Assembly: GCA_023898585.1 (NCBI GenBank)
Contig: CP060229.1
Span: 139,388 to 203,387, forward strand
Length of the DNA: 64,000 bases
Direction: 5' to 3'
Origin: Candidatus Nomurabacteria bacterium
GTDB lineage: Bacteria; Patescibacteriota; Minisyncoccia; Phycocordibacterales; UBA918
The notes under the pieces were generated by a model. It saw nothing but the letters and a program-made list of their open reading frames with translations, did no database searches and was not told where the DNA came from. Position 1 is the stretch's first letter; each line of letters begins with the position of its first letter. Shown piece by piece: positions 1-64,000 of the stretch. The translations under genes were made by a program, and so were the position numbers.

Positions 1-268
1 GGTCTCTCTGTATCACAATATCATCAATCTCGTCGGGGAGATAAGTCGCGAGTCTATTTTCAGAATCTCCCGAAACGCCATCGGTTTTTCTGACCATGGA
101 AGCAAGTTTTTCATTGACCGAGGCAACTTTGTCATGTTCGGTTTTGTAGACCTCAATTCTATCTTGAATGACACTGATATTATCGAAAGTGGGTTTAATA
201 AAGGCCATGATTATACCCACTGAAAGGACAATCATGCTAATTTGTGAAAATAATCCTTTAGGTATCAT
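1..268 (-). CDS. Partial 5' end of a membrane protein (start near 268, runs off the window edge). Possibly a PilO-like pilus assembly component, since it lies downstream of the pilM/pilN-like genes.
   Basis: Reverse-strand translation MIPKGLFSQISMIVLSVGIIMAFIKPTFDNISVIQDRIEVYK... has one N-terminal TM helix. It abuts the stop of the upstream gene. Confidence 0.3.
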   Translation of the reverse strand, partial: MIPKGLFSQISMIVLSVGIIMAFIKPTFDNISVIQDRIEVYKTEHDKVASVNEKLASMVRKTDGVSGDSENRLATYLPDEIDDIVIQRD

Positions 269-969
269 ATGTCATCGTTATTATCTTCTAGAAATCCTTC
301 CGAAACCGGTCTCGTTATGATCAATGGCCTGCTTTCATACTCGTCAACCACATACGGGACTTCTGAAAGCGGGATTTTCAATTCGGCGGTAAAGCTGACC
401 GGTTTATCTGAAACAACTTCATCGCTTCCCGCAGAATCGGCGCCACTCTCAGCAAATAACGCATTGTTCAATTCGTCGATAACGACCGACTCGATGATTG
501 TCTCGCCCAGGTAAACCGTGCGCTGAAAAATGGTGGAATCGAGCGAATCCGTCTCCACCGACGCCTTTAAAAGAAAATTACTGTCTCCTTCTCGGGTCAA
601 ATCCAGAGAACTTATCTTGATAGTATCGACTGTAGTAGCTTCTAGGATAGCAAATACCGACGATAACGATACGCTGTTGTAAAGCCTTGCCGATGCCTGC
701 TTAACTCTGGAATCAAACTCTAGCACTCTATACATTTCAGCCTCATTAAAACCACTGATAGCTTCGTTGAATTTAATAACCTCGGCATCCATCTGTTTTT
801 CTATGTAGTCGTGATAAAAATAAATTCCGCCGGAGGCAAGTAGGGTCGCGAACAAAAACACGTAGCTGATTATAGTAAATACATATATCTGTCGTGAAGA
901 CGAGACTCTTCTCTTTTTGACAGCACCTTGTTTGGGTATGAATGAATTACTATTAGAAAGATCTGGCAT
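265..969 (-). CDS. PilN-like bitopic membrane protein (type IV pilus assembly), hypothetical
   Basis: 234-aa ORF with a basic N-terminus, one TM helix (IYVFTIISYVFLFATLLASGGIYF) and an acidic C-terminus. It sits immediately downstream of pilM on the same strand. Confidence 0.35.
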   Translation of the reverse strand: MPDLSNSNSFIPKQGAVKKRRVSSSRQIYVFTIISYVFLFATLLASGGIYFYHDYIEKQMDAEVIKFNEAISGFNEAEMYRVLEFDSRVKQASARLYNSVSLSSVFAILEATTVDTIKISSLDLTREGDSNFLLKASVETDSLDSTIFQRTVYLGETIIESVVIDELNNALFAESGADSAGSDEVVSDKPVSFTAELKIPLSEVPYVVDEYESRPLIITRPVSEGFLEDNNDDI

Positions 970-1023
970 ACTTGTTATTATACTTGCAAAACAAGCTCAA
1001 GAAAGATCAGGCTGTGGACACTC

Positions 1024-1134
1024 TAGATCATGTCCAAAAATCATACACAAAAGAGTAAATTCCTGTCTAACATTTTGTTCCGGCTCGTCGGTTTGCAAAC
1101 CTTTGGAGCTCGGAGGGTTTTTGGACATGCTCTA
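1024..1134. repeat. MITE copy 1 (internally deleted, about 111 bp) with terminal inverted repeats TAGA(g/t)CATGTCCAAAAA... and ...GGGTTTTTGGACATGCTCTA
   Basis: Same termini and internal segment (ttgttccggctcgtcggtttgcaaa ... cctttggagctcggagggtttttggacatgctcta) as the copies at 6343-6541 and 39243-39438. The sequence between the two internal tttgcaaa repeats is missing. Confidence 0.6.
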
Positions 1135-2226
1135 CTCAAAACCCCTCATCGCGGCTCCCAAGGCTACCGAGAAAGAAGGTCCTATTTCACGTAGCGTATC
1201 TTGCATAAACGCCGGATAAGCGACCTTCGAAAAGGGATTTACCATTGTCACGTCCCTGTTAAGAACTTCTTTTAAGTGAATGTCAGTCCCGGGAAACAGC
1301 GAGCCACCGCCTGACAAATGTATCACGTTGAATTCAACTCCGGTTCTACCTTCATACTCACGTATTACTTGTCCAAACTCTCTGAAAGCCCTGTCGTAAC
1401 TTCCATCGTACACTCGCTTTAATTCGGAAAAATTACTCGACTTTCTGTCCGCAGACAACTTCATTTCCTCGGCTTCTTCGAAGCTTACTTGCAAGACTTC
1501 AGCGATCTTTTCAGTAGCAATCGCACCTCCGGCTCGAATGCGATACATTCGCATAAGAAGACCTTTTCGAACAATGTATAATTTTGAAGAATTCGCTCCG
1601 ATGTCTATCACAGCGACGTTTTCTTCGTCGTTACTGTATAAACCTCTGATGGTACTGAAGCATTCTATTTCTGTTGGGGGTTTATTCAAACCGGCAAACT
1701 GCATGAGGATCTTATATCGCTCCAAAGCAGAGTTTTGAATGGCGGCGATGAGGATATTACGTTTGTTCTCATTACCCTTCTTCTCCTCTTTCGTTATCTC
1801 CACCTCAGCCCAGTCAAGCGTAACTTCACTCAGTGAAGCGGGGATAACCTTACGAGCCTCCACTCTTACCATAGCGGACAAGTCTGCGTCGGGATCAGCT
1901 TCAAAACTGACATTGGTAACAAAACTGGATGAAAGAGGCATGGAAAAAACGGCATTTCGCGCCTTGACGGCCGATTCGCGAATAACATCAACCAAAGCTT
2001 CTTGCTCTTGTCTTGCGCCCAAAGAGACAGATTCTCCTATTTTCTTTCCGACATAGGGTCCAAGCTGAACCTCACCGTAAGTGGTCAATGTAACCACCCC
2101 CTTTCTGTCTTGAAGCTCTACCACTTTCATAGAAGAAGACCCGATATCAACACCTACCACGCCCTCCGCTTCGGATATATGATCTTCGTTTTTATGTGAG
2201 GAAAAAATACTGCTTAGTAATGTCAT
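1132..2226 (-). CDS. pilM: Type IV pilus assembly protein PilM (actin-like ATPase fold)
   Basis: 364 aa. N-terminal VVGVDIGSSSMKVVEL and a later VIDIGANSSKLYIV match the paired actin-fold phosphate motifs of PilM/FtsA-like proteins. Confidence 0.75.
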   Translation of the reverse strand: MTLLSSIFSSHKNEDHISEAEGVVGVDIGSSSMKVVELQDRKGVVTLTTYGEVQLGPYVGKKIGESVSLGARQEQEALVDVIRESAVKARNAVFSMPLSSSFVTNVSFEADPDADLSAMVRVEARKVIPASLSEVTLDWAEVEITKEEKKGNENKRNILIAAIQNSALERYKILMQFAGLNKPPTEIECFSTIRGLYSNDEENVAVIDIGANSSKLYIVRKGLLMRMYRIRAGGAIATEKIAEVLQVSFEEAEEMKLSADRKSSNFSELKRVYDGSYDRAFREFGQVIREYEGRTGVEFNVIHLSGGGSLFPGTDIHLKEVLNRDVTMVNPFSKVAYPAFMQDTLREIGPSFSVALGAAMRGFE

Positions 2227-2277
2227 AAATAAAACTCATAATTATTCTACCATGAGAAATCGGTTATACTTAACTTT

Positions 2278-2886
2278 ATGAAGCAGTTACTAACAGGGAT
2301 TATTGACTTCGTCTTTCCCCCGTCGCCGGCCGGAGAATCCTTAAGGTCACTAAAACCAGATGCCGTGAAATCCCTTTATCAGCCCGGTATGTACAGGGAT
2401 ATTCATTACCTCGCCGACTACTCAAATCAGATAGTACGAAACGCCATTCTTGAGAATAAATTTCATAATAATATAAAAGCCACTCGTGTCCTTGCTAAAT
2501 TACTTGAGCAATGGTCACAGAACCAGACCAGCGCGACTATTTATGTACCTGTGCCTTTGGGCAAAAAAAGGTTTCGCGAAAGAGGTTACAACCAGATGGA
2601 GAATATTTTACTCGCAGTTCACTCAAGACTTGCCATCGAGAAAAATCTCATCAAACGGGTGGTGGAAACGGCTCCTCAGTCACATTTAGATAAAAATGCC
2701 AGAAAAAAGAATGTCCGAAACGCTTTTTCTTTTATTGGAAGTAATGTGATTTTTGAAAAAGGAGCACAATTGGTGTTGATTGATGACGTGGTCACAACCG
2801 GAGAAACGTTGCTGGAAGCAAGAAATACTCTAGTGCCAAATTTACCCCGAGGTGTCACTCTGAAATGTCTCGCTATAGCTCATTAA
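2278..2886 (+). CDS. comF: ComF-family phosphoribosyltransferase-domain protein (competence protein ComFC-like)
   Basis: 202 aa. C-terminal PRTase motif LVLIDDVVTTGETL. The size and neighbourhood (pilus genes) are typical of ComFC. Confidence 0.7.
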   Translation: MKQLLTGIIDFVFPPSPAGESLRSLKPDAVKSLYQPGMYRDIHYLADYSNQIVRNAILENKFHNNIKATRVLAKLLEQWSQNQTSATIYVPVPLGKKRFRERGYNQMENILLAVHSRLAIEKNLIKRVVETAPQSHLDKNARKKNVRNAFSFIGSNVIFEKGAQLVLIDDVVTTGETLLEARNTLVPNLPRGVTLKCLAIAH

Positions 2887-2955
2887 TGTTTAACAAGATG
2901 AGTTATAAAAAAGCCGGTTGCACGCAACCGGCTTTCTGCAAAAGTGATTTTAGAC

Positions 2956-3546
2956 TCAGTTGAAGAAGACTTGATTTCTGCCCCTCCCCTTGGCTTGGTA
3001 CAAGGCCTGATCCGCTAATCCCAGCAAATCTGAATTGGTATACGAACATGTCCAAGCACCGCCGATACTGATGGTGACCCGAGATAATCCTTTAATTTTC
3101 GGATCGAGTGATTCGACGGCAAGCCGAATCTTCTCAGCTGTTTCAATCGCTCCTTTCTTGTCGACGTCGACCAAGACAAAGGCGAACTCCTCTCCACCGA
3201 TCCTACCAATCAAATCGGTTCTGCGAATTACCCTTTTCATGGAACTTGCTACAGCTTTTAAAACTTCATCCCCTCCCTTATGAGTGAATCGGTCGTTAAC
3301 ACTTTTGAAAAAGTCTATGTCGGCACAAAGGACTGCGAGACCCTTTCTCTTAAAACGAGACAGCAAGTTGACCTCTCGGAACATGTTGCTAAAGAAGGAA
3401 CGCCTATTCGGAAGACCAGTTAAAAAATCGGTACCAGCAACCTTCTTGAGAAGGCAAATTCTCCTTCTCTGTTCCCAGACGACCACAAGCAGAAATACAA
3501 TAACGACTCCAAGTACAACATTAAAAACGTACGATAAGTGGCTCAC
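2956..3546 (-). CDS. GGDEF-domain diguanylate cyclase with a single N-terminal TM helix
   Basis: 196 aa with motifs LTGLPNRR, ADIDFFKSVND, RIGGEEF (GGEEF active site) and YQAKGRGRN. Confidence 0.8.
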   Translation of the reverse strand: MSHLSYVFNVVLGVVIVFLLVVVWEQRRRICLLKKVAGTDFLTGLPNRRSFFSNMFREVNLLSRFKRKGLAVLCADIDFFKSVNDRFTHKGGDEVLKAVASSMKRVIRRTDLIGRIGGEEFAFVLVDVDKKGAIETAEKIRLAVESLDPKIKGLSRVTISIGGAWTCSYTNSDLLGLADQALYQAKGRGRNQVFFN

Positions 3547-3634
3547 GACACACCCCCCCCAAAGAACCTAAAAAAATAATTTATTCACTTTTACTACAAA
3601 ACAGTTGGTTTATCAATATCGCCCCTTCTAGTTC

Positions 3635-5458
3635 TTATTGGTCACTTTGCATAAAACTAAACTTACTCCATTTTACACTTTCCACAAAATCAACTTCCGA
3701 GGCGATGCTTACCTCGCCGGTTTCTTCATCGCTCTTCAAGAAATAAACAAACTTCAATTCCGGATCGGGCATATTCTTCTCGTTCACATACTTATTAGCC
3801 ATATCTAGAGGTGAAACGATTTTTCTGCCGTTTACCACAGAAGTTTCGAAGTGGAGACCGTTTTTCTCAGGCAAGCGTTCAAAATATGCGTCGTACACCA
3901 ACTCCGAACAAACTAGCGCGTCACGAGTATCAAAATCAAAATTGAAGTCATACGGTTTGCCCATATTAGCAAAAGCCTTTAACAAAGCTTGCAGGATGTC
4001 AGATTTGTTCAAATTTGGTCTTAAGACCACCACAAAATCCGCGTTAGCCGATTTTACCAACGTCTGTAGAACCACTCCCGGCTCAATGGCTTCCACCACC
4101 TTAACCGACTCGCCATTCGAAGTTTTATCCTTGAATTTCTCATAGACTTCCGGTGTTACACTGGCCATTAATTCGGACAGACTGTCGTAACCGTCATAGG
4201 GAAATTCCGAAGCAAAGTATTCATCCATCGTCTCAAGGTCTCCGGTATACAGAGCACTGTGTGTCCAAAAACCGGGAATACCCACGTTGCTTACATGCCA
4301 ATTACGCCGTTGCAACATAATGTCCCCAGGCAACATCTTCTTCTCCATCAGTAAAATATTCTCTTCTTTTATCAACCCCTCTTTGCCTCTAGTCGAAATT
4401 ATCGCTCTCCCCATGGCGGTTGCTACCACTTTTTGAATCGGAAACCATGCGTCAAATAAATTTTGCTCAATACTATCCGACAACGCATCAGGTGCCTGCA
4501 GTAAAGTTTCTCCGAAATTTGAACTCAAGTACTCATAACTTTCATATGCCTTGTCTCGCAAAAGGACAAACGAGTAATTGTCCATATCATCGTCACCGAT
4601 CATTGTCGACTGATACAAGTACCCTCCGGTCAGACGCACTCTGGTTTTCGGTTCATAGAATCTGGACACCATTTCGGTGTAAATATTCCCCCTCCCAACA
4701 GAAGGCACTGTTTGGTTTAGAGCTTTTTTCTTGTGTTCACTACCATCAACCACCATCATCATGCGGTGTATGATTTCGTATTTTTTGATATACAAACTAT
4801 AAGAAATAAGGAACGAGGTCAGTCGTGTGTTCCATAATCGATACGGAATACCGGCATAATATCGATGTTCGTCGGTTAAAGACTCCGAATAAACAACAGC
4901 CTGGATAAAGTCATCGAAGGCCAGTGCTATATCTTCCGTGGCATTTACATCCGTTTTTTCCGTCGACAAAACTTCCAATAAATCATTGCCGGTCGACTCT
5001 AAGTAATCCATGGCGGTAACCGATAGATATAGATCATCCTGAACTCTGCTTTCAATTTCAACATCTGTCATGTCGGCAAACGGTCGATAGTCAAGTGGGC
5101 GCACCCACAAGAACACAGCGGAAACCAACAACAAAAGTGTCGCCAGGATAATCCTCCGGTGTTCTTTTTTTATAAAATCTTTAGCCAGACCGTAAGAGTG
5201 ATAGCGACGCCAAGTATCTCTACTCAAATAAATTCTGTAAACAAACGGTATGTAAGAGAGTATATATAGGGTGACCCCGATCACAACATGAAAGGGGTAA
5301 AACAACTGAGTACCGACAACCGCGAGAGAGGCCAGCGTTATCAAGGCTGATTCCAAAAACAACCGCACGAGTTGGCGACGGCGCTTTTGTAAAGCCTGCA
5401 CCATATCGCCGGTAGTGTTGACCACTCTCTCCTTATGCCGACGAAACCAAGCCATCAT
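3635..5458 (-). CDS. Large membrane-anchored protein with a C-terminal permuted papain-like (YaeF/YiiX, NlpC/P60-superfamily) domain
   Basis: 607 aa. The N-terminus has about 3 TM helices. The C-terminal third carries LPGDIML...WHVSNVGIP...HSALYTGD followed by DALVCSELVYDAYF, matching the conserved His then Cys order of permuted papain-fold amidases and acyltransferases. Confidence 0.5.
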   Translation of the reverse strand: MMAWFRRHKERVVNTTGDMVQALQKRRRQLVRLFLESALITLASLAVVGTQLFYPFHVVIGVTLYILSYIPFVYRIYLSRDTWRRYHSYGLAKDFIKKEHRRIILATLLLLVSAVFLWVRPLDYRPFADMTDVEIESRVQDDLYLSVTAMDYLESTGNDLLEVLSTEKTDVNATEDIALAFDDFIQAVVYSESLTDEHRYYAGIPYRLWNTRLTSFLISYSLYIKKYEIIHRMMMVVDGSEHKKKALNQTVPSVGRGNIYTEMVSRFYEPKTRVRLTGGYLYQSTMIGDDDMDNYSFVLLRDKAYESYEYLSSNFGETLLQAPDALSDSIEQNLFDAWFPIQKVVATAMGRAIISTRGKEGLIKEENILLMEKKMLPGDIMLQRRNWHVSNVGIPGFWTHSALYTGDLETMDEYFASEFPYDGYDSLSELMASVTPEVYEKFKDKTSNGESVKVVEAIEPGVVLQTLVKSANADFVVVLRPNLNKSDILQALLKAFANMGKPYDFNFDFDTRDALVCSELVYDAYFERLPEKNGLHFETSVVNGRKIVSPLDMANKYVNEKNMPDPELKFVYFLKSDEETGEVSIASEVDFVESVKWSKFSFMQSDQ

Positions 5459-5463
5459 GTTAT

Positions 5464-6315
5464 CTAATCATTTAAAATACCGATCGAACGTCGCAAGTCT
5501 TGACTGTATGTCTCACTCTTAACATCAACTTTGCTGTTATCTATGAAATGGTTTTTCTTGACTTCCGCAAAAGGCAAGCTCGAATCTATCAACTCTAGCT
5601 CGTAAAGAATTTCGTCAAAGAAACCGGGCAGAATAGTCTTCCAAGTCAGAGGAAAATCCACGTCAGACATCTTCTCGACCGGCCGGGTGAGTTCATTGGT
5701 GCAATTATGTGTGAGAGTGTTGTACATGCGGGGAGATTCATAAACATCATTCACTTCACGGGCAATCAGATTAAACAATTCGCGTGCTTGGTCTGGAGTG
5801 GCCTTGGTGGGATACAAGTATACTCTTTCGTTGCGATGTCCGGTTCTTACACCAACAATGTCCTCTTCGGAACCGACCACGTAGATGATTTCAAATTGTC
5901 TCAGTATTCCCAAGAGTGGTGAAAAAGTCTCATCCGACTCGCGTCTGGTTTCAAGAGAAACCACTATATTCTTACCGTCGACAAAACCGAAACTCAGGAA
6001 GATGTGGGCGAGACCCTCGAAGTCATCAAAGTGTGAAATAAAAACATCGACTCCGGTCATCTCATCGAGATCGAAAGTGCGGATTTCGTACTTAACATCG
6101 GCCGATTTGACCGCCGTCCATTCAAAATTTCTGTAGTTATCTATTGTGATCTCGTTACCGGCAGAAGAATAGGAAACGTGTGGCAAAGCCTCATGACCCA
6201 ACTCCCAATCGCGCTCGTGCGAGGGGCGAAATAAAACCAGTAAGAGTAAATAAAATAATAAAACAGCAACAGCAAAGTATGCTAGCCAACGAAGCCATCT
6301 GTGTTTTTTAAACAT
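5464..6315 (-). CDS. DUF4105-like membrane-anchored protein (Lnb-like family). The start is most likely the internal Met (MFKKHRWLRW...).
   Basis: N-terminal TM helix, then a domain ending in YNTLTHNCTNELTRPV (the NCT motif typical of DUF4105). The ORF-track N-terminal extension to 6429 runs through MITE sequence and is probably not coding. Confidence 0.45.
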   Translation of the reverse strand: MFKKHRWLRWLAYFAVAVLLFYLLLLVLFRPSHERDWELGHEALPHVSYSSAGNEITIDNYRNFEWTAVKSADVKYEIRTFDLDEMTGVDVFISHFDDFEGLAHIFLSFGFVDGKNIVVSLETRRESDETFSPLLGILRQFEIIYVVGSEEDIVGVRTGHRNERVYLYPTKATPDQARELFNLIAREVNDVYESPRMYNTLTHNCTNELTRPVEKMSDVDFPLTWKTILPGFFDEILYELELIDSSLPFAEVKKNHFIDNSKVDVKSETYSQDLRRSIGILND

Positions 6316-6342
6316 CACTTTATTGTACGCCAGTTTAGTACC

Positions 6343-6541
6343 TAGAGCATGTTGAAAAAACTCTACACAAAAGAATAAGTTGTTGTCTAATATTTTGTTC
6401 CGGCTCGTCGGTTTGCAAAATTTGGTCAAAAAACCGCTATAATTTCTTGCCGTACATCAGTATGGCTCGAAATTCTATCAATTTTTTGTCTCAAATTTTG
6501 CAAACCTTTTGGAGCTCGAAAGGTTTTTAACCATGCTCTAC
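6343..6541. repeat. MITE copy 2 (about 199 bp, degenerate termini)
   Basis: About 90% identical by eye to copy 3 across cggctcgtcggtttgcaaaatttggtcaaaaaaccgctataatttcttgccgtacatcagtatggctcgaaattctatcaattttttgtctcaaattttgcaaacc. The termini are gagcatgttgaaaaaactctacac and ggtttttaaccatgctcta. Confidence 0.6.
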
Positions 6542-6806
6542 CGTGAATCCATAAACTCATCCGCCCTTATGTAGAACCATAATAATGGGTATCGTAACCG
6601 TTTCGGGTTCGGTGATACAAGGTGGTCTACCGGTACGATATACAATGGTTGGGATATGGCTATCTACCCAACAGTACAAATCCACGATATGCTGTGAAGA
6701 CAAAAAGAGCATAGTACGTTGTATTAAGTTGGTACTTATATATCGTACGTGCTCTTTTTGTGTTATGTGGCCTTAATTAACAAGTTTGGAGTTTATGGAT
6801 TCACGG
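6541..6806. repeat. About 265-bp fold-back element with nested inverted repeats. Either a second MITE-like family or a structured ncRNA.
   Basis: The outer 19-bp perfect inverted repeat is ACCGTGAATCCATAAACTC (6541-6559) with GAGTTTATGGATTCACGGT (6788-6806). Inner inverted repeats are caaaaagagcatagtacg/cgtacgtgctctttttg and ggtacgatata/tatatcgtac. There is no ORF. Confidence 0.5.
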
Positions 6807-6898
6807 TCTGCTGAATTGACGGTTTTCGTTTATAACGTGTGGTATATTTACCTGGTATTCTAAATTATAAAAAATTTATTACTTAACCCCAGCTATAT

Positions 6899-8404
6899 AT
6901 GAGCAACAACAATCAACAATTGCTCGATTACATTAAAGATCAATTAAGGGCGGGTTTTCCCGTAGAATCCATCAAGAGGTTATTACTAGAGAACGATTGG
7001 GCGGAAGACGTAGTCACGGAAGCTTTTTCCGAGTTGGGCATAGAAGTGGCAGTTGGTAATGAACACGAGAATTCATTAGATGGAACATTTTCCGTGAATG
7101 AAAAAATTCGCGAGAAAAACTTTGCCCGAGAAAACCTAACCATGGACAAAATAATCGAGAAGTTCATACCGATTGCGGGTGCGATTTTTCTTATTGTTGG
7201 TTTTGGATACTTAATCTACGCGAACGCGTGGGTTCATTTACCAATGGAAATAAGGATCGGCTTAGGTTTCTTCTTTAGCGTCGTAATCATCGGTGGTTCA
7301 TTCTCCTTTTCCGAAAAGATGCGATATTTCGCCGATATCGGAATCGGTTCCGGAGTCCTGTTGCTCTACGCCACTTTGATTTTTGGCTCAAGAACAACCG
7401 AGCTGGCGACTGATTTTGTAATCCCGGAAATAGTGACACTTTACACAGCGGTAATGTTCACTGTCGCCATCTCTTATTTTGCTTCAAAAAGAAATTCGAA
7501 AGTTATATTGATGCTAGGAATGATTGGTGCCTACATCACACCTTTCGTGATCGGACAAAATGATGTCTGGGTAAATAACGTTTCGTTTAATGCTTATTTG
7601 ATATATTTCTTTGCGGTGAATGTTTCCGTTTTCTTGATGGGAAGGGAAATTTCAGTACGTGACATCATACCTTTAAACATAATCGGTTTGTTTATAGGTG
7701 TTTCAACTCTATGGGGACTTGCCGCCTCAGAAGGCATTAATGCGACTAGGGCAGATAACTTCTTCACCAGTGAGTTGGTAACAGCGATATTATTCTTGGC
7801 ACTGGTGGTATTCTCCATCTGGAGCATTCTACTTTCCGCTAAAAGATTCAGTGAGAAAGACGACGGTTATTTGTCTCTCGGTTATTTGGCGCCGATTATC
7901 TGGTTTGCCTACAACGTAGGCAACCTGGATTCCGTCAATGACGTGACGGTTGGAATTCTATATGCCGTCATCGCCATTTCCTGTTTTGTGGGGTGGCACG
8001 TCTTGCTTGGTACCCAAACCAGATTCCAACACACTGCCTTGTATGCCGCCGGTCTACTCTCCGCCTTTCTGGCTGTTTTTGCCTTTTTCGAAGAATTCGA
8101 TATCTATACCAGCATGCTAATTGCTTACTCCAGCCTTATTTTCGGCGTCCTGCATATCGTCGACTCCGGAAAATCAGAGCGTTATATCAGCTACATCATA
8201 GTTTCATTAGCCGGATCAATTCTCTCCATTCAGCACATACTGGAAGCCAACGTACAGTACGAAACATTCCTAATCGTAGTCTCACTCTTGCCAGCCATGA
8301 TTGGCTGGGTACAAAGGCCACGGGTACGGTCAGTCTCCTTGAACACAACAAACTCAAGAAGGAAAACGAACAACTCAAACAAATCATCGGTGACCTCACC
8401 ATAA
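6899..8404 (+). CDS. Polytopic membrane protein (about 12 TM helices, short cytoplasmic N-terminal domain). Its 3' end is fused to and disrupted by an IS3 fragment.
   Basis: 501-aa ORF. The last roughly 35 codons (VQRPRVRSVSLNTTNSRRK...) are read from IS3 orfA sequence in another frame, so the native C-terminus is lost. Confidence 0.5.
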   Translation: MSNNNQQLLDYIKDQLRAGFPVESIKRLLLENDWAEDVVTEAFSELGIEVAVGNEHENSLDGTFSVNEKIREKNFARENLTMDKIIEKFIPIAGAIFLIVGFGYLIYANAWVHLPMEIRIGLGFFFSVVIIGGSFSFSEKMRYFADIGIGSGVLLLYATLIFGSRTTELATDFVIPEIVTLYTAVMFTVAISYFASKRNSKVILMLGMIGAYITPFVIGQNDVWVNNVSFNAYLIYFFAVNVSVFLMGREISVRDIIPLNIIGLFIGVSTLWGLAASEGINATRADNFFTSELVTAILFLALVVFSIWSILLSAKRFSEKDDGYLSLGYLAPIIWFAYNVGNLDSVNDVTVGILYAVIAISCFVGWHVLLGTQTRFQHTALYAAGLLSAFLAVFAFFEEFDIYTSMLIAYSSLIFGVLHIVDSGKSERYISYIIVSLAGSILSIQHILEANVQYETFLIVVSLLPAMIGWVQRPRVRSVSLNTTNSRRKTNNSNKSSVTSP

Positions 8405-8995
8405 AAATGTCCATTGAGGCTAAAAAGGGGCTCTCCAAGGGATGGTGATCGGTTATTCACGTACGCATCACTATTATCACCATAAACAACCTCAAAAGGA
8501 TTGGCACACCAAGCAACTGATTGAGGCTGTGTTACGTGAGCACCCAGGCTATGGCCACAAGCGCTTGGCCACACACCTCAAGATCAACAAGAAACGAGTG
8601 CTGAGAGTTATGAAGTTGTTTGGTATTAAACCATACCGGAGAACTACTCCTAAAGTGTTTAAAAGCCTAAAGGTAGTGTGTTTCCCAACTATTTAATGAG
8701 TGAGGAACCACGAGGGCCAGGTGATATATATGCCTCAGACTTCACCTATCTTAAATATCGAGGAAAGTGGTTGTATGTGGCTACAGTACTCGATACGTAC
8801 ACTAGAGATAGTTGGTGTATCGATATTGACAACACATCAGACACAGCTCGTCATTAACGCTTTGGCTTCAGCAGTGCTCCATCGAGCTCCTCCACGGATT
8901 ATTCATTCCGATCAAGGGAGTGAGTACTGCTCAAAAGACTACACTGCCTTAACCCAAAAGCTTGGTATCAAACAGTCCATGAGTGCCCCCCGGTC
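8295..8995 (+). mobile_element. Decayed internal fragment of the IS3-family element (3' part of orfA plus a frameshifted, truncated orfB). Both ends are missing.
   Basis: The encoded WLGTKATGTVSLLEHNKLKKENEQLKQIIGDLTIKMSIEAKKGLSKGW and MVIGYSRTHHYYHHKQPQKDWHTKQ... are near-identical to the intact copy at 17424-18549. The orfB region has several frame breaks and stops after ...SMSAP. Confidence 0.75.
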
Positions 8996-9768
8996 ATTCC
9001 CTAGTAACCAATCTTCGCACCGGAAGGGTGCGTTACACTTTGAGTAAGATACTCACCCTAACACATCTGTTCATCGCTTCGCTGTTTATTCTGCGGGTTT
9101 GGCTACCGGATTCATCCGCTCTGTTAGCCGCCTACGGGTTCATTGCTGCCGCCATCGCCTTTTCTATTCAAGACGTCTTCAAAAATGCTATCGGCGGTGT
9201 CTTGATTTTGATTCGCAATCTGTTTAGCGTGGGTGACCGAGTGCAATTAGGAAAAGATTACGGTGATGTTCTCGATATAGGTATTTTATACACAAGAGTA
9301 TTGGAAATAAAAAATTGGGTGGACGGAGACCAGCCGACCGGAAGAATAGTCTCCGTACCAAACGGCATTGTAATCAGTTCCGCAACCCACAACTACACCG
9401 CTGATCACTCATTTATTTGGGATGAGATTCACGTACCAATAACTTACGACAGCGATTGGCGAAAAGCTGAGTCAGTGATGTCTGAGGTGGTTCAAGAACA
9501 TACTGCCCATCTTAGTATACAGGCCACGAAAGAAATGGAACTATTGAAGAATAAATATTTTCTCACCAGTGATTCTATTGAACCGAATGTCTACCTAAAG
9601 ACAACCGACAATTGGATAAGCGTGTATTTGCGCTATATAGTCAGTTCTCGCGAACGCAGAGAGGTCAATAGCCGTATTCATCGAGAAATACTGGTTCGGT
9701 TAAAGAAAGAGCGGAAGGTCAGAATTGCCTCGGCCACCATGTCGATTGACGCAAAAATATCAAAATAA
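8983..9768 (+). CDS. MscS-family mechanosensitive channel, 5'-truncated. The available ATG lies inside the IS remnant.
   Basis: 261 aa. Contains the pore-helix signature AAIAFSIQDVFKNAIGGVLILIRNLFSVGDRVQLG followed by the beta/alpha-beta cytoplasmic domains. Only 1-2 of the expected 3 TM helices remain. Confidence 0.6.
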   Translation: MPPGHSLVTNLRTGRVRYTLSKILTLTHLFIASLFILRVWLPDSSALLAAYGFIAAAIAFSIQDVFKNAIGGVLILIRNLFSVGDRVQLGKDYGDVLDIGILYTRVLEIKNWVDGDQPTGRIVSVPNGIVISSATHNYTADHSFIWDEIHVPITYDSDWRKAESVMSEVVQEHTAHLSIQATKEMELLKNKYFLTSDSIEPNVYLKTTDNWISVYLRYIVSSRERREVNSRIHREILVRLKKERKVRIASATMSIDAKISK

Positions 9769-9806
9769 TATTTTAATGTGTTGATCCTACGCCCGTTTAG
9801 GTAGAG

Positions 9807-10801
9807 TTAATTTCCAACACCCCCTTTGATGTACTTATTATTGATCGTAATTGAAGCATAACCTAGGCCAATGAAGATAAACCCAAGAATCACCAACGCT
9901 ACCGGCCAACCGAGTGAGTCCGCGAAATATTCATTTGTTATATATGTTATGTGAGCGATCAGAAAGATAGTGCTCATAATCAAGAAAATTCGACTCTTAG
10001 TATAGACAGACAAAAACAGCACTCCGAACACAACCAAAAAGTAGAACAATTCCCAGAAACCGGACTCAAACACTCTGGCAAAAGAAGCGCCAAGAAAACC
10101 GGTGACACCGAAAAAGTTCAACGCCCCAATCAACTTGTCATTCCAACCGTCCTTAAACGAGTGGGCGAGAAGTACGTAACTTACACCAAGGATCATGGTC
10201 AGGTACTGAAACAGTACTTCCATATCGTTATAATCCAGTATCGGGTCAAACAAAGCAGTAACTGTGAGATAAGTAGCTAATGTTCCATTAGCAATGGCAA
10301 AGAAAGTCAGGACGGCATTCCTGTGTACAAAATTCAAGACCAGATAAAATACAAAAACACCAATAAACACCAAAGCAAATGACCAATCCGTATGAAGATT
10401 AAACTCATCGAGAGTGACTAATGCCCCACCCGGTATTAGCATTCCTCCGATAAAATAAAATATGGTACCAAGTTCCGTCTCTGGTCTTTGTTTTAGTAAA
10501 ACTGATCCGAGCAGAGACATCAGTAAACCGAGGCCAAGCGTGATTAAAATATGTCCGAAAGATCCCATGTCATCCCAAATCTGAGCTATAAAGATAATCG
10601 CTCCGATGACCACAACACCGCCACCAAGTACGTACAACATTTTTGTGACCGAAAGATGCTGACCGATGTTGAATCCCGCCATTTTACTTTCGTCCAGACG
10701 TTTGTTCTCAACTAGGCCAAGTCTCGCTATAATCTCATCCCGACTCAACTCCCCACTGTTTATCCTCAGGGACAATTCCTCTATTAATTGTTCTTTATCC
10801 A
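9807..10801 (-). CDS. Polytopic membrane protein, paralog of the 6899-8404 gene (short cytoplasmic N-terminal domain then about 10 TM helices)
   Basis: Start taken at MDKEQLIEELSLRINSGELSRDEII... The further upstream extension overlaps the next gene. Confidence 0.45.
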
Positions 10802-10812
10802 TAATAATTAAA

Positions 10813-11406
10813 TTAATTACGCCCCGGTAATACCCAACCGATAAATTGAAAATCGTCATTGTAATAATAGCGTTCCCTATCATTTATCAAATTCAGCTTT
10901 CTCTTTGCGTTTCCTTTTACCAGATACAGTCCGTACGACGAGCCTCCGTCAAACAAAATGAAGAAATCGCCACCTCGGGAATAATGACTAGAGACAGACA
11001 CTCCGTCAGGCGAAGTTATGAGTTCATTCAAGTTAAGTGACTGTGCCTCTTCCAAAGTGATTTCTCTACTTTCGTTCAACTTTGTGTCGTGTAAAAAGAG
11101 TCGTACGGTGTACCCTTCTTTGACGTCAGGTATGTCATCGTTATCAGAATCAAGTGTAGGATCGATATCATTTAAAACCAACCGACCATTCACAACTGAG
11201 TGTCTTTTTTGTAGATAGTTTTCACAACGGTAAGAATAGTAACCGTAACCATCGGTACAAGAGGAGTAGACGAAATTATAATTTGTAGAAATAAATAAAG
11301 ACGGCAAAAGCGAACTAAGTGCAATTACAACAATAAACAACACTGGTAAAGAAAACGCGATGATGATTACAACATTTTCTTTAAGAAATTTTTTCATATT
11401 ATACAA
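10813..11406 (-). CDS. Hypothetical N-terminally anchored or secreted protein
   Basis: 197 aa with an N-terminal hydrophobic helix (VVIIIAFSLPVLFIVVIALSSLL). No recognisable motifs. Confidence 0.35.
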   Translation of the reverse strand: MYNMKKFLKENVVIIIAFSLPVLFIVVIALSSLLPSLFISTNYNFVYSSCTDGYGYYSYRCENYLQKRHSVVNGRLVLNDIDPTLDSDNDDIPDVKEGYTVRLFLHDTKLNESREITLEEAQSLNLNELITSPDGVSVSSHYSRGGDFFILFDGGSSYGLYLVKGNAKRKLNLINDRERYYYNDDFQFIGWVLPGRN

Positions 11407-11731
11407 ATACTACAATGGATTTCCGTGTGTGGCCAGTGGTTTGGGAATACTTATCAGTTTAGACAAATGGTGTAAGAGATAATCAATCTGTATGCGCCTT
11501 GCCTCACTTTTTTCAGTTTTTTTAATTTTATTTCACCTTTCTAACCCACAACCAAGTATATCAGTTACGCTCGAGACACTATCAACCCAGAATTTGAAAC
11601 TAGCTAAAACGGTCAAGCAAGGCTTGACCGACCACGGTTCTAACTCGAGACCGCCCGCAAATCATCTTCTTCACAAAACTGGCAATCAATTTGTAACCAA
11701 ACAAACCAAAACTCCCATCATAAGACTGTGA

Positions 11732-12238
11732 CTAGCTAGCACGAGAACGACGGCTCTTCTCCTTAGCTGCATCTAAAGCGGCTGCTTCTGCGGCAGCCTT
11801 CTGAGCTGCTAATTGAGCGGCTGCTTCTGCGGCGGCAAGCTCAGCTACTAATTGGGCTTCCTTTTGGGCTGTTAATTGTGCCTCGACTCTAGCTGCTTCT
11901 TCAGCGGCTTTTTGAGCCGCTACTGCTCGTAATCTTTCGGCTTCAGCTGCGTTGGATTCAGCCTCAGCTTTGGCTATAGCAGCTTCCTCGGCAGCTTTAG
12001 CCTCAGCCTCTTTTCTGGCTTCTTCTAGTTTTTTAGCCAAGAGTTCTGCCTGGAGTAGCCTTTCCCTCTCAAACAAAATCTCGTTTAGTTTTTCTTCTGT
12101 CTTCAATTCTTCATCAGCTAAATTAGCTTCTAGGAGAGCCAGGGTTTTGGCTTGTTTATGATAAAAAAGTGAACCAACAATAGCCAAGGTTATTACAAGC
12201 CCAAAAGTGACTAATACATTGTTAACTTCTTTCCGCAT
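11732..12238 (-). CDS. Membrane-anchored Ala/Glu/Lys-rich coiled-coil protein (TolA-like low-complexity)
   Basis: 168 aa. One N-terminal TM helix, then AEEAARVEAQLTAQKEAQ... repeats. Confidence 0.4.
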   Translation of the reverse strand: MRKEVNNVLVTFGLVITLAIVGSLFYHKQAKTLALLEANLADEELKTEEKLNEILFERERLLQAELLAKKLEEARKEAEAKAAEEAAIAKAEAESNAAEAERLRAVAAQKAAEEAARVEAQLTAQKEAQLVAELAAAEAAAQLAAQKAAAEAAALDAAKEKSRRSRAS

Positions 12239-12266
12239 AGACTTTTTAAGTTATAAACTTATTAGA

Positions 12267-12437
12267 TTAATCAATCTTCTGCCACATATGAGCATCCCTT
12301 TTTGTCGTCTCACATTCAGCACATTTGAAGTTATCAGGTAAATCTTCCCATTTGGTTCCGGCGGAATATCCCCGATCCGGATCGCCGACTGCTTCATCAT
12401 AGATCCATCCACATTCTAAACATACATATTGTGACAT
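12267..12437 (-). CDS. rd: Rubredoxin
   Basis: MSQYVCLECGWIYDEAVGDPDRGYSAGTKWEDLPDNFKCAECE: CxxCG...(about 30 aa)...CxxC with the conserved GDPD and WEDLPD rubredoxin hallmarks. Confidence 0.75.
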   Translation of the reverse strand: MSQYVCLECGWIYDEAVGDPDRGYSAGTKWEDLPDNFKCAECETTKRDAHMWQKID

Positions 12438-12500
12438 AAATAATCTCAAGTTAATTACTTTTCCTGTTCCTAAATATGGTACAAAATGAACATGAATAGT

Positions 12501-13547
12501 TTATGAAGAAGATGGGATAGTCACAGTCATCTTTGTACCCTTTCCAATTTCGCTCACCAAATCTATTTCTGCACCAATTTTATCAGCAATATTCCGAACA
12601 ATAGATAGTCCTAGACCAGCTCCATTTTCTGAGGTCTGCTTACGTGACGTGTCTAGTTTTGTAAAACGTGAAAAAACAGTTTCCAACTTGTCATTTGGAA
12701 TACCAATACCGGTATCCTCAACAACCAATTCTACTGTGTTTCCGGTTTGTTTAAGACCAACCCGGATATTGCCATTTTTCTTATTATAATCAACCGCATT
12801 TTTGAGGATGTTTTGTAGCAACTGAATGTAACTGTCTGCATCAATCATCAATTTGACATCCTTGTCCATGTCAGAAGAGATGACGATATTTTTTTGATCA
12901 GCGTAGTAGAAAAATCGTTCTAGTTCTTTTTGAGTTATGGTTGTTAGATTTTGAATCGTTACATTATCATCGATCGTAAGTGAATCAGAGCGTAATAGTT
13001 GCAGGAGTTGGTTAGCTAGCCTAGTTAGTCTTTCGGACTCTTCTTTGACGTCGAGAATGAATTCTTGATATTTTTTTGTTTTTTGTTCTTTGTGCAACAT
13101 AGTGCAGGCGCCGAGTTGTATAACCGAAAGAGGAGTCCTTAATTCGTGTGCCACGTCTCCCAGAAACTGTTGTTGTCTGTCTTGGTTCTCTTTGATTGGT
13201 CTTAGAGTACGTTTAGAAAACTGGTAAGAGGTCATACTTACCAATAACAGAATGATAATATCAACAAGAGCAATGACGCTCGATAAATGTTCTCTGAATT
13301 CATAAGTATTCCATTTTTCATGCAGTAAATAATCTTCTTCCACTTCATCCTCAAAAAATTCAAAGGTTGGTTTGGTCCCACTTTCTTCGGCAGGACTAAA
13401 TAAGACCAGTATAGAAACACTACTGATTAAAAGAATTATTGCTGTACTTAATACATAGTAAAATGTCAGCTTTCGTGTCGCTTTTTCAAATTCGTTAGTT
13501 TTGGAAAGCGTAGCCGACACCGCGAATGGTTTTAATATATTTATCAT
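12501..13547 (-). CDS. Sensor histidine kinase (HisKA plus HATPase_c, two TM helices)
   Basis: H-box VAHELRTPLSVIQ, N-box LKNAVDYNKKNGNIRV, G-boxes EDTGIGIP and GAGLGLSIVRNIADKIG. Confidence 0.8.
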   Translation of the reverse strand: MINILKPFAVSATLSKTNEFEKATRKLTFYYVLSTAIILLISSVSILVLFSPAEESGTKPTFEFFEDEVEEDYLLHEKWNTYEFREHLSSVIALVDIIILLLVSMTSYQFSKRTLRPIKENQDRQQQFLGDVAHELRTPLSVIQLGACTMLHKEQKTKKYQEFILDVKEESERLTRLANQLLQLLRSDSLTIDDNVTIQNLTTITQKELERFFYYADQKNIVISSDMDKDVKLMIDADSYIQLLQNILKNAVDYNKKNGNIRVGLKQTGNTVELVVEDTGIGIPNDKLETVFSRFTKLDTSRKQTSENGAGLGLSIVRNIADKIGAEIDLVSEIGKGTKMTVTIPSSS

Positions 13548-14160
13548 GTTGACCTCCTAATTTTTGGCGTAACTGTTTAATGTATACGTCAGTAATATTG
13601 CTGAATGCACTGTAAGAAAAGTCCCAGCAATGGTCAAGTAGCTGTTCTCTAGTCACTACTGAACCAGCGTTACGCATGAGATATTCTAGAACTGCATACT
13701 CTTTCAGAGTCAGCGTGACCGGATTACGACCCACCTTAACCGTTCTCGAGTTACAGTTTAATGATACATCTTGGACTATTATCTGATCACAGACGGAGGA
13801 GGTTGGACGGCGCAATAAAGCCCTCGTACGGGCTATTAGTTCTTCCATTGCAAAAGGTTTAATGAGATAATCATCAGCGCCACTATCGAGACCTTCGACT
13901 CTGTCTTCTATCTCTCCTTTAGCTGTCAGCATTAGTATTGGCGTCACGTCACCAACAGCTCGAACATTTCTACAAGTGACGACACCATTTTGTTCGGGGA
14001 GCATGACATCGAGGATAATCAAATCATAGCCTCCGTTTATAATACGCCGTTCGGCAGTTGCACCATCACCAACAACATCGACAGCGTAAGATTCATATTC
14101 CAATGCTTGCTTGATGTATTTCGCTAGTTTGTCTGTGTCTTCAACCACCAATATCTTCAT
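13495..14160 (-). CDS. OmpR-family response regulator (receiver plus winged-helix DNA-binding domain)
   Basis: MKILVVEDTDKL...DLIILDVMLP...LMLTAKGEIEDRVEGLDSGADDYLIKPF, and C-terminal VGYAF. Confidence 0.85.
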   Translation of the reverse strand: MKILVVEDTDKLAKYIKQALEYESYAVDVVGDGATAERRIINGGYDLIILDVMLPEQNGVVTCRNVRAVGDVTPILMLTAKGEIEDRVEGLDSGADDYLIKPFAMEELIARTRALLRRPTSSVCDQIIVQDVSLNCNSRTVKVGRNPVTLTLKEYAVLEYLMRNAGSVVTREQLLDHCWDFSYSAFSNITDVYIKQLRQKLGGQHDKYIKTIRGVGYAFQN

Positions 14161-14221
14161 ATTGTTAATATTAACGCTTATTCATGATAACTTCATCTTA
14201 GACTTTTAACATGAACATATT

Positions 14222-15121
14222 ATGAATGAATATTCCTATTCGGAAAGACACATGGGGACCGATACCACGGTATCTTTAATAATGGATGACAGAAAAAAAT
14301 CTGAGAGGTTAGCAAAGCAGACATTTTCGGTAATTAATACTTACGAGACCTTGTTCTCACGGTTTTTATCAGACAGTGAGTTGTCTATTTTGAACCGAAC
14401 CGGATCGCATATAGTGTGTGAAGAATTTATTGATGTATTAGAATGTAGTTTGGAACTATCGAGGTTAACCAAGGGAGGGTTTAACCCTTTGGTGCAAGTA
14501 TCTAAACTTGGCTACCGTCAAAATTTTTCTGAAATCAATAACCATGGAAGTGAAATTGAAGATGCTATATATGATATTGATGTAAATAAAATAAGGATTG
14601 ATAAAGAGACAAGAAAAGTAACTTTAGGAATCAGTCAGAAACTGGATATGGGGGGTGTCTTAAAAGGTTATCTGGCATCCAAGTTGGCTGATGAGATAAT
14701 GTCAGATAACAACGACTGCCATGGTTGTATTATTAACATCGGGGGTGACTTGGCAACTCGTGGTCTGGATGAACTTCACGAACCATTCATCTTCTTACTG
14801 TACAATCCAATCACCGGTGAAGAGACTGCGCTTCCCCTCACCGACACCTCACTATCTACTAGTGGGACTTATGCCAGAGTATGGCAAACTAATCATGGAA
14901 AAAAACATCACATCGTTGATGGTTTAAGTAGAAAAAACCCTGAGACTGACTTAACTTCTGTCAGCATAAATCATCATGACGGTTCAATGAGTGAAGCCTT
15001 GACTAAACTTTTTTTAGTCCATGGTCTAAAACAAGCATTAAAAATAGTTCCGCCCACTATTTTCAATTATCAATATTTTTGTGTTTCAAACGACGGAAAA
15101 ATTAGTTCTAACATGGTATGA
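14222..15121 (+). CDS. apbE: FAD:protein FMN transferase (ApbE/Ftp family), apparently without a signal peptide
   Basis: 299 aa with ApbE motifs MGTDTTVS, DMGGVLKGY, INIGGDLATRG, STSGTYARVW and HHIVDG. Confidence 0.75.
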   Translation: MNEYSYSERHMGTDTTVSLIMDDRKKSERLAKQTFSVINTYETLFSRFLSDSELSILNRTGSHIVCEEFIDVLECSLELSRLTKGGFNPLVQVSKLGYRQNFSEINNHGSEIEDAIYDIDVNKIRIDKETRKVTLGISQKLDMGGVLKGYLASKLADEIMSDNNDCHGCIINIGGDLATRGLDELHEPFIFLLYNPITGEETALPLTDTSLSTSGTYARVWQTNHGKKHHIVDGLSRKNPETDLTSVSINHHDGSMSEALTKLFLVHGLKQALKIVPPTIFNYQYFCVSNDGKISSNMV

Positions 15122-15744
15122 AAGCTTATTTTAATTTCATCAAATACTTCCAAAATATATTAATGGCCTCGGGAATAGTAATTCTTGCGACATTGCCTAT
15201 CTCGCTAGCATTGGTACCAAAATGGTTCACTGACAATGTTTATTTTTGGTTGTTTGCAGTCGCCCATTTTACCTTGTTTCTAGTCATGTTGGTGCGACCA
15301 CTAGCTGACATACTTAGGGGCATAACCTGGCTTCGTCCACTTGTTATCTTACGTAAAGGAATGGGTGTATTGTCTGCTTCGATTATCGTATCCTTTATCT
15401 TAAGCAAACTCATTATTGACGCTTCTGGTTATCTGCACAGCCTTACGACTGTTGACTATTGGTCATTGCAAAATCTGGCCCTTTTTGCACATTTAGCGGA
15501 CATATCAGCAGTATTACTGCTTGTTACTTCTAACAATCTGTCCAAACGACTTCTGGGCAAAAATTGGAAGCGACTTCAACGACTGTCTTATGTCTATTTC
15601 TACGCGAGTGGTCTCTATGTTTATTTTATCTTGGAAGAAACCCATGTTCTAGGTTATTTGATCATAGTAACTATCTTTACCTTGTTGGCCTGGATGCGTA
15701 ATCACGGTTTTATTTTGAAAAATAACGAGCCTCAAACTATTTAA
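15118..15744 (+). CDS. Ferric-reductase-like transmembrane domain protein (MsrQ/YedZ-like, about 6 TM)
   Basis: 208 aa. The C-terminal LGKNWKRLQRLSYVYFYASGLYVYFIL parallels the MsrQ LGKHWQQLHNFVYLVAIL region. Only 2 of the usual 4 heme-ligating His are obvious. Confidence 0.5.
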   Translation: MKAYFNFIKYFQNILMASGIVILATLPISLALVPKWFTDNVYFWLFAVAHFTLFLVMLVRPLADILRGITWLRPLVILRKGMGVLSASIIVSFILSKLIIDASGYLHSLTTVDYWSLQNLALFAHLADISAVLLLVTSNNLSKRLLGKNWKRLQRLSYVYFYASGLYVYFILEETHVLGYLIIVTIFTLLAWMRNHGFILKNNEPQTI

Positions 15745-15747
15745 TTT

Positions 15748-16455
15748 ATGAACCCCATCAAACAAATTGCAGGCACAGTTAATAAGGTGCGCGATCTCTC
15801 CCCAACAGCACGAGAATACACCATTAGACCGGACAACCCTTTTCCTTTTGTGGCCGGAACTTTCGTAAACCTGTTTGTTACCCATGAGGGAGAGGTAATT
15901 AGACGAGCTTTTTCCATCTCCTCAAATGATGATAATAATCTGGAATTTACTTTATCCATACGCTTGAGCCCCGACGGTAAACTCACACCAATCATGTGGT
16001 CAAAAAATATGATTGGAGAAAAAGTGAAAATAATGGGACCTTTAGGACTTAACACGGTTGACCGGATACAATCAAACAAAATATTTCTTTTTGGTTTTGG
16101 AATTGGCGCCGGGGTAGTTAAGTCATTAGCTGAGCATATAGTAAACAATCGCCAAGAGTTGGAATCATTAACAATAGTCACAGGCAATCGCAGTGCGAGT
16201 GAGATATTACACAAAGATTTTTTTGATAACTTAGCTGAGAAAAATGAAAAAGTATCAGTCAAGTATGTGGTCTCTGATAAAAAAGAACCGCATGGGCACC
16301 CAACCGGTTACATCCAAGAACACATAAATACATACGACTTTAATGATTCTGATATTTATATATGTGGACAGTCAATTGCATGTGTCGACTTGGAGGAAAA
16401 AATAAAACTTACCAAACCCCGAAACAGCCACTTTCTAATTGAAGATTTTCACTAG
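15748..16455 (+). CDS. FNR-like FAD/NAD(P)-binding oxidoreductase (ferredoxin-reductase-type flavoprotein)
   Basis: 235 aa with RRAFSISS (an RxYS-type FAD-binding motif) and a GFGIGAGV glycine-rich nucleotide-binding loop. It starts 4 nt after the ferric-reductase-like gene. Confidence 0.55.
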   Translation: MNPIKQIAGTVNKVRDLSPTAREYTIRPDNPFPFVAGTFVNLFVTHEGEVIRRAFSISSNDDNNLEFTLSIRLSPDGKLTPIMWSKNMIGEKVKIMGPLGLNTVDRIQSNKIFLFGFGIGAGVVKSLAEHIVNNRQELESLTIVTGNRSASEILHKDFFDNLAEKNEKVSVKYVVSDKKEPHGHPTGYIQEHINTYDFNDSDIYICGQSIACVDLEEKIKLTKPRNSHFLIEDFH

Positions 16456-16571
16456 AATGTAAATGGGGTACACTTTGGGAATATGATTGGTTATACATCC
16501 AAATTTATACGACTTACTTATCTGGGTCGATAATCATCTAAGAGACTATACGGACATCAACCTTAACCACT

Positions 16572-16600
16572 AAAAAAACCGCCCATGAGGGCGGTTTTTT
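16572..16600. terminator. Bidirectional rho-independent terminator
   Basis: aaaaaaaccgcccatgagggcggttttttt: a GC stem flanked by A and T runs. Confidence 0.6.
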
Positions 16601-17423
16601 TATTTTGTATTTTTCGGGCTAAAGAAACAATCTAGGACCTAAAACACCAAAACCACGGCTCTGTATAGCCGTGGTTTTATGTTTATCTAGCTCGCATGGT
16701 TAATAAACGAGTTAGATGTCCCTATTGTTTATCATTACAAACTAAAAAGAAAGGTAAACAAAGTGGTAGACAGCGCTATGGTTGCAACGATTGTGGTAAA
16801 CGATTTCAAACTAAGCAGAGAGAAACAGGGTTGGTTAATAAATTATGGGAAGAGTATACACATCAAAAACAAACGCTGACCGAACTGTCTAACAAATACA
16901 AGAAGAGTCACGTCTGGGTACGTACACGATTAGATCAAGTTAAAACCTCAATACCAAACATACAACCACAAAAGACGGTTATCGTAGCTGACACCACCTT
17001 CTGGGGACGACACTACGGTGTCTGTGTCTTTAGATCATGGAACTTACGAAGAAACATTTGGTGGGGTGAGGTTGAGACTGAGAAAGTGTCTCACTATCAC
17101 TACGCTCGTAAATTATTAGAAGAACGTGGTTGGACATTCATCGCTGCCGTAGTGGACGGAAGGCGTGGATTAGCAACGGTTTTTAAGGATATACCAGTAC
17201 AAATCTGTCAGTTTCATCAACTGAAGACCGTGACCAAGTACTTAACTAGAAAGCCAAAGACTGAAGCTGGTAAAGAACTGCGAAAACTGGCTTTAACACT
17301 CACGAAAACAAACGAAGAAGACTTTGCTAAAGCTCTAACTATTTGGGAGGAGAAGTATCATAATTTCTATACTGAGAAAACGTACGTTACCTGTACTAAC
17401 CATTGGTACTACACACACAAGAA
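16601..17423 (+). mobile_element. Zinc-ribbon DDE IS element (IS1595/IS1-like) copy A, 3'-truncated by the nested IS3 insertion
   Basis: Identical to copy B (42570-43610) from the left end through ...TCTNHWYYTHKN. It then abuts the IS3 terminal IR at 17424. Confidence 0.7.
16696..17423 (+). pseudogene. Transposase of IS copy A (truncated after about 242 codons)
   Basis: N-terminal CPYC...CNDCGKRF zinc ribbon. The sequence diverges from copy B at residue about 243, where IS3 begins. Confidence 0.7.
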
Positions 17424-17440
17424 TGGAAGGTACCCCAAAA

Positions 17441-18217
17441 TTAAGACACCTTTTGCAAGTCTTTTAATAATACCTCATGTTGGTCTCTAAACAACTGTGG
17501 TGGTTGCTTTAGAGCGGAGTGGATACGTTTTTGATTGTAATAATTAATAGTCTGATAAATATTAGCCACTAACTCACCGAGAGTATCAAACCGGTTTGGG
17601 TCACCTAAGTCCAATTTGAACCCTTTATAGAAACTCTCTTGGTAACCATTCTCCCAGGGACAACCGGGGGCACTCATGGATTGCTTGATACCAAGTGATT
17701 GTACTAGGTTGGTATAGTCTTGACTGGTGTACTCACTCCCTTGATCAGAGTGAATGATACGAGGTGGTGGGCGGTGAAGCACGGCACTCGCTAAAGCATT
17801 TAATACCAGTTGAGTATTATGGGTGGTTAAGACTGACACTCCAACTATCTCTCTGGTATAGACATCTAGTACCGTTGCTACGTATAACCATCTATCTTGA
17901 TACTTAAGATGAGTGAAATCGGAAACGTAAATGTCACCAGGTCCAACTGGAGATTCACTCATCAGGTAGTTGGGAAACACACTACCTTTAGGCTTTCTAT
18001 AGACTTTTTTGGCTGTTCTTCGATAAGGTTTGATGTCAAAGAGTTTCATCACCCGTAGCACCTTCTTCTTGTTCATCTTGAGGTGTTGCGATAACCGTTT
18101 GTGTCCGTACCCTGGATGCTCACGAAGAGCCATCTCAATCTGTTGTTTGGTGTGCCAATCCTTTTGAGGTTGTTTATGGTGATAATAGTGATGCGTACGT
18201 GAATAACCGATCACCAT
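17441..18217 (-). CDS. IS3-family transposase OrfB (DDE/rve integrase core)
   Basis: 258 aa with DDE region ...YVSDFTHL...IIHSDQGSEYTS...WENGYQESFYKGFK. Confidence 0.8.
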   Translation of the reverse strand: MVIGYSRTHHYYHHKQPQKDWHTKQQIEMALREHPGYGHKRLSQHLKMNKKKVLRVMKLFDIKPYRRTAKKVYRKPKGSVFPNYLMSESPVGPGDIYVSDFTHLKYQDRWLYVATVLDVYTREIVGVSVLTTHNTQLVLNALASAVLHRPPPRIIHSDQGSEYTSQDYTNLVQSLGIKQSMSAPGCPWENGYQESFYKGFKLDLGDPNRFDTLGELVANIYQTINYYNQKRIHSALKQPPQLFRDQHEVLLKDLQKVS

Positions 18218-18486
18218 CCCTTGGAGAGCCCCTTTTTAGCCTCAATGGACATTTTTATGGTGAGGTCACCGATGATTTGTTTGAGTTGTTCGTTTTCTTT
18301 CTTCACCTTGTTGTGTTCAAGAAGACTCACGGTACCTGTGGCTTTGGTGCCGAGCCAATCATAGATGGTTCGACTACTGATACCGTATTGCTTAGCCGTA
18401 TCACTGACACTCAAGCCTTCGTGTTTGATTTTATTGATAACTTCGGCTTTTATCTCAGCTGAGATCTTGTATCCTTTCTTGGACAT
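18211..18486 (-). CDS. IS3-family transposase OrfA (HTH)
   Basis: 91 aa: MSKKGYKISAEIKAEVINKIKHEGLSVSDTAKQYGISSRTIYDW..., a helix-turn-helix. Confidence 0.8.
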   Translation of the reverse strand: MSKKGYKISAEIKAEVINKIKHEGLSVSDTAKQYGISSRTIYDWLGTKATGTVSLLEHNKVKKENEQLKQIIGDLTIKMSIEAKKGLSKGW

Positions 18487-18639
18487 ATTGCTTGTATTGT
18501 TTAAGTGATAATACTTGCAAAAGTTGTCTTAAGAAAGGGGTACCTTTCAACAAGCCGCTTTTTTGTCGGACTCAGAGGATTATCTAAAGATAAAACAGTT
18601 TATCCAAAAAATCGGAACGAACCCCACGGTTCGTGACAA

Positions 18640-18968
18640 ATCCGCCCGCTTCGCCGCGCCCGCCCCGTCCGAATTTGTCTCGAAACGACGGCGTTTTTTG
18701 CTTTCCTCGCCCCGCCGCGTTCGGTCGTGTAGCGACCTCACGGAACGGGAAGTTTCAATTTGCGGTGCTTTTTGAACGAAGTTCGAACGCTCTACGAACA
18801 AAATCCGCAAGAGTTTGACTAATAACCCGCTCAGCCGCGCCCTCGGCTCCACTCCGTTCCGCCGACCGAAACAAACTCTTTTCTTTTCCGCTTTTAACAA
18901 GAAAAAATGGGGGGCGAAAAAAATGAAAAAGCAAAGAAAAGAGATTTGTTTCGGGAGTTCGCGAGGTG
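18640..18968. repeat. GC-rich repeat arm R1 (inverted relative to R2 at 22080-22440)
   Basis: 18750-18968 is about 97% identical to the reverse complement of 22080-22300. Further upstream the similarity weakens. No convincing ORF. Confidence 0.6.
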
Positions 18969-19349
18969 CTGCAAAGTAGCTCACTAAACCAGTTTATTGC
19001 TTACGCAATACCGTTCGCTACTTCTCCGCACCTCGCTCACTCGGGCGCCACCTTCAAGCGTTTGTGGTAATGTAACGTCCGCTCACACCTGCAACACCTC
19101 GCACGCTTTGCTCGCATAAGATGCTCGCGTGGGCTGCTCTGGTGTTGCGGGTGTTCGCTTAGTGGCTTCGATTTGAGTTCGTGGTGCCCACGTACATGCA
19201 TGTTTGACTATGTTTGCTCTTGGTCTGTTATCGCTGACGTCTGTATATTTTTACGAATACCTCGACCAAATCGAAACGTCTCTGTCGGAATAGGATTCTT
19301 CGGCTTTGCGTGGTACGCAAACAAAAATCATCACCGACGTTGTATTCGT

Positions 19350-20198
19350 TTAACCAGCTATGCGACACTGTGTGGCCACAGTACAATATCGCACTGATCT
19401 GAGAAAATTCATCCATCTCCATGAATGTTGCAGGCACATTGTATTCGCCTCCGATTGCTTTCTTGGGAATTGTAGGAACAGGTTTGTAAAACCACCCTGT
19501 AACTTTTCTTTGCCGGGAACTTTCACAAGTACGTCAGGCCCTTGCCCAAACACGGCTCGTTTGAAAAGCATATTCGGATCAGCAAAATGTTGTATCGCGC
19601 TACCGTTAATTGCGACGATTAAGCAGTCCTTGTCCTTGACACCGCTGTGCTCTGAGTCTTTCAGATATTGTTTGAACTTCTCATACTTTGTCCCTATCGC
19701 GTTGGTTATTCTGAGTGCGCGCGGACGATGCGTATCTTCAATATTTCCGCCAAAGGAATAGATGACACCTGACTCCATATGTGGATGTGGTTCTACGGGG
19801 TCTACTGTTCCCCAGATCACAAGTAATCGCTTCAATCCAAATATTTTTGCGCTCGGTAGTGTTATACAAAAATCTGGTCCATAATCCCAAGCCTTTTCTT
19901 TGAGTATAAAGCCCTTGTCGAGAAGCGTCGCTGCAAGATGAAATTCCCAAACACGAGCTTGATGCTCTTGTTCTAGCTTGAAGCGATCAAGAAAATCACT
20001 ATCAAGATATTTATGCACCTTGGGCCAGCGATCCTCATACCATTTTCGTAGATCTTCCCAGTACACGGCAGTCTGTACGTAGGTGTGCGAGTATTCAGCG
20101 TGCTGTTGAAATGCCGCATCAAGCTCTTCCTGGCTTGTGACCGGATCAGTCACAATATCTTTCGGAAACAAGGGCGATAGTTGTTTTAACTGTTTCAT
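19350..20198 (-). CDS. Hypothetical 282-aa protein (island cargo)
   Basis: A long ORF of intermediate GC. It contains a YGPDFCI segment, possibly a PD-(D/E)xK-like PD motif, but I cannot assign a family. Confidence 0.35.
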   Translation of the reverse strand: MKQLKQLSPLFPKDIVTDPVTSQEELDAAFQQHAEYSHTYVQTAVYWEDLRKWYEDRWPKVHKYLDSDFLDRFKLEQEHQARVWEFHLAATLLDKGFILKEKAWDYGPDFCITLPSAKIFGLKRLLVIWGTVDPVEPHPHMESGVIYSFGGNIEDTHRPRALRITNAIGTKYEKFKQYLKDSEHSGVKDKDCLIVAINGSAIQHFADPNMLFKRAVFGQGPDVLVKVPGKEKLQGGFTNLFLQFPRKQSEANTMCLQHSWRWMNFLRSVRYCTVATQCRIAG

Positions 20199-20620
20199 AT
20201 GCGCATTGTATCAATTTGTGTGACATTAGTCCTTATTTGAAGCCGTGTAGCAAAATCTTGGGCTTGACATATTGACAATATTGTGTATACTAGCATTAGT
20301 TTTCGGCATTTGTATGCCGAAATTTTTGAACCTTAACATAGAGGAGGAATTACGATTGAAAACGTAAGGCTAAAAGGCTTCGTTATTGGCTCTGACAGAG
20401 TCGGTGACGATACGGTTTGGAAGGTCCGAGTCAATGACAAGACCAATAAGCTTCATTGGAAAAAGTTTGAAGTTGCTTCCGTTCACGGAGGTATTCAGCT
20501 TGCCAAGGGGCTTGAGGTTGAGTTTTTGCTCGGCAACTTCCTGAAAGACGGACATCCTGTCCAAAGGCCGTGGATGTCGCGCTTCTGTGACTCCACACAA
20601 CAGACACAAAGAGGTAACTC

Positions 20621-22023
20621 ATGTTAAATATTCCCTTCTTGTCGGTCGGACTCATTCTGGTCGGCATCCTGCTCGTTTTGTCATCATTCTGGCGATCCTC
20701 TTCCGCAAGGTCGTGAGCACCAATATGGTGCATATCGTCCAGAGTAGCCATAAGACCACACCCTACGGCACCGGCAACAACAGTGGCAACGTCTATTACC
20801 GTTGGCCGAGCTGGATTCCGAGGTTTGGGGTCACTGTCATCGAACTTCCTGTGTCCAACTTCGATCGCAGCCTCAAGGGCTACGAAGCGTATGACAAGGA
20901 CCGGGTACCGTTCATGGTCGACGTTACGGCGTTCTTCCGGATTGCCGATACGGCGCGTGCTGCACAGCGTGTAGCGAGTATGGGAGACCTCGACGAGCAA
21001 TTGGACCTGATCGTCCAAGGCGCCGTCCGCAAGGTGCTCGCCTCTGACGTGATCGACAAGATCATGCTCGAGCGCGCACAGTTTGGCGACCTCTTCACTA
21101 ACGAGGTTACCGAACAACTCGCCGAGTGGGGTGTGGAACCAGTCAAGGCAATGGAGCTCATGGACATCCGTGACAGCCACGACAGCCACGTAATTTCCAA
21201 CATCATGGCGAAGAAGAAGTCTCACATCGAGATGGAAAGCCGGAAGGAAGTCGCGTCGAACAAACGTGAGGCCGAAATGGCGGAGATAACCGCGCAACGT
21301 GAAGTCGACATCCAACGCCAGCAGGCCGAACAGGCTGTCGGTGAACGGACGGCCGAGAAGGAAAAGGTCGTCGGCATCGCGCAGCAGCAGGCGTCGCAGG
21401 AGGTGAAGACCGAAGAAGCCAACACCAAAGCCAAGGAAATGGCAGTCGTCAAAGTCGGTCAGGTGCAACAAGCCGAGATCGATCGCGACGCGGCCATTGT
21501 CGCTGCTGACCAGCAGCGCGAGGTTGCTATCCGTGAAGCGGATGGTAAGCTCGAAGCTGCCAAGCGTGAAGCCGAGGGTGTGCGTGTGAACGGTGTCGCT
21601 AAAGGTGAGGCCGAACAGGCAATCCTCATGGCGCCGGTCAATGCCCAGATCGCTCTGGCGGAGAAGATCGCTTCGTTGCCCGAGTACCAGGAGTACCTGC
21701 GGGCGATCGAGGCGATCGGAGCCTACCGGACGGTCGGCAGCGAGCAGGCGAAAGCACTGCAGTCGGCCGACGTCAAGGTCATCTCCAACGCCGGTAAGCC
21801 TGGCGAAGGGATGACCAACGTCATGGACCTATTCACTTCCAAGGGTGGCACCACCTGGCCTCGGCGGTCGAAGCGTTCGCACAGAGCCCGCTCGGCAAGT
21901 CCATCATGGGCAAGCTGGCCAACTCGACTTCAGACAAGGTGGTGGACACTCCGGAGAAGCCGCAACCAACTGAAGAAGAGCAGACGCAGCTCGACGAAGA
22001 GAAGTAAGCCTTCTGTCCTCTAA
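20621..22023 (+). pseudogene. Flotillin/SPFH (band-7, YqiK-like) protein. High-GC foreign gene with a -1 frame break after the N-terminal TM helix.
   Basis: The ATG at 20621 gives MLNIPFLSVGLILVGILLVL (TM helix) and hits a stop after 31 codons. The body resumes in another frame at ...ILAILFRKVVSTNMVHIV... through the SPFH domain and a long EA-rich coiled coil (REAEMAEITAQREVDIQRQQAEQA...). The break falls at a T4 run near 20680. Confidence 0.7.
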
Positions 22024-22079
22024 CCTAAACCAAGTCCCCGAGTACTCGCAAGAGTGCTCAGGGCTTCTTTATATGAGCT

Positions 22080-22440
22080 AGCCAATTTTGCAGCACCTCG
22101 CGAACTCCCGAAACAAATCTCTTTTCTTTGCTTTTTCATTTTTCGCCCCCCATTTTTTCTTGTTAAAAGCGGAAAAGAAAAGAGTTTGTTTCGGTCGGCG
22201 AAACGGAGTGGAGCCGAGGGCGCAACTGAGCGGGTTATTAGTCAAACTCTTGCGGATTTTGTTCGTAGAGCGTTCGAACTTCGTTCAAAAGCACCGCACT
22301 TTAGGACAATCAACGGAAACAGAACCCGAGGGCCGCCGCCGCGCAAGCGGCGGCGCCGTGCCATGTGGCGGCAAAGCAAAGGGCGAACGGCGCGGCACAG
22401 AGAGCGTGCGCACGGAAATGGACGGGTTCGTCGTGCTTGT
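22080..22440. repeat. GC-rich repeat arm R2
   Basis: Reverse complement of R1. Its inner part (22300-22440) is also repeated, again inverted, at 24040-24180 inside the recombinase 3' end. Confidence 0.6.
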
Positions 22441-22602
22441 TGTGAATATTTAAGGTTCACAACCACGCACGCGTTTTGTTGCACAAAACAACCGATCTTT
22501 TGTCTGCTCTATTTGAGCGGCGTGAAGCGATTTTGAGTATTTGGATTGTCCGAAAATTTTGCTCTGTTTATTCTGTGTATGATAGAATGTGAGTGTACCC
22601 AA

Positions 22603-22679
22603 CCAAATCGAGAAGGTCTTTTTAATGGCCGTCTTTGGGCAATTCGAGGTCTTCTCGGGTTGGGTACACCAAGGACGGC
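22603..22679. promoter_or_regulatory. Imperfect inverted repeat immediately upstream of the serine recombinase gene. Candidate recombination (att/res-like) site or operator.
   Basis: GTGTACCCAACCAAATCGAGAAGGTC ... GAGGTCTTCTCGGGTTGGGTACAC flank a 26-bp AT-rich core. Confidence 0.3.
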
Positions 22680-22687
22680 TATTATAG

Positions 22688-24212
22688 TTTCCATATGAAA
22701 GATACTCCGCAAAATTTTATCTCTACGCTCGCAAGTCCACGGACGAAGCGCAGAGGCAAGTGCTAAGCATAGAGGCGCAGCTCCATGAATTGAGAGAGTT
22801 TGCACGAAAAGAGAATTTGCATATCGTCCGTGAGTTTGTTGAGAGCAAGACGGCGAAAGAACCAGGACGAGAAGTTTTCAATGAGATGCTTGCGAGCGTC
22901 GAGAACGGCGATGTTGAAGGTATCGTAGCGTGGCACGCGGATAGGTTGGCGCGCAATAGTGTAGATGGCGGCAAGATTATTTATCTGCTGGATGTTGGTA
23001 AGTTGAAGTACTTGAAGTTTCCAACCCTGTGGTTTGAAAATACACCGCAAGGTAAGTTCATGCTCAACATCGCCTTCGGCCAATCCAAATACTACGTTGA
23101 TAACCTTTCGGAGAACATCAGGAGGGTATTCGCCAGAAGCTCCGCAATGGCGTATGGCCAGGATATGCACCTATCGGATATTTGAATGACAAAACAAATC
23201 GCACTATTGTCCCCGATACAGACAAGGCAACCCTCATCCGCAAAGCATTTGAGCTTTATGCAACTGGCGAATACCCCTTATTGAAACTCCGAAAGGTTAT
23301 CAACGAATCTGGCTTGGTTGGGAAGCGGGATAAACTCCTTTCAATTTCAAACTATCAGTACCTACTCAAGAATCCAATCTACTACGGAGCTATCAGATAT
23401 GGTGGTGAACTCTATGACGGAGTCCATGAACCGATTATCACTAAGAAACTTTTGATGCGGTACAGAGCATCATGGGAAGCAAGTCGCGCACTACTCGCGC
23501 ACCCAAACTGAAGCCGTACAGTTACCGCGGCGTGTTCCGTTGTGGCGAGTGTGATTGCATGATAACCACCGAGACTCAGAAAGGACACAACTACCTTCGC
23601 TGCACCAAACGCCGCGGAGTATGTACCCAACCCTATGTGCGCGAGGAAGCAATAGCCGAGCAAGTACGAGAAGAAGTCCAAAAAGTTTCTTTGCCGTCCG
23701 CGTGGGTGGATGCGTGCGTGCAAATTTTAGAAAAAGAACGCACGCACCACCAACACGCGGAACGGTCGTCCGTTCAAAAACTCGAAAGTGAGATAACAAC
23801 GATCGAGAAGAAACTCGACGCTTTGCTTGATCTCCAACTTGATGGTTCCATTACACACACCGAGTACACAAACAAAAAGCAAGTGCTCCTAAATCGCAAG
23901 ACCGACCTCAAAGAGCAAATCGCCGTTTTTGAGCGAACGAGTGATAATCGGTTCGAACCTTTGACCCGCTTCCTTAAATCGCTCAACCAAGCCGGAAAAA
24001 TCACTTCACGAGGAAATCTCGAAGAAAATCGAGATTTCCTCAAAAAGATCGGTTCGAACCCGTCCATTTCCGCGCGCACGCTGTGCGTGCCGCGCCGTTC
24101 GCCCTTTGCTTTGGCCGCCACATGGCACGCCGCCGCTTGCGCGGCGGCGGCCTCGGGTTCTGTTTCCGTTGATTGTCCTAAAGTGCGGAGAGTATGGGAT
24201 TTGAACCCATGA
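22688..24212 (+). pseudogene. Large serine recombinase (resolvase catalytic domain, recombinase domain, zinc ribbon and coiled coil) with at least two homopolymer frameshifts and no canonical start codon
   Basis: Catalytic YLYARKSTDEAQRQVLSIEAQ (Ser nucleophile), then GIRQKLRNGVWPGYAPIGYLNDKTNRTIV in the -1 frame after a G3 run near 23125, then ...IITKKL/SIMGSKSRTTRAPKLKPYSYRGVFRCGECDCMITTE (zinc ribbon) after a T4 run near 23440. Confidence 0.75.
24040..24180. repeat. GC-rich repeat R3 (third, partial copy of the R2 inner segment, R1 orientation)
   Basis: The reverse complement of 24040-24180 matches 22300-22440 (ggacaatcaacggaaacagaacccgag...gcaaagggcgaacggcgcggcac...). Confidence 0.55.
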
Positions 24213-24272
24213 AGGGGGTTAGCCCTTACCTCGTTAGCAGTGAGGCGCTTTCGACCACTCAGCCAACTCTCC
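24186..24272 (-). tRNA. tRNA-Ser (anticodon GCU), class II with long variable arm
   Basis: Reverse-strand sequence is GGAGAGTTGGCTGAGTGGTCGAAAGCGCCTCACTGCTAACGAGGTAAGGGCTAACCCCCTTCATGGGTTCAAATCCCATACTCTCCG. Acceptor stem of 7 bp, T-loop TTCAAAT, anticodon loop CTGCTAA. Confidence 0.85.
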
Positions 24273-24356
24273 GTCTTTCTTCGAGTTGGCTTCGGGTCGA
24301 ACGAGTTCGTCCTCCTCCTTTCAGTCGGTTGAAAAGCAAATCAATTTTGCTTTTCA

Positions 24357-24374
24357 ACCACTCAGCCAACTCTC
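24357..24374 (-). repeat. 18-nt duplicate of the 5' end of tRNA-Ser (GAGAGTTGGCTGAGTGGT), followed on the same strand by a perfect 14-bp hairpin
   Basis: Direct repeat of 24255-24272. The adjacent hairpin is GGTTGAAAAGCAAA-ATTGA-TTTGCTTTTCAACC (24324-24356). Confidence 0.5.
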
Positions 24375-24590
24375 TAATTCAAATTCATTTACAACGCTCA
24401 GATTTTTGCGAGCGTTTGACTCTGTTTCCTCCTTCGCTACTGTGCCAGCTAGGATAACATAGTTTCTGTGAGGAAAAAAGATTTTGATATCATTTACCGA
24501 CACTCAAAAGTACAAGCTTTTTATTCTGCAACTATACCCTATTTCTGTTAGAGTAGTGAAGTTCAATATCGGTAATCAACCCGAATTGAA

Positions 24591-25409
24591 TCACCCGAGA
24601 GCAACATCGAGAGTCATCATCAAAGCAAAACCGATCATCGCTCCCATTGTAGCAAAATCAGCCATACCCGGTCCTCCACGTTGTGCTTCCGGTACAAGCT
24701 CTTCCACCACCACAAAGAGCATCGCTCCAGCGGCAAAAGAGAGAGCGTAAGGAAGAACGGGCGTAAACACAACCACCAGAAAGGCTCCGGCAACGGCCGA
24801 AATCGGTTCTACAGCACCGGAGAGTTGTCCATAAGTGAAAGCTTTGAGGCGAGAAAACCCTTCACGCCGGAGAGGAACCGAAACCGCTGCTCCTTCCGGA
24901 AAATTTTGAATCCCGATACCTATAGCCAATGCTATAGCGACAGCGATAGACGCTCCCTCGACCCCGGCCGCTGCAGCTCCAAAAGCCACACCAACAGCTA
25001 AGCCTTCCGGTATGTTATGTAAGGTAATGGCTGATATAAGTAAAATACTTCTGTGCCAAGAAGTTTTGGGACCTTCAGCATCAGATTCAGGGAAACCCAA
25101 ATGAAGATGTGGGATCATTTTATCCATCAACCACAAAGTCATGGCTCCGAGTAAAAAACCAATAAGAGGTGGTATCCAGCGAGGTAAATCTCCACCTTCG
25201 GAGAGCTCAATGGCTGGAGAAAGTAACGACCAGAAACTGGCTGCGATCATCACGCCGGCTGCAAAAGCCAACATGCCATTAAGAATTCTTTTGTTTATTT
25301 CTTTAAAGAAAATCACGGCTGAGGCACCAAGCGCTGTCACCCCCCAAGTAAAACACCCAGCCAGGAAAGCCTGGGTCACAGGACCCTGTGTAAGAAACCA
25401 TTCAGTCAT
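24591..25409 (-). CDS. zupT: ZIP-family zinc/metal transporter (ZupT-like)
   Basis: 272 aa, 8 TM helices, signature [16 protein letters not shown] and HNFPEG-like second motif [10 protein letters not shown]. Confidence 0.8.
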
Positions 25410-25545
25410 TTTTATTTTGATTTAATTACTAAGCGTGAGACCAAAGGAGAAAAAACTTCACAGGTCAAGGAGTTGCTCAACTTTCATATATTCAAACACA
25501 TGTTGGAGGACACAGCAACACCATGTGGGTTGATTATAGACTCCT

Positions 25546-26709
25546 TTATTTTTCAGATTTTATAGTGCTCGCGACCGCTTTAACCAAATTCGGGGTCATG
25601 ATCGGCGGAATAACATTATCTGCTGTGGGTTTTTTAATCAATCCGGCAATCTTGATAGCTGCTTCTAATTTCATGTCATCAGTAATTGCTCTTACTCCCC
25701 TATCTAGAGCACCCCTAAATACACCCGGAAAAGCCAGCGCGTTGTTGATTTGATTAGGAAAATCAGAACGACCGGTTGCTACCACCGTTGCTCCGGCGCG
25801 AATGGCATCTTTCGGCATAATCTCAGGAATCGGGTTGGCTAATGCAAATACTATCGGTTGATGCGACATATTTTCGATATGAGCTTGTGCAATTGTGCCA
25901 GGACCGGAAACCCCGATAATCACGTCAGCTCCATCAACCACTCGCATAACATCACCGGATAATTTATGTGGATTGGTTATCGCAGACAACTCCTGTTTGT
26001 ACCCACCAAGTCCGGGACGACCCTCGTAAATGGCACCTTTTGAATCAACCACGATAATTTCACTGATACCGGCCTTAATAAGCAAGAGTGTAATAGCGCG
26101 CCCGGCGGCTCCAGCGCCAACTACCACCACCCGCAAACCGGTAAACTTCTTTTCGACTACTTTGGTAGCGTTTATCAGCCCGGCCAGTACCACAATAGCA
26201 GTGCCGTGCTGATCGTCGTGCATGACTGGAATATCTAATTCCGCTTTAAGTCTCTCTTCAATTTCAAAACACTTCGGCGCAGAGATATCTTCCAAATTGA
26301 TTCCACCAAAACCAGGAGCGATGGCTTTCACGACTCTAATTATTTCTTCTGGTTCTTGTGTATCTAACACAATCGGTATCGCGTCTATGTCGGCCATTTC
26401 TTTAAAAATTGCAGCCTTACCTTCCATCACCGGCAAAGCCGCTATCGGACCGATGTTACCAAGACCAAGAACCGCCGAACCATCGCTCGCCACTGCCACC
26501 GTATTTCTTTTCATCGTATAGCTACGTGCTTCAGATGGTTTTTTGGCCAGATGCGAAGAAACAGCTCCTACTCCCGGAGTGTACATGATACTCCAATCAG
26601 TCTTGGTCTTAAGACTATGTTTGGCCGTTACTTCTATCTTCCCTTTGAGTTTTTTGTGAAGTTGCAGAGCTAGTTTGTTATAGTCTTTTTTAGCTGGCAT
26701 GGATGACAA
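25546..26709 (-). CDS. maeB: Malic enzyme (NAD(P)-dependent malate dehydrogenase, decarboxylating), short bacterial type
   Basis: 387 aa: TPGVG...VVSDGSAVLGLGNIG...GINLEDI...VVVGAGAAGRAI...FALANPIPE. Confidence 0.85.
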   Translation of the reverse strand: MSSMPAKKDYNKLALQLHKKLKGKIEVTAKHSLKTKTDWSIMYTPGVGAVSSHLAKKPSEARSYTMKRNTVAVASDGSAVLGLGNIGPIAALPVMEGKAAIFKEMADIDAIPIVLDTQEPEEIIRVVKAIAPGFGGINLEDISAPKCFEIEERLKAELDIPVMHDDQHGTAIVVLAGLINATKVVEKKFTGLRVVVVGAGAAGRAITLLLIKAGISEIIVVDSKGAIYEGRPGLGGYKQELSAITNPHKLSGDVMRVVDGADVIIGVSGPGTIAQAHIENMSHQPIVFALANPIPEIMPKDAIRAGATVVATGRSDFPNQINNALAFPGVFRGALDRGVRAITDDMKLEAAIKIAGLIKKPTADNVIPPIMTPNLVKAVASTIKSEK

Positions 26710-27114
26710 TTTTTATATTAAAATTATGAACACGACTGCACTAGTATACTCTACTGATTTTAAGGGGCAAATCTCCTTCAGAAGTTTGCCGACCAGAATC
26801 CAGACAATAAAAAACCCCGCTGTTAGCTGGCGGGGCCACGACACACGGCCGTGAAATGACTAAAATTAAATGATTGTGGACCACAAGATGATCCTCATCA
26901 TACCAGTAATCCCGTTAGCGTAGGTACTGGCCACCAACTTATACCATATAAAGATACATATTGTAAGTTGTTGCCGGCGGAACTGCTATTAAAAATTTAG
27001 AGGCTTTAAATAAAAAACCCATCACAAAGATGGGATTTACTGCGGGGCGCTTGCGCGCCCCGCTACAATGCCTAGTCACACACTACGTGACTGGCAACTC
27101 ATGCGGCCGGAAGG

Positions 27115-27291
27115 TTACTCGTTCTGCTGGTGCCAGGACATCGCGGTATCAGCAGCCGAAAGGCCCGTTGCGCCGGTGTTCATCACATGTGCCGGGTTCG
27201 CGCGGGTATCGTTGTCATGGCCCAAAGATCCGATATCGTTGTTGGCAGCCACGGAGGTGGACTCGGAATGGCGGTACTGTCGATTTTTCAT
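27115..27291 (-). CDS. Small hydrophilic hypothetical protein (58 aa, S/T/N/A/D-rich), GC-rich
   Basis: AGGAG RBS 7 nt upstream of the ATG, and a strong rho-independent terminator downstream (gcggggcgcgcaagcgccccgcag, then a T-run). There are antisense ORFs on the opposite strand, so coding status is uncertain. Confidence 0.3.
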   Translation of the reverse strand: MKNRQYRHSESTSVAANNDIGSLGHDNDTRANPAHVMNTGATGLSAADTAMSWHQQNE

Positions 27292-27478
27292 AGAGAGTTT
27301 CTCCTCTTGATTGTTGATTGATGTACTCTCAGTGATCACATGTCTTAAGAAGACAACACTGATTACTTCTCTTTGTATCATCTGCAAAAAAAATAGCAAC
27401 CACTTTGTCCACCAAACCTACATTGGAAGATTTTGTCAAAACCCCTAACCCTCAATTATCCTGATACAATGAATATCT

Positions 27479-29791
27479 ATGAAAACCGTTAGAATGAATC
27501 TTTCAGATAGTCTTTCTGCACATTTCCGTATCGACACCGCTCACGCCAAAGCTCTTAAACGACTCGGTATTGAGACAGTCTCTGATCTTCTTTACCACCT
27601 ACCGGCTCGCTATGAGGATATTTCTGATGTGCAGTCAGTCGGCGGGCTGAAAAAAGGTCAGGAAGCAGTGGTGTACGGACAACTATCCGGACTCAACACC
27701 CGTAAAGCTTGGAAGAGCAAGAGACCGATCGCTGAGGGTTACATCGAAGACGGTTCAGCCAAAATGAAGATCATGTGGTTCAACCAGCCTTACATTGCCA
27801 AGATGTACACTGACGGCATGTATGTAAAGCTAGCGGGCAAAGTAGCCGGCAGTGGAGGTAAGTTGTATCTGTCGAATCCTGAAATGGAACCACTCGACTC
27901 CCTGCCGATCGATCGTCATGACAGTATATTCGCGGGAACAGAACAGACAGACGATACTCTTTATCCTATCTACCGCGAAACCAAGGGCGTTACCAGCAAG
28001 TGGTTTTATCACACTGTTTTGAAATGTTTTGAACAACACGTTCTCGACACCCTGATTGATCCGATTCCTTCAGAGATTCTCAGGAAATACAATCTGCCGG
28101 AATTGAAAACCGCGCTCATATGGATTCATTCACCCAGGAAGGCTAAAGACGCCGAATCTGCTCGAAAACGCTTTGCTTTTGAGGAGGTGTTCTATATTCA
28201 AGTGCAAAAAGCACAGGAACGGGCGGCGGTGAGCGTAGCGCAGACTTATACCGTCAAAACCAGTAAAAAACACTTGTCCGAATTCACCAAGCGTTTCCCT
28301 TTCAAGCTCACCGCCGCCCAGAATTCTGCCATCGACTCTATCCTCTCCGACTTCTCTGGCAACCACGCCATGTCACGCCTCTTAGAGGGAGATGTGGGAA
28401 GTGGCAAGACCGCCGTCGCTGCAACGACTGCCTACGCTGTCGCCACTTCTCGCCCACCAGAGGGATTAAAAAATGTTAGCGCTGATAATTTTGAGGACAA
28501 TTCCAGGCGTGGAGAAAGTGACGAGGAAGACGTACAAGAGTACGATGACCGAGGCACAGAGGCTCCACAACGAAGAAGTGTCCCAAAATTATCAGCGCTA
28601 GAATATGGGAATCTGCAGGTTGCCTACATGGCTCCGACTGAGATATTAGCCAAACAACACTTCGAAAGTTTTATTGAATACTTTCAGCATCTTCCGGTCC
28701 AGGTTGGCCTTATTACCGGAAGCGGTTGTATGAAATTTCCTTCCAAAACAGACCCCACCAAACCAACCAAAATTTCCAAAGCGCAGTTACTAAAATGGGT
28801 TAAAAGTGGTGAGATTCCAATTCTGATTGGCACCCACGCGCTTATTTACAAGAGCGTTGAGTTTAAACATCTAGCCTACGTAATTATTGACGAACAACAT
28901 CGCTTTGGCACCAACCAACGCAAACAGCTCGCCAAGAAAGACGCACGAATGCCACACTTACTGTCTATGACAGCTACTCCAATCCCTCGCACTCTTGCGC
29001 TCACAATTTACGGTGATTTAGATATTACTTTGCTCGATGAGATGCCGGCCGGCCGGAAGCCGGTCATCACCAAAATTGTCGGACCTAGCCAGAGCAAAGA
29101 AATGTACGACCATGTAAAAAGCGAACTCGAAGCCGACCGGCAAGCCTACGTCATCTGCCCACGCATTGACGAACCTGACCCCGATCAGGAACGAACTATC
29201 AATATGAAAAGTGTTATCGCTGAAGCCAAGCGACTGAAGAAAGATGTTTTTCAACAATGGAAGATTGAGCCTCTGCACGGCAAGATGACTCCAGCTGAAA
29301 AAGAAAAGATTATGAATGATTTTAATAATCATAAGATAGATATTCTGGTAGCTACCAGCGTGGTTGAAGTGGGGGTAAATGTTCCGAATGCCACCAACAT
29401 TATTATTGAAGGTGCTGAGCGCTTTGGCTTGGCCCAATTGCATCAACTGCGCGGTAGGGTCATTCGCGGCACCCATCAGCCATATTGTTTTGCGGTCACC
29501 GAAAGCAAAAGCGAAAAAACCCGCGACCGCCTCAAGGCGCTCGCGACTGCCAAAAACGGTTTCGAGCTGTCTGAACACGACCTGCAATTCCGAGGCTCCG
29601 GCGAACTCTACGGCGGCAAGCAAAGCGGCCTCTCCGATCTCGGCATGGAGGCCATCCGCAATCTTAAACTAGTCGAAGCTGCCCGCAATGAAGCCAAGCA
29701 CTTGGTCGAGAATCACCCCGACTTTGAGAAAGGCTTTCCTCTCATTGCCAAGAAAGTCGCTCGATTGGGAGAGGTGCTACATATGGAGTAG
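27479..29791 (+). CDS. recG: ATP-dependent DNA helicase RecG
   Basis: 770 aa. N-terminal wedge/OB region, then GDVGSGKT, DEQHRFG, SMTATPIPRTLAL and the RecG-specific C-terminal helicase motifs (LHGKM...ILVATSVVEVGVNVPNAT...QLRGRV). Confidence 0.9.
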   Translation: MKTVRMNLSDSLSAHFRIDTAHAKALKRLGIETVSDLLYHLPARYEDISDVQSVGGLKKGQEAVVYGQLSGLNTRKAWKSKRPIAEGYIEDGSAKMKIMWFNQPYIAKMYTDGMYVKLAGKVAGSGGKLYLSNPEMEPLDSLPIDRHDSIFAGTEQTDDTLYPIYRETKGVTSKWFYHTVLKCFEQHVLDTLIDPIPSEILRKYNLPELKTALIWIHSPRKAKDAESARKRFAFEEVFYIQVQKAQERAAVSVAQTYTVKTSKKHLSEFTKRFPFKLTAAQNSAIDSILSDFSGNHAMSRLLEGDVGSGKTAVAATTAYAVATSRPPEGLKNVSADNFEDNSRRGESDEEDVQEYDDRGTEAPQRRSVPKLSALEYGNLQVAYMAPTEILAKQHFESFIEYFQHLPVQVGLITGSGCMKFPSKTDPTKPTKISKAQLLKWVKSGEIPILIGTHALIYKSVEFKHLAYVIIDEQHRFGTNQRKQLAKKDARMPHLLSMTATPIPRTLALTIYGDLDITLLDEMPAGRKPVITKIVGPSQSKEMYDHVKSELEADRQAYVICPRIDEPDPDQERTINMKSVIAEAKRLKKDVFQQWKIEPLHGKMTPAEKEKIMNDFNNHKIDILVATSVVEVGVNVPNATNIIIEGAERFGLAQLHQLRGRVIRGTHQPYCFAVTESKSEKTRDRLKALATAKNGFELSEHDLQFRGSGELYGGKQSGLSDLGMEAIRNLKLVEAARNEAKHLVENHPDFEKGFPLIAKKVARLGEVLHME

Positions 29792-30081
29792 TTAAATCAA
29801 GTTGTTTTCATTTAAAAATTGAAACCACTTTTGATAACATTCTTTAGCTGACTCATAACAATCATACTTTTCTCCTTGGTATACGAAATCCCATCTATAT
29901 TGATTGCGCACCAGGCAAGCGTTTTTTCTGACACGCCGACAAAACCTACATTTCAATCTCTCCTTCCTTTGTTAGGGAGACAAAAACTGTCGGAATGTTA
30001 ATTTTTGTGTGTTGGTGTTTAATAGAACTTTCCGGATCACTCGATCCTTTCTTGGTACTTTTTTCAAAGTGTTTATGCCCA

Positions 30082-30351
30082 TTAGCAAGTTCGGCACAAA
30101 TGACAAAGCACTTTTTGTTTAGTTAGAGTATCAACTTTATCTTCATATTCACCGGAATTGTAATATTTTACCCAGTCTTTCAGATGATGGATGTTTAAAT
30201 ATGAAATGTAAACTATACCAAGCAAATCTTTATGCTCAAGATTTTTGTAGTAACCATGCTTAACAAAGAGTAATTTTTTATACCATCTTTGAACTCGTTC
30301 CCATTGCTCGAGATAATCTTTTCCTTTAAACTCTGCGTACAGACTATCCAT
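30082..30351 (-). CDS. Hypothetical small protein (89 aa)
   Basis: An ORF co-directional with and 9 nt downstream of the EEP-family gene. It ends ...LCHLCRTC. Confidence 0.3.
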   Translation of the reverse strand: MDSLYAEFKGKDYLEQWERVQRWYKKLLFVKHGYYKNLEHKDLLGIVYISYLNIHHLKDWVKYYNSGEYEDKVDTLTKQKVLCHLCRTC

Positions 30352-30359
30352 AATAGATT

Positions 30360-31100
30360 CTAAATCTCAAGCAACAACGGTGAGTGGTCGGACACTTCAT
30401 CGGGTAAAACTTGAAAATCTTTTACTTCAATTCCCTGAGAAATAAAAACGTAATCAGCAAAACCGATCGGTTTATCGTACAAAGATGTCCTGGTCGAAGT
30501 GATTTCATGCTCTGTTATCAAGTTCTTGAGTCCGAGGTCATTTTCTATCATCTGTAAACTTTGTGTGCCGGGCAATAGATTAAAGTCACCTCCCAGAACG
30601 ATATCGTGAGGAATATTTTTTATAAAATCAATAATTCTTTTCGACTGTTTGATTCTATCGTCAGAATCTGATTTACCTTCGCCATTCCATAGTCCATGAA
30701 AATTTATCATTGTTAGTGGTTTTTGATCATGAAGAATAGTCGCGTACTGAATATTCCTCCCCACTGTCGTGGCGTCTCGACCAACCATAGACTCTCTATG
30801 GTTATGTACAAAAATATCACCAATCTCATTAACCTGGATGTCTTTTTTAATAAACATAGCCAAACCCCACTCGTCAAAAACAGCTGGCGCGAAATACCCG
30901 CGATGTAGATCGAGAACATTATCAATCGCACTAAATATTTCTTTTTCTTCATCAGGCTCCCAACAAGTGACACTCGTGGCCTGATGCATTACTTCTTGGA
31001 GTAAAAATACTTCTGTTTCTCTGAGTTTTTCAAGAAAAACGAGTAGATCTTTACTCATTCTGCCTCCCCATATATTCAACACTACGATTTTCATATCCAT
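30360..31100 (-). CDS. Endonuclease/exonuclease/phosphatase (EEP, DNase I-like) family protein
   Basis: 246 aa: N-terminal VVLNIWGG, internal GDFN, C-terminal SDHSPLLLEI. Confidence 0.7.
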   Translation of the reverse strand: MDMKIVVLNIWGGRMSKDLLVFLEKLRETEVFLLQEVMHQATSVTCWEPDEEKEIFSAIDNVLDLHRGYFAPAVFDEWGLAMFIKKDIQVNEIGDIFVHNHRESMVGRDATTVGRNIQYATILHDQKPLTMINFHGLWNGEGKSDSDDRIKQSKRIIDFIKNIPHDIVLGGDFNLLPGTQSLQMIENDLGLKNLITEHEITSTRTSLYDKPIGFADYVFISQGIEVKDFQVLPDEVSDHSPLLLEI

Positions 31101-31615
31101 TACTCTTCATCACCATTCTTTTTCCGGCGGTGCCACCAATAAGCGAGAACAATGAATATAACAGTAATTATATACAGCCTGTAATCTTGGTAACTGGAAA
31201 CGGTTATTGAATCCAAGGGTCCGACGAGATCCTCGGGTGGGCCGGAAGCTTCGCTTCCGGCCCCGCCTTCCGCCATTAGATCACTAAGCTCAACCGTTTT
31301 CTTCCTTTCTAATTGGCCGGACCCTTCTCCTGACACTCTTGACACCCCTCCCTCCGAATTTAAAGTGAGAAAAGTGTCGAACTCTCCATTTCCACTTATA
31401 TCGTGAGCTTCCAACACCGCTTCATTGTTCTGATACAAAAACATAACCACTCCGTGCTCAGAAGCCACCAACTCACCACCGGAGTAATACAAAACCCCCG
31501 ATTCAACCCGCTTACTACTATCGTACAAAACGGTTTGCTCTCCAACAGTCAATTCGCCCGCCTCTGCAAAAGCCAGCATTGGAAGTAGTAGTAGTGTGAG
31601 TGTGATTTTTTTCAT
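31100..31615 (-). CDS. Hypothetical secreted protein with a signal peptide and a C-terminal TM anchor
   Basis: MKKITLTLLLLPMLAFA... and a C-terminal YRLYIITVIFIVLAYWWHRRKK. Confidence 0.4.
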   Translation of the reverse strand: MKKITLTLLLLPMLAFAEAGELTVGEQTVLYDSSKRVESGVLYYSGGELVASEHGVVMFLYQNNEAVLEAHDISGNGEFDTFLTLNSEGGVSRVSGEGSGQLERKKTVELSDLMAEGGAGSEASGPPEDLVGPLDSITVSSYQDYRLYIITVIFIVLAYWWHRRKKNGDEE

Positions 31616-31619
31616 AGAC

Positions 31620-32780
31620 TTATCCTTTGTCTTTACACTGATTTTCTAAACCGTCCTTCACTCTTTGATATTCTTTAAACTTCCACTCTTGTAGCAAGTT
31701 GTACTTATCGGTAATTCTGTTTTCTATCTCCAACAATTCAATTCGCTTGGTGGCCGATTCTGCGTAACTGACCGCCAGAGCCTCATCAATCGCCTTATTA
31801 CTTAAATGTTGCTCCTTTAGTATCGCCACTTCTTCATCGGTAATATCTGGACCACCAGCAATAGCGACTTTGATATCCTTCATGCCTTGCTTGGCTATTT
31901 CAGCCGGATTTGCCACACTTTCAATTGTCTCCAAAGTCGCGTTCCAAGCAATGGAACCAATTTTGCCGGTGGTTGATGCTGTATTAAATTGCAATGCTTT
32001 TTCGTGAGGTGGTATGTGTGCTTGAACAACCTTCATGGTCGCACCCACCCCCTCAACCACATTATCCGGGCTAAGCATTTTTTGCACCGAACCGGCCGTT
32101 CCCCTTCCCCCTTGCACAGTATTATATGTCACCCAAGCCAAACGAAAAATCGCCTTGGTGATGTTGTTGCGAAGATTCTGCACCAAGGCAGTTTTATACT
32201 CTCTCATTTCCAGACGGATCTCAGCCTCTATCGCCATATCGTATTTAATTTGATGAGCTCTCGCGACCAAATCTGCAATTTCATTTAACGTGACATTAAA
32301 CTGTTGCACTTCATAACTCACTTCGCCACCCAAACGATCGTCGAAATCCGAATATTTGATCCAGTCGTTTTTAATATTTTTCATCGCCTCTTTACATTCT
32401 TTTACTTCGGAATCAACCTTTTCAAAAGGGACACATTTTGTGCCTTCACGAATATCACCATCGGTGCACATTGTGCATGTCCAACTATCCTTATCCCAAG
32501 AGCCATCAACCCGCAGGCAGGCTTCCGCGATTTGTTGAATCTTTTTACGATTCCATTCCCTGAATTCTGTCAGCACGTGAGAATGGGCGCCTTCAGAATC
32601 GAGATTCAACTCGTTACAGTATTCGCTATGAAAAGCGCACTTGCAGTACTTAAAATCAATATCGACTCCACAGAAATCATTCTTCACATCCGGTACTTGG
32701 TAGGTTTGGATATCCTTACCTGCGTAAACATAAGGAACAAGGAGGAGAAGCATCAGCGAGAGAGAAAAGAGTATTTTCAT
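31620..32780 (-). CDS. Hypothetical secreted Cys-rich protein (signal peptide)
   Basis: 386 aa. MKILFSLSLMLLLLVPYVYA, then about 10 Cys in the first 130 residues. Confidence 0.4.
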   Translation of the reverse strand: MKILFSLSLMLLLLVPYVYAGKDIQTYQVPDVKNDFCGVDIDFKYCKCAFHSEYCNELNLDSEGAHSHVLTEFREWNRKKIQQIAEACLRVDGSWDKDSWTCTMCTDGDIREGTKCVPFEKVDSEVKECKEAMKNIKNDWIKYSDFDDRLGGEVSYEVQQFNVTLNEIADLVARAHQIKYDMAIEAEIRLEMREYKTALVQNLRNNITKAIFRLAWVTYNTVQGGRGTAGSVQKMLSPDNVVEGVGATMKVVQAHIPPHEKALQFNTASTTGKIGSIAWNATLETIESVANPAEIAKQGMKDIKVAIAGGPDITDEEVAILKEQHLSNKAIDEALAVSYAESATKRIELLEIENRITDKYNLLQEWKFKEYQRVKDGLENQCKDKG

Positions 32781-33175
32781 AGTAATGAGTATACGCTTAT
32801 CTTGTTACGGCGCAACAAAATAAAAAGACTGCGCCGATACTCCTGACGCAGTCAATAATTTGTAGAGGGGATTAGCCTCTTGAAACAGACCTTCTATCTC
32901 AATAATTCAGAAATATGAATTTGGTAAACAGACTAAACAACAGTCAAAATGAATCTGTTCCTAAGATATGCCCGAAGGCTGATCACCTCCTTTTAGAAAT
33001 TTGGGAGAGAAAGACAGAAGTTGTGTTTTGCTTTAAGCGCATGTTTATTGTACCTCCTATCTATATATAACGGACGGCAAATACCGCCCACTTATGTAAC
33101 ACCTGAAATGATGACAAATGTAAACAGGAAGAACTCTTGTTACTTACATAAAACTAACGAACGATTGTCCAAAGC

Positions 33176-33204
33176 CCTTGATTGCGTTATAGTATCAATC
33201 ACCA
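33176..33204 (+). promoter_or_regulatory. Sigma-70-like promoter for tRNA-Ile
   Basis: TTGATT - 17 nt - TATCAAT (TTGATTgcgttatagtatcaatc), ending about 5 nt before the tRNA 5' end. Confidence 0.35.
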
Positions 33205-33207
33205 AAA

Positions 33208-33280
33208 CCGTCATTAGCTCAGTTGGTAGAGCGCGGAGCTTATACCTCCGTGGTCCTTGGTTCGAGTCCAAGATGACGGA
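33208..33280 (+). tRNA. tRNA-Ile with anticodon UAU (AUA-decoding tRNA-Ile2 type)
   Basis: CCGTCATTAGCTCAGTTGGTAGAGCGCGGAGCTTATACCTCCGTGGTCCTTGGTTCGAGTCCAAGATGACGGA folds as a cloverleaf. Anticodon stem CGGAG/CTCCG, loop CTTATAC. Confidence 0.75.
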
Positions 33281-33382
33281 CAAACGAACGCGAACCGATT
33301 TACTTCACTTCATGTGAGGTGTTTTTTGCACTTCAGTTAACAAACACAAATAATCTGAGTAAACTTGGTATAATAACTTGGC

Positions 33383-34894
33383 ATGAAACAGTTCCTCGAC
33401 CACAAAGCGACTTATATCAGTATTGCAATAATAGTTATTGTTATTGTAGGCTTAATGATAAACGGCGTTAGTAATCGCGACAATGTTGAGATAACAACCA
33501 CCGTGGTAGAAAGAGGCATAGTACGAGAACTCGTTTCCGTCTCAGGAATAGCAAAAGCGGAGCAAGTGGCCAATTTGGCCTTCCCGGCGTCCGGATTAGT
33601 GCGTGAGGTTAAGGTCAAGGTGGGAGACAGTGTTCAAGCTGGAGATGTCTTGGCAACAATTGACGTCAGTTCACTCTGGGCTGATCGGAAAGACGCTCTC
33701 GGTTCTTTGGCACAAGCAAAAGCCAATCTCGACGAACTCTTAAAAGGACCTACTACCTACAGTCGAAATGTCACCGAAGAAACCCTGATTAACGCTGAGG
33801 AAGCACTCAAAACCACCAAACTCAGCGAGACACAAAAAGTCAAAAACGCTTACCGGTCTCTACTTTCATCCGGCCTCACCGCTTACTCAGAGGATATAAA
33901 GGAAGACGCCATTCCACCAACCGTCTCAGGCACCTATACTTGCGACATGGAAGGGACTTATCAGCTTGAAATTTTTAGTTCCAAAGCCGATTCGGGTTAT
34001 TCATACAGACTGACTGGTCTCGAAACCGGCACCTACTCAGTCGCAACCAATCAACCTGGTGCTCTCGGGGTTTGTGGTTTGTTAATCCTGTTTGACCCAA
34101 GCTCAAACTATAACAACTCCAAGTGGAAAATTGATGTACCAAACATACGCTCTGATTCTTACGTAATCAACAGAAACGCCTATTCCTTGGCCGTCACACA
34201 ATCAGAAACTGCAATCACTCTAGCCGAACAATCTTTAGCGCTTGCTAAGGCCAACGCTGACAATCAAAACGCACCGGCACGCAGTGAAGCGGTTCTACGA
34301 GCCAACGCGATTGTCTCTCAAGCGGAAGCCCGTCTTAATCGAGTAGACGCTACCATAGCCGATCGAACTTTAACCTCTCCTTTTTCCGGAGTCATTACCA
34401 AGGTAGATATTCTTCCCGGCGAAACCGTCACCACTATTCCTGTCATCACACTTTTGTCGAGTAATGAATTTGAAGTGATTGCTCGTGTTCCAGAAATTGA
34501 CATCGGCAAGCTATCGGTCGGACAAATTGCCTTAATGATGTTTGACGCTAAGTCCGATGAAACAATTCGGGGTGATATCAGTTTCATCTCACCTGAAGCA
34601 ACCAAGATCGATGGTGTGGCCTACTACGAAGCAACCATCCAATTCAGAGATTTGCCGGACTGGATACGAAGCGGTCTCAACACAGATGTGGAAATTATTG
34701 TGAAAGAAGAGACGGCCGGCCTTAGGGTACCCAAGAGATTTGTTACTAAAACCGAAAACGGTTATGAGGTATTGACCCGGGCTACAAAAGAAGGCGCTTG
34801 GGCATCGACCACCATTGAAGTGACACTGGAAGGTAACGACGGCTACTATGCAATTACTGGCTTAGACGAGGGTACTATCCTCGCCACTCCTTAA
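33383..34894 (+). CDS. Efflux membrane-fusion (periplasmic adaptor, HlyD/MacA-like) protein
   Basis: 503 aa. N-terminal TM anchor, a biotinyl/lipoyl-like hairpin (VKVKVGDSVQAGDVLATID ... LTSPFSGVITKVDILPGETV) and coiled-coil regions. Confidence 0.7.
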   Translation: MKQFLDHKATYISIAIIVIVIVGLMINGVSNRDNVEITTTVVERGIVRELVSVSGIAKAEQVANLAFPASGLVREVKVKVGDSVQAGDVLATIDVSSLWADRKDALGSLAQAKANLDELLKGPTTYSRNVTEETLINAEEALKTTKLSETQKVKNAYRSLLSSGLTAYSEDIKEDAIPPTVSGTYTCDMEGTYQLEIFSSKADSGYSYRLTGLETGTYSVATNQPGALGVCGLLILFDPSSNYNNSKWKIDVPNIRSDSYVINRNAYSLAVTQSETAITLAEQSLALAKANADNQNAPARSEAVLRANAIVSQAEARLNRVDATIADRTLTSPFSGVITKVDILPGETVTTIPVITLLSSNEFEVIARVPEIDIGKLSVGQIALMMFDAKSDETIRGDISFISPEATKIDGVAYYEATIQFRDLPDWIRSGLNTDVEIIVKEETAGLRVPKRFVTKTENGYEVLTRATKEGAWASTTIEVTLEGNDGYYAITGLDEGTILATP

Positions 34895-34901
34895 TTAGCC
34901 T

Positions 34902-36149
34902 ATGCGCAATCTACGTATAGGTCTCCTACTCGGCTTACGTCAGATACAAAGAGCCAACAAATGGACGACGCTCCTGATCATTTTTGTGATGATGTTCACC
35001 TTTTTAAACCTGATCGCAGTTTCTGGAATTCTGGTCGGTCTTATTACCGGCGCCGAGCGGGCAGTAAAAGCTGAAGCGCTTGGCGATCTTATTCTGACCG
35101 AGAAAGACAGTGAGGACCGCCTTCTCGATACTGAATCTATTCTTCGGGAACTGGCCACCTATCCTGAAATCGAAGCGTTCTCGGTCAGATATACCGGTGG
35201 CGGAGAATTAGAAGCTCACTACAAGGAACGAAGAAGTTTAACCGCCGAGCGTGACATCGCCCAAGTAACAGTAACCGGGGTTGACCCAATACTGGAAGAT
35301 CAAATGTCAGGACTCAGTGATACTGTGATTAAAGGTGAGTATTTAGACCCTAACGAAGAGGGTTACATTTTGATCGGCTACTACTACCTGGAGGAATTTG
35401 CGGAACAGTTTGGAGACATCTTCGACACTATTGCCAATGTGGAACCGGGAGATACAGTTAGACTCACCGTAGGGGACATTTCCAAAGAATTAATTGTGAA
35501 AGGTATTATCCAGTCGAAAGTTGATCAAGTTTCTCTCAATACCTATATTACCGAACGTGAGTTTCGCCGTCTGTTTGGTCGTCTAGATCGGAACGCAGAC
35601 CAGATTGTTATCCGCGTCAAAACCCCCGGCACAGAAGCAACATTAAAAGAAGCTTTTGTTGCCAACGGACTTGATAGGCTCGCCAAAATACAAACTTACG
35701 ATGAGGGCAAGCCTAAATTCATAACCGATATCAAAAACACTTTCAACACTTTAGGTTCTTTTATCGGCTCAATCGGTATTGTCGTTGCTTCAATCACTAT
35801 CTTCATCATTATTTTCATCAACGCCATGTCACGCCGGCAACAAATCGGTATCTTGAAAGGAATCGGAATCGAGAGACGTGTAATTGAAATCGCTTACGTT
35901 TTTCAAGCGGCGACCTACGCGCTCATCGGTTCCGGTCTCGGTGCTCTTCTCACCTACGGCTTCCTAATTGGCTACTTTGAGAAAAATCCGATTCACTTCC
36001 CTTTTAGCGACGGCATTCTGGTAGCGCCCCCGGAAGAAACCTTTATTCGTTTTCTGGTCTTGTTTGTCATCACTTTGATCGCTGGCTTTCTACCGGCCTG
36101 GATGATTGTTCGACAAAACACCCTTAATTCCATCTTGGGACGAAAGTAA
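34902..36149 (+). CDS. ABC transporter permease (FtsX/MacB-type, 4 TM)
   Basis: 415 aa. N-terminal TM, a large extracytoplasmic domain and a C-terminal FtsX-like 3-TM bundle. Confidence 0.7.
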   Translation: MRNLRIGLLLGLRQIQRANKWTTLLIIFVMMFTFLNLIAVSGILVGLITGAERAVKAEALGDLILTEKDSEDRLLDTESILRELATYPEIEAFSVRYTGGGELEAHYKERRSLTAERDIAQVTVTGVDPILEDQMSGLSDTVIKGEYLDPNEEGYILIGYYYLEEFAEQFGDIFDTIANVEPGDTVRLTVGDISKELIVKGIIQSKVDQVSLNTYITEREFRRLFGRLDRNADQIVIRVKTPGTEATLKEAFVANGLDRLAKIQTYDEGKPKFITDIKNTFNTLGSFIGSIGIVVASITIFIIIFINAMSRRQQIGILKGIGIERRVIEIAYVFQAATYALIGSGLGALLTYGFLIGYFEKNPIHFPFSDGILVAPPEETFIRFLVLFVITLIAGFLPAWMIVRQNTLNSILGRK

Positions 36150-36264
36150 AAATGAACAAACGAGCGAAGCGACTATTGTGAATTTTGTTCCGAATCTGCG
36201 CCATACCTAGCGCAGATTCCTGGGACTCTCCAATAATGTTACTGAACACTCTGGTATTATTAAA

Positions 36265-36960
36265 TTGAAAATGACAACAATCATCAACGCAACCAATATT
36301 CATAGGAAGTTCGGTGAAGGAAACCTTGTTACGCATGTTTTGAAGGGCATAGATTTCCAGGTCAAGCAAGGTGAGTTTGTAGCAATAATGGGACGATCCG
36401 GCGCCGGAAAGTCCACCCTCTTATATCAACTTTCAGTTTTAGACCAACCAACCGAAGGCTCTGTAGTTATCGATGACACAGATGTGTTGAAATTGAACGA
36501 GAAGGAACGCACATCTTTTCGTCTCAATACTCTCGGCTACATCTTTCAAAACTACGCGTTGATACCAGACTTATCAGCTGAAGAAAACGTCATGGTGCCT
36601 CTTTTAATGAAGGGTCTGACTTGGGAAGAAGCTAGAAGCAAGGCTCAGAAATCTATCGACGACGTGGGTATGTCCGGAAAGTACAACAATTTGCCGGCAG
36701 AACTATCGGGTGGCGAGCAACAGCGTATTTCAATCGCCCGTGCCATTGCCGGCAAACCGAAAATCCTTTTTGCCGATGAACCGACTGCCAATCTCGACAG
36801 CGTGTCCGGTCAACAAGTGATAGACCTAATAACAACACTTAACCGAGAAAACGGCCAAACGATAGTGATGGTCACGCACGAGAGAGAGTACGCGGTCAAC
36901 TGCCAAAGAGTCGTTCACATTGAGGACGGCAAGATCGTCGACGAGGAGAGATTGCGCTAG
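36265..36960 (+). CDS. ABC transporter ATP-binding protein (MacB/LolD-like)
   Basis: Walker A GRSGAGKST, signature LSGGEQQRISIARAI, Walker B ILFADEPT and H-loop VTHE. Confidence 0.9.
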   Translation: MKMTTIINATNIHRKFGEGNLVTHVLKGIDFQVKQGEFVAIMGRSGAGKSTLLYQLSVLDQPTEGSVVIDDTDVLKLNEKERTSFRLNTLGYIFQNYALIPDLSAEENVMVPLLMKGLTWEEARSKAQKSIDDVGMSGKYNNLPAELSGGEQQRISIARAIAGKPKILFADEPTANLDSVSGQQVIDLITTLNRENGQTIVMVTHEREYAVNCQRVVHIEDGKIVDEERLR

Positions 36961-37005
36961 CGACAAACCACTAAACTTACTTAACTCCAATGGTTTGTCA
37001 CTTTT

Positions 37006-39123
37006 CTACCTAATTTCTCTTTCCCCGTCCGGTCTGATTTCAAGACTTCTGGTCGGATCACCGACTTTCTCATCTTCTTTGTACATTTCTTCAAAAGCAT
37101 CTTTTATTTCGACTCCCTCTTTTTTTAACAAGGCTTCGTATTCATCTCGCTCCAAAGTTTCTACCTCAATCAAGCGCTTGGATATGACGTCGAGTGCTTT
37201 ACGATGTTTGGTAAGAATCTCTCTCGCCTTATTTTTTCCTTCTTCAATAATACGAGAAACTTCCTCGTCGATAGCTTTGGCTACTTGTGGTGAATAACCT
37301 CTATCTTCAGAAGAACCTCCCCCGATTAATCTACCGCCTGTTCCTTCCAAAGCTACCGGACCAAGCCTTTCGCTCATACCATATTTAGTAACCATATCTC
37401 GTGCCATGTTAGCGACAACCTGCAGATCATTTGATGGACCAGTAGAAAGATCGTCAAAGACCATCTGTTCTGTTACGTAGCCACCGAGCGTCATGGCGAT
37501 ATCATCCAAGAATTCTTTTCTGGTGTGCATGCGACGATCTTGATCAGGGAGCTTGAGAGTATAGCCAGCCGCTCTACCTCGGGAAATGACAGATATCTTT
37601 TGTACCGGATCAGCATAAGGAAGCACGGAAGCAACAAGAGCGTGCCCCACTTCATGATAAGCGGTTACAAGCTTCTCATGTTTTGAAAGCACATGACTCT
37701 TCCTTTCCGGACCAAGCATGACTTTTTCGATTGAACGTATTAAATCAAATTGACCGACTTTCTTTCGCTGTTCCCTAGCGGCCAAGATTGCTCCCTCATT
37801 CATAAGTGAATATAAATCAGCTCCTGAAAAACCCGGGGTACGTTGAGCAATTATTTCCAGATTCACGTCTTCTTGCAAAGGCTTCTTACGTGCGTGTACT
37901 TTAAGGATCGCTTCACGGTCCTTCCGGTCTGGTAGGTCAATCGTCACTCTTCTATCGAAGCGCCCTGGTCTAAGTAACGCTGGATCAAGCACATCAGGAC
38001 GATTGGTGGCAGCCATCACAATGACTTTTGCGTTTGGTTCAAAACCGTCCATCTCAACTAAAATCTGGTTGAGGGTTTGTTCTCGTTCGTCATTTCCTCC
38101 ACCCACTCCGGTGCCTCGCACCCTACCAACCGCGTCTATTTCATCGACAAATATTATTGACGGGGCTGACTTCTTAGCCATCTGAAACAAGTCTCGCACC
38201 CGAGAAGCGCCAACGCCGACAAACATCTCAACAAATTCAGAACCTGAGATCGAGAAGAAAGGCACACCGGCTTCGCCAGCTACCGCCCGCGCCAATAATG
38301 TCTTCCCTGTACCGGGCGCACCCATCATCATTACTCCTTTCGGTATCTCCGCGCCGATATCAAGAAACTTCTTTGGGTTTTTGAGGAAATCAACGATTTC
38401 TTCCAACTCTTGCTTAGCTTCTTTGGCGCCAGCCACATCCTTGAAGGTAACTTTTTGTGTAGAGTCATTCGGATCAATCATCCGCGCTTTGGAATTGCCG
38501 AAATTTAAAGCCTGCATACCGGCTCCTTTTACCGACCGTGTAAAGAACCAAATAATCACACCCAGAAATAGTATAGGAAACAAAAACGGAGCGAAGTTAC
38601 CAAACCAGTACATGAATCCTGTCTCACGTTGCACGTCAATCGTAACTTTGGAAAGCTCCTCGACTGTCACGCCCAAGTTGATTAGTGATTCGGTAATGGA
38701 AGCATCGACTTCACGCCTCGCCTCGCCGGGATTTTTAGTTTCGTCGACATAGGAAATTTCCAAGGCCGACCCGCGCACCACTATCTCTTTAACTTCGCCA
38801 GCTTTTACCTGTTTTACAACTTCTGTAATAGTAAGTTCTTCGGGCTTAACTCTTGATTCTGTGATGTACGAAAAAACGGCAGTTATAAAGATGAGTAGCA
38901 ACACCGTCGAGAGCATGTTGTTCCAGAAATTTCCCGGGCCAACGTGCATTTTTTTTCCAACCTGTCGCAAATTACCACCTACCTTATTAGGCCCGGCAAA
39001 GGGTGGTGCAGGCTTCGGAGTTTTCTCTTTGTCCTCAGAATTGCTGTCGTTTGAGACCTCGGGATTTTCCGCAATTTCCGATTTTTCATCTTTTATTTTT
39101 TCAGTGTTTTCAGATTTATCCAT
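37006..39123 (-). CDS. ftsH: ATP-dependent zinc metalloprotease FtsH
   Basis: 705 aa: [31 protein letters not shown], the second-region homology and zinc site HEVGHAL. Two N-terminal TM helices and an acidic C-terminal extension. Confidence 0.9.
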
Positions 39124-39242
39124 ATGTTGGCCATTATACAGAAAAACCCTTTAATTGCCATGGAAATTGCGAGAAGTGTGTCGCTAAAAATATTACAGTG
39201 TTGTGAAAAGACTGTCCCCCAAGTTTGTTTTTTAATCTAGTC

Positions 39243-39438
39243 TAGAGCATGTCCAAAAACCCTACACGAAAGAGTAAATTCTTCTCTAATATTCTGTTCC
39301 GGCTCGTCGGTTTGTAAAATTTGGTCAAAAAACCGCTATAATTTCTTACCGTACATCAGTATGGCTCGAAATTCTATCAATTTTTTGTCTCAAATTTTGC
39401 AAACCTTTGGAGCTCGGAGGGTTTTTGGACATGCTCTA
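39243..39438. repeat. MITE copy 3 (full length, 196 bp) with perfect 20-bp terminal inverted repeats
   Basis: TAGAGCATGTCCAAAAACCC ... GGGTTTTTGGACATGCTCTA. It carries an internal TTGTAA-N19-TATAAT promoter-like box oriented toward smpB. Confidence 0.7.
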
Positions 39439-39526
39439 GAAATTTTATGTTATTTTCATTCATCACTGATTCTTGAACCAACTTGTGGTATATTCCACTA
39501 GTTGGGGTTATCCATATTTCAAATCC

Positions 39527-39973
39527 ATGACCACTTACATAAAAAACAGAAAGGCCCATTTTAACTATGAAATACTTGAAACATTCGAGGCTGGTTTGGT
39601 TTTGTGTGGTCATGAAGTAAAGGCGGTTCGAACAGGTAAAGGTAAGTTTGATGGATCATACATAATAATCCGTGGTGGTGAGGCTTTTTTAACCGGCGCC
39701 AGCATAGCACCTTACCAACCACTGAATACTCCTAAAGACTACGACCCGGAGCGAGTGCGCAAAATTCTTTTATCTAAAAAAGAATTGCTCCGCTTGGAAA
39801 ACCAGACAGAAACAGCTCGCTTGACAGCTATCCCACTTAAATTGTATAATTCGGGACGGAAAATCAAACTTGAAATCGCTCTAGCGAGAGGCAAGAAAAA
39901 ATACGATAAACGAGAGACTCTAAAAGCTCGTGACAGTAAGCGCGATATTGAGAGAACTTTGAAAAATCAGTAA
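39527..39973 (+). CDS. smpB: SsrA-binding protein SmpB
   Basis: KNRKAHFNYEILETFEAGLVLCGHEVKAVR...IIRGGEAFL. The start is taken at the internal MTTYIKNRK rather than the ORF-track extension. Confidence 0.85.
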   Translation: MTTYIKNRKAHFNYEILETFEAGLVLCGHEVKAVRTGKGKFDGSYIIIRGGEAFLTGASIAPYQPLNTPKDYDPERVRKILLSKKELLRLENQTETARLTAIPLKLYNSGRKIKLEIALARGKKKYDKRETLKARDSKRDIERTLKNQ

Positions 39974-40031
39974 TTTGGATACAAAATGGTGAGAGGGGCT
40001 CACCTATAAGTACATAAAAGAGGAGAAATTA

Positions 40032-40337
40032 ATGTCTAAAGAAATACGGAACTGGTCCGAGGAAGACGCAAGGAGATTGGCGGACGAGGGGATATTGCAA
40101 AACTGGATGCAACATCACATGCATCTGGAAGAGGAATTTCCGAGAATCGACGATGGAGACTTTGAAGAGGCTTGTTGGATTTGCGAGGTGCTGGAGAAAC
40201 TCTTACCGGAAATACCAACGAGGCCTTTGATCGCAGCCCTGGCCGAAGACCCGGAGGCATTCAGGCTAATCGAATGTGAATTGCTGGGTCTCCAAGCCAA
40301 GATAATGGCGATGAACCCGACCAAACCCAGACATTAA
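40032..40337 (+). CDS. Hypothetical small acidic protein (101 aa)
   Basis: Strong RBS (aaagaggagaaattaATG). Glu/Asp-rich. Confidence 0.4.
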   Translation: MSKEIRNWSEEDARRLADEGILQNWMQHHMHLEEEFPRIDDGDFEEACWICEVLEKLLPEIPTRPLIAALAEDPEAFRLIECELLGLQAKIMAMNPTKPRH

Positions 40338-40452
40338 GCAGTAACCGGACACGGAATTATTTCAACCCCGTGTCCGGCCCACCATTTTGTATCCAAATTG
40401 AACTCAATTTATCTGACTACAAAGAACCAACCGACAGCAGGGGTAAAGAAGT

Positions 40453-40812
40453 ATGACAACAATCAGTACGTTGAAAGTGAACCGTGGTGCCAGAAAATAC
40501 AAGAGCCTTAGCGGTCTAAGAACAGACAATAGTCTGGGTAAAAACGGAAAAGCACAAAGCGAGCTCACAAAAAAAGTTTGGGCAACAGATGTACAATTCA
40601 AGCATACCGTAAAGTTGGGTAGGATTTGCGACACCAAGTCCAACCGCTATGACCTGTTAGTTAATTATTTAACAAGTCAAAAAGGTTACAGTCCGGATAC
40701 AGTAGTAATGGCCGGCGACAATAGCCGGGGCACGTGCGCGATCATAACCCCAGACGAAACAGAGTACCGAGCGCATAAATTCCGTATTTGCGAGAGACCT
40801 GTCAAAACTTGA
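40453..40812 (+). CDS. Hypothetical small basic protein (119 aa)
   Basis: An ORF with a moderate RBS. Lys/Arg-rich, no motif recognised. Confidence 0.3.
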   Translation: MTTISTLKVNRGARKYKSLSGLRTDNSLGKNGKAQSELTKKVWATDVQFKHTVKLGRICDTKSNRYDLLVNYLTSQKGYSPDTVVMAGDNSRGTCAIITPDETEYRAHKFRICERPVKT

Positions 40813-40876
40813 ACCTTGACTTAAGGAGGGCGCAGAGCGCCCTCTACAATTCTTTGTAGCCAGATTAGTTTTTTAT

Positions 40877-40922
40877 GTACACCGTTCCCAGCCCTAGATC
40901 CATCCGACTTGTCGGATGGATC
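40877..40922. repeat. Perfect 46-bp palindrome (22-bp stem, 2-nt loop)
   Basis: CCCAGCCCTAGATCCATCCGAC-TT-GTCGGATGGATCTAGGGCTGGG, with no following T-run. Confidence 0.7.
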
Positions 40923-41416
40923 TAGGGCTGGGGATGCTAGGCATCGACGGTTAGTCGTGTCGGTTGTGTGCAGTGTCGAAATTGGTAATCAATTCGTTAA
41001 AAGGTTCCAACTTGTACATGCAAAGAAAGCTGTACCAAGTCCTTACGCTCGCGCGTTTGGATTCAGTCCCGCCTTCGCGTAAACATACGCCAGCCGGATT
41101 GACGCTCGAAAGTTAAACGTCTCATACGACTTTTCGGGTGGAATAGACACGAGACTGTGAAAGCCTTTGTCGTTGTCGTAGGTTTTCAAGATTCTAACAA
41201 CTCGAGTAATTAGTGTTTTGTTCATTCTTTAACTAATTACTCCAAACCAAAGAATGTACTATGCACTGTAGACCCACAATCACACCCTAATTCGGACGCG
41301 GATTCGATTTCCGCCATCTCCACATTAACGAACCTTATTCTGCATAAGCTTATTTGCGTGTTTTTGAGATAAGAGTGAAATGTTAGAACCTATAATATCT
41401 TTGTTATACTTGATAT

Positions 41417-42262
41417 ATGGAAAGAATTGAAGACCGCACAGAAAGAGTTAGAACCTATCAAGAAAGGTACTTACCTGAAGGGATGCGTTCTCAAAAGAAG
41501 GTGAACTTAGTTATTTCTGCTGGAATGGAGTTGATGTACGCTCGACAAGCAAACATTGAAGGAATAGAAAACTTGCCTGAAAAAGGCCCTTTCATTATTG
41601 TGGCTAATCACTTCAACCTTAAAGAAACTGAGATACTCCTCGCATTGCTTAAGAACTATGATGCTCACGTTATAGCGTCAGAAAAGGTACACGGTGAACA
41701 TCCTGTACGAGGTATCGGTCTTAGAGCTATTCGAGGCCTCACCGCACCAGACAGTCTCGCTCACCTCACACCTGAAGAAAAGACTGCTCTACTTGAACGA
41801 GTGTCAGACGATTTTGTCAAACAAAAGTACCAAGAGATAATTGAGCGAGAGGAAGCGGGAGAGGTTGATAGAAGTGGCCTTATAGAGCTTATTCGATCTT
41901 CTGTCGCACTATTGTCGAGAGGCGATGTGCTTGTAATTTATCCCGAAGGTCTATGGCTCTACGATGGTGAGGAAGGTGCGCCACGAAGCCATTCTCTTTA
42001 CAAAGGCTACGATGGCTTTGCGGTTATAGCCGAACAATACAAGAGGCTCACTAGTGAAGATGTTCCAATTGTACCTATAGGCTTTTATGAGGAAGGAGAA
42101 AAGAAGCAAGTAAAGATTGGTAACGCTAGTACACTTCAAGATAATGATACCGAGCTTTCAAATACCGATTGGTATATGGGACAAATCGCTGAACAATTAC
42201 CGGAGGAACAACGAGGATATTACGCTCAAAAATCTCAATCACCAGAAGTCGACAATTTTTAG
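41417..42262 (+). CDS. Lysophospholipid acyltransferase (PlsC/LPLAT)-family protein
   Basis: 281 aa. FIIVANHFNLKETE (HxxxxE variant of the HxxxxD motif) and LVIYPEG (motif III). Confidence 0.45.
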   Translation: MERIEDRTERVRTYQERYLPEGMRSQKKVNLVISAGMELMYARQANIEGIENLPEKGPFIIVANHFNLKETEILLALLKNYDAHVIASEKVHGEHPVRGIGLRAIRGLTAPDSLAHLTPEEKTALLERVSDDFVKQKYQEIIEREEAGEVDRSGLIELIRSSVALLSRGDVLVIYPEGLWLYDGEEGAPRSHSLYKGYDGFAVIAEQYKRLTSEDVPIVPIGFYEEGEKKQVKIGNASTLQDNDTELSNTDWYMGQIAEQLPEEQRGYYAQKSQSPEVDNF

Positions 42263-42313
42263 AAAATTTGCACACTCCATTTCAATCAAAGAGGTTTTAA
42301 CCCCATGTAAACT

Positions 42314-42368
42314 GCTCCACGAGCAAAATTAAGCCCGCTTTCGCGGGTTTTAATTTTGCTCGTGGAGA
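42314..42368. terminator. Nested hairpin terminator-like structure
   Basis: CTCCACGAGCAAAATTAA-gcccgctttcgcgggt-TTTAATTTTGCTCGTGGAG: an 18-bp outer stem enclosing a GC inner hairpin. Confidence 0.5.
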
Positions 42369-42569
42369 TGGAAGCAGTGTGTCTGCACATACTGCGGGGC
42401 AATCGAAAGCGCCACAGTATATTTTCTTTCACCTGCCTAGCGAAAGAAAAATCGAGGCGCCGTCCAGGAGCCTTAGTATCTTTTGGAGCGTGGCGAACAA
42501 AAGTACTTAGGACTCCAAGAATCAATCCCCCATCAAAAAACTGAACAAAGGGGCAGAAAGTACTACACC

Positions 42570-43610
42570 ACGCATTTTCGGGCTAAAGAAACAATCTAGG
42601 ACCTAAAACACCAAAACCACGGCTCTGTATAGCCGTGGTTTTATGTTTATCTAGCTCGCATGGTTAATAAACGAGTTAGATGTCCCTATTGTTTATCATT
42701 ACAAACTAAAAAGAAAGGTAAACAAAGTGGTAGACAGCGCTATGGTTGCAACGATTGTGGTAAACGATTTCAAACTAAGCAGAGAGAAACAGGGTTGGTT
42801 AATAAATTATGGGAAGAGTATACACATCAAAAACAAACGCTGACCGAACTGTCTAACAAATACAAGAAGAGTCACGTCTGGGTACGTACACGATTAGATC
42901 AAGTTAAAACCTCAATACCAAACATACAACCACAAAAGACGGTTATCGTAGCTGACACCACCTTCTGGGGACGACACTACGGTGTCTGTGTCTTTAGATC
43001 ATGGAACTTACGAAGAAACATTTGGTGGGGTGAGGTTGAGACTGAGAAAGTGTCTCACTATCACTACGCTCGTAAATTATTAGAAGAACGTGGTTGGACA
43101 TTCATCGCTGCCGTAGTGGACGGAAGGCGTGGATTAGCAACGGTTTTTAAGGATATACCAGTACAAATCTGTCAGTTTCATCAACTGAAGACCGTGACCA
43201 AGTACTTAACTAGAAAGCCAAAGACTGAAGCTGGTAAAGAACTGCGAAAACTGGCTTTAACACTCACGAAAACAAACGAAGAAGACTTTGCTAAAGCTCT
43301 AACTATTTGGGAGGAGAAGTATCATAATTTCTATACTGAGAAAACGTACGTTACCTGTACTAACCATTGGTACTACACACACAAGAATGTACGTAGTGCC
43401 TATATGTCACTGAAACGAAACTTGCCTAATTTATTTACCTACCAAAAATATCCAGAGCTTAATATTCCTAACACCACCAATACTATTGATGGATACTTTG
43501 CGTCACTCAAAAAGAAAATCGCCCAACACCATGGACTGAGGAGAGACAGAAGGCTTAGGGTTATTTCTGAGCTACTAAATAGGTCCTAAAAAGTTTCTTT
43601 ACTCCGCATT
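42570..43610 (+). mobile_element. Zinc-ribbon DDE IS element (IS1595/IS1-like) copy B, apparently intact, with a putative 8-9-bp target duplication (cgcattttc)
   Basis: Imperfect terminal inverted repeats GGGCTAAAGAAACAATCTAGGACCTA and GAGTAAAGAAACTTTTTAGGACCTA (reverse complement), flanked by cgcattttc on both sides. Confidence 0.7.
42660..43589 (+). CDS. IS transposase (N-terminal CxxC...CxxC zinc ribbon plus DDE domain), 309 aa
   Basis: MVNKRVRCPYCLSLQ...YGCNDCGKRF, then IVADTTFWG...AAVVDGRRG...CQFH. Confidence 0.75.
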   Translation: MVNKRVRCPYCLSLQTKKKGKQSGRQRYGCNDCGKRFQTKQRETGLVNKLWEEYTHQKQTLTELSNKYKKSHVWVRTRLDQVKTSIPNIQPQKTVIVADTTFWGRHYGVCVFRSWNLRRNIWWGEVETEKVSHYHYARKLLEERGWTFIAAVVDGRRGLATVFKDIPVQICQFHQLKTVTKYLTRKPKTEAGKELRKLALTLTKTNEEDFAKALTIWEEKYHNFYTEKTYVTCTNHWYYTHKNVRSAYMSLKRNLPNLFTYQKYPELNIPNTTNTIDGYFASLKKKIAQHHGLRRDRRLRVISELLNRS

Positions 43611-43803
43611 TTCTCAAAAAACCATGACTGCCCCCGTTTCTGCTTATTAGAACATCGGCTGATAGTGATGGGTATTTTTTGCTGAGAACTTATACTTCCA
43701 TCTACCCAATACCAAACTGACATGACGTTGACAAGAATGTTCTTTAGGTTTAAATAACATCGGAGGTAAAAAGTGAAACAAGAATCTTTTAATTGGAGGT
43801 GTA

Positions 43804-44037
43804 ATGATGGCATTAATTACCCCGGAACAACACCGAATCAACGAAAGAAATATTTTGACCGCGCCCTCAGGCATGTTCGTGTTGGTCTATACCGACCCAA
43901 GAGATCACTGGCCACACCGTGAAGGCCGACCAGTAGGTAGCGTCGAGGAAGCAATTACAAAGAAACGTAGACTGATGCACGACCAACAGCTGTGTGTAAC
44001 CATACACAATGACAAAGGAGAGCTGGTGAATCACTAA
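43804..44037 (+). CDS. Hypothetical small protein (77 aa)
   Basis: RBS ggaggtgtaATG. Terminator hairpin downstream (aatagccccagcgggctatttt). Confidence 0.35.
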   Translation: MMALITPEQHRINERNILTAPSGMFVLVYTDPRDHWPHREGRPVGSVEEAITKKRRLMHDQQLCVTIHNDKGELVNH

Positions 44038-44259
44038 CTCACACCACTCATCCTTCTTTTAATAGCCCCAGCGGGCTATTTTATTTACACTTTATGCCCT
44101 CTGTGTACTGACAAAATCTATTGCGATGGGAGAGGAAGCGAGTTGGTGCTCAATGATGACACGACTCGTTACGAACCAAAGTGAAATCTGCTCGTTAACA
44201 CCGACTCTTTACCCGCAGAGAAAGTCGCATATATTGAAAAATGAGTTACACTATAGGAT

Positions 44260-44631
44260 ATGTCAAAGAAATCAATTCTCATTATTGAAGACTCGCCCTA
44301 CTTGGCAGAATCTTTGGTCGACATGATCAACATAAGAGGTTTCAATGCTATGATGTCTCCAACCGGGCGCGAGGGTGTAATTACCGCAATTGAGAACAAG
44401 CCAGATTTGATACTACTTGATATTCGCCTGCCCGACATAGACGGATACGAAGTATACCGGAGAATTCGCAAAGACAAATGGGGGGCTAAGGCTAAGATAC
44501 TGGTTTTGACAGCTTCCGAGTCGATTGAAAATATTTCAAAAAATATTGACCTGCCGACTGACAGAATCCTCTTCAAACCCAACTGGAGTGTTAAGGATCT
44601 TTTAGACAGAATTGCCGAGGAATTAAAATAA
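44260..44631 (+). CDS. Stand-alone response-regulator receiver domain protein (CheY-like)
   Basis: ILIIEDSPYL...DLILLDIRLPDIDG...ILVLTASE. Confidence 0.8.
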   Translation: MSKKSILIIEDSPYLAESLVDMINIRGFNAMMSPTGREGVITAIENKPDLILLDIRLPDIDGYEVYRRIRKDKWGAKAKILVLTASESIENISKNIDLPTDRILFKPNWSVKDLLDRIAEELK

Positions 44632-44638
44632 TCAAGTC

Positions 44639-45946
44639 TCAATCTTTATCCGGTAACTCGAGTGGCAAGACAACCTCAAACGTTGTGCCGATGTTTTCGG
44701 TAGTGGTGAATGAGATATTCCCTTTCAAAACAACGACCGCTTCATGAACGATATACAAGCCAAGACCGGTCCCATCGGGAACATCACGCACCGCATTGGA
44801 AGCCCTGAATAATTTAGAAAAGATACTGTCTTGGTCTTCTGCTGGAATACCCATACCATTGTCTGCTACGGTGATGATTATGTTGTCATTTTTACGACCA
44901 AAACCTAAATGTATCGTCCCTTCTTCGCGAGTATACTTCACCGCATTTGAATAAAGATTGGTTACTATCATGCGCAATAGATTTTGATCTGTCACAACTT
45001 CATCGAGGGTTTCATCAAAAAACGTCTTGACGATTATTTTTTTCTGCTCAACTTTCTGTGCTTGTTCGGAAACGATATCTTCAAACAGCTTGACCAAAGA
45101 TATGGTGCGATACTCAGCTTGAAAAGTACCTAGTTCAAAACGCGAAACTCGTAAGAAATCGTCCACCAAGACCGCCATACGTTTTATACTGATGAGTAAT
45201 CTTTCAATGTATTTATGTTGTCTTTCAGTGAGGGTTTCCGGATTGTCCATTTGCAATAACTCCGCGCTCCACTTCATACCGGCAATCGGGGTTCGTAATT
45301 GATGAGAAGCCAGAGACACAAACTCTGACTTAGCATCTTCGGCTTTTTTCTGTTTGGTGATATCGACGAGGGTAAGAAGGCCGATTTTTTGACCAACCAT
45401 ACTGGTACAACTAAACAGCGATAGCAAAGCCCAGGATTCGCGCTTGTCAGGCTTCTTAACCATAACCATTTCATCGCTAACAGCCACTCCGTTACGATAC
45501 TTCTCAATAAGGAAATCAAGATGTTCGAGTTTGTCACTTTGCAATCGACTGAAAATGTTAATGCCTTTAACTTTATCTTGAGATGATCCGAGCAATCTGA
45601 CAGCTGAGATGTTTGCCGACTTAACGTGTCCATCATAGTCTATGATTAAATAAGGGACCGGACTGTTTTTGTACAGTTGCGTATACAACTCTTCTGAAGA
45701 AACCGACGTGTCACCATAAACAATTCCTTCAAAATCGACAGTGTGAGTAGATTCTTTGACTGAATCAAAGGTGTTCTTGGCCACGAAAATACAACAAAGT
45801 AGTGACGTAAGGAACAACAACCCACCAAGATCAGCGTCCGAAAAGTCATAATACCCAACCAAGATAATCAAAGAACCTACCAATATCGCAAAAACGGCGC
45901 TTGATTGTGCCAAAGCTTTTCTGTTTTGCTTAAACCAAGAAATCAT
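44639..45946 (-). CDS. Sensor histidine kinase with TM helices and a PAS domain
   Basis: H-box SHQLRTPIAGM, N-box LYSNAVKYT, G-box DNGMGIP...GTGLGLYIV. Confidence 0.8.
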   Translation of the reverse strand: MISWFKQNRKALAQSSAVFAILVGSLIILVGYYDFSDADLGGLLFLTSLLCCIFVAKNTFDSVKESTHTVDFEGIVYGDTSVSSEELYTQLYKNSPVPYLIIDYDGHVKSANISAVRLLGSSQDKVKGINIFSRLQSDKLEHLDFLIEKYRNGVAVSDEMVMVKKPDKRESWALLSLFSCTSMVGQKIGLLTLVDITKQKKAEDAKSEFVSLASHQLRTPIAGMKWSAELLQMDNPETLTERQHKYIERLLISIKRMAVLVDDFLRVSRFELGTFQAEYRTISLVKLFEDIVSEQAQKVEQKKIIVKTFFDETLDEVVTDQNLLRMIVTNLYSNAVKYTREEGTIHLGFGRKNDNIIITVADNGMGIPAEDQDSIFSKLFRASNAVRDVPDGTGLGLYIVHEAVVVLKGNISFTTTENIGTTFEVVLPLELPDKD

Positions 45947-45996
45947 AATTGAGTATATCTTTGCTCACATCATAACACTACAAAAGTAATATTTTG

Positions 45997-47184
45997 TTAT
46001 GTATTTTGCATAGCGAGCTGATTCGCCACTTGGACCATTTCACCCATTTCATCTGTTCTCATTACGACCACTTTAACTTCACTTTTGTCTTCACTTATTA
46101 CTCCGTCCTTACCTACCAAGAGATCGTTTTTGTCTTTATTTATATGAATACCTAGGTGCGACAGACCTTGTAACACTATACTCCTAAGCTCTGAGCTACG
46201 GACCGAGGCGGTCGCGGTCAAGACCAGCACATCAAGACCGCCAAGTGAGACAGTCTCAAAAGCAATGGCTTTCTGAATGTTGTAGGCAAAGACATCAAGC
46301 GCGTGCGTGGCAACAGGTTCTTTTTGAGCCCTTCTGTCCAGCAGTTTTCTTATATCGGAATCATTTGACATTCCCAATAAACCGCCGTTTGTGTTGAGGT
46401 ACATTTCGGCTTCTCTCGGTCGAAAATTTTTGACTCGCATTAATTCAAGTAGTGCGGCAGTATCCACATCGCCGGCCCGAGTTCCCATTGGTAAGCCGGT
46501 CGAAGGAGAAAAGCCCATGGTGGTTTCAACACTCTTACCTTCTTTCACCGCAGTTACACTGGTGCCGTTTCCAATATGGCAGACGATCATCCGCCCGGGC
46601 TCTCTTCCTATCAAAGAGTGAATGCGACGTGCAACCGATGCTATCGATAACCCGTGGTAACCAAAGCGATAGACATCGTACTTACTGGCATCGTCAGCTT
46701 TTATACTGTATTCACGAGCTTTCGGTGGCATTTCGGCGTGAAAAGCACTGTCAGAGGCGGCGATGATTTTAACACTCGGGTAATGCTTTTTGACCGCTTC
46801 TATTTCCTTTAAGATGACCGGGATGTGCAACGGAGCAACAGACTCCTTTTCTTTTAACCTTTTTATATAACTATCACTTATCAGAGAATGGTGCTGAAAA
46901 TAAGTGCCGGGAGCCACCACCCTGATAACAACCACATCCGGTTTTTTACCAATAGATTCTTTGATTAAATGCACCTTTACTGCATCAACCACCTGGGAAA
47001 ACGCGCTTAAGAAATCAGATTCACTGATCGCTTCACAGGTCTGATGCAATCCGGACACTTGTGAACACATTTCAAATCCGGTGTTTGTCTTTTCAAATCG
47101 TAGCTCCACCTCAACCTTTCCGTCACAGTAAAGAGCGTATTTTCTAGATGAGCTTCCGGGATTTACCACTAACGTCGCTCCCAT
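45997..47184 (-). CDS. ackA: Acetate kinase
   Basis: LVVNPGSSSRKYALY, HIGNGTSV, and C-terminal motifs of the ASKHA acetate/propionate kinase family. Confidence 0.9.
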   Translation of the reverse strand: MGATLVVNPGSSSRKYALYCDGKVEVELRFEKTNTGFEMCSQVSGLHQTCEAISESDFLSAFSQVVDAVKVHLIKESIGKKPDVVVIRVVAPGTYFQHHSLISDSYIKRLKEKESVAPLHIPVILKEIEAVKKHYPSVKIIAASDSAFHAEMPPKAREYSIKADDASKYDVYRFGYHGLSIASVARRIHSLIGREPGRMIVCHIGNGTSVTAVKEGKSVETTMGFSPSTGLPMGTRAGDVDTAALLELMRVKNFRPREAEMYLNTNGGLLGMSNDSDIRKLLDRRAQKEPVATHALDVFAYNIQKAIAFETVSLGGLDVLVLTATASVRSSELRSIVLQGLSHLGIHINKDKNDLLVGKDGVISEDKSEVKVVVMRTDEMGEMVQVANQLAMQNT

Positions 47185-49523
47185 ACCCAGTTAGTGACTT
47201 CCTTGATGTCTTCACCGTGTTCCATTACATAAGCACGGTGTTCGGCCAACTTTTCTTGAAATGACGATATGAGATCGTGAGCTTCTTTTTCTTTTAGTAT
47301 TCCCTGCTCGGTGGATTTGGCGATTGCTTCCATAGCCAGATGATATCGATCAACTCTATTACGCACCATCATGTCAAACGGCGTGGTAGTGGAACCACTT
47401 TCTTCGTAGCCATGGACAATAAAGCGCTCCGGATGTTGGGCGTAATCAAACAATATTTGCTTGATGGTCTGAGGATAACCGTGGAAATTTATAATCACTG
47501 GTTTATCGTCAGTAAAGTAGTGGTTAAAATCATGGCGTAAAACTCGACATCTTGAATTCCCCATACCAAGCGCAGACAAAGCAGTGATGTTTACAAACCG
47601 CATCTTGATGGCCGGTGCGCATTTACGAACCAGACTCATGGCAGCGAGGGCCTCAAGGGTGGGATAATCTCCGGCCGCACTGAAGACTATGTTGGGATCA
47701 ACATCGCTCGCAAAATCCCAAATTGAAATTCCGTCTTCAACATCGACTTTTGCTTCCTCAAGTGTCCTCCACACCGGCAAAGGTCTTTTAGAACAAACAA
47801 TGGCGTTGATTTCTTTGGTCGATGACATTATTCTGTTGAATGTAATGAGTGCGGTGTTGGCGTCGGCCGGGAAGTATACGTTGGTAAAGCAACCCTGTCT
47901 TTGTAGTAAACCATCGATGAAGCCGGGGTTTTGGTGGGAAAAACCGTTGTGTTCCTGTCGCCAGGCACCTGACGTGAGAATGTAGTTGAATGAGGGAATG
48001 TCTCCGCGCCACTTAACGTCACGTGCCACCTTGAGAAACTTGGCGTATTGGTCGGCCATACTGGCAACAATTTGCACAAAGGCTTCATATGAGGCAAATA
48101 CCCCATGACGTCCGGTCAAAACGTAACCTTGTAGCATACCCTGGAGACTATGCTCAGAAAGCACCTCCATCACTCTACCATCCCAGGCCAAGTCTCTGTC
48201 CCACTCCTTGTGAGGCCATACAAAAGCTCGGCTGGTGTGTTCAAAAACCGCTCCCAACTTATTGGAATAGGTTTCGTCCGGTGACATTAGGCGTAGATTT
48301 CTGTTACTTTCGTTGTCGCGCATCAGATCACGAAGATATGAACCTATCAGTTCCATACTGCTCTCGGTTCCACAAATCGGATCGTCCAAGTTGCACAAAC
48401 CTTTGTTGGCATAATTTTCAACCGGTGGCATGATTAAAGGTTTATAAACCGGATCGCCACCCCGCGCATGTGGAGTGTCCCCCATCTTTCGTCCCTCTCG
48501 AGGAATCAGACTCTGGATATCGGCATCAAATTTTTCACCATCAAACAGTTCGTTGAAATTGTATGATCGAAGCCATTCTTCCAATTGCGCCAGTTGTCCC
48601 TCATTGTGTCTTGCTTCTTCCGCAATCACTTGATGGGAGTAATGGTTGTCCTCTATCTTTTTATCACCAATATATTTGATACTATTCCAACCCTTCGGAG
48701 TGCGGAGTATAATCATCGGAAAACGTGGTGTCTCATGTAGAGTACCCTCCCTGGTGCAATGTTGAGTGAAGCGTATTGATTCAATAGCTTCGTCCATAAC
48801 CTCCATCATGCGTGCATGAACATCTTCCTCGGTGTAGACATCGACTATGTGAGGTTCGTAACCGTAGCCATAAAAGAGTGAACGTAGTTCATCGTCGGAC
48901 ATTCTCCCTAAGAAAGTCGGCCCGGAAATCTTGTAACCATTGAGATGAAGGATCGGGAGGACTGCTCCGTTGGTAGCCGGATCGATCAGTTTACTCAGAT
49001 GCCAGGCGGTAGCGATCGGGCCGGTTTCCGCTTCTCCGTCACCGACTAAACAAGCAACTACCAAATCAGGGTTGTCCAAAACTGCACCATAGGCGGTTGA
49101 AAGTGAGTAGCCCAACTCACCGCCTTCAAGAATAACTCCCGGCGCTTCAGGATTACTGTGACTTGGATAACCATACGGCCAACTGAATTGATGTGCCATA
49201 TGCGCAATACCTTCTGTGTTGTGAGGAATCTTGTCAAAATACTTAGACAGTGTGCCTTCAAGAAAAAGATTGGACTGAACAGCGGGAAAGCCGTGGCCAG
49301 GTCCGAGTACGAACATCATGTTCAAATCATGCGCAATAATAGCTCGGTTGAGATGGGCGTAAGTAAAATTGATTCCCGGACAAGTTCCCCAGTGACCAAG
49401 CAGGCGGGGTTTAATATGCTCAGGCTTAAGAGGCTCGGTTAATAAAACATTATCCTGTAAATATATTTGAATTGCGGACAGGTAATCTGTCGCTCGAACG
49501 AACTTTTTAAGAACATCACTCAT
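47169..49523 (-). CDS. xfp: Xylulose-5-phosphate/fructose-6-phosphate phosphoketolase
   Basis: 784 aa with GHWGTCPG, EGGELGYS and GDGEAETG thiamine-diphosphate motifs. It overlaps ackA by 16 nt (operon). Confidence 0.9.
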   Translation of the reverse strand: MSDVLKKFVRATDYLSAIQIYLQDNVLLTEPLKPEHIKPRLLGHWGTCPGINFTYAHLNRAIIAHDLNMMFVLGPGHGFPAVQSNLFLEGTLSKYFDKIPHNTEGIAHMAHQFSWPYGYPSHSNPEAPGVILEGGELGYSLSTAYGAVLDNPDLVVACLVGDGEAETGPIATAWHLSKLIDPATNGAVLPILHLNGYKISGPTFLGRMSDDELRSLFYGYGYEPHIVDVYTEEDVHARMMEVMDEAIESIRFTQHCTREGTLHETPRFPMIILRTPKGWNSIKYIGDKKIEDNHYSHQVIAEEARHNEGQLAQLEEWLRSYNFNELFDGEKFDADIQSLIPREGRKMGDTPHARGGDPVYKPLIMPPVENYANKGLCNLDDPICGTESSMELIGSYLRDLMRDNESNRNLRLMSPDETYSNKLGAVFEHTSRAFVWPHKEWDRDLAWDGRVMEVLSEHSLQGMLQGYVLTGRHGVFASYEAFVQIVASMADQYAKFLKVARDVKWRGDIPSFNYILTSGAWRQEHNGFSHQNPGFIDGLLQRQGCFTNVYFPADANTALITFNRIMSSTKEINAIVCSKRPLPVWRTLEEAKVDVEDGISIWDFASDVDPNIVFSAAGDYPTLEALAAMSLVRKCAPAIKMRFVNITALSALGMGNSRCRVLRHDFNHYFTDDKPVIINFHGYPQTIKQILFDYAQHPERFIVHGYEESGSTTTPFDMMVRNRVDRYHLAMEAIAKSTEQGILKEKEAHDLISSFQEKLAEHRAYVMEHGEDIKEVTNWVWERR

Positions 49524-49650
49524 GTTTTCAATTCTATCAGGTTTTTTAACAATAGTTTTCCACTACTGTGTAAAGTTTTCTCATTGGAAAATTTCACTGT
49601 CAGCAACCGAGTAATATCTACTAATGAAATTTCTGTTATACTGTCGGGCA

Positions 49651-50040
49651 ATGGAAAATGTACGCGTGAAAAAAAGCAGTGCCGGTCTGGGACTTTTTGC
49701 CAACAAACAGTTTAAGCGTGGCGATCTTATTATTGAATATACCGGAGAAACGATAAGTGAGGAAGAAGTTAATCGACGGGGTGGAAAATACTTATTTGAG
49801 TTGAATGACGATTGGGCGATAGACGGCAAAGGAAGAGATAATATCGCGAGGTACATTAACCACAGTTGCAAACCAAACTGCTATCCTGAATTGAATGAAG
49901 AAGAAACCAGAGTCTTCATCTACGCTAAAAAGAAAATCACTCCGGGAGAAGAACTCACTTACGACTACGGCAAAGATTATTTCGACAAAATCATAAAGCC
50001 GGTGGGATGTAAGTGTGCAAACTGCGCTATTCGGAGATAG
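49651..50040 (+). CDS. SET-domain protein (putative protein-lysine methyltransferase)
   Basis: GLGLFANKQFKRGDLIIEYTGE...RYINHSCKPNC...ELTYDYG, then a post-SET Cys cluster CKCANC. The start may be the ATG at 49624. Confidence 0.75.
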   Translation: MENVRVKKSSAGLGLFANKQFKRGDLIIEYTGETISEEEVNRRGGKYLFELNDDWAIDGKGRDNIARYINHSCKPNCYPELNEEETRVFIYAKKKITPGEELTYDYGKDYFDKIIKPVGCKCANCAIRR

Positions 50041-50680
50041 ATTCAACCGGCAATCCGGTTTCTGAAGACTCCTCTTCTGTATCCTCTGATTCCGGCGCGT
50101 TAGAGTCTTCATCCGCAACAGACTCAGAACTGCTAGCTGTCTCGTCAGTTGAAGTAGCGGTGGAAGTCGGCACCGCCGGTTCCGGAGTCGGTTTTGGTAT
50201 GTCCTGAAGACCAAGACCAACCAAACCACCGTCAGCCTTTTGATTCGTATTTTGGACCGGCACAGCGACGGTACTATGCTTTATATCTCTTTCATCGGCT
50301 GTGTTGGTGCGTATTCTTTCGTTCCTGGCCTCAATTGTTTTTTCCACATCTATTTGACCTTCGTCTGTATAGCCAACCAACGCGGAGAAGCCCAACCCCA
50401 CCATTATTATCACGTTGGTAATAAGAAAGTGTTTTCTGCTCTGCCGTCTTCTGAGTTTATCTTTCGAGAGTGGGGTCGGTGCCTTGCGTGCAACTTTTTC
50501 TCCCACCCTTTCAACCACTTCTTGCCTCTCGACCACCCTGTTTATTTCCGGAGCCGGTGCCACAACTCTTCGAGTGGCCCTTTTACGAGGAGATTTGGTT
50601 GAGACACTATCAACACGCCTCGCAGTAGCGCGCCTGCGAGTTGTCCGCCCGGCAATATTGTTTTCTTCAGACGAACCCAT
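50027..50680 (-). CDS. Hypothetical bitopic membrane protein (basic N-terminus, one TM, acidic S/T/E-rich C-terminus)
   Basis: 217 aa. TM helix FLITNVIIMVGLGFSALVGY. Confidence 0.4.
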   Translation of the reverse strand: MGSSEENNIAGRTTRRRATARRVDSVSTKSPRKRATRRVVAPAPEINRVVERQEVVERVGEKVARKAPTPLSKDKLRRRQSRKHFLITNVIIMVGLGFSALVGYTDEGQIDVEKTIEARNERIRTNTADERDIKHSTVAVPVQNTNQKADGGLVGLGLQDIPKPTPEPAVPTSTATSTDETASSSESVADEDSNAPESEDTEEESSETGLPVESISE

Positions 50681-50842
50681 GACAATGATTGTACCATCAG
50701 AAAGATTTCTGCCATAGTTAATTTAGTGGCTGTTGTCAACATCATCTGTTATAGCAAATAAAAAAGAAGACCTTATCACCCTCCGGTGATAAGGTCTATA
50801 GTGATACAGAAGCTGTACCTAACAATACAAAACGAAACAAAA

Positions 50843-51649
50843 CTAGAAGTCAATCAACTGAACAACTGCGCAAGGGCCGGAAAACCTATCCTTACTTAGC
50901 CCGATGCTGACCCTAAATAATCGACCAGCAATCTTCATTTCGATAATCCCAAGGTCAGGATTGTAGTCTGGACCCGAAGGATTGCTTTTCCATGCGTGTC
51001 TTATACCAGACTTATGTAACCGTTTGTTAATTTCTTTGACCAAATCCCAGTCACTCCAGTAACCGGTAATTTCAGATCTGGCGCTATTAAGCACAGTTAG
51101 AATCTTGCTTTTAAGATCAACCGCATCCTCGTGTTCTGCAATAGAGGTGGGTGTTTCCGACACCAACTCCGCAAACGACTTACCTGTTGAAGGAGGTGGT
51201 CCGACATCGTTAATGTAAGGCATGACGTACGCGATAACCTTATGAAGTTCGTCGGGGTTTGCGTCTGCCCTTACCAGTTCCTTACTGACTTCAGCTTGGA
51301 AGTATACCATGACATTGGGCCACTCCGTTCCTTCAGCAGTCCCTACCTTTTCATCGCTGGACGTCCTAAAATAATGGAGTTGATCTTTACTATGGGAATT
51401 GGGATTTCCAAGACACAGTGACCACCCAAAAATTTCACCGGTTTCTTGATCAGAGCCTATGACGCTAACTGTCGGACAGACACAACCCTGTTCACCAATA
51501 AGACTGAGCCCGGCCACAACCATAGCCTTTACCTGGCCATCTGCGTTGTAAGGAAGAGGCTTAATAGTTGTCGGAATTGGTGGAAGCTTTCTTGCTTTCA
51601 GGTAACCCCAATATTTGCTGGCACGTATATACTTCTGTAAGAGTCTCAT
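50843..51649 (-). CDS. Hypothetical protein (268 aa)
   Basis: A long ORF with ordinary codon usage and no recognised motif. Confidence 0.4.
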   Translation of the reverse strand: MRLLQKYIRASKYWGYLKARKLPPIPTTIKPLPYNADGQVKAMVVAGLSLIGEQGCVCPTVSVIGSDQETGEIFGWSLCLGNPNSHSKDQLHYFRTSSDEKVGTAEGTEWPNVMVYFQAEVSKELVRADANPDELHKVIAYVMPYINDVGPPPSTGKSFAELVSETPTSIAEHEDAVDLKSKILTVLNSARSEITGYWSDWDLVKEINKRLHKSGIRHAWKSNPSGPDYNPDLGIIEMKIAGRLFRVSIGLSKDRFSGPCAVVQLIDF

Positions 51650-51736
51650 CGCTCACCTCGTTTGTTGATTGTATATAAAACAACTTATTACTAATGCAAA
51701 CTATATAATGTATTTCGGATTTTGTCTAGCGGACCG

Positions 51737-52653
51737 TAATGGTTCAATAGCTTGTGAACACTAGTCACTTAAACTAGTGTCATGTACACAACCAATCCTA
51801 AGATGCCCAAGATTCGTAGAGACGCTGTATTGTTTGCCAATAAACACGGAGTACGGTGTGCTGCCAGGCACTTCGGTTTCTCACCAGGAGCGATTGTGGA
51901 GTGGCGCAAGAAAGCTAAAGTCATTGGTCTTCACCCTATTCCCACAAAGAGCAGTCGACCTAAACATAGTCATCGGACGTTAGACAATGGGTTGGTCGAA
52001 AAGATTGTTGACGTTCGTTTGCGTACCAAACGATCATCGGAAGTGGTACACCGGGTACTGGCAGAGAATGGCATTCATGTATCACTAAGTACCGTGAAGC
52101 GTACTCTAGACCGAGGTGGCTATACCAAGAAACGGAGTCCGTGGAAGCGATATCACCCACCAAGTCCACGACCATTAGTTAACGCTCCAGGAGCCTTAAT
52201 ACAAGCCGATACGGTACATCTGGCGGTGCAAGGCAAGACGGTACTGTATGTCTTCACCTGTATTGATGTGTACTCGAGGTGGGCCTATGCTCGTTGCTAT
52301 ACAAGAGCCAACTGTCGTACCGCCACAGACTTCATTAAACAAGCTCAAGTGGCAGCACCGTTTCTGTTTCAGTGTGTACAAACGGACAATGGGAGTGAGT
52401 TCAGTACCCACTTTACGGAGCGTATACAAATACGTCATCGACATACCCGGGTTAGGAAGTCCAATGACAATGCTCACGTTGAACGCTTTAACCGGACTCT
52501 GCGGGAAGAGTGTCTGGACGCACTACCGGTTGACCATCGAGTGATCAATCAGCATCTCCCGAAGTACCTTGCTCACTATGTGAACGATCGACATCACTTC
52601 GGTATTAACTTGGTGAAACCAGTCCAATTACTAGAGAGGTGTTCACAAGCTAT
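51737..52653 (+). mobile_element. IS481-like insertion sequence with 17-19-bp perfect terminal inverted repeats
   Basis: CAATAGCTTGTGAACAC (51739-51755) with GTGTTCACAAGCTATTG (52635-52651). Confidence 0.7.
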
Positions 52654-52660
52654 TGATTAG
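51782..52660 (+). CDS. IS481-family transposase (HTH plus rve integrase core)
   Basis: 292 aa. DDE region ...ALIQADTVHL...VQTDNGSEF...HVERFNRTLREE. Confidence 0.75.
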   Translation: MYTTNPKMPKIRRDAVLFANKHGVRCAARHFGFSPGAIVEWRKKAKVIGLHPIPTKSSRPKHSHRTLDNGLVEKIVDVRLRTKRSSEVVHRVLAENGIHVSLSTVKRTLDRGGYTKKRSPWKRYHPPSPRPLVNAPGALIQADTVHLAVQGKTVLYVFTCIDVYSRWAYARCYTRANCRTATDFIKQAQVAAPFLFQCVQTDNGSEFSTHFTERIQIRHRHTRVRKSNDNAHVERFNRTLREECLDALPVDHRVINQHLPKYLAHYVNDRHHFGINLVKPVQLLERCSQAID

Positions 52661-52698
52661 AAAACGGCGGACATCTTTTTCTATGGCATACTTGAAGT

Positions 52699-53328
52699 AT
52701 GTCTAAGCAAAAAAGAATACTTGTGGTTTTTGTTATTGTTGTCGGTCTTTACTTTTTACTCTCGTCTTTTTGGCAGAAACAAGAGCCCTTGTACCCCGCA
52801 AACGGCACGAGTATTGTTGTTTTTGGCGATAGTCTGGCCTACGGAGTCGGCGCGACAGCCAACAACGACATTGCTTCACGCCTTGAGACGAAACTCAATA
52901 CACCGGTTATAAACTCAGGGGTCTCTGGAAACACGACCGCGGACGCGCTTAACCGAATTGATGAGTTGCTCAAGCTGGACCCAAAAGTAGTTATTGTTAT
53001 ACTGGGAGGAAACGATGCTCTGAGACGCTTACCAATCAAAGACACTTTTAATAACTTGGAAAAAATTATCGTATCCTTAACTGATTATGGGTCGGCTGTT
53101 GTTTTGGTCGGCGAACCGGGTGGTCTCTACGGCCAGCAATATGAAAAAGAATATGAGAGATTGGCCGAAGAACACCGTACTTTTTATGTATCAAATATAT
53201 TGTCAGGTTTGCTGGGAAGACCGGAATACATGAGTGATTTGATCCACCCCAATGACTCAGGCTACGAAATGGCGACGGAAAGAATTTTGCCGGTTATTGA
53301 AGAAATTATCGCAAAAACAAAACAATAG
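52699..53328 (+). CDS. SGNH/GDSL hydrolase (TesA-like esterase/lipase) with N-terminal TM or signal anchor
   Basis: VVFGDSLAYG, GGNDAL, DLIHPND: the Ser, Gly/Asn and Asp/His catalytic blocks. Confidence 0.75.
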   Translation: MSKQKRILVVFVIVVGLYFLLSSFWQKQEPLYPANGTSIVVFGDSLAYGVGATANNDIASRLETKLNTPVINSGVSGNTTADALNRIDELLKLDPKVVIVILGGNDALRRLPIKDTFNNLEKIIVSLTDYGSAVVLVGEPGGLYGQQYEKEYERLAEEHRTFYVSNILSGLLGRPEYMSDLIHPNDSGYEMATERILPVIEEIIAKTKQ

Positions 53329-53417
53329 ACATCTGCGAGTATGTCTGTCTTCCCGAGATTGACCTTGCAAACCATAGTCTGTATGGTACATTTTGCTAAT
53401 CATTACACCGCTTAATA

Positions 53418-54146
53418 ATGTTAAGACGTGTAGTTTATTTCATAACCCAAATCAAATTGCCAGAACCACAAAGAAAATATTTAGGGCCGGACACAAGAAC
53501 CAGAATCAACAAGGCGATCAGAGCGCCTGAACTGAGAGTGGTTGGTCCTAAAGGTGAAAATCTTGGTACACTCTCCCTTGCTGAAGCTCTCAAAGAGGCA
53601 GAAAAAAGGAAACTTGATTTAATTGAGATATCCCCCAAAGCCAAGCCCCCGGTCGCTAAAATCACTGACTTTGGGCAATATCGCTACGACACTAAACGCA
53701 AGGCCAGCAGAGCTAAAGCGAAAGCTCATGTGACAGAAACTAAAAGTGTTCAAGTGAAAATCGGCACCGGTGAACATGACCAACTTTTGAAAGCCAAGCG
53801 TATTGCGGAGTGGTTGGAAGAAGGCCATCGTGTAAAAATCGATCTTTTTCTTTGGGGACGCTACAAGTATATGGAACAGGCGTTTCTGAAAGAGCGACTG
53901 GACCGCTTTATGAAAGTCATTCCCTTTGAATACAAAATCGCTGATCCGATAAAAAAGAGTCCCAAAGGATTTACCGCGACTATCGAAAGAGTACCGGGCG
54001 CCAAGAAACAAAAAGTCAAAGTGATAGAAGAAAGTAAGCCGGAAGAGTCTAAAAAAGAAGAGGACAAAGATGAACCAGAAGACAGGAAAGATAATAAATC
54101 AAAAAAGAAGTCTTTGGATGAGCTTTTAGAGGAAGGGATGATTTAG
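53418..54146 (+). CDS. infC: Translation initiation factor IF-3 (with K/E-rich C-terminal extension). The true start may be a non-AUG codon downstream of 53418.
   Basis: RINKAIRAPELRVVGPKGENLG...DLIEISPKAKPPVAKITDFGQY...VQVKIGTGEHDQLLKAKRIAEWLEEGHRVKI. Confidence 0.85.
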   Translation: MLRRVVYFITQIKLPEPQRKYLGPDTRTRINKAIRAPELRVVGPKGENLGTLSLAEALKEAEKRKLDLIEISPKAKPPVAKITDFGQYRYDTKRKASRAKAKAHVTETKSVQVKIGTGEHDQLLKAKRIAEWLEEGHRVKIDLFLWGRYKYMEQAFLKERLDRFMKVIPFEYKIADPIKKSPKGFTATIERVPGAKKQKVKVIEESKPEESKKEEDKDEPEDRKDNKSKKKSLDELLEEGMI

Positions 54147-54371
54147 ATGGTGTTTTTTGCTGGACTTTTTGGCCAGAATCCTGTATATTTTGCGCACTTT
54201 GACGCGATTTCCCAGTGTCTAAAGCCCGATCAAGCTCGACTGTATTGATTTAGTGAAATTGGATGCAGTACGAGACGCACAAAGAATTTGCGGTGAGCTT
54301 TACTTAGATGTAAAGTGAACAGTAAATTTCTGCAGTGCAACGATGTAATGCGCCAATTTCACTAAATCAAT

Positions 54372-54563
54372 ATGAAAACAAACAAATCTTATACCAAACG
54401 CATTAAAGTGACCAAAAATGGCAAACTGGTTGCCAGACGTCCAGGCCAAAATCACTTTAACGCCCGCCAAACCGGTCAGCAAAGACTCGCTAGAAAACGA
54501 ACTCAGCTACTAAATTTAAGCAAACGTATCACTCGACGTTTTCTCCCGAAATCAGGCGCTTAA
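54372..54563 (+). CDS. rpmI: 50S ribosomal protein L35
   Basis: MKTNKSYTKRIKVTKNGKLVARRPGQNHF... Confidence 0.85.
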   Translation: MKTNKSYTKRIKVTKNGKLVARRPGQNHFNARQTGQQRLARKRTQLLNLSKRITRRFLPKSGA

Positions 54564-54608
54564 AACAGCTAAACTATTCATTTTATTCCTTATTTACTAT
54601 TTTAATTT

Positions 54609-54956
54609 ATGGCACGTATAAAAGGTGGCCTGATGGCCCAAAAACGCAGACGAAATATTTTGTCTGAAGCAAAGGGATACCGTTTCGGTCGTGGAACCAA
54701 AAAAGCCCAAGCACGTGAAGCGATTTATCACGCACAAACACACGCTTTCGATCACCGCAAAGACAAGAAGGGTGATTTTCGCCGACTTTGGACCGTCCGT
54801 ATTAACGCCTCTCTCATGAGACATGGTCTGAAATACAGTCGATTCATTAAGGCTCTAAGAGGCAAGAACATCGAACTCGACCGTAAAGTACTTGCCACCA
54901 TAGCTATCCAAAACCCGGAAGCATTTGATCGAATAGTGGCAGAGGTTGCAAAATAA
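54609..54956 (+). CDS. rplT: 50S ribosomal protein L20
   Basis: MARIKGG...RRRNILSEAKGYRFGRG...LWTVRINA. Confidence 0.9.
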   Translation: MARIKGGLMAQKRRRNILSEAKGYRFGRGTKKAQAREAIYHAQTHAFDHRKDKKGDFRRLWTVRINASLMRHGLKYSRFIKALRGKNIELDRKVLATIAIQNPEAFDRIVAEVAK

Positions 54957-54964
54957 CTCCTACA

Positions 54965-55040
54965 CTAAATCTCTCCTTAAAAGACCCGGCTCGAAAGAGC
55001 CGGGTCTTTGGTGTTTTAGTCCTAGGTTGTTTCTTTAGCC
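54965..55040 (-). mobile_element. Solo left-end remnant of the zinc-ribbon DDE IS (terminal IR plus its internal hairpin). The hairpin doubles as the rplT terminator.
   Basis: Reverse complement reads cgggctaaagaaacaacctaggactaaaacaccaaagacccggctctttcgagccgggtctttt. The IS left end is gggctaaagaaacaatctaggacctaaaacaccaaaaccacggctctgtatagccgtggtttt. Confidence 0.6.
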
Positions 55041-55052
55041 CGTCTTATCTGA

Positions 55053-56420
55053 TTAAAAATCAATCTCCATCTCAGCATTCAGCTCCGGAGCAATAGCCTT
55101 CACGCCAAGATAATCTCGCAGACGTTGGGTTAAAAAGAGCGAAGCTCTTTCCTCCCCCATAGTAACGAACACTTGTTTGGGCATATGCTCTTCAGAACCG
55201 CCATAGACTAAATCAACCAGCTGGTTACGGTCGGCATGACCTGAATAACCGCTAATCGTGACTACTTCTGCTTTCACTCGTACATTCACCCCGTCAATTC
55301 GGACTTGTTTGGCACCATCCTGCAACAATCTACCAACACTCCCCACCGTCTGATAACCGACCAAGAGCAAAATTGTGTTCGTGTCGTCAAGGAATTGCTT
55401 TTCATGTTCGCGGATCCTACCACCATGACTCATACCAGAACCGGCAATGATTATTTTCGGCCCACCAAACTTGGCGATTTGCTTTGATTCTTTTATTGTT
55501 TCAGTAAACGACAATCCTTCGAAAGAAAAAATATCGTCACCTGCCTCAATCTGCCCTCGGACTTCTGGCTTTAGATAATCGGTCGCGTTTCTATAGACAT
55601 CGGTTACTCTAATAGCAAGCGGGGAATCCAAGTACGTCTTAATGGGAGGAATTATCTTTGATTCAATCATGTTATTGATTTCAAATAGAATTCCTTGGGT
55701 ACGTTCGAGAGAAAACGCCGGAATGATCAGCGTCCCCTTCTTACGGATTGTCTCTTCGATATAGTGCTGTAAGGCAAGACTACGCTCCTCAACCTCCTCA
55801 TGAACCCTATCGCCGTAGACACTTTCCATTACCATGTAATCATACCCTTTCGGCACTTCCGGTGGAGCAAGTAGTGGTTGAGGGACATTGCCAATATCAC
55901 CTGTGAAGACGACCTTTTTACCGTTTCGAGTGAAATTGACCATAGCAGAACCCAATATATGTCCAGCGTCGGTAAGCAAAACAGTGATGTTGTCTTCCAG
56001 TAAAAGCGGTTCGTTGTAACTTAATGTCTGCCAAAGAGACAGGGTTAAGTCGATATCATCCTGGCTGTAGATCGGCTTTTCACCTTCTCCTTTCGCTTCA
56101 TACTCCATGATACGAAGCGCATCGTCAAACATTATCTCTGCCAAATCTTTGGTGGGTGGTGTCGAATAAATCACACCTCGAAAACCATCGCGCACTAATT
56201 TGGGAATCCTGCCGATATGGTCGGCGTGGGCGTGAGTGACAAACAAAACATCGACCTTTGCCGGATCGTACACAAAAGGTTGTGAATTGACTTTGGTTGC
56301 AAATTTATCTCCCTGTATCAAACCACAGTCAACCAAGACGGCCAGCTCGCCGGTATCAAGCATGAAATTAGCGCCGGTAACGGAACCGACCCCACCGTAA
56401 AATCCTAAAGTTGAACTCAT
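55053..56420 (-). CDS. MBL-fold metallo-hydrolase with beta-CASP and RNA-specificity domains (RNase J/CPSF-like ribonuclease)
   Basis: 455 aa. VTHAHADHIG, then beta-CASP motifs and a C-terminal ...SGHADRNQL. Confidence 0.7.
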   Translation of the reverse strand: MSSTLGFYGGVGSVTGANFMLDTGELAVLVDCGLIQGDKFATKVNSQPFVYDPAKVDVLFVTHAHADHIGRIPKLVRDGFRGVIYSTPPTKDLAEIMFDDALRIMEYEAKGEGEKPIYSQDDIDLTLSLWQTLSYNEPLLLEDNITVLLTDAGHILGSAMVNFTRNGKKVVFTGDIGNVPQPLLAPPEVPKGYDYMVMESVYGDRVHEEVEERSLALQHYIEETIRKKGTLIIPAFSLERTQGILFEINNMIESKIIPPIKTYLDSPLAIRVTDVYRNATDYLKPEVRGQIEAGDDIFSFEGLSFTETIKESKQIAKFGGPKIIIAGSGMSHGGRIREHEKQFLDDTNTILLLVGYQTVGSVGRLLQDGAKQVRIDGVNVRVKAEVVTISGYSGHADRNQLVDLVYGGSEEHMPKQVFVTMGEERASLFLTQRLRDYLGVKAIAPELNAEMEIDF

Positions 56421-56791
56421 GAGCTTATTGTACTTTTACTCAAAATATAATGCGCCAGTAATCCCCCACTAAAACCGACGATGACATCTTTTATCGTATC
56501 AGGTAAATAGGTGGCCGGTTCATAGAGACCGGCAAAGTATTCAAAAACCTCCCAAGCGCCAGTCATTACAACCAGAGTAATAACGACCATTTGTAAGGTC
56601 GCCGGACAATTAAACCGACTGAAAGTGCAAATAGAATGGACACCAAGACCAACCAAGACACCTCCCCAAAAATGCATCAAGATGTCGAACCACCAGTAGT
56701 ACCAATACAAAGAGGCCACCACCGCTACCAGATGCGTGATTGCAAATACGACAGAAAGAATCAAAAAGATTATTACTTTGCCATGAACCAT
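56417..56791 (-). CDS. Small polytopic membrane protein (4 TM), hypothetical
   Basis: 124 aa, hydrophobic, W/Y-rich loops. Confidence 0.4.
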   Translation of the reverse strand: MVHGKVIIFLILSVVFAITHLVAVVASLYWYYWWFDILMHFWGGVLVGLGVHSICTFSRFNCPATLQMVVITLVVMTGAWEVFEYFAGLYEPATYLPDTIKDVIVGFSGGLLAHYILSKSTISS

Positions 56792-57029
56792 ATGATTATA
56801 ATAGCAGTTTTAAGTGACAAGAAAAAACTCCCTAGAGGGGGAGTCTTTTCAGCGGAACCACAAACGCATGCCCCCGATTAAAAATCAGGTGGGCGTCATA
56901 TCTGACTCGACTATTCGATGACCCCTGATGGTCTTCGGCACGAGGCACGACTTCCGACTGCCCTTACAATACGTAATCGGAACATACGTAATATGGTTCC
57001 ACCTTTTATATTATCAGAAAAACGGTCGG

Positions 57030-57062
57030 CCCTAAAGGGCCGACCGTTTAACAACCAAACCA
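57030..57062. terminator. Bidirectional rho-independent terminator
   Basis: aaaaacggtcggccctaaagggccgaccgtttaac. Confidence 0.5.
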
Positions 57063-57066
57063 AACA

Positions 57067-57672
57067 CTACTCAGCTTCCCCGTCAAGATTCACATCGTAC
57101 ATGATACGCTCTTGGGCGGTTGTATACTGCATAATCTCCTCGTCTTTGAACCAAATCTTTATTTCTCTTTCTGCTTCCACCGGTGATTCCGACTGATGAA
57201 CCAAGTTTCTCACGGCTCGATTCTCGTAAGTGGCATGACCAAATGAATCGACAGTGTAATCTCCACGAATCGTTCCCACATCAGAAGTGGAAGGTTCGGT
57301 TGAGCCGACAATTTTTGTAACAACAGAAGTAGCCTTATTCCCTTCAAGGACCAGTGCTACGATAGGGCTTGCCTGCATGTACTTCACAACCGTGCGGATG
57401 ATGTCCTTGCCGTATTCTATGGCTTCTTTTTCAACCTCCTTTCCTTGTTCTGTTAACTCTTTAACAATCCCCTCGCCTTTTTTTTGATACCAAACATCAT
57501 CTTTGTTGTAGTGTTCGAGTAGCTGAACCTCGGTAGCCTCCACCATCTTCATCGCGCTGATTTTCAAGCCCGTCTGTTCGAAACGCTTAATAAGCTCCCC
57601 AACCAAACTGCGTTGTACAGCGTCTGTCTTAAGGAGTACTAGTGATCTTTCTTGATTAGGTCGTTTTGTCAT
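57067..57672 (-). CDS. ndk: Nucleoside diphosphate kinase with a roughly 45-aa internal insertion
   Basis: ERSLVLLKTDAVQRSLVGELIKRFEQTGLKISAMK ... NLVHQSES (active-site His). Insert NKDDVWYQKKGEGIVKELTEQGKEVEKEAIEYGKD. Confidence 0.65.
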   Translation of the reverse strand: MTKRPNQERSLVLLKTDAVQRSLVGELIKRFEQTGLKISAMKMVEATEVQLLEHYNKDDVWYQKKGEGIVKELTEQGKEVEKEAIEYGKDIIRTVVKYMQASPIVALVLEGNKATSVVTKIVGSTEPSTSDVGTIRGDYTVDSFGHATYENRAVRNLVHQSESPVEAEREIKIWFKDEEIMQYTTAQERIMYDVNLDGEAE

Positions 57673-57770
57673 AAATAATATTTAAATATTGTCGGTAGTA
57701 TAGCAAAAAAGCCGAAAAAAGCACGTTAAATTGGTCTAAGTTCAAGAAATAATTGCAACTTACAATCTAA

Positions 57771-58214
57771 CTAATCGAAGTTGCACTTTGGCTCGGTCAA
57801 CATATTTTCGGTCAGACTGTCTCCCGTATAACCATTCTCCTTGGAATGGGAGTCAACACAGTAATAGTATTTCCGGCTATATTTTATGGACACAGCAAAA
57901 TTATTTTCCTCGGCAAAACAAGTGGCTGTTTCTCCTAAAATATTTTCCGCTTCCCTCACCGCTCCCGCAAAACTGAGGGTATGGGACTTACCGGGAATCA
58001 CATCACTCACAAAAATACTTTTAACAGTATTACAATTGCCACTGGCAAAACCATAGCTTCTGTGTGAAATTAGATACTGTTCCGCGTCTTCATAAACGCC
58101 AAGAGCGCTGATAGCTGTCGCTCGTAAGTGTGAGTTGTACATATAAAACGCCACCACGATAAAAACACAAGTGATCGCCACGATAAACCCCAGGAAATAC
58201 TTCATATGGTTCAT
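57771..58214 (-). CDS. Hypothetical N-terminally anchored protein (147 aa)
   Basis: TM helix FLGFIVAITCVFIVVAFYMY, 4 Cys. Confidence 0.4.
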   Translation of the reverse strand: MNHMKYFLGFIVAITCVFIVVAFYMYNSHLRATAISALGVYEDAEQYLISHRSYGFASGNCNTVKSIFVSDVIPGKSHTLSFAGAVREAENILGETATCFAEENNFAVSIKYSRKYYYCVDSHSKENGYTGDSLTENMLTEPKCNFD

Positions 58215-58981
58215 TTAGTCAAAATCAAAGGACCTTTTTCGGTGATAGCTACAGTATGTTCGAAATGAGCGCTTAAGGAACCGTCTTGAGTATAAACACT
58301 GTAACCGTCTCCGGCATCATCAAAGTATACATCCTCACTACCGATATTCACAATCGGCTCTATGGCATAGACATGACCAACCTCAATAGTCGGGCCGGTA
58401 CCGGCTCGCCCAAAATTTGGGATGGTTGGATCCTCATGAACTGCATAACCAACACCATGACCACAAAGCACCTTCACTACGGAAAAACCCCGAGACTCAA
58501 CGAACTTCTGAATCGCTTCACTGACGTCGCCAATCTTCCCTCCCGGCTTGGCCACTTTGATTCCAACAGCTAGAGCTTCCTCCGTACAGGCTAAAAGTTT
58601 TCTGGCTTCAGCACCAATCTGACCAACTCCTAGCGTGAATCCGGCGTCGACTATCATTCCTTTGTAACCAATCGACATATCAAGATCAACAACATCACCT
58701 TCTCTAAGAACAACGTCTTCCGATGGAATTCCGTGTTGGACACAATCATTAACTGAAATACACATCGAGGCCGGATAAGGACGGTCGGCAAAGCCCGGGT
58801 GATACCCGAGCAAGACTGGCTCCACTTTCAAGTCTTCAACCAGCTCCATAGCCCTATCATCAAGAGACAGAGTGGTAACGCCCGGCACTACCTCCTTAGC
58901 TACATCCTTTAATATCTTGGCGAGAATAGCCCCTGCCTCTTTTAGCACTGTGATTTCCTCAGGGGTTTTCTTTGTTATCAT
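58211..58981 (-). CDS. map: Methionine aminopeptidase type I
   Basis: 256 aa. Metal ligands in ...DVVDLDMS..., GHGVGYAVHE and the MAP-I fold. Confidence 0.9.
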   Translation of the reverse strand: MITKKTPEEITVLKEAGAILAKILKDVAKEVVPGVTTLSLDDRAMELVEDLKVEPVLLGYHPGFADRPYPASMCISVNDCVQHGIPSEDVVLREGDVVDLDMSIGYKGMIVDAGFTLGVGQIGAEARKLLACTEEALAVGIKVAKPGGKIGDVSEAIQKFVESRGFSVVKVLCGHGVGYAVHEDPTIPNFGRAGTGPTIEVGHVYAIEPIVNIGSEDVYFDDAGDGYSVYTQDGSLSAHFEHTVAITEKGPLILTK

Positions 58982-59583
58982 AATTGACGATTAATACCCA
59001 ACGCCCGCAAAATCTGTTGGTGCACTCCCTCTATTGTGTCTGTGCCGACAAGATCATGGACCTTCGTGTCAGGTCGGACTCGATAATAATCTAAAACAGG
59101 TAAAGTATCATTGCTGTACCAACTCAATCGAGCCTCAATTGATTCTTCCGTGTCATCCTTACGGGCTCTTCCCTGCATTCTTTTCCTCACAACTTCTTCC
59201 GGGGTGTCTAGGTTGACAACATGTAGTCTTTCGCGCTCAAAAAATTGAAAAGCGTCTTCCAGAACCAAAGCTTGGGTAACAGTTCGTGGGAAGCCGTCGA
59301 TCAACAAATGGCTCTTAGGGTCAAGCTGATCAAGCATGGCTTGGCCCCACAATATATGAGTCAGAAAATCAGGTTGTAGAACACCGGTGTTCAAAGTCTG
59401 TTCGATCTTTCTTTCGGCGAAGGTCTCGTGCTTGGCTGCAAGCGCGCGGAAGCGTCGACCGGTCTGAATGTCAACAATTCGTCTGGTCGGGTCTTTTTCA
59501 GCTATCACTTTGTATAGGCGATCAATTTGAGTTCCTTTTCCACTCCCTTGCGGGCCAATGAAGATCACTGTTATCGGTTCCAT
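58978..59583 (-). CDS. adk: Adenylate kinase
   Basis: VIFIGPQGSGKGTQ... and the short LID type. Confidence 0.8.
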   Translation of the reverse strand: MEPITVIFIGPQGSGKGTQIDRLYKVIAEKDPTRRIVDIQTGRRFRALAAKHETFAERKIEQTLNTGVLQPDFLTHILWGQAMLDQLDPKSHLLIDGFPRTVTQALVLEDAFQFFERERLHVVNLDTPEEVVRKRMQGRARKDDTEESIEARLSWYSNDTLPVLDYYRVRPDTKVHDLVGTDTIEGVHQQILRALGINRQL

Positions 59584-59584
59584 G

Positions 59585-60199
59585 TTATGAATTTAAATAC
59601 GTAAAAATCTGTTCTCTAACCTCTTCTGGTGTTTTTGTGCCGTCTATGTCGATCAACGTGCCTCGCTCGCGAAAGAATTCTATCGATTTTGCGGTGTAGG
59701 TATGATATTCGTCCAGTCTTTTTTCAACCACCTTACCTGAATCGACTACGTCTCGCGCTCTTCCCGAACTACGCTCCCTTACTATATCGTCGGAAATTTC
59801 CAGATTGAACACAACATATGGTCGATCCACCCACTCATGTATTTCGTGAAAAAGTTCCGCCTCGTTTGGTTTTTTCGCCACTCCTTCAAACACCACACGC
59901 TCATCTTCGTGTTGCGAAACAAGAGCGTGAGTCATCCAATATGAAGCGACCCATTCCGGCATAAGATAACCGCCCTCGTACATATTCTTCATTCGCAAGC
60001 CAAAAGGAGTTGGTAATTTGGCTGTCTCTCGTACTTTGTCTCCGTTTGAATACAACACCCCTCCGTAGTGTTCGAGTATTAAACGCGCTTGGGTTCCTTT
60101 ACCTGAAGCTATCTTTCCCATCAATACAATACTCTTGTATTTTGTCGAATCTTGCATAAGCCTATGGAGAGTAGCAACTTTTTCATCTATATGCAACAT
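59585..60199 (-). CDS. Second adenylate-kinase-family NMP kinase (divergent paralog)
   Basis: IVLMGKIASGKGTQARLI P-loop. A 204-aa ORF immediately upstream of adk. Confidence 0.55.
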   Translation of the reverse strand: MLHIDEKVATLHRLMQDSTKYKSIVLMGKIASGKGTQARLILEHYGGVLYSNGDKVRETAKLPTPFGLRMKNMYEGGYLMPEWVASYWMTHALVSQHEDERVVFEGVAKKPNEAELFHEIHEWVDRPYVVFNLEISDDIVRERSSGRARDVVDSGKVVEKRLDEYHTYTAKSIEFFRERGTLIDIDGTKTPEEVREQIFTYLNS

Positions 60200-60219
60200 T
60201 GTGTTATGCTTATTTCCGC

Positions 60220-60852
60220 ATGGAAAAGAAACATATAATCACCCTTTCAGGTAAACCGGGCAGTGGCAAATCATCGACCGCCGACAAAGTAGCTGAGCTT
60301 CTGAATTACACCAGACACTCTTCGGGTGACATGGTACGTCGCATATTGAAGAAAAACCACATGACTCTCGAAGAATACAACGCTAGAGCCGAGACCGATC
60401 ACAGCCTCGACGCTGAAGTTGACGAACAGTTAAGATCCCTTCGCGATCAAGAAGACATAGTGGTGGACTCAAGACTCGGTTTTTATTGGATTCCCGAGTC
60501 GTTCAAGGTTTATCTTGATCTTGACCTGGACCTGGCCACTGCTCGAATTTTTAAAGACACTGTCAGCAACGACCTTAGGCGAGCATCTGAAGCTAACTCA
60601 ACCTCATTAAACGAAGTCTCAAAGCAAGTGAGGGAGAGAATGTTAAACGAACAATCTAGGTTCAAACAAATGTACGGGGTGGATCCTTATAACAAAAATT
60701 ATTTTGATTTCATTATTGATACGTCCCGCCAAAATCCTCAATCAGTAGCCATTGCTGTTTTTGACGCCTATAAGGAGTGGTTGGATTCGGAAGTGTGGGA
60801 GCAACAATACCACACGGTTCCGCTCGGATATTCATTAAAGAACAAGTATTGA
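60220..60852 (+). CDS. cmk: Cytidylate-kinase-like NMP kinase
   Basis: IITLSGKPGSGKSSTADKVAELL... and IVVDSRLG. Divergently transcribed from the adk paralog. Confidence 0.55.
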   Translation: MEKKHIITLSGKPGSGKSSTADKVAELLNYTRHSSGDMVRRILKKNHMTLEEYNARAETDHSLDAEVDEQLRSLRDQEDIVVDSRLGFYWIPESFKVYLDLDLDLATARIFKDTVSNDLRRASEANSTSLNEVSKQVRERMLNEQSRFKQMYGVDPYNKNYFDFIIDTSRQNPQSVAIAVFDAYKEWLDSEVWEQQYHTVPLGYSLKNKY

Positions 60853-61011
60853 TGACTTGATTAGGGAAGAGAAAATGGGTGTGCCCTTCGGGCACACCCA
60901 TTTTCTCTTGTCTAAGTCAAATCAATTAAAATTCTTAAAATTGCTTTAGACGCTAGGCGTAAGCGGAAAATTTTCAGCGAAACAACGATGCAGATGAAGT
61001 AATTTACAAGT

Positions 61012-62286
61012 TTAGTACTCTCTCATTGAGACCTGTGCGTCTAGCCGACGAATAAGGTCAAGCACCACCGACACCACAATCAATACTGCAGTACCGCCGA
61101 TAGCGAGAGCCGTGACTCCGGTTGCGATCTGCATACCAACCGGTAGCACAGCCACAAAACCAAGGAAAGTAGCACCCACCAAAGTCAGTCTGGTTACCAA
61201 GCCACCTAAGTACTCCGAAGTATGAGCGCCCGGTCGAATACCGGGAATAAAACCGCCACTTCGTTGCAGATTTTTTGAAACGGCATCAGGGTCAAAGGTG
61301 ACAGCAGTGTAGAAGAAGGTGAATAGGAAGACCAGAACAAAGTAAATACCTCCGTACGCCCATTGGTTGTTTAAGAAGTTGGTTATTATTTCGTTGGCTT
61401 GATTCACCCATGGTTTTTCAACCACAGCCGAAAGAATATTCAACACCATCTGCGGGAACAACAAGATCGATAGTGCGAAAATGATAGGAATCACACCGGC
61501 TTGATTAAGACGCATTGGCAAGTATGAAGAACTTGAACCATAGGTTGAGCCACCTCGACTTTGTTTAGCGTAAGTAACCGGCACCGGTCGTTCGGCTTCA
61601 GTCATCACCACAACAGCGTAAATAATACCTATAGCAACCATAGTGAATCCGACATACATAGGTAACTGAGAACCGTCGTAAGAGAAGAATAACTGACTGG
61701 CAGTCGCTGGAAGAGACGCTACAATACCGGCAAAGATGATGATGGAGACTCCATTACCAACTCCGTACTCGGTCACCATTTCACCAATCCACATCAAGAG
61801 CATGGAGCCAGCCACGATCAAGATTACATTGACGACGAATTCGAATGAAGACAATCCGGAAAGAACTCCCTGGCTCTTTAACAGAGTAAGGAATCCGAAA
61901 CCTTGCAAAATAGCAAGCGGTAGAGTCAACATTCGGCTGTATTGGGTAAACTTCGCACGTCCGGCTTCCCCTTCTTCCGTGTAAAGACTTTTCAGCTTTG
62001 ATGACATCACCGTCAGCAGTTGCATTATGATGGAAGCGGTAATGAAAGGCCCCACCCCTAGCATCACGATCGACAAGTTTGCCAACCCTCCTCCGGAAAA
62101 GATATTGAGCAAACCGAGAAACTGATTATTTGAGAAGAATTGTTCCAATACTGCCACATCAATTCCAGGAATTGGAATAGCGGCCAACATTCGGAAAATG
62201 ACCAACGCACCGAGCACGAAAAGTACTCGATTGCGAATAGCCGGTTCGGTGAAGATGATTTTTAGTTTGTGAAGGAATTTTTGCAT
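61012..62286 (-). CDS. secY: Preprotein translocase subunit SecY
   Basis: 424 aa, 10 TM. Conserved ...GGLANLSIVMLGVGPFITASIIMQLL... plug/TM2 region. Confidence 0.9.
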   Translation of the reverse strand: MQKFLHKLKIIFTEPAIRNRVLFVLGALVIFRMLAAIPIPGIDVAVLEQFFSNNQFLGLLNIFSGGGLANLSIVMLGVGPFITASIIMQLLTVMSSKLKSLYTEEGEAGRAKFTQYSRMLTLPLAILQGFGFLTLLKSQGVLSGLSSFEFVVNVILIVAGSMLLMWIGEMVTEYGVGNGVSIIIFAGIVASLPATASQLFFSYDGSQLPMYVGFTMVAIGIIYAVVVMTEAERPVPVTYAKQSRGGSTYGSSSSYLPMRLNQAGVIPIIFALSILLFPQMVLNILSAVVEKPWVNQANEIITNFLNNQWAYGGIYFVLVFLFTFFYTAVTFDPDAVSKNLQRSGGFIPGIRPGAHTSEYLGGLVTRLTLVGATFLGFVAVLPVGMQIATGVTALAIGGTAVLIVVSVVLDLIRRLDAQVSMREY

Positions 62287-62302
62287 AAACCTATGGTATC
62301 GC

Positions 62303-62749
62303 TTATTTCACGCTTCCGCCAGCCTGCTCGATCTTTTCTTTAGCTGACCCTGAAACCTGACAATCCTCGACCGATAGTTTTTTGGTTAAATTTCCATTAC
62401 CAAGAATTTTTACCGCCGGGACACGACCCTTGGCGGAAGACAGGACTCCCTTTGTAACGAGGGTTTTAGGAGAGACAGTAGCCCCCGATTCAAACACCTC
62501 AAGAGCGGAAACATTAACCACCAATGGTCGTACTTTACCTGAATTAACTGTTTTCCCTCGGTTTTTTCCGTGCCCTCTAAGCTTAGGAAGTTTCTTTATT
62601 ATCTCGCGCATTTCCGGACGAGTACTGTTTCCGGATCGTGCCGCTTGTCCTTTATGACCCTTTCCGGATGTCTTACCTCTTTTTCCTCCGCGCCCAATGC
62701 GTTTGCTGGTTTTTCGGGGAGACGAAGGTTTTAGTTCATGAAGTTGCAT
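62303..62749 (-). CDS. rplO: 50S ribosomal protein L15
   Basis: MQLHELKPSSPRKTSKRIGRGGKRGKTSGKGHKGQ... Confidence 0.9.
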   Translation of the reverse strand: MQLHELKPSSPRKTSKRIGRGGKRGKTSGKGHKGQAARSGNSTRPEMREIIKKLPKLRGHGKNRGKTVNSGKVRPLVVNVSALEVFESGATVSPKTLVTKGVLSSAKGRVPAVKILGNGNLTKKLSVEDCQVSGSAKEKIEQAGGSVK

Positions 62750-62753
62750 AAGA

Positions 62754-63407
62754 CTAATCTTTATTTAACTGCTTAAGCGCTTCGACTGTAGCGCGGGCAT
62801 TGTTAAGTTTGTTCTTGCTACGAGAAAATATCTTCGCTGTAATGTCTTTTACTCCCGCCAATTCCAACACGGTACGTACGGATGAACCGGCCACCAATCC
62901 TCGACCGGAAGCAGGCATCATCATTACCTCACTTGAGGCATACTTTACGTGTACGTCATGAGGAATTCTACCCTCTTTGTCCATCGGTACCACAATCATG
63001 TGTTTCTTAGCATCACGAACCGCTTTTTCGATAGCAAGCTGTGTGTCACCGGCTTTGCCGATTCCCACTCCAACTTTACCCTTTTTATCACCGATAACGA
63101 TAGCCACAGAGAATGAGAAACGACGACCTCCGGCCATAACTCTGGTTACGCGACGAATACTGACAATCTTTTGATCAAATTCTTGTCTCGGTCGTTCTTG
63201 TCTACCACCTCTTCTAGGGCGTCGTCCCCCTGCTCCGCCTCTTTTATCATTATCACCTCTGCGACGACGGCGTGGACCTCGGTCCTCAGATGTCGCAGCC
63301 GGTGCATCGGTTGCTGACTCCATATTTCGAGTCGCATCTGCTCGTGTTTCCACGGCAGTCCTCGGCTTCTTGCCGGTTGTAGCTTCCTGCTGTTTTTCTT
63401 CTGACAT
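62754..63407 (-). CDS. rpsE: 30S ribosomal protein S5 with about 65-aa R/G-rich N-terminal extension
   Basis: Core IVSIRRVTRVMAGGRRFSFSVAIVIGDKKGKVGVGIGKA... Sits 5 nt from rplO with no L30 gene in between. Confidence 0.85.
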   Translation of the reverse strand: MSEEKQQEATTGKKPRTAVETRADATRNMESATDAPAATSEDRGPRRRRRGDNDKRGGAGGRRPRRGGRQERPRQEFDQKIVSIRRVTRVMAGGRRFSFSVAIVIGDKKGKVGVGIGKAGDTQLAIEKAVRDAKKHMIVVPMDKEGRIPHDVHVKYASSEVMMMPASGRGLVAGSSVRTVLELAGVKDITAKIFSRSKNKLNNARATVEALKQLNKD

Positions 63408-63461
63408 TTTATTTATTTTCTGATTTAGTAATTCAATTCTTCCTTGAAGTCTAGACGTGAG

Positions 63462-63812
63462 CTAAAACTTCAAACCTCCTTCTCTCGCTCCATCGGCCAA
63501 CATTGCCACAATTCCTTGATAGCGAAATCCCCCGCGGTCAAAAACCACTGTGTCGATTTTAGCTTTAATGGCTTTTTCGGCAATTTGGAGACCAACTGCT
63601 TTTGCCTTCTCCAAAGGAGTGCCCTTTGCTTCCTTTCTGGAGTCGGTTGCCACTAGAGTCTTACCCGCTTCGTCGTCAATAATCTGTGCGTACACAAATT
63701 TATTACTTTTAAATACCGCCAAGCGAGGTCTCGTAGCTGTGCCTGACACTTGTGAACGCAATCGCTTATGACGATGTGTCCGCATGGTAGTTTTGTATTG
63801 CGATTTTTCCAT
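63462..63812 (-). CDS. rplR: 50S ribosomal protein L18
   Basis: ...RPRLAVFKSNKFVYAQIIDD...FDRGGFRYQGIVAMLADGAREGGLKF. Confidence 0.9.
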   Translation of the reverse strand: MEKSQYKTTMRTHRHKRLRSQVSGTATRPRLAVFKSNKFVYAQIIDDEAGKTLVATDSRKEAKGTPLEKAKAVGLQIAEKAIKAKIDTVVFDRGGFRYQGIVAMLADGAREGGLKF

Positions 63813-63829
63813 ATTGAATTATGACAAGA

Positions 63830-64000
63830 CTAAACAGCCTTCTTACCTTGCTTACGAATAATGTATTCTCCTTGGTATCGAATACCTTTACCTTTGTACG
63901 GCTCAGGTTTCTTAACTTTGCGAACGTTGGCGGCAAACTGTCCCAACGCTTCTTTGTCTGGACCGGTCAAGGTAACGACGTTTTTTACGATTTCCGCGTT
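63830..64000 (-). CDS. rplF: 50S ribosomal protein L6, 3' end (gene continues beyond window)
   Basis: Reverse translation ends ...[24 protein letters not shown]. Confidence 0.7.

Follow-up and report, generated by a model that had tools for sequence, protein, structure and literature searches.

The segment from 18761 to 24188 is very probably an integrated 5.4-kb element of the large serine recombinase (LSR) type, with R1 as its attL-type end, R3 as attR and R2 as an inverted attP kept inside it. This reading takes in a free circle with two att regions, the roles of R2 described below and an effect of integration on the C-terminus of the integrase. Coordinates are those of the window, which is the entire 64-kb stretch of DNA that was analyzed. 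Its features in this region are:

18550-18760, + strand: left flank of R1, where a second integrase 3' end and its P arm (P2) survive as a diverged remnant
18761-18975, + strand: R1, attL-type end, consisting of the core TGCGG (18761-18765) and the P' arm (repeat search, alignment, blastn)
18766-18822, + strand: displaced natural int 3' end, 18 codons plus stop, reading CFLNEVRTLYEQNPQEFD and then a stop (peptide conservation)
18866-18954, no strand assigned: long hairpin with a G-rich loop in the distal, non-coding part of P' (folding); second copy at 22096-22203 in R2
18976-22086, no strand assigned: cargo segment X, invertible, with two genes, a conserved hypothetical gene and an SPFH/Band-7 gene (Pfam, homologs)
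about 19205-20198, - strand: the conserved hypothetical gene (homologs; 330 aa in contig L011)
20587-22023, + strand: the SPFH/Band-7 gene (Pfam)
22087-22430, - strand: R2, complete internal attP, inverted (p' 22087-22293, core CCGCA 22294-22298, p 22299-22430)
22431-22694, + strand: int upstream region; in relatives, an insert of about 33 nt containing a hairpin sets the arm boundary here
22695-24212, + strand: int, the LSR gene (PF00239, PF07508, PF13408; 506 aa when intact, as in L002 and L011-L013)
24055-24188, + strand: R3, attR, consisting of the P arm (last 45 int codons) and the core TGCGG (24184-24188) (repeat search, alignment, blastn)
24185-24272, - strand: tRNA-Ser(GCT), the integration target, whose 3' end overlaps the core (ARAGORN; Rfam tRNA, 58 bits)

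The original prediction had described three inverted-related repeats, and these exist, within about 10-15 nt of the positions first given (repeat finding, blastn). Reverse-complemented, R1 matches the left part of R2, at 22087-22298 (215 nt, 97.2%, E=5e-100; repeat finding and blastn of R2 against the 64-kb window), and R3 matches its right part, at 22294-22430 (138 aligned positions, 93.5%, E=2e-53; blastn). The blastn search with R2 revealed no further copy in the 64-kb window. In a three-way alignment, the sequence common to R1, R2, and R3 is only the 5-nt TGCGG, located at 18761-18765, 22294-22298 (as CCGCA), and 24184-24188, respectively. To the right of this core, R1 is identical to the reverse complement of R2, and to the left of it, the reverse complement of R2 is identical to R3. 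The P arm has a GC content of 0.68, compared with 0.54 for R2 and 0.44 for the whole window. R3 runs from the P arm through the core into the antisense of tRNA-Ser, and the grammar of the R1 junction is the same in 17 relatives. Thus, the geometry of the attachment sites, the core, and the tRNA junction bear out the suggestion that the serine recombinase acts on these repeats as its recombination sites. No Rfam family lies above noise in the repeats, which give weak miRNA-like hairpin matches only.

The integrase begins with a resolvase-type catalytic domain (PF00239, E=4e-15), which matches PDB entries 3g13 and 3guv; a PDB search yielded no solved structure with a sequence match outside this domain. 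It is followed by a recombinase domain (PF07508, E=8e-11) and a zinc ribbon (PF13408, E=2e-7), and alignments of relatives show that the YARKSTDE motif and the Cys motifs are invariant. An AlphaFold model contains long helices at 338-418, which are predicted to form a coiled coil. In the window, the reading frame of int, which ends at 24212 and does have R3 within its 3' end as originally described, is split by three 1-nt homopolymer contractions (22710, 23123, and 23449). These are confined to the island and are missing from four independent short-read assemblies (L002, L011, L012, and L013). Because all four have the intact 506-aa gene, the "broken" int is probably an assembly artefact, and the comparison led to rejection of a pseudogene in favor of homopolymer errors.

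It might be argued from the three frameshifts, from the identity of only 93-97% between R2 and its partners, and from the IS3- and IS256-family elements immediately to the left that the whole structure no longer has any function, being a decayed relic, a composite transposon, or a product of misassembly. Such a reading is very improbable, and the comparative data largely refute it. As noted, the frameshifts are restricted to the island and do not recur in independent assemblies. Furthermore, the same architecture is found in dozens of genomes, often with arms that are 100% identical, and in another assembly the same element lies beside a different tRNA-Ser(GCT) allele. Judging from these assemblies, other samples contain the element in intact form and show that it moved recently, and the related repeats elsewhere speak against the dead relic that had been offered as an alternative. 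A composite transposon has its cargo between two transposase-encoding IS copies, but the repeats here encode no transposase. In addition, the IS elements (16611-18549) lie outside the element and have no sequence in common with the repeats, so the suggested composite element does not hold either.

The description of the repeat as lacking an ORF has to be given up, since the P arm codes for the last 45 codons of int and the P' arm for its 18-residue natural C-terminus. The crossover core is therefore inside the int reading frame, about 18 codons ahead of the natural stop, so that integration gives the gene an ending of antisense-tRNA codons (...RRVWDLNP, then stop). In the attP form, int ends instead in a conserved helix-forming peptide, ...RCFLNEVRTLYEQNPQEFD. 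Thus, the two alternative recombinase 3' ends that had been suspected do exist, one being the natural extension and the other the antisense-tRNA codons. In a census of 120 homologs, a tRNA tail was counted in 71 and the attP-form end in at least 19. All 18 delimited elements have kept the peptide CFLNEVRTLYEQNPQEFD, whose end lies 45-57 nt beyond the core; the entropies at the three codon positions (0.95/0.56/1.13) point to selection on the P'-encoded extension as coding sequence. AlphaFold modeled the tail with only moderate confidence (pLDDT about 60), and docking of the C-terminal extension in the model was set aside, the confidence being too low.

R2 thus carries a silent copy of the integrase 3' end, comprising tail, core, and natural extension. 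No consistent start codon precedes this copy among relatives. Its minus strand was considered as a stand-alone small gene that has the integrase tail in common with int (a candidate recombination directionality factor, RDF) and rejected, given the inconsistent start codons and the many loci with a stop at the arm boundary. The repeat had also been said to read as ...FERSSNALRTKSARV followed by a stop in both R1 and the reverse complement of R2. That frame exists but is the wrong one; in R2 it owes its opening to the loss of 1 nt from a T run, a contraction not present in L002 or L011.

At the left boundary, R1 and the tRNA junction have only the 5-nt core in common by alignment. This differs from Islander-type islands, which have a tyrosine integrase and a displaced tRNA 3' fragment at the far end; neither is present here. 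What lies to the left of R1 is related to int itself. Local alignment of 18571-18672 to 24005-24100 gives z=7.1 against shuffles, and tblastn with the int tail as query gives E=0.065; the remnant is truncated on its left by the IS3-family element. These alignments indicate that the left boundary of R1 is a tandem junction with an older element. Junctions of the same form, an older P arm joined through the core to a newer P' arm, are present at L043, L079, L030, and L119, and three of these loci (L043, L079, and L119) have tandem arrays of elements at the tRNA. The 64-kb window contains no second recombinase, only the 3' remnant left of R1. Contigs covering the left flank all end at a copy of the IS256-family element, and short-read contigs break at these loci because of the 134-350-nt inverted arms. 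L001 was considered as an empty site, as its host flank is the same, but its tRNA 3' half differs and another AT-rich island follows. A free circular form of the element was not recovered.

The integrase family comprises more than 7,600 proteins at E<1e-10, with 586 confirmed matches among species-representative genomes. It is centered on candidate-phyla-radiation (CPR) bacteria and Elusimicrobiota and is present across phyla. The same layout occurs in dozens of uncultured bacterial genomes. An antisense tRNA is present at the int 3' end in 63 of 70 evaluable relatives (Ser 38, Gln 13, Glu 6, His 2, Asp 2, Asn 2), an inverted repeat flanks int in 43 of 49 (median 134 nt, median identity 98.6%), and an outer R1-like partner starting exactly at the arm boundary is found in about 20 of 26. 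Among 18 elements, the shared core is 4-8 nt long (GCGG), and in these the motif (G/A)T(T/C)CGAAC in P' lies about 6 bp farther from the core than does the T-loop sequence ATTCGAAC in the tRNA half-site. Each element consists of two modules with their own inverted arms, P'-cargo-p' and p-int-P. The latter cannot be an IS-like unit that excises alone; topology forbids this, its two cores being inverted. Comparison of the arms shows that P and P' have evidently reassorted between elements at or near the core, and in L028 a mosaic switch falls within 10 nt of it. A search for a published description of the element family or its layout found none.

The cargos of different elements are unrelated. 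A common cargo gene, such as one for an RDF or for replication, was considered and does not exist, and the minimal elements of 3.3-3.9 kb yielded no conserved accessory gene. Across the family, the cargo includes restriction-modification and defence, metal-resistance, and membrane-protein genes. Exact look-ups of the ORF spanning R1 and of cargo protein P0121 returned nothing useful.

In public assemblies, the cargo segment flanked by R1 and R2 is found either way round, as had been proposed. L011 joins the reverse complement of 18761-20426 to 22087-24214, so that its cargo is opposite to that of the window; L011 is a k=141 de Bruijn assembly across a 215-nt repeat, so this second orientation of the element seen in the window may reflect a wrong join. 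Two related elements also have the cargo both ways round (L109 versus L110, and L113/L117 versus L114-L116/L118). When homologous cargo genes are common to distant elements, their orientation is always the same. The int segment behaves differently. Its flipped state, which was also sought in a metagenome collection by gapped sequence patterns, is seen in 2 cases, L035 and L120, versus about 63-65 canonical ones. Both have a tRNA on the upstream arm, and L035 has one on both arms of int. The suggestion of a shufflon-like arrangement is thus not sustained: there are two 3' ends only, and they are exchanged mainly when the element integrates into or leaves the tRNA site.

These counts bear directly on another possibility, that the element is a dedicated switch, its recombinase inverting the R2-to-R3 segment that holds its own gene and so alternating between two 3' ends. 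Int facing R2 would be a full-length, active integrase, and int facing the tRNA would be tRNA-tailed and quiescent. R2 does hold an intact natural 3' end lacking its own start codon, the arms flanking int are very uniform (about 134 nt, often 100% identical), and arrangements with a tRNA-bearing upstream arm do exist, in L120 and L035. Moreover, transcripts reading through the tRNA would run antisense to a tRNA-proximal int in its canonical state and in the sense direction once it is flipped. However, 2 versus about 63-65 means that the flipped state is rare or transient, and L035, with a tRNA on both arms, better fits a chromosomal rearrangement than a simple flip. Ordinary integration, excision, and tandem stacking also swap the 3' end, and a switch leaves unexplained why P' is duplicated for 140-350 nt past the stop codon. 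A dedicated switch is therefore possible but doubtful.

Alternatively, R2 may not be a recombination substrate at all. It could be a cis-regulatory or insulating copy of the int 3' end, a coding tail with hairpin terminators, which would block cargo read-through into int or, at the RNA level, pair with the 3' end of int; homologous recombination between copies would then produce the flips as a neutral by-product. This fits the hairpins of distal P', which are conserved and restricted to P' arms (a motif related to the P' hairpin has 32 matches in 1.26 Mb of loci, every one within P' arms). It also fits the hairpin insert that marks the inner arm boundary, the cargo flips, which are symmetric and would have no regulatory effect, and the fact that canonical LSRs, as far as we know, do not recombine attP with attL or attR. 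Yet an insulator would work without matching both R1 and R3 almost perfectly as far as the core. In addition, R2 of hybrid elements always matches their own R1 and R3, with one mosaic breakpoint at the core, and L035 and L120 show apparent use of the internal site. These points render an insulating R2 rather unlikely.

In the reading favored here, R2 is a complete attP, and the free form would be a circle with two inverted att regions, which would integrate almost always through the att copy inside int. R2 would then keep an intact int 3' end and a live attP within the integrated element, and it would serve as a boundary for inverting the cargo and int modules or for exchanging them between tandem neighbors. 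Were the two att copies equivalent, int would face away from the tRNA about half the time, versus the 2 and about 63-65 cases found. To our knowledge, canonical LSRs (phiC31, Bxb1, LI) are barred from attP x attL, attP x attR, and attP x attP reactions, so that catalysis of inversion or module exchange by Int is conjectural; the flips could also come from RecA-type recombination across the 134-350-nt arms.

The elements have no transfer, capsid, or replication genes, and no close relatives or circular forms were found in plasmid, phage, and IMG/VR collections; among plasmids and phages, even the nearest integrase homologs are about 28% identical. The lack of such genes in a family present across phyla, together with its absence from those collections, might suggest that the inverted duplication aids establishment from single-stranded DNA, for example after natural transformation. 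The hairpin signals and att would be available on either entering strand, and intrastrand pairing would rebuild a duplex attP; the repeat does place P'-specific hairpins in both orientations. The argument is only a geometric one, however, and this explanation is improbable.

Phage Mx8 of Myxococcus integrates into a tRNA-Asp gene. Its attP lies within the integrase coding sequence, and upon integration int acquires another 3' end and the properties of the enzyme change (PMC6070905). The change of intP to intX shares with the present element the principle of an attP inside int; the likeness is one of working principle and not of family membership, since Mx8 Int is a phage tyrosine recombinase and no internal inverted copy of attP or of the int 3' end is described for it. 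Given this documented precedent, loss of the natural C-terminus upon integration probably changes the activity of the integrase. SSV-type archaeal integrases also have att inside int, and integration disrupts the gene (PMC5861418). However, these are viral tyrosine recombinases whose gene is split in two with no spare copy, whereas int here gets a new tail.

A broader and more speculative hypothesis, which we consider unlikely as a whole, is that these are self-contained, RDF-free cassettes. In this model, the C-terminal helix of int would be element-encoded in the attP state and tRNA-encoded when integrated, so that each recombination rewrites it and thereby determines which way, or how actively, the next one proceeds. 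By means of the inverted spare attP and 3' end, an integrated element would be able to remake full-length integrase and to exchange cargo or int modules with its tandem neighbors. The result would be a modular serine-integrase cassette system across Patescibacteria, Elusimicrobiota, and other phyla. If true, exchange of the enzyme's own C-terminus, combined with the conservation of a spare attP, would control directionality or activity in a new manner, with no separate directionality factor.

The mobile elements and gene-transfer routes of the host lineages, CPR bacteria and Elusimicrobiota, are poorly known; since these elements carry restriction-modification and defence, metal-resistance, and membrane-protein genes, they may be a main vehicle of accessory genes there. 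Compact integrases for conserved tRNA 3' ends, which accept any sequence on the other half-site, could also interest genome engineering.

LSRs recombine attP with attB unidirectionally, a reaction reversed by an RDF, and their attP and attB half-sites are quasi-symmetric and offset from each other. The present element resembles LSR elements and prophages (phiC31, Bxb1, A118/LI, SPbeta) in its resolvase catalytic, recombinase, and zinc-ribbon domains and long helices, in having a short core identity, no target duplication, and int adjoining attP, and in half-sites with the same motif at different distances from the core. It differs from them in that the target is the extreme tRNA 3' end, the core is inside the int ORF, the att region of 280-480 nt is repeated with a complete inverted attP kept inside the element, and minimal elements have no recognizable RDF gene. 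Tycheposons of Prochlorococcus are likewise small tRNA-targeting cargo elements in tandem arrays; a minority encode LSRs, most use tyrosine recombinases, and many have replication genes (10.1101/2020.12.28.424599). Unlike here, no internal inverted att copy or int-embedded core appears in that paper.

The systems of the invertases Hin, Gin, Cin, and Pin and the Rci shufflons likewise have inverted repeats at both ends of a segment, with the recombinase gene within or beside it, and yield alternative protein C-termini. The former are small serine invertases of about 190 aa with 26-bp sites and an enhancer, versus a 506-aa LSR and 134-350-nt arms here. Rci is a tyrosine recombinase acting on several 19-bp sites; short sfx repeats separate the several invertible segments of a shufflon, and many alternative C-termini result, versus a serine enzyme with two segments, long arms, and two 3' ends here. 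None of these systems is integrative or tRNA-linked, and here it is the recombinase's own end that changes. Furthermore, both orientations are common in Hin/Gin systems, unlike the 2 flipped int segments against about 63-65. The predicted circle, with two unique segments divided by long inverted repeats, would look like the yeast 2-micron plasmid (FLP/FRT) or the inverted repeats of chloroplasts, in which each repeat holds a recombination target and flip isomers exist in populations. Inverted att regions and flip isomers of the cargo are present here, and no circular form was recovered. In contrast to the 2-micron plasmid, the present element is integrative, uses a serine rather than a tyrosine recombinase, has no replication gene or origin that could be found, and has one segment that is almost never flipped.

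A repeat search of the window combined with blastn showed that the three repeat copies are genuine and far above chance, as originally described. R1 (18761-18975) and positions 22087-22298 of R2 are reverse complements over 215 nt at 97.2% identity (E=5e-100), R3 (24055-24188) is the reverse complement of 22294-22430 at 93.5% identity (E=2e-53), and no further copies of these sequences were found in the 64 kb. In a three-way alignment, the only sequence common to all three copies is a 5-nt core, TGCGG; to its right (the P' arm), R1 equals the reverse complement of R2 (R2rc), and to its left (the P arm), R2rc equals R3. This sharing of arms, together with the position of the R3 end at the 3' end of a tRNA gene, is the signature of attL (R1), attP (R2), and attR (R3). 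R2 is a complete attP in inverted orientation, and the repeats, rightly suspected of being recombinase sites, serve as attachment sites for a large serine recombinase (LSR) element that is active and recurrent and whose conserved design is unusual. Its principal features, with int denoting the integrase gene, are as follows.

18766-18822: natural int 3' end, CFLNEVRTLYEQNPQEFD plus stop, encoded by R1
18866-18954 and 22096-22203: long hairpin with G-rich loop in the non-coding distal P'
22760-23185, 23182-23511, and 23472-24212: ORFs with Resolvase, Recombinase, and Zn_ribbon_recom domains, one LSR over three frames
24185-24272, minus strand: tRNA-Ser(GCT), whose 3' end coincides exactly with the R3 end

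The same junction pattern was present throughout 18 delimited elements: at R1, variable sequence leads into GCGG and then P'; R2rc reads P..TGGCGG and then P'; and at R3, P..TGGCGG is followed by AGAGGG..GGATTCGAACC. TGGCGG corresponds to the CCGCCA end of the tRNA read in antisense. Within P', a conserved (G/A)T(T/C)CGAAC lies about 6 bp farther from the core than does the T-loop ATTCGAAC in the tRNA half-site; the attP and attB half-sites of LSRs differ by an offset in motif distance of about this kind. The target half on the non-tRNA side is without conservation, which explains how the junction next to the tRNA can take up further elements in tandem. Complete tandem arrays are found in three related loci (L043, L079, and L119), and R1 in the window is the same junction type. 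Furthermore, the 210 nt between R1 and an IS3-family element to its left hold the diverged remains of a further integrase 3' end and its arm (z=7.1), so that R1 marks the point where the element meets an older one in tandem. The left boundary comprises the following.

16611-17425: truncated IS256-family (Zn-variant) copy, abutting the IS3-family element and 100% identical to 42575-43389
17424-18549: IS3-family element left of the island, with 40-nt terminal inverted repeats
17441-18217, minus strand: orfB of the IS3-family element
18211-18486, minus strand: orfA of the IS3-family element

Sequence comparison found no relatedness of either IS element to R1, R2, or R3, so the suggestion of a composite element is not upheld. 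At 8291-8990, the opposite strand carries a diverged copy (78%) of the IS3-family element.

The tRNA-Ser(GCT) site is a multi-element hotspot. In contig L001 (GCA_020428745.1, 11138-14045), the host flank is that of the window, the tRNA-Ser(GCT) 3' half differs from about position 46, and unrelated AT-rich small ORFs lie beyond it; this looks like the work of a different integrative element, by which the 3' half of the tRNA was replaced. At a tRNA-Ser(CGA) gene in locus L113 (11499-11693), the tRNA-proximal element has decayed and lost its integrase module: an inverted P' with an internal deletion is joined to 32 nt left over from P, and the core and the tRNA follow. In the window, 23 nt of the tRNA-Ser 5' end are directly repeated on the minus strand (24249-24271 and 24352-24374), the second copy sitting in a tRNA-like stretch (24275-24375) just upstream of tRNA-Ser(GCT). 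This stretch, which received no call by ARAGORN or Rfam, may represent another tRNA-Ser in degenerate form; two neighbouring tRNA-Ser genes occur in several relatives.

The original prediction held the repeat to be ORF-less, but part of it is coding. Alignments of the integrase family show that residues beyond ...KKIGSN are conserved, and thus the P arm is the genuine 3' portion of int. Most family members terminate in ...WRRGRDSNP(R), which is what the T-arm and acceptor end of a tRNA encode in antisense. In the attP direction, the frame passes through the core into a conserved peptide of 15-19 residues, CFL[DI][ED]VRTFFEQNP.., whose stop lies 45-57 nt beyond the core in 18/18 elements. Codon-position entropies of 0.95/0.56/1.13 at positions 1/2/3 indicate that this P'-encoded extension is under protein-level selection. 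Since the frame continues from P through the core into P', the crossover falls inside int, and integration trades the last ~18 int codons for antisense-tRNA codons. R2 is then a silent intact copy of the natural int 3' end, for which no start codon of its own was found. In the window, a 1-nt T-run contraction in R2 creates the ...FERSSNALRTKSARV frame noted originally; the reading frame is restored in L002 and L011, related loci with intact int. Among 120 homologs, 71 end in the tRNA tail and at least 19 in the natural end, the examined natural-end cases being located at tandem junctions. Alternative recombinase 3' ends are therefore involved, as had been proposed, although "shufflon" was the wrong label for them. 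In an AlphaFold model, the extension is a short terminal helix of moderate confidence. Phage Mx8 (PMC6070905) and SSV-type integrases (PMC5861418) likewise have the att site within int; however, these are tyrosine recombinases with no spare copy described, whereas the window element is an LSR with one.

In the window, int is split over three frames. In L002, which is 99.87% identical to the window over 13.3 kb and whose contig terminates precisely at the outer edge of R2, int is intact (506 aa). Where the window differs from four independent short-read assemblies, it does so only within the island and nearly always by a 1-nt homopolymer contraction (18700-23450); the host flanks are 100% identical (12 kb right, 7.7 kb left). 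The left-flank short-read contigs all end at the IS256-family copy. Confinement of the contractions to the island suggests that this stretch was gap-filled from uncorrected long reads. The split int would then be a product of sequencing error, with the element intact in nature; the reading as a relic was wrong. The frameshifts in the cargo genes (19350-20198 and 20587-22023) are probably artefactual too. The cargo comprises a conserved hypothetical protein (330 aa in L011) with a homologue family and an SPFH/Band-7 protein.

At E<1e-10, the integrase family takes in over 7,600 proteins in the database. We compared 80 related loci from species-representative genomes of Patescibacteria, Elusimicrobiota, Verrucomicrobiota, and others. 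An antisense tRNA lies at the int 3' end in 63/70 evaluable loci (Ser 38, Gln 13, Glu 6, His 2, Asp 2, Asn 2), and an inverted repeat flanks int in 43/49 (median 134 nt, median identity 98.6%, 14 at 100%). In addition, in ~20 of the 26 loci whose left flanks are long, the stretch of 140-350 nt just outside the left arm is repeated: these nucleotides are duplicated in inverted orientation 1.3-7.5 kb leftward, at 97-100% identity and beginning exactly at the arm boundary. The recurrence of inner and outer repeats makes R1 - cargo - R2 - int - R3 - tRNA a conserved design. Core-to-core sizes range from 3.3 to 10.9 kb, and cargos are unrelated among elements. In related elements (L109/L110, L113-L119, L014, L031), the cargo is often restriction-modification or defence-like, with N6_N4 and Eco57I/MmeI-type methyltransferases, SNF2/DEAD helicases, PLD nuclease, AAA_13/AAA_15, and a DUF262-like protein; in one element, genes for copper resistance (P-type ATPase, HMA, cupredoxin) take their place.

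The predicted segment inversion is borne out by cargo found in both orientations. In L011, the cargo is attached to R2 and int in the orientation opposite to that in the window, and two other elements, each with an identical integrase and the same restriction/defence cargo, occur both ways among contigs (L109 vs L110; L113/L117 vs L114-L116/L118). The flip boundary in L113 is a 56-nt repeat whose 89% identity is too low to mislead a k-mer assembler. In nearly every case the int module points towards the tRNA, and a metagenome scan for a flipped-int signature yielded one contig, L120. In locus L035 (9643-11565), the int module lies between two inverted, identical tRNA-Ser(GGA) genes with differing outer flanks, and its two arms belong to different P lineages; a chromosomal inversion in which the internal attP recombined with a second tRNA gene may have left this pattern. 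The same element, with a 100% identical integrase, adjoins a different tRNA-Ser(GCT) allele in L011-L013. P and P' arms are reassorted among elements, the switch in L028 lying within 10 nt of the core, and in every hybrid R2 matches the R1 and R3 of the same element. Such R2-matched hybrids would be expected if tandem neighbours recombined through their internal attPs.

A hairpin motif related to that of the window, GGCGGGCAAAAA..TTTTTGCCCGCC, has 32 matches in 1.26 Mb of loci, all within P' arms. Besides the window, the conserved hairpin is present in the P' arms of L025, L028, L030, L031, L054, L072, L079, L081, L082, L090, L113, and L119, and it occurs in P' arms only. The stem is GGGCGGGCAAAAA/TTTTTGCCCGCCC or an AT-rich equivalent, and the loop contains two G5-6 runs; with respect to the core, the loop is G-rich in some elements and C-rich (inverted) in others.

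Literature searches found no published description of the R1 - cargo - R2 - int - R3 - tRNA architecture; tycheposons are the closest published concept. IMG/VR holds essentially no members of the integrase family, recombinases in annotated plasmid and phage collections are only ~28% identical to the window integrase, and by sequence, solved structures match its catalytic domain only. A small-genome, uncultured host is suggested by gene content, by the taxonomy of the relatives, and by a tmRNA gene elsewhere in the window (40930-41323), which encodes an unusual tag peptide, AKKAVPSPYARAFGFSPAFA.
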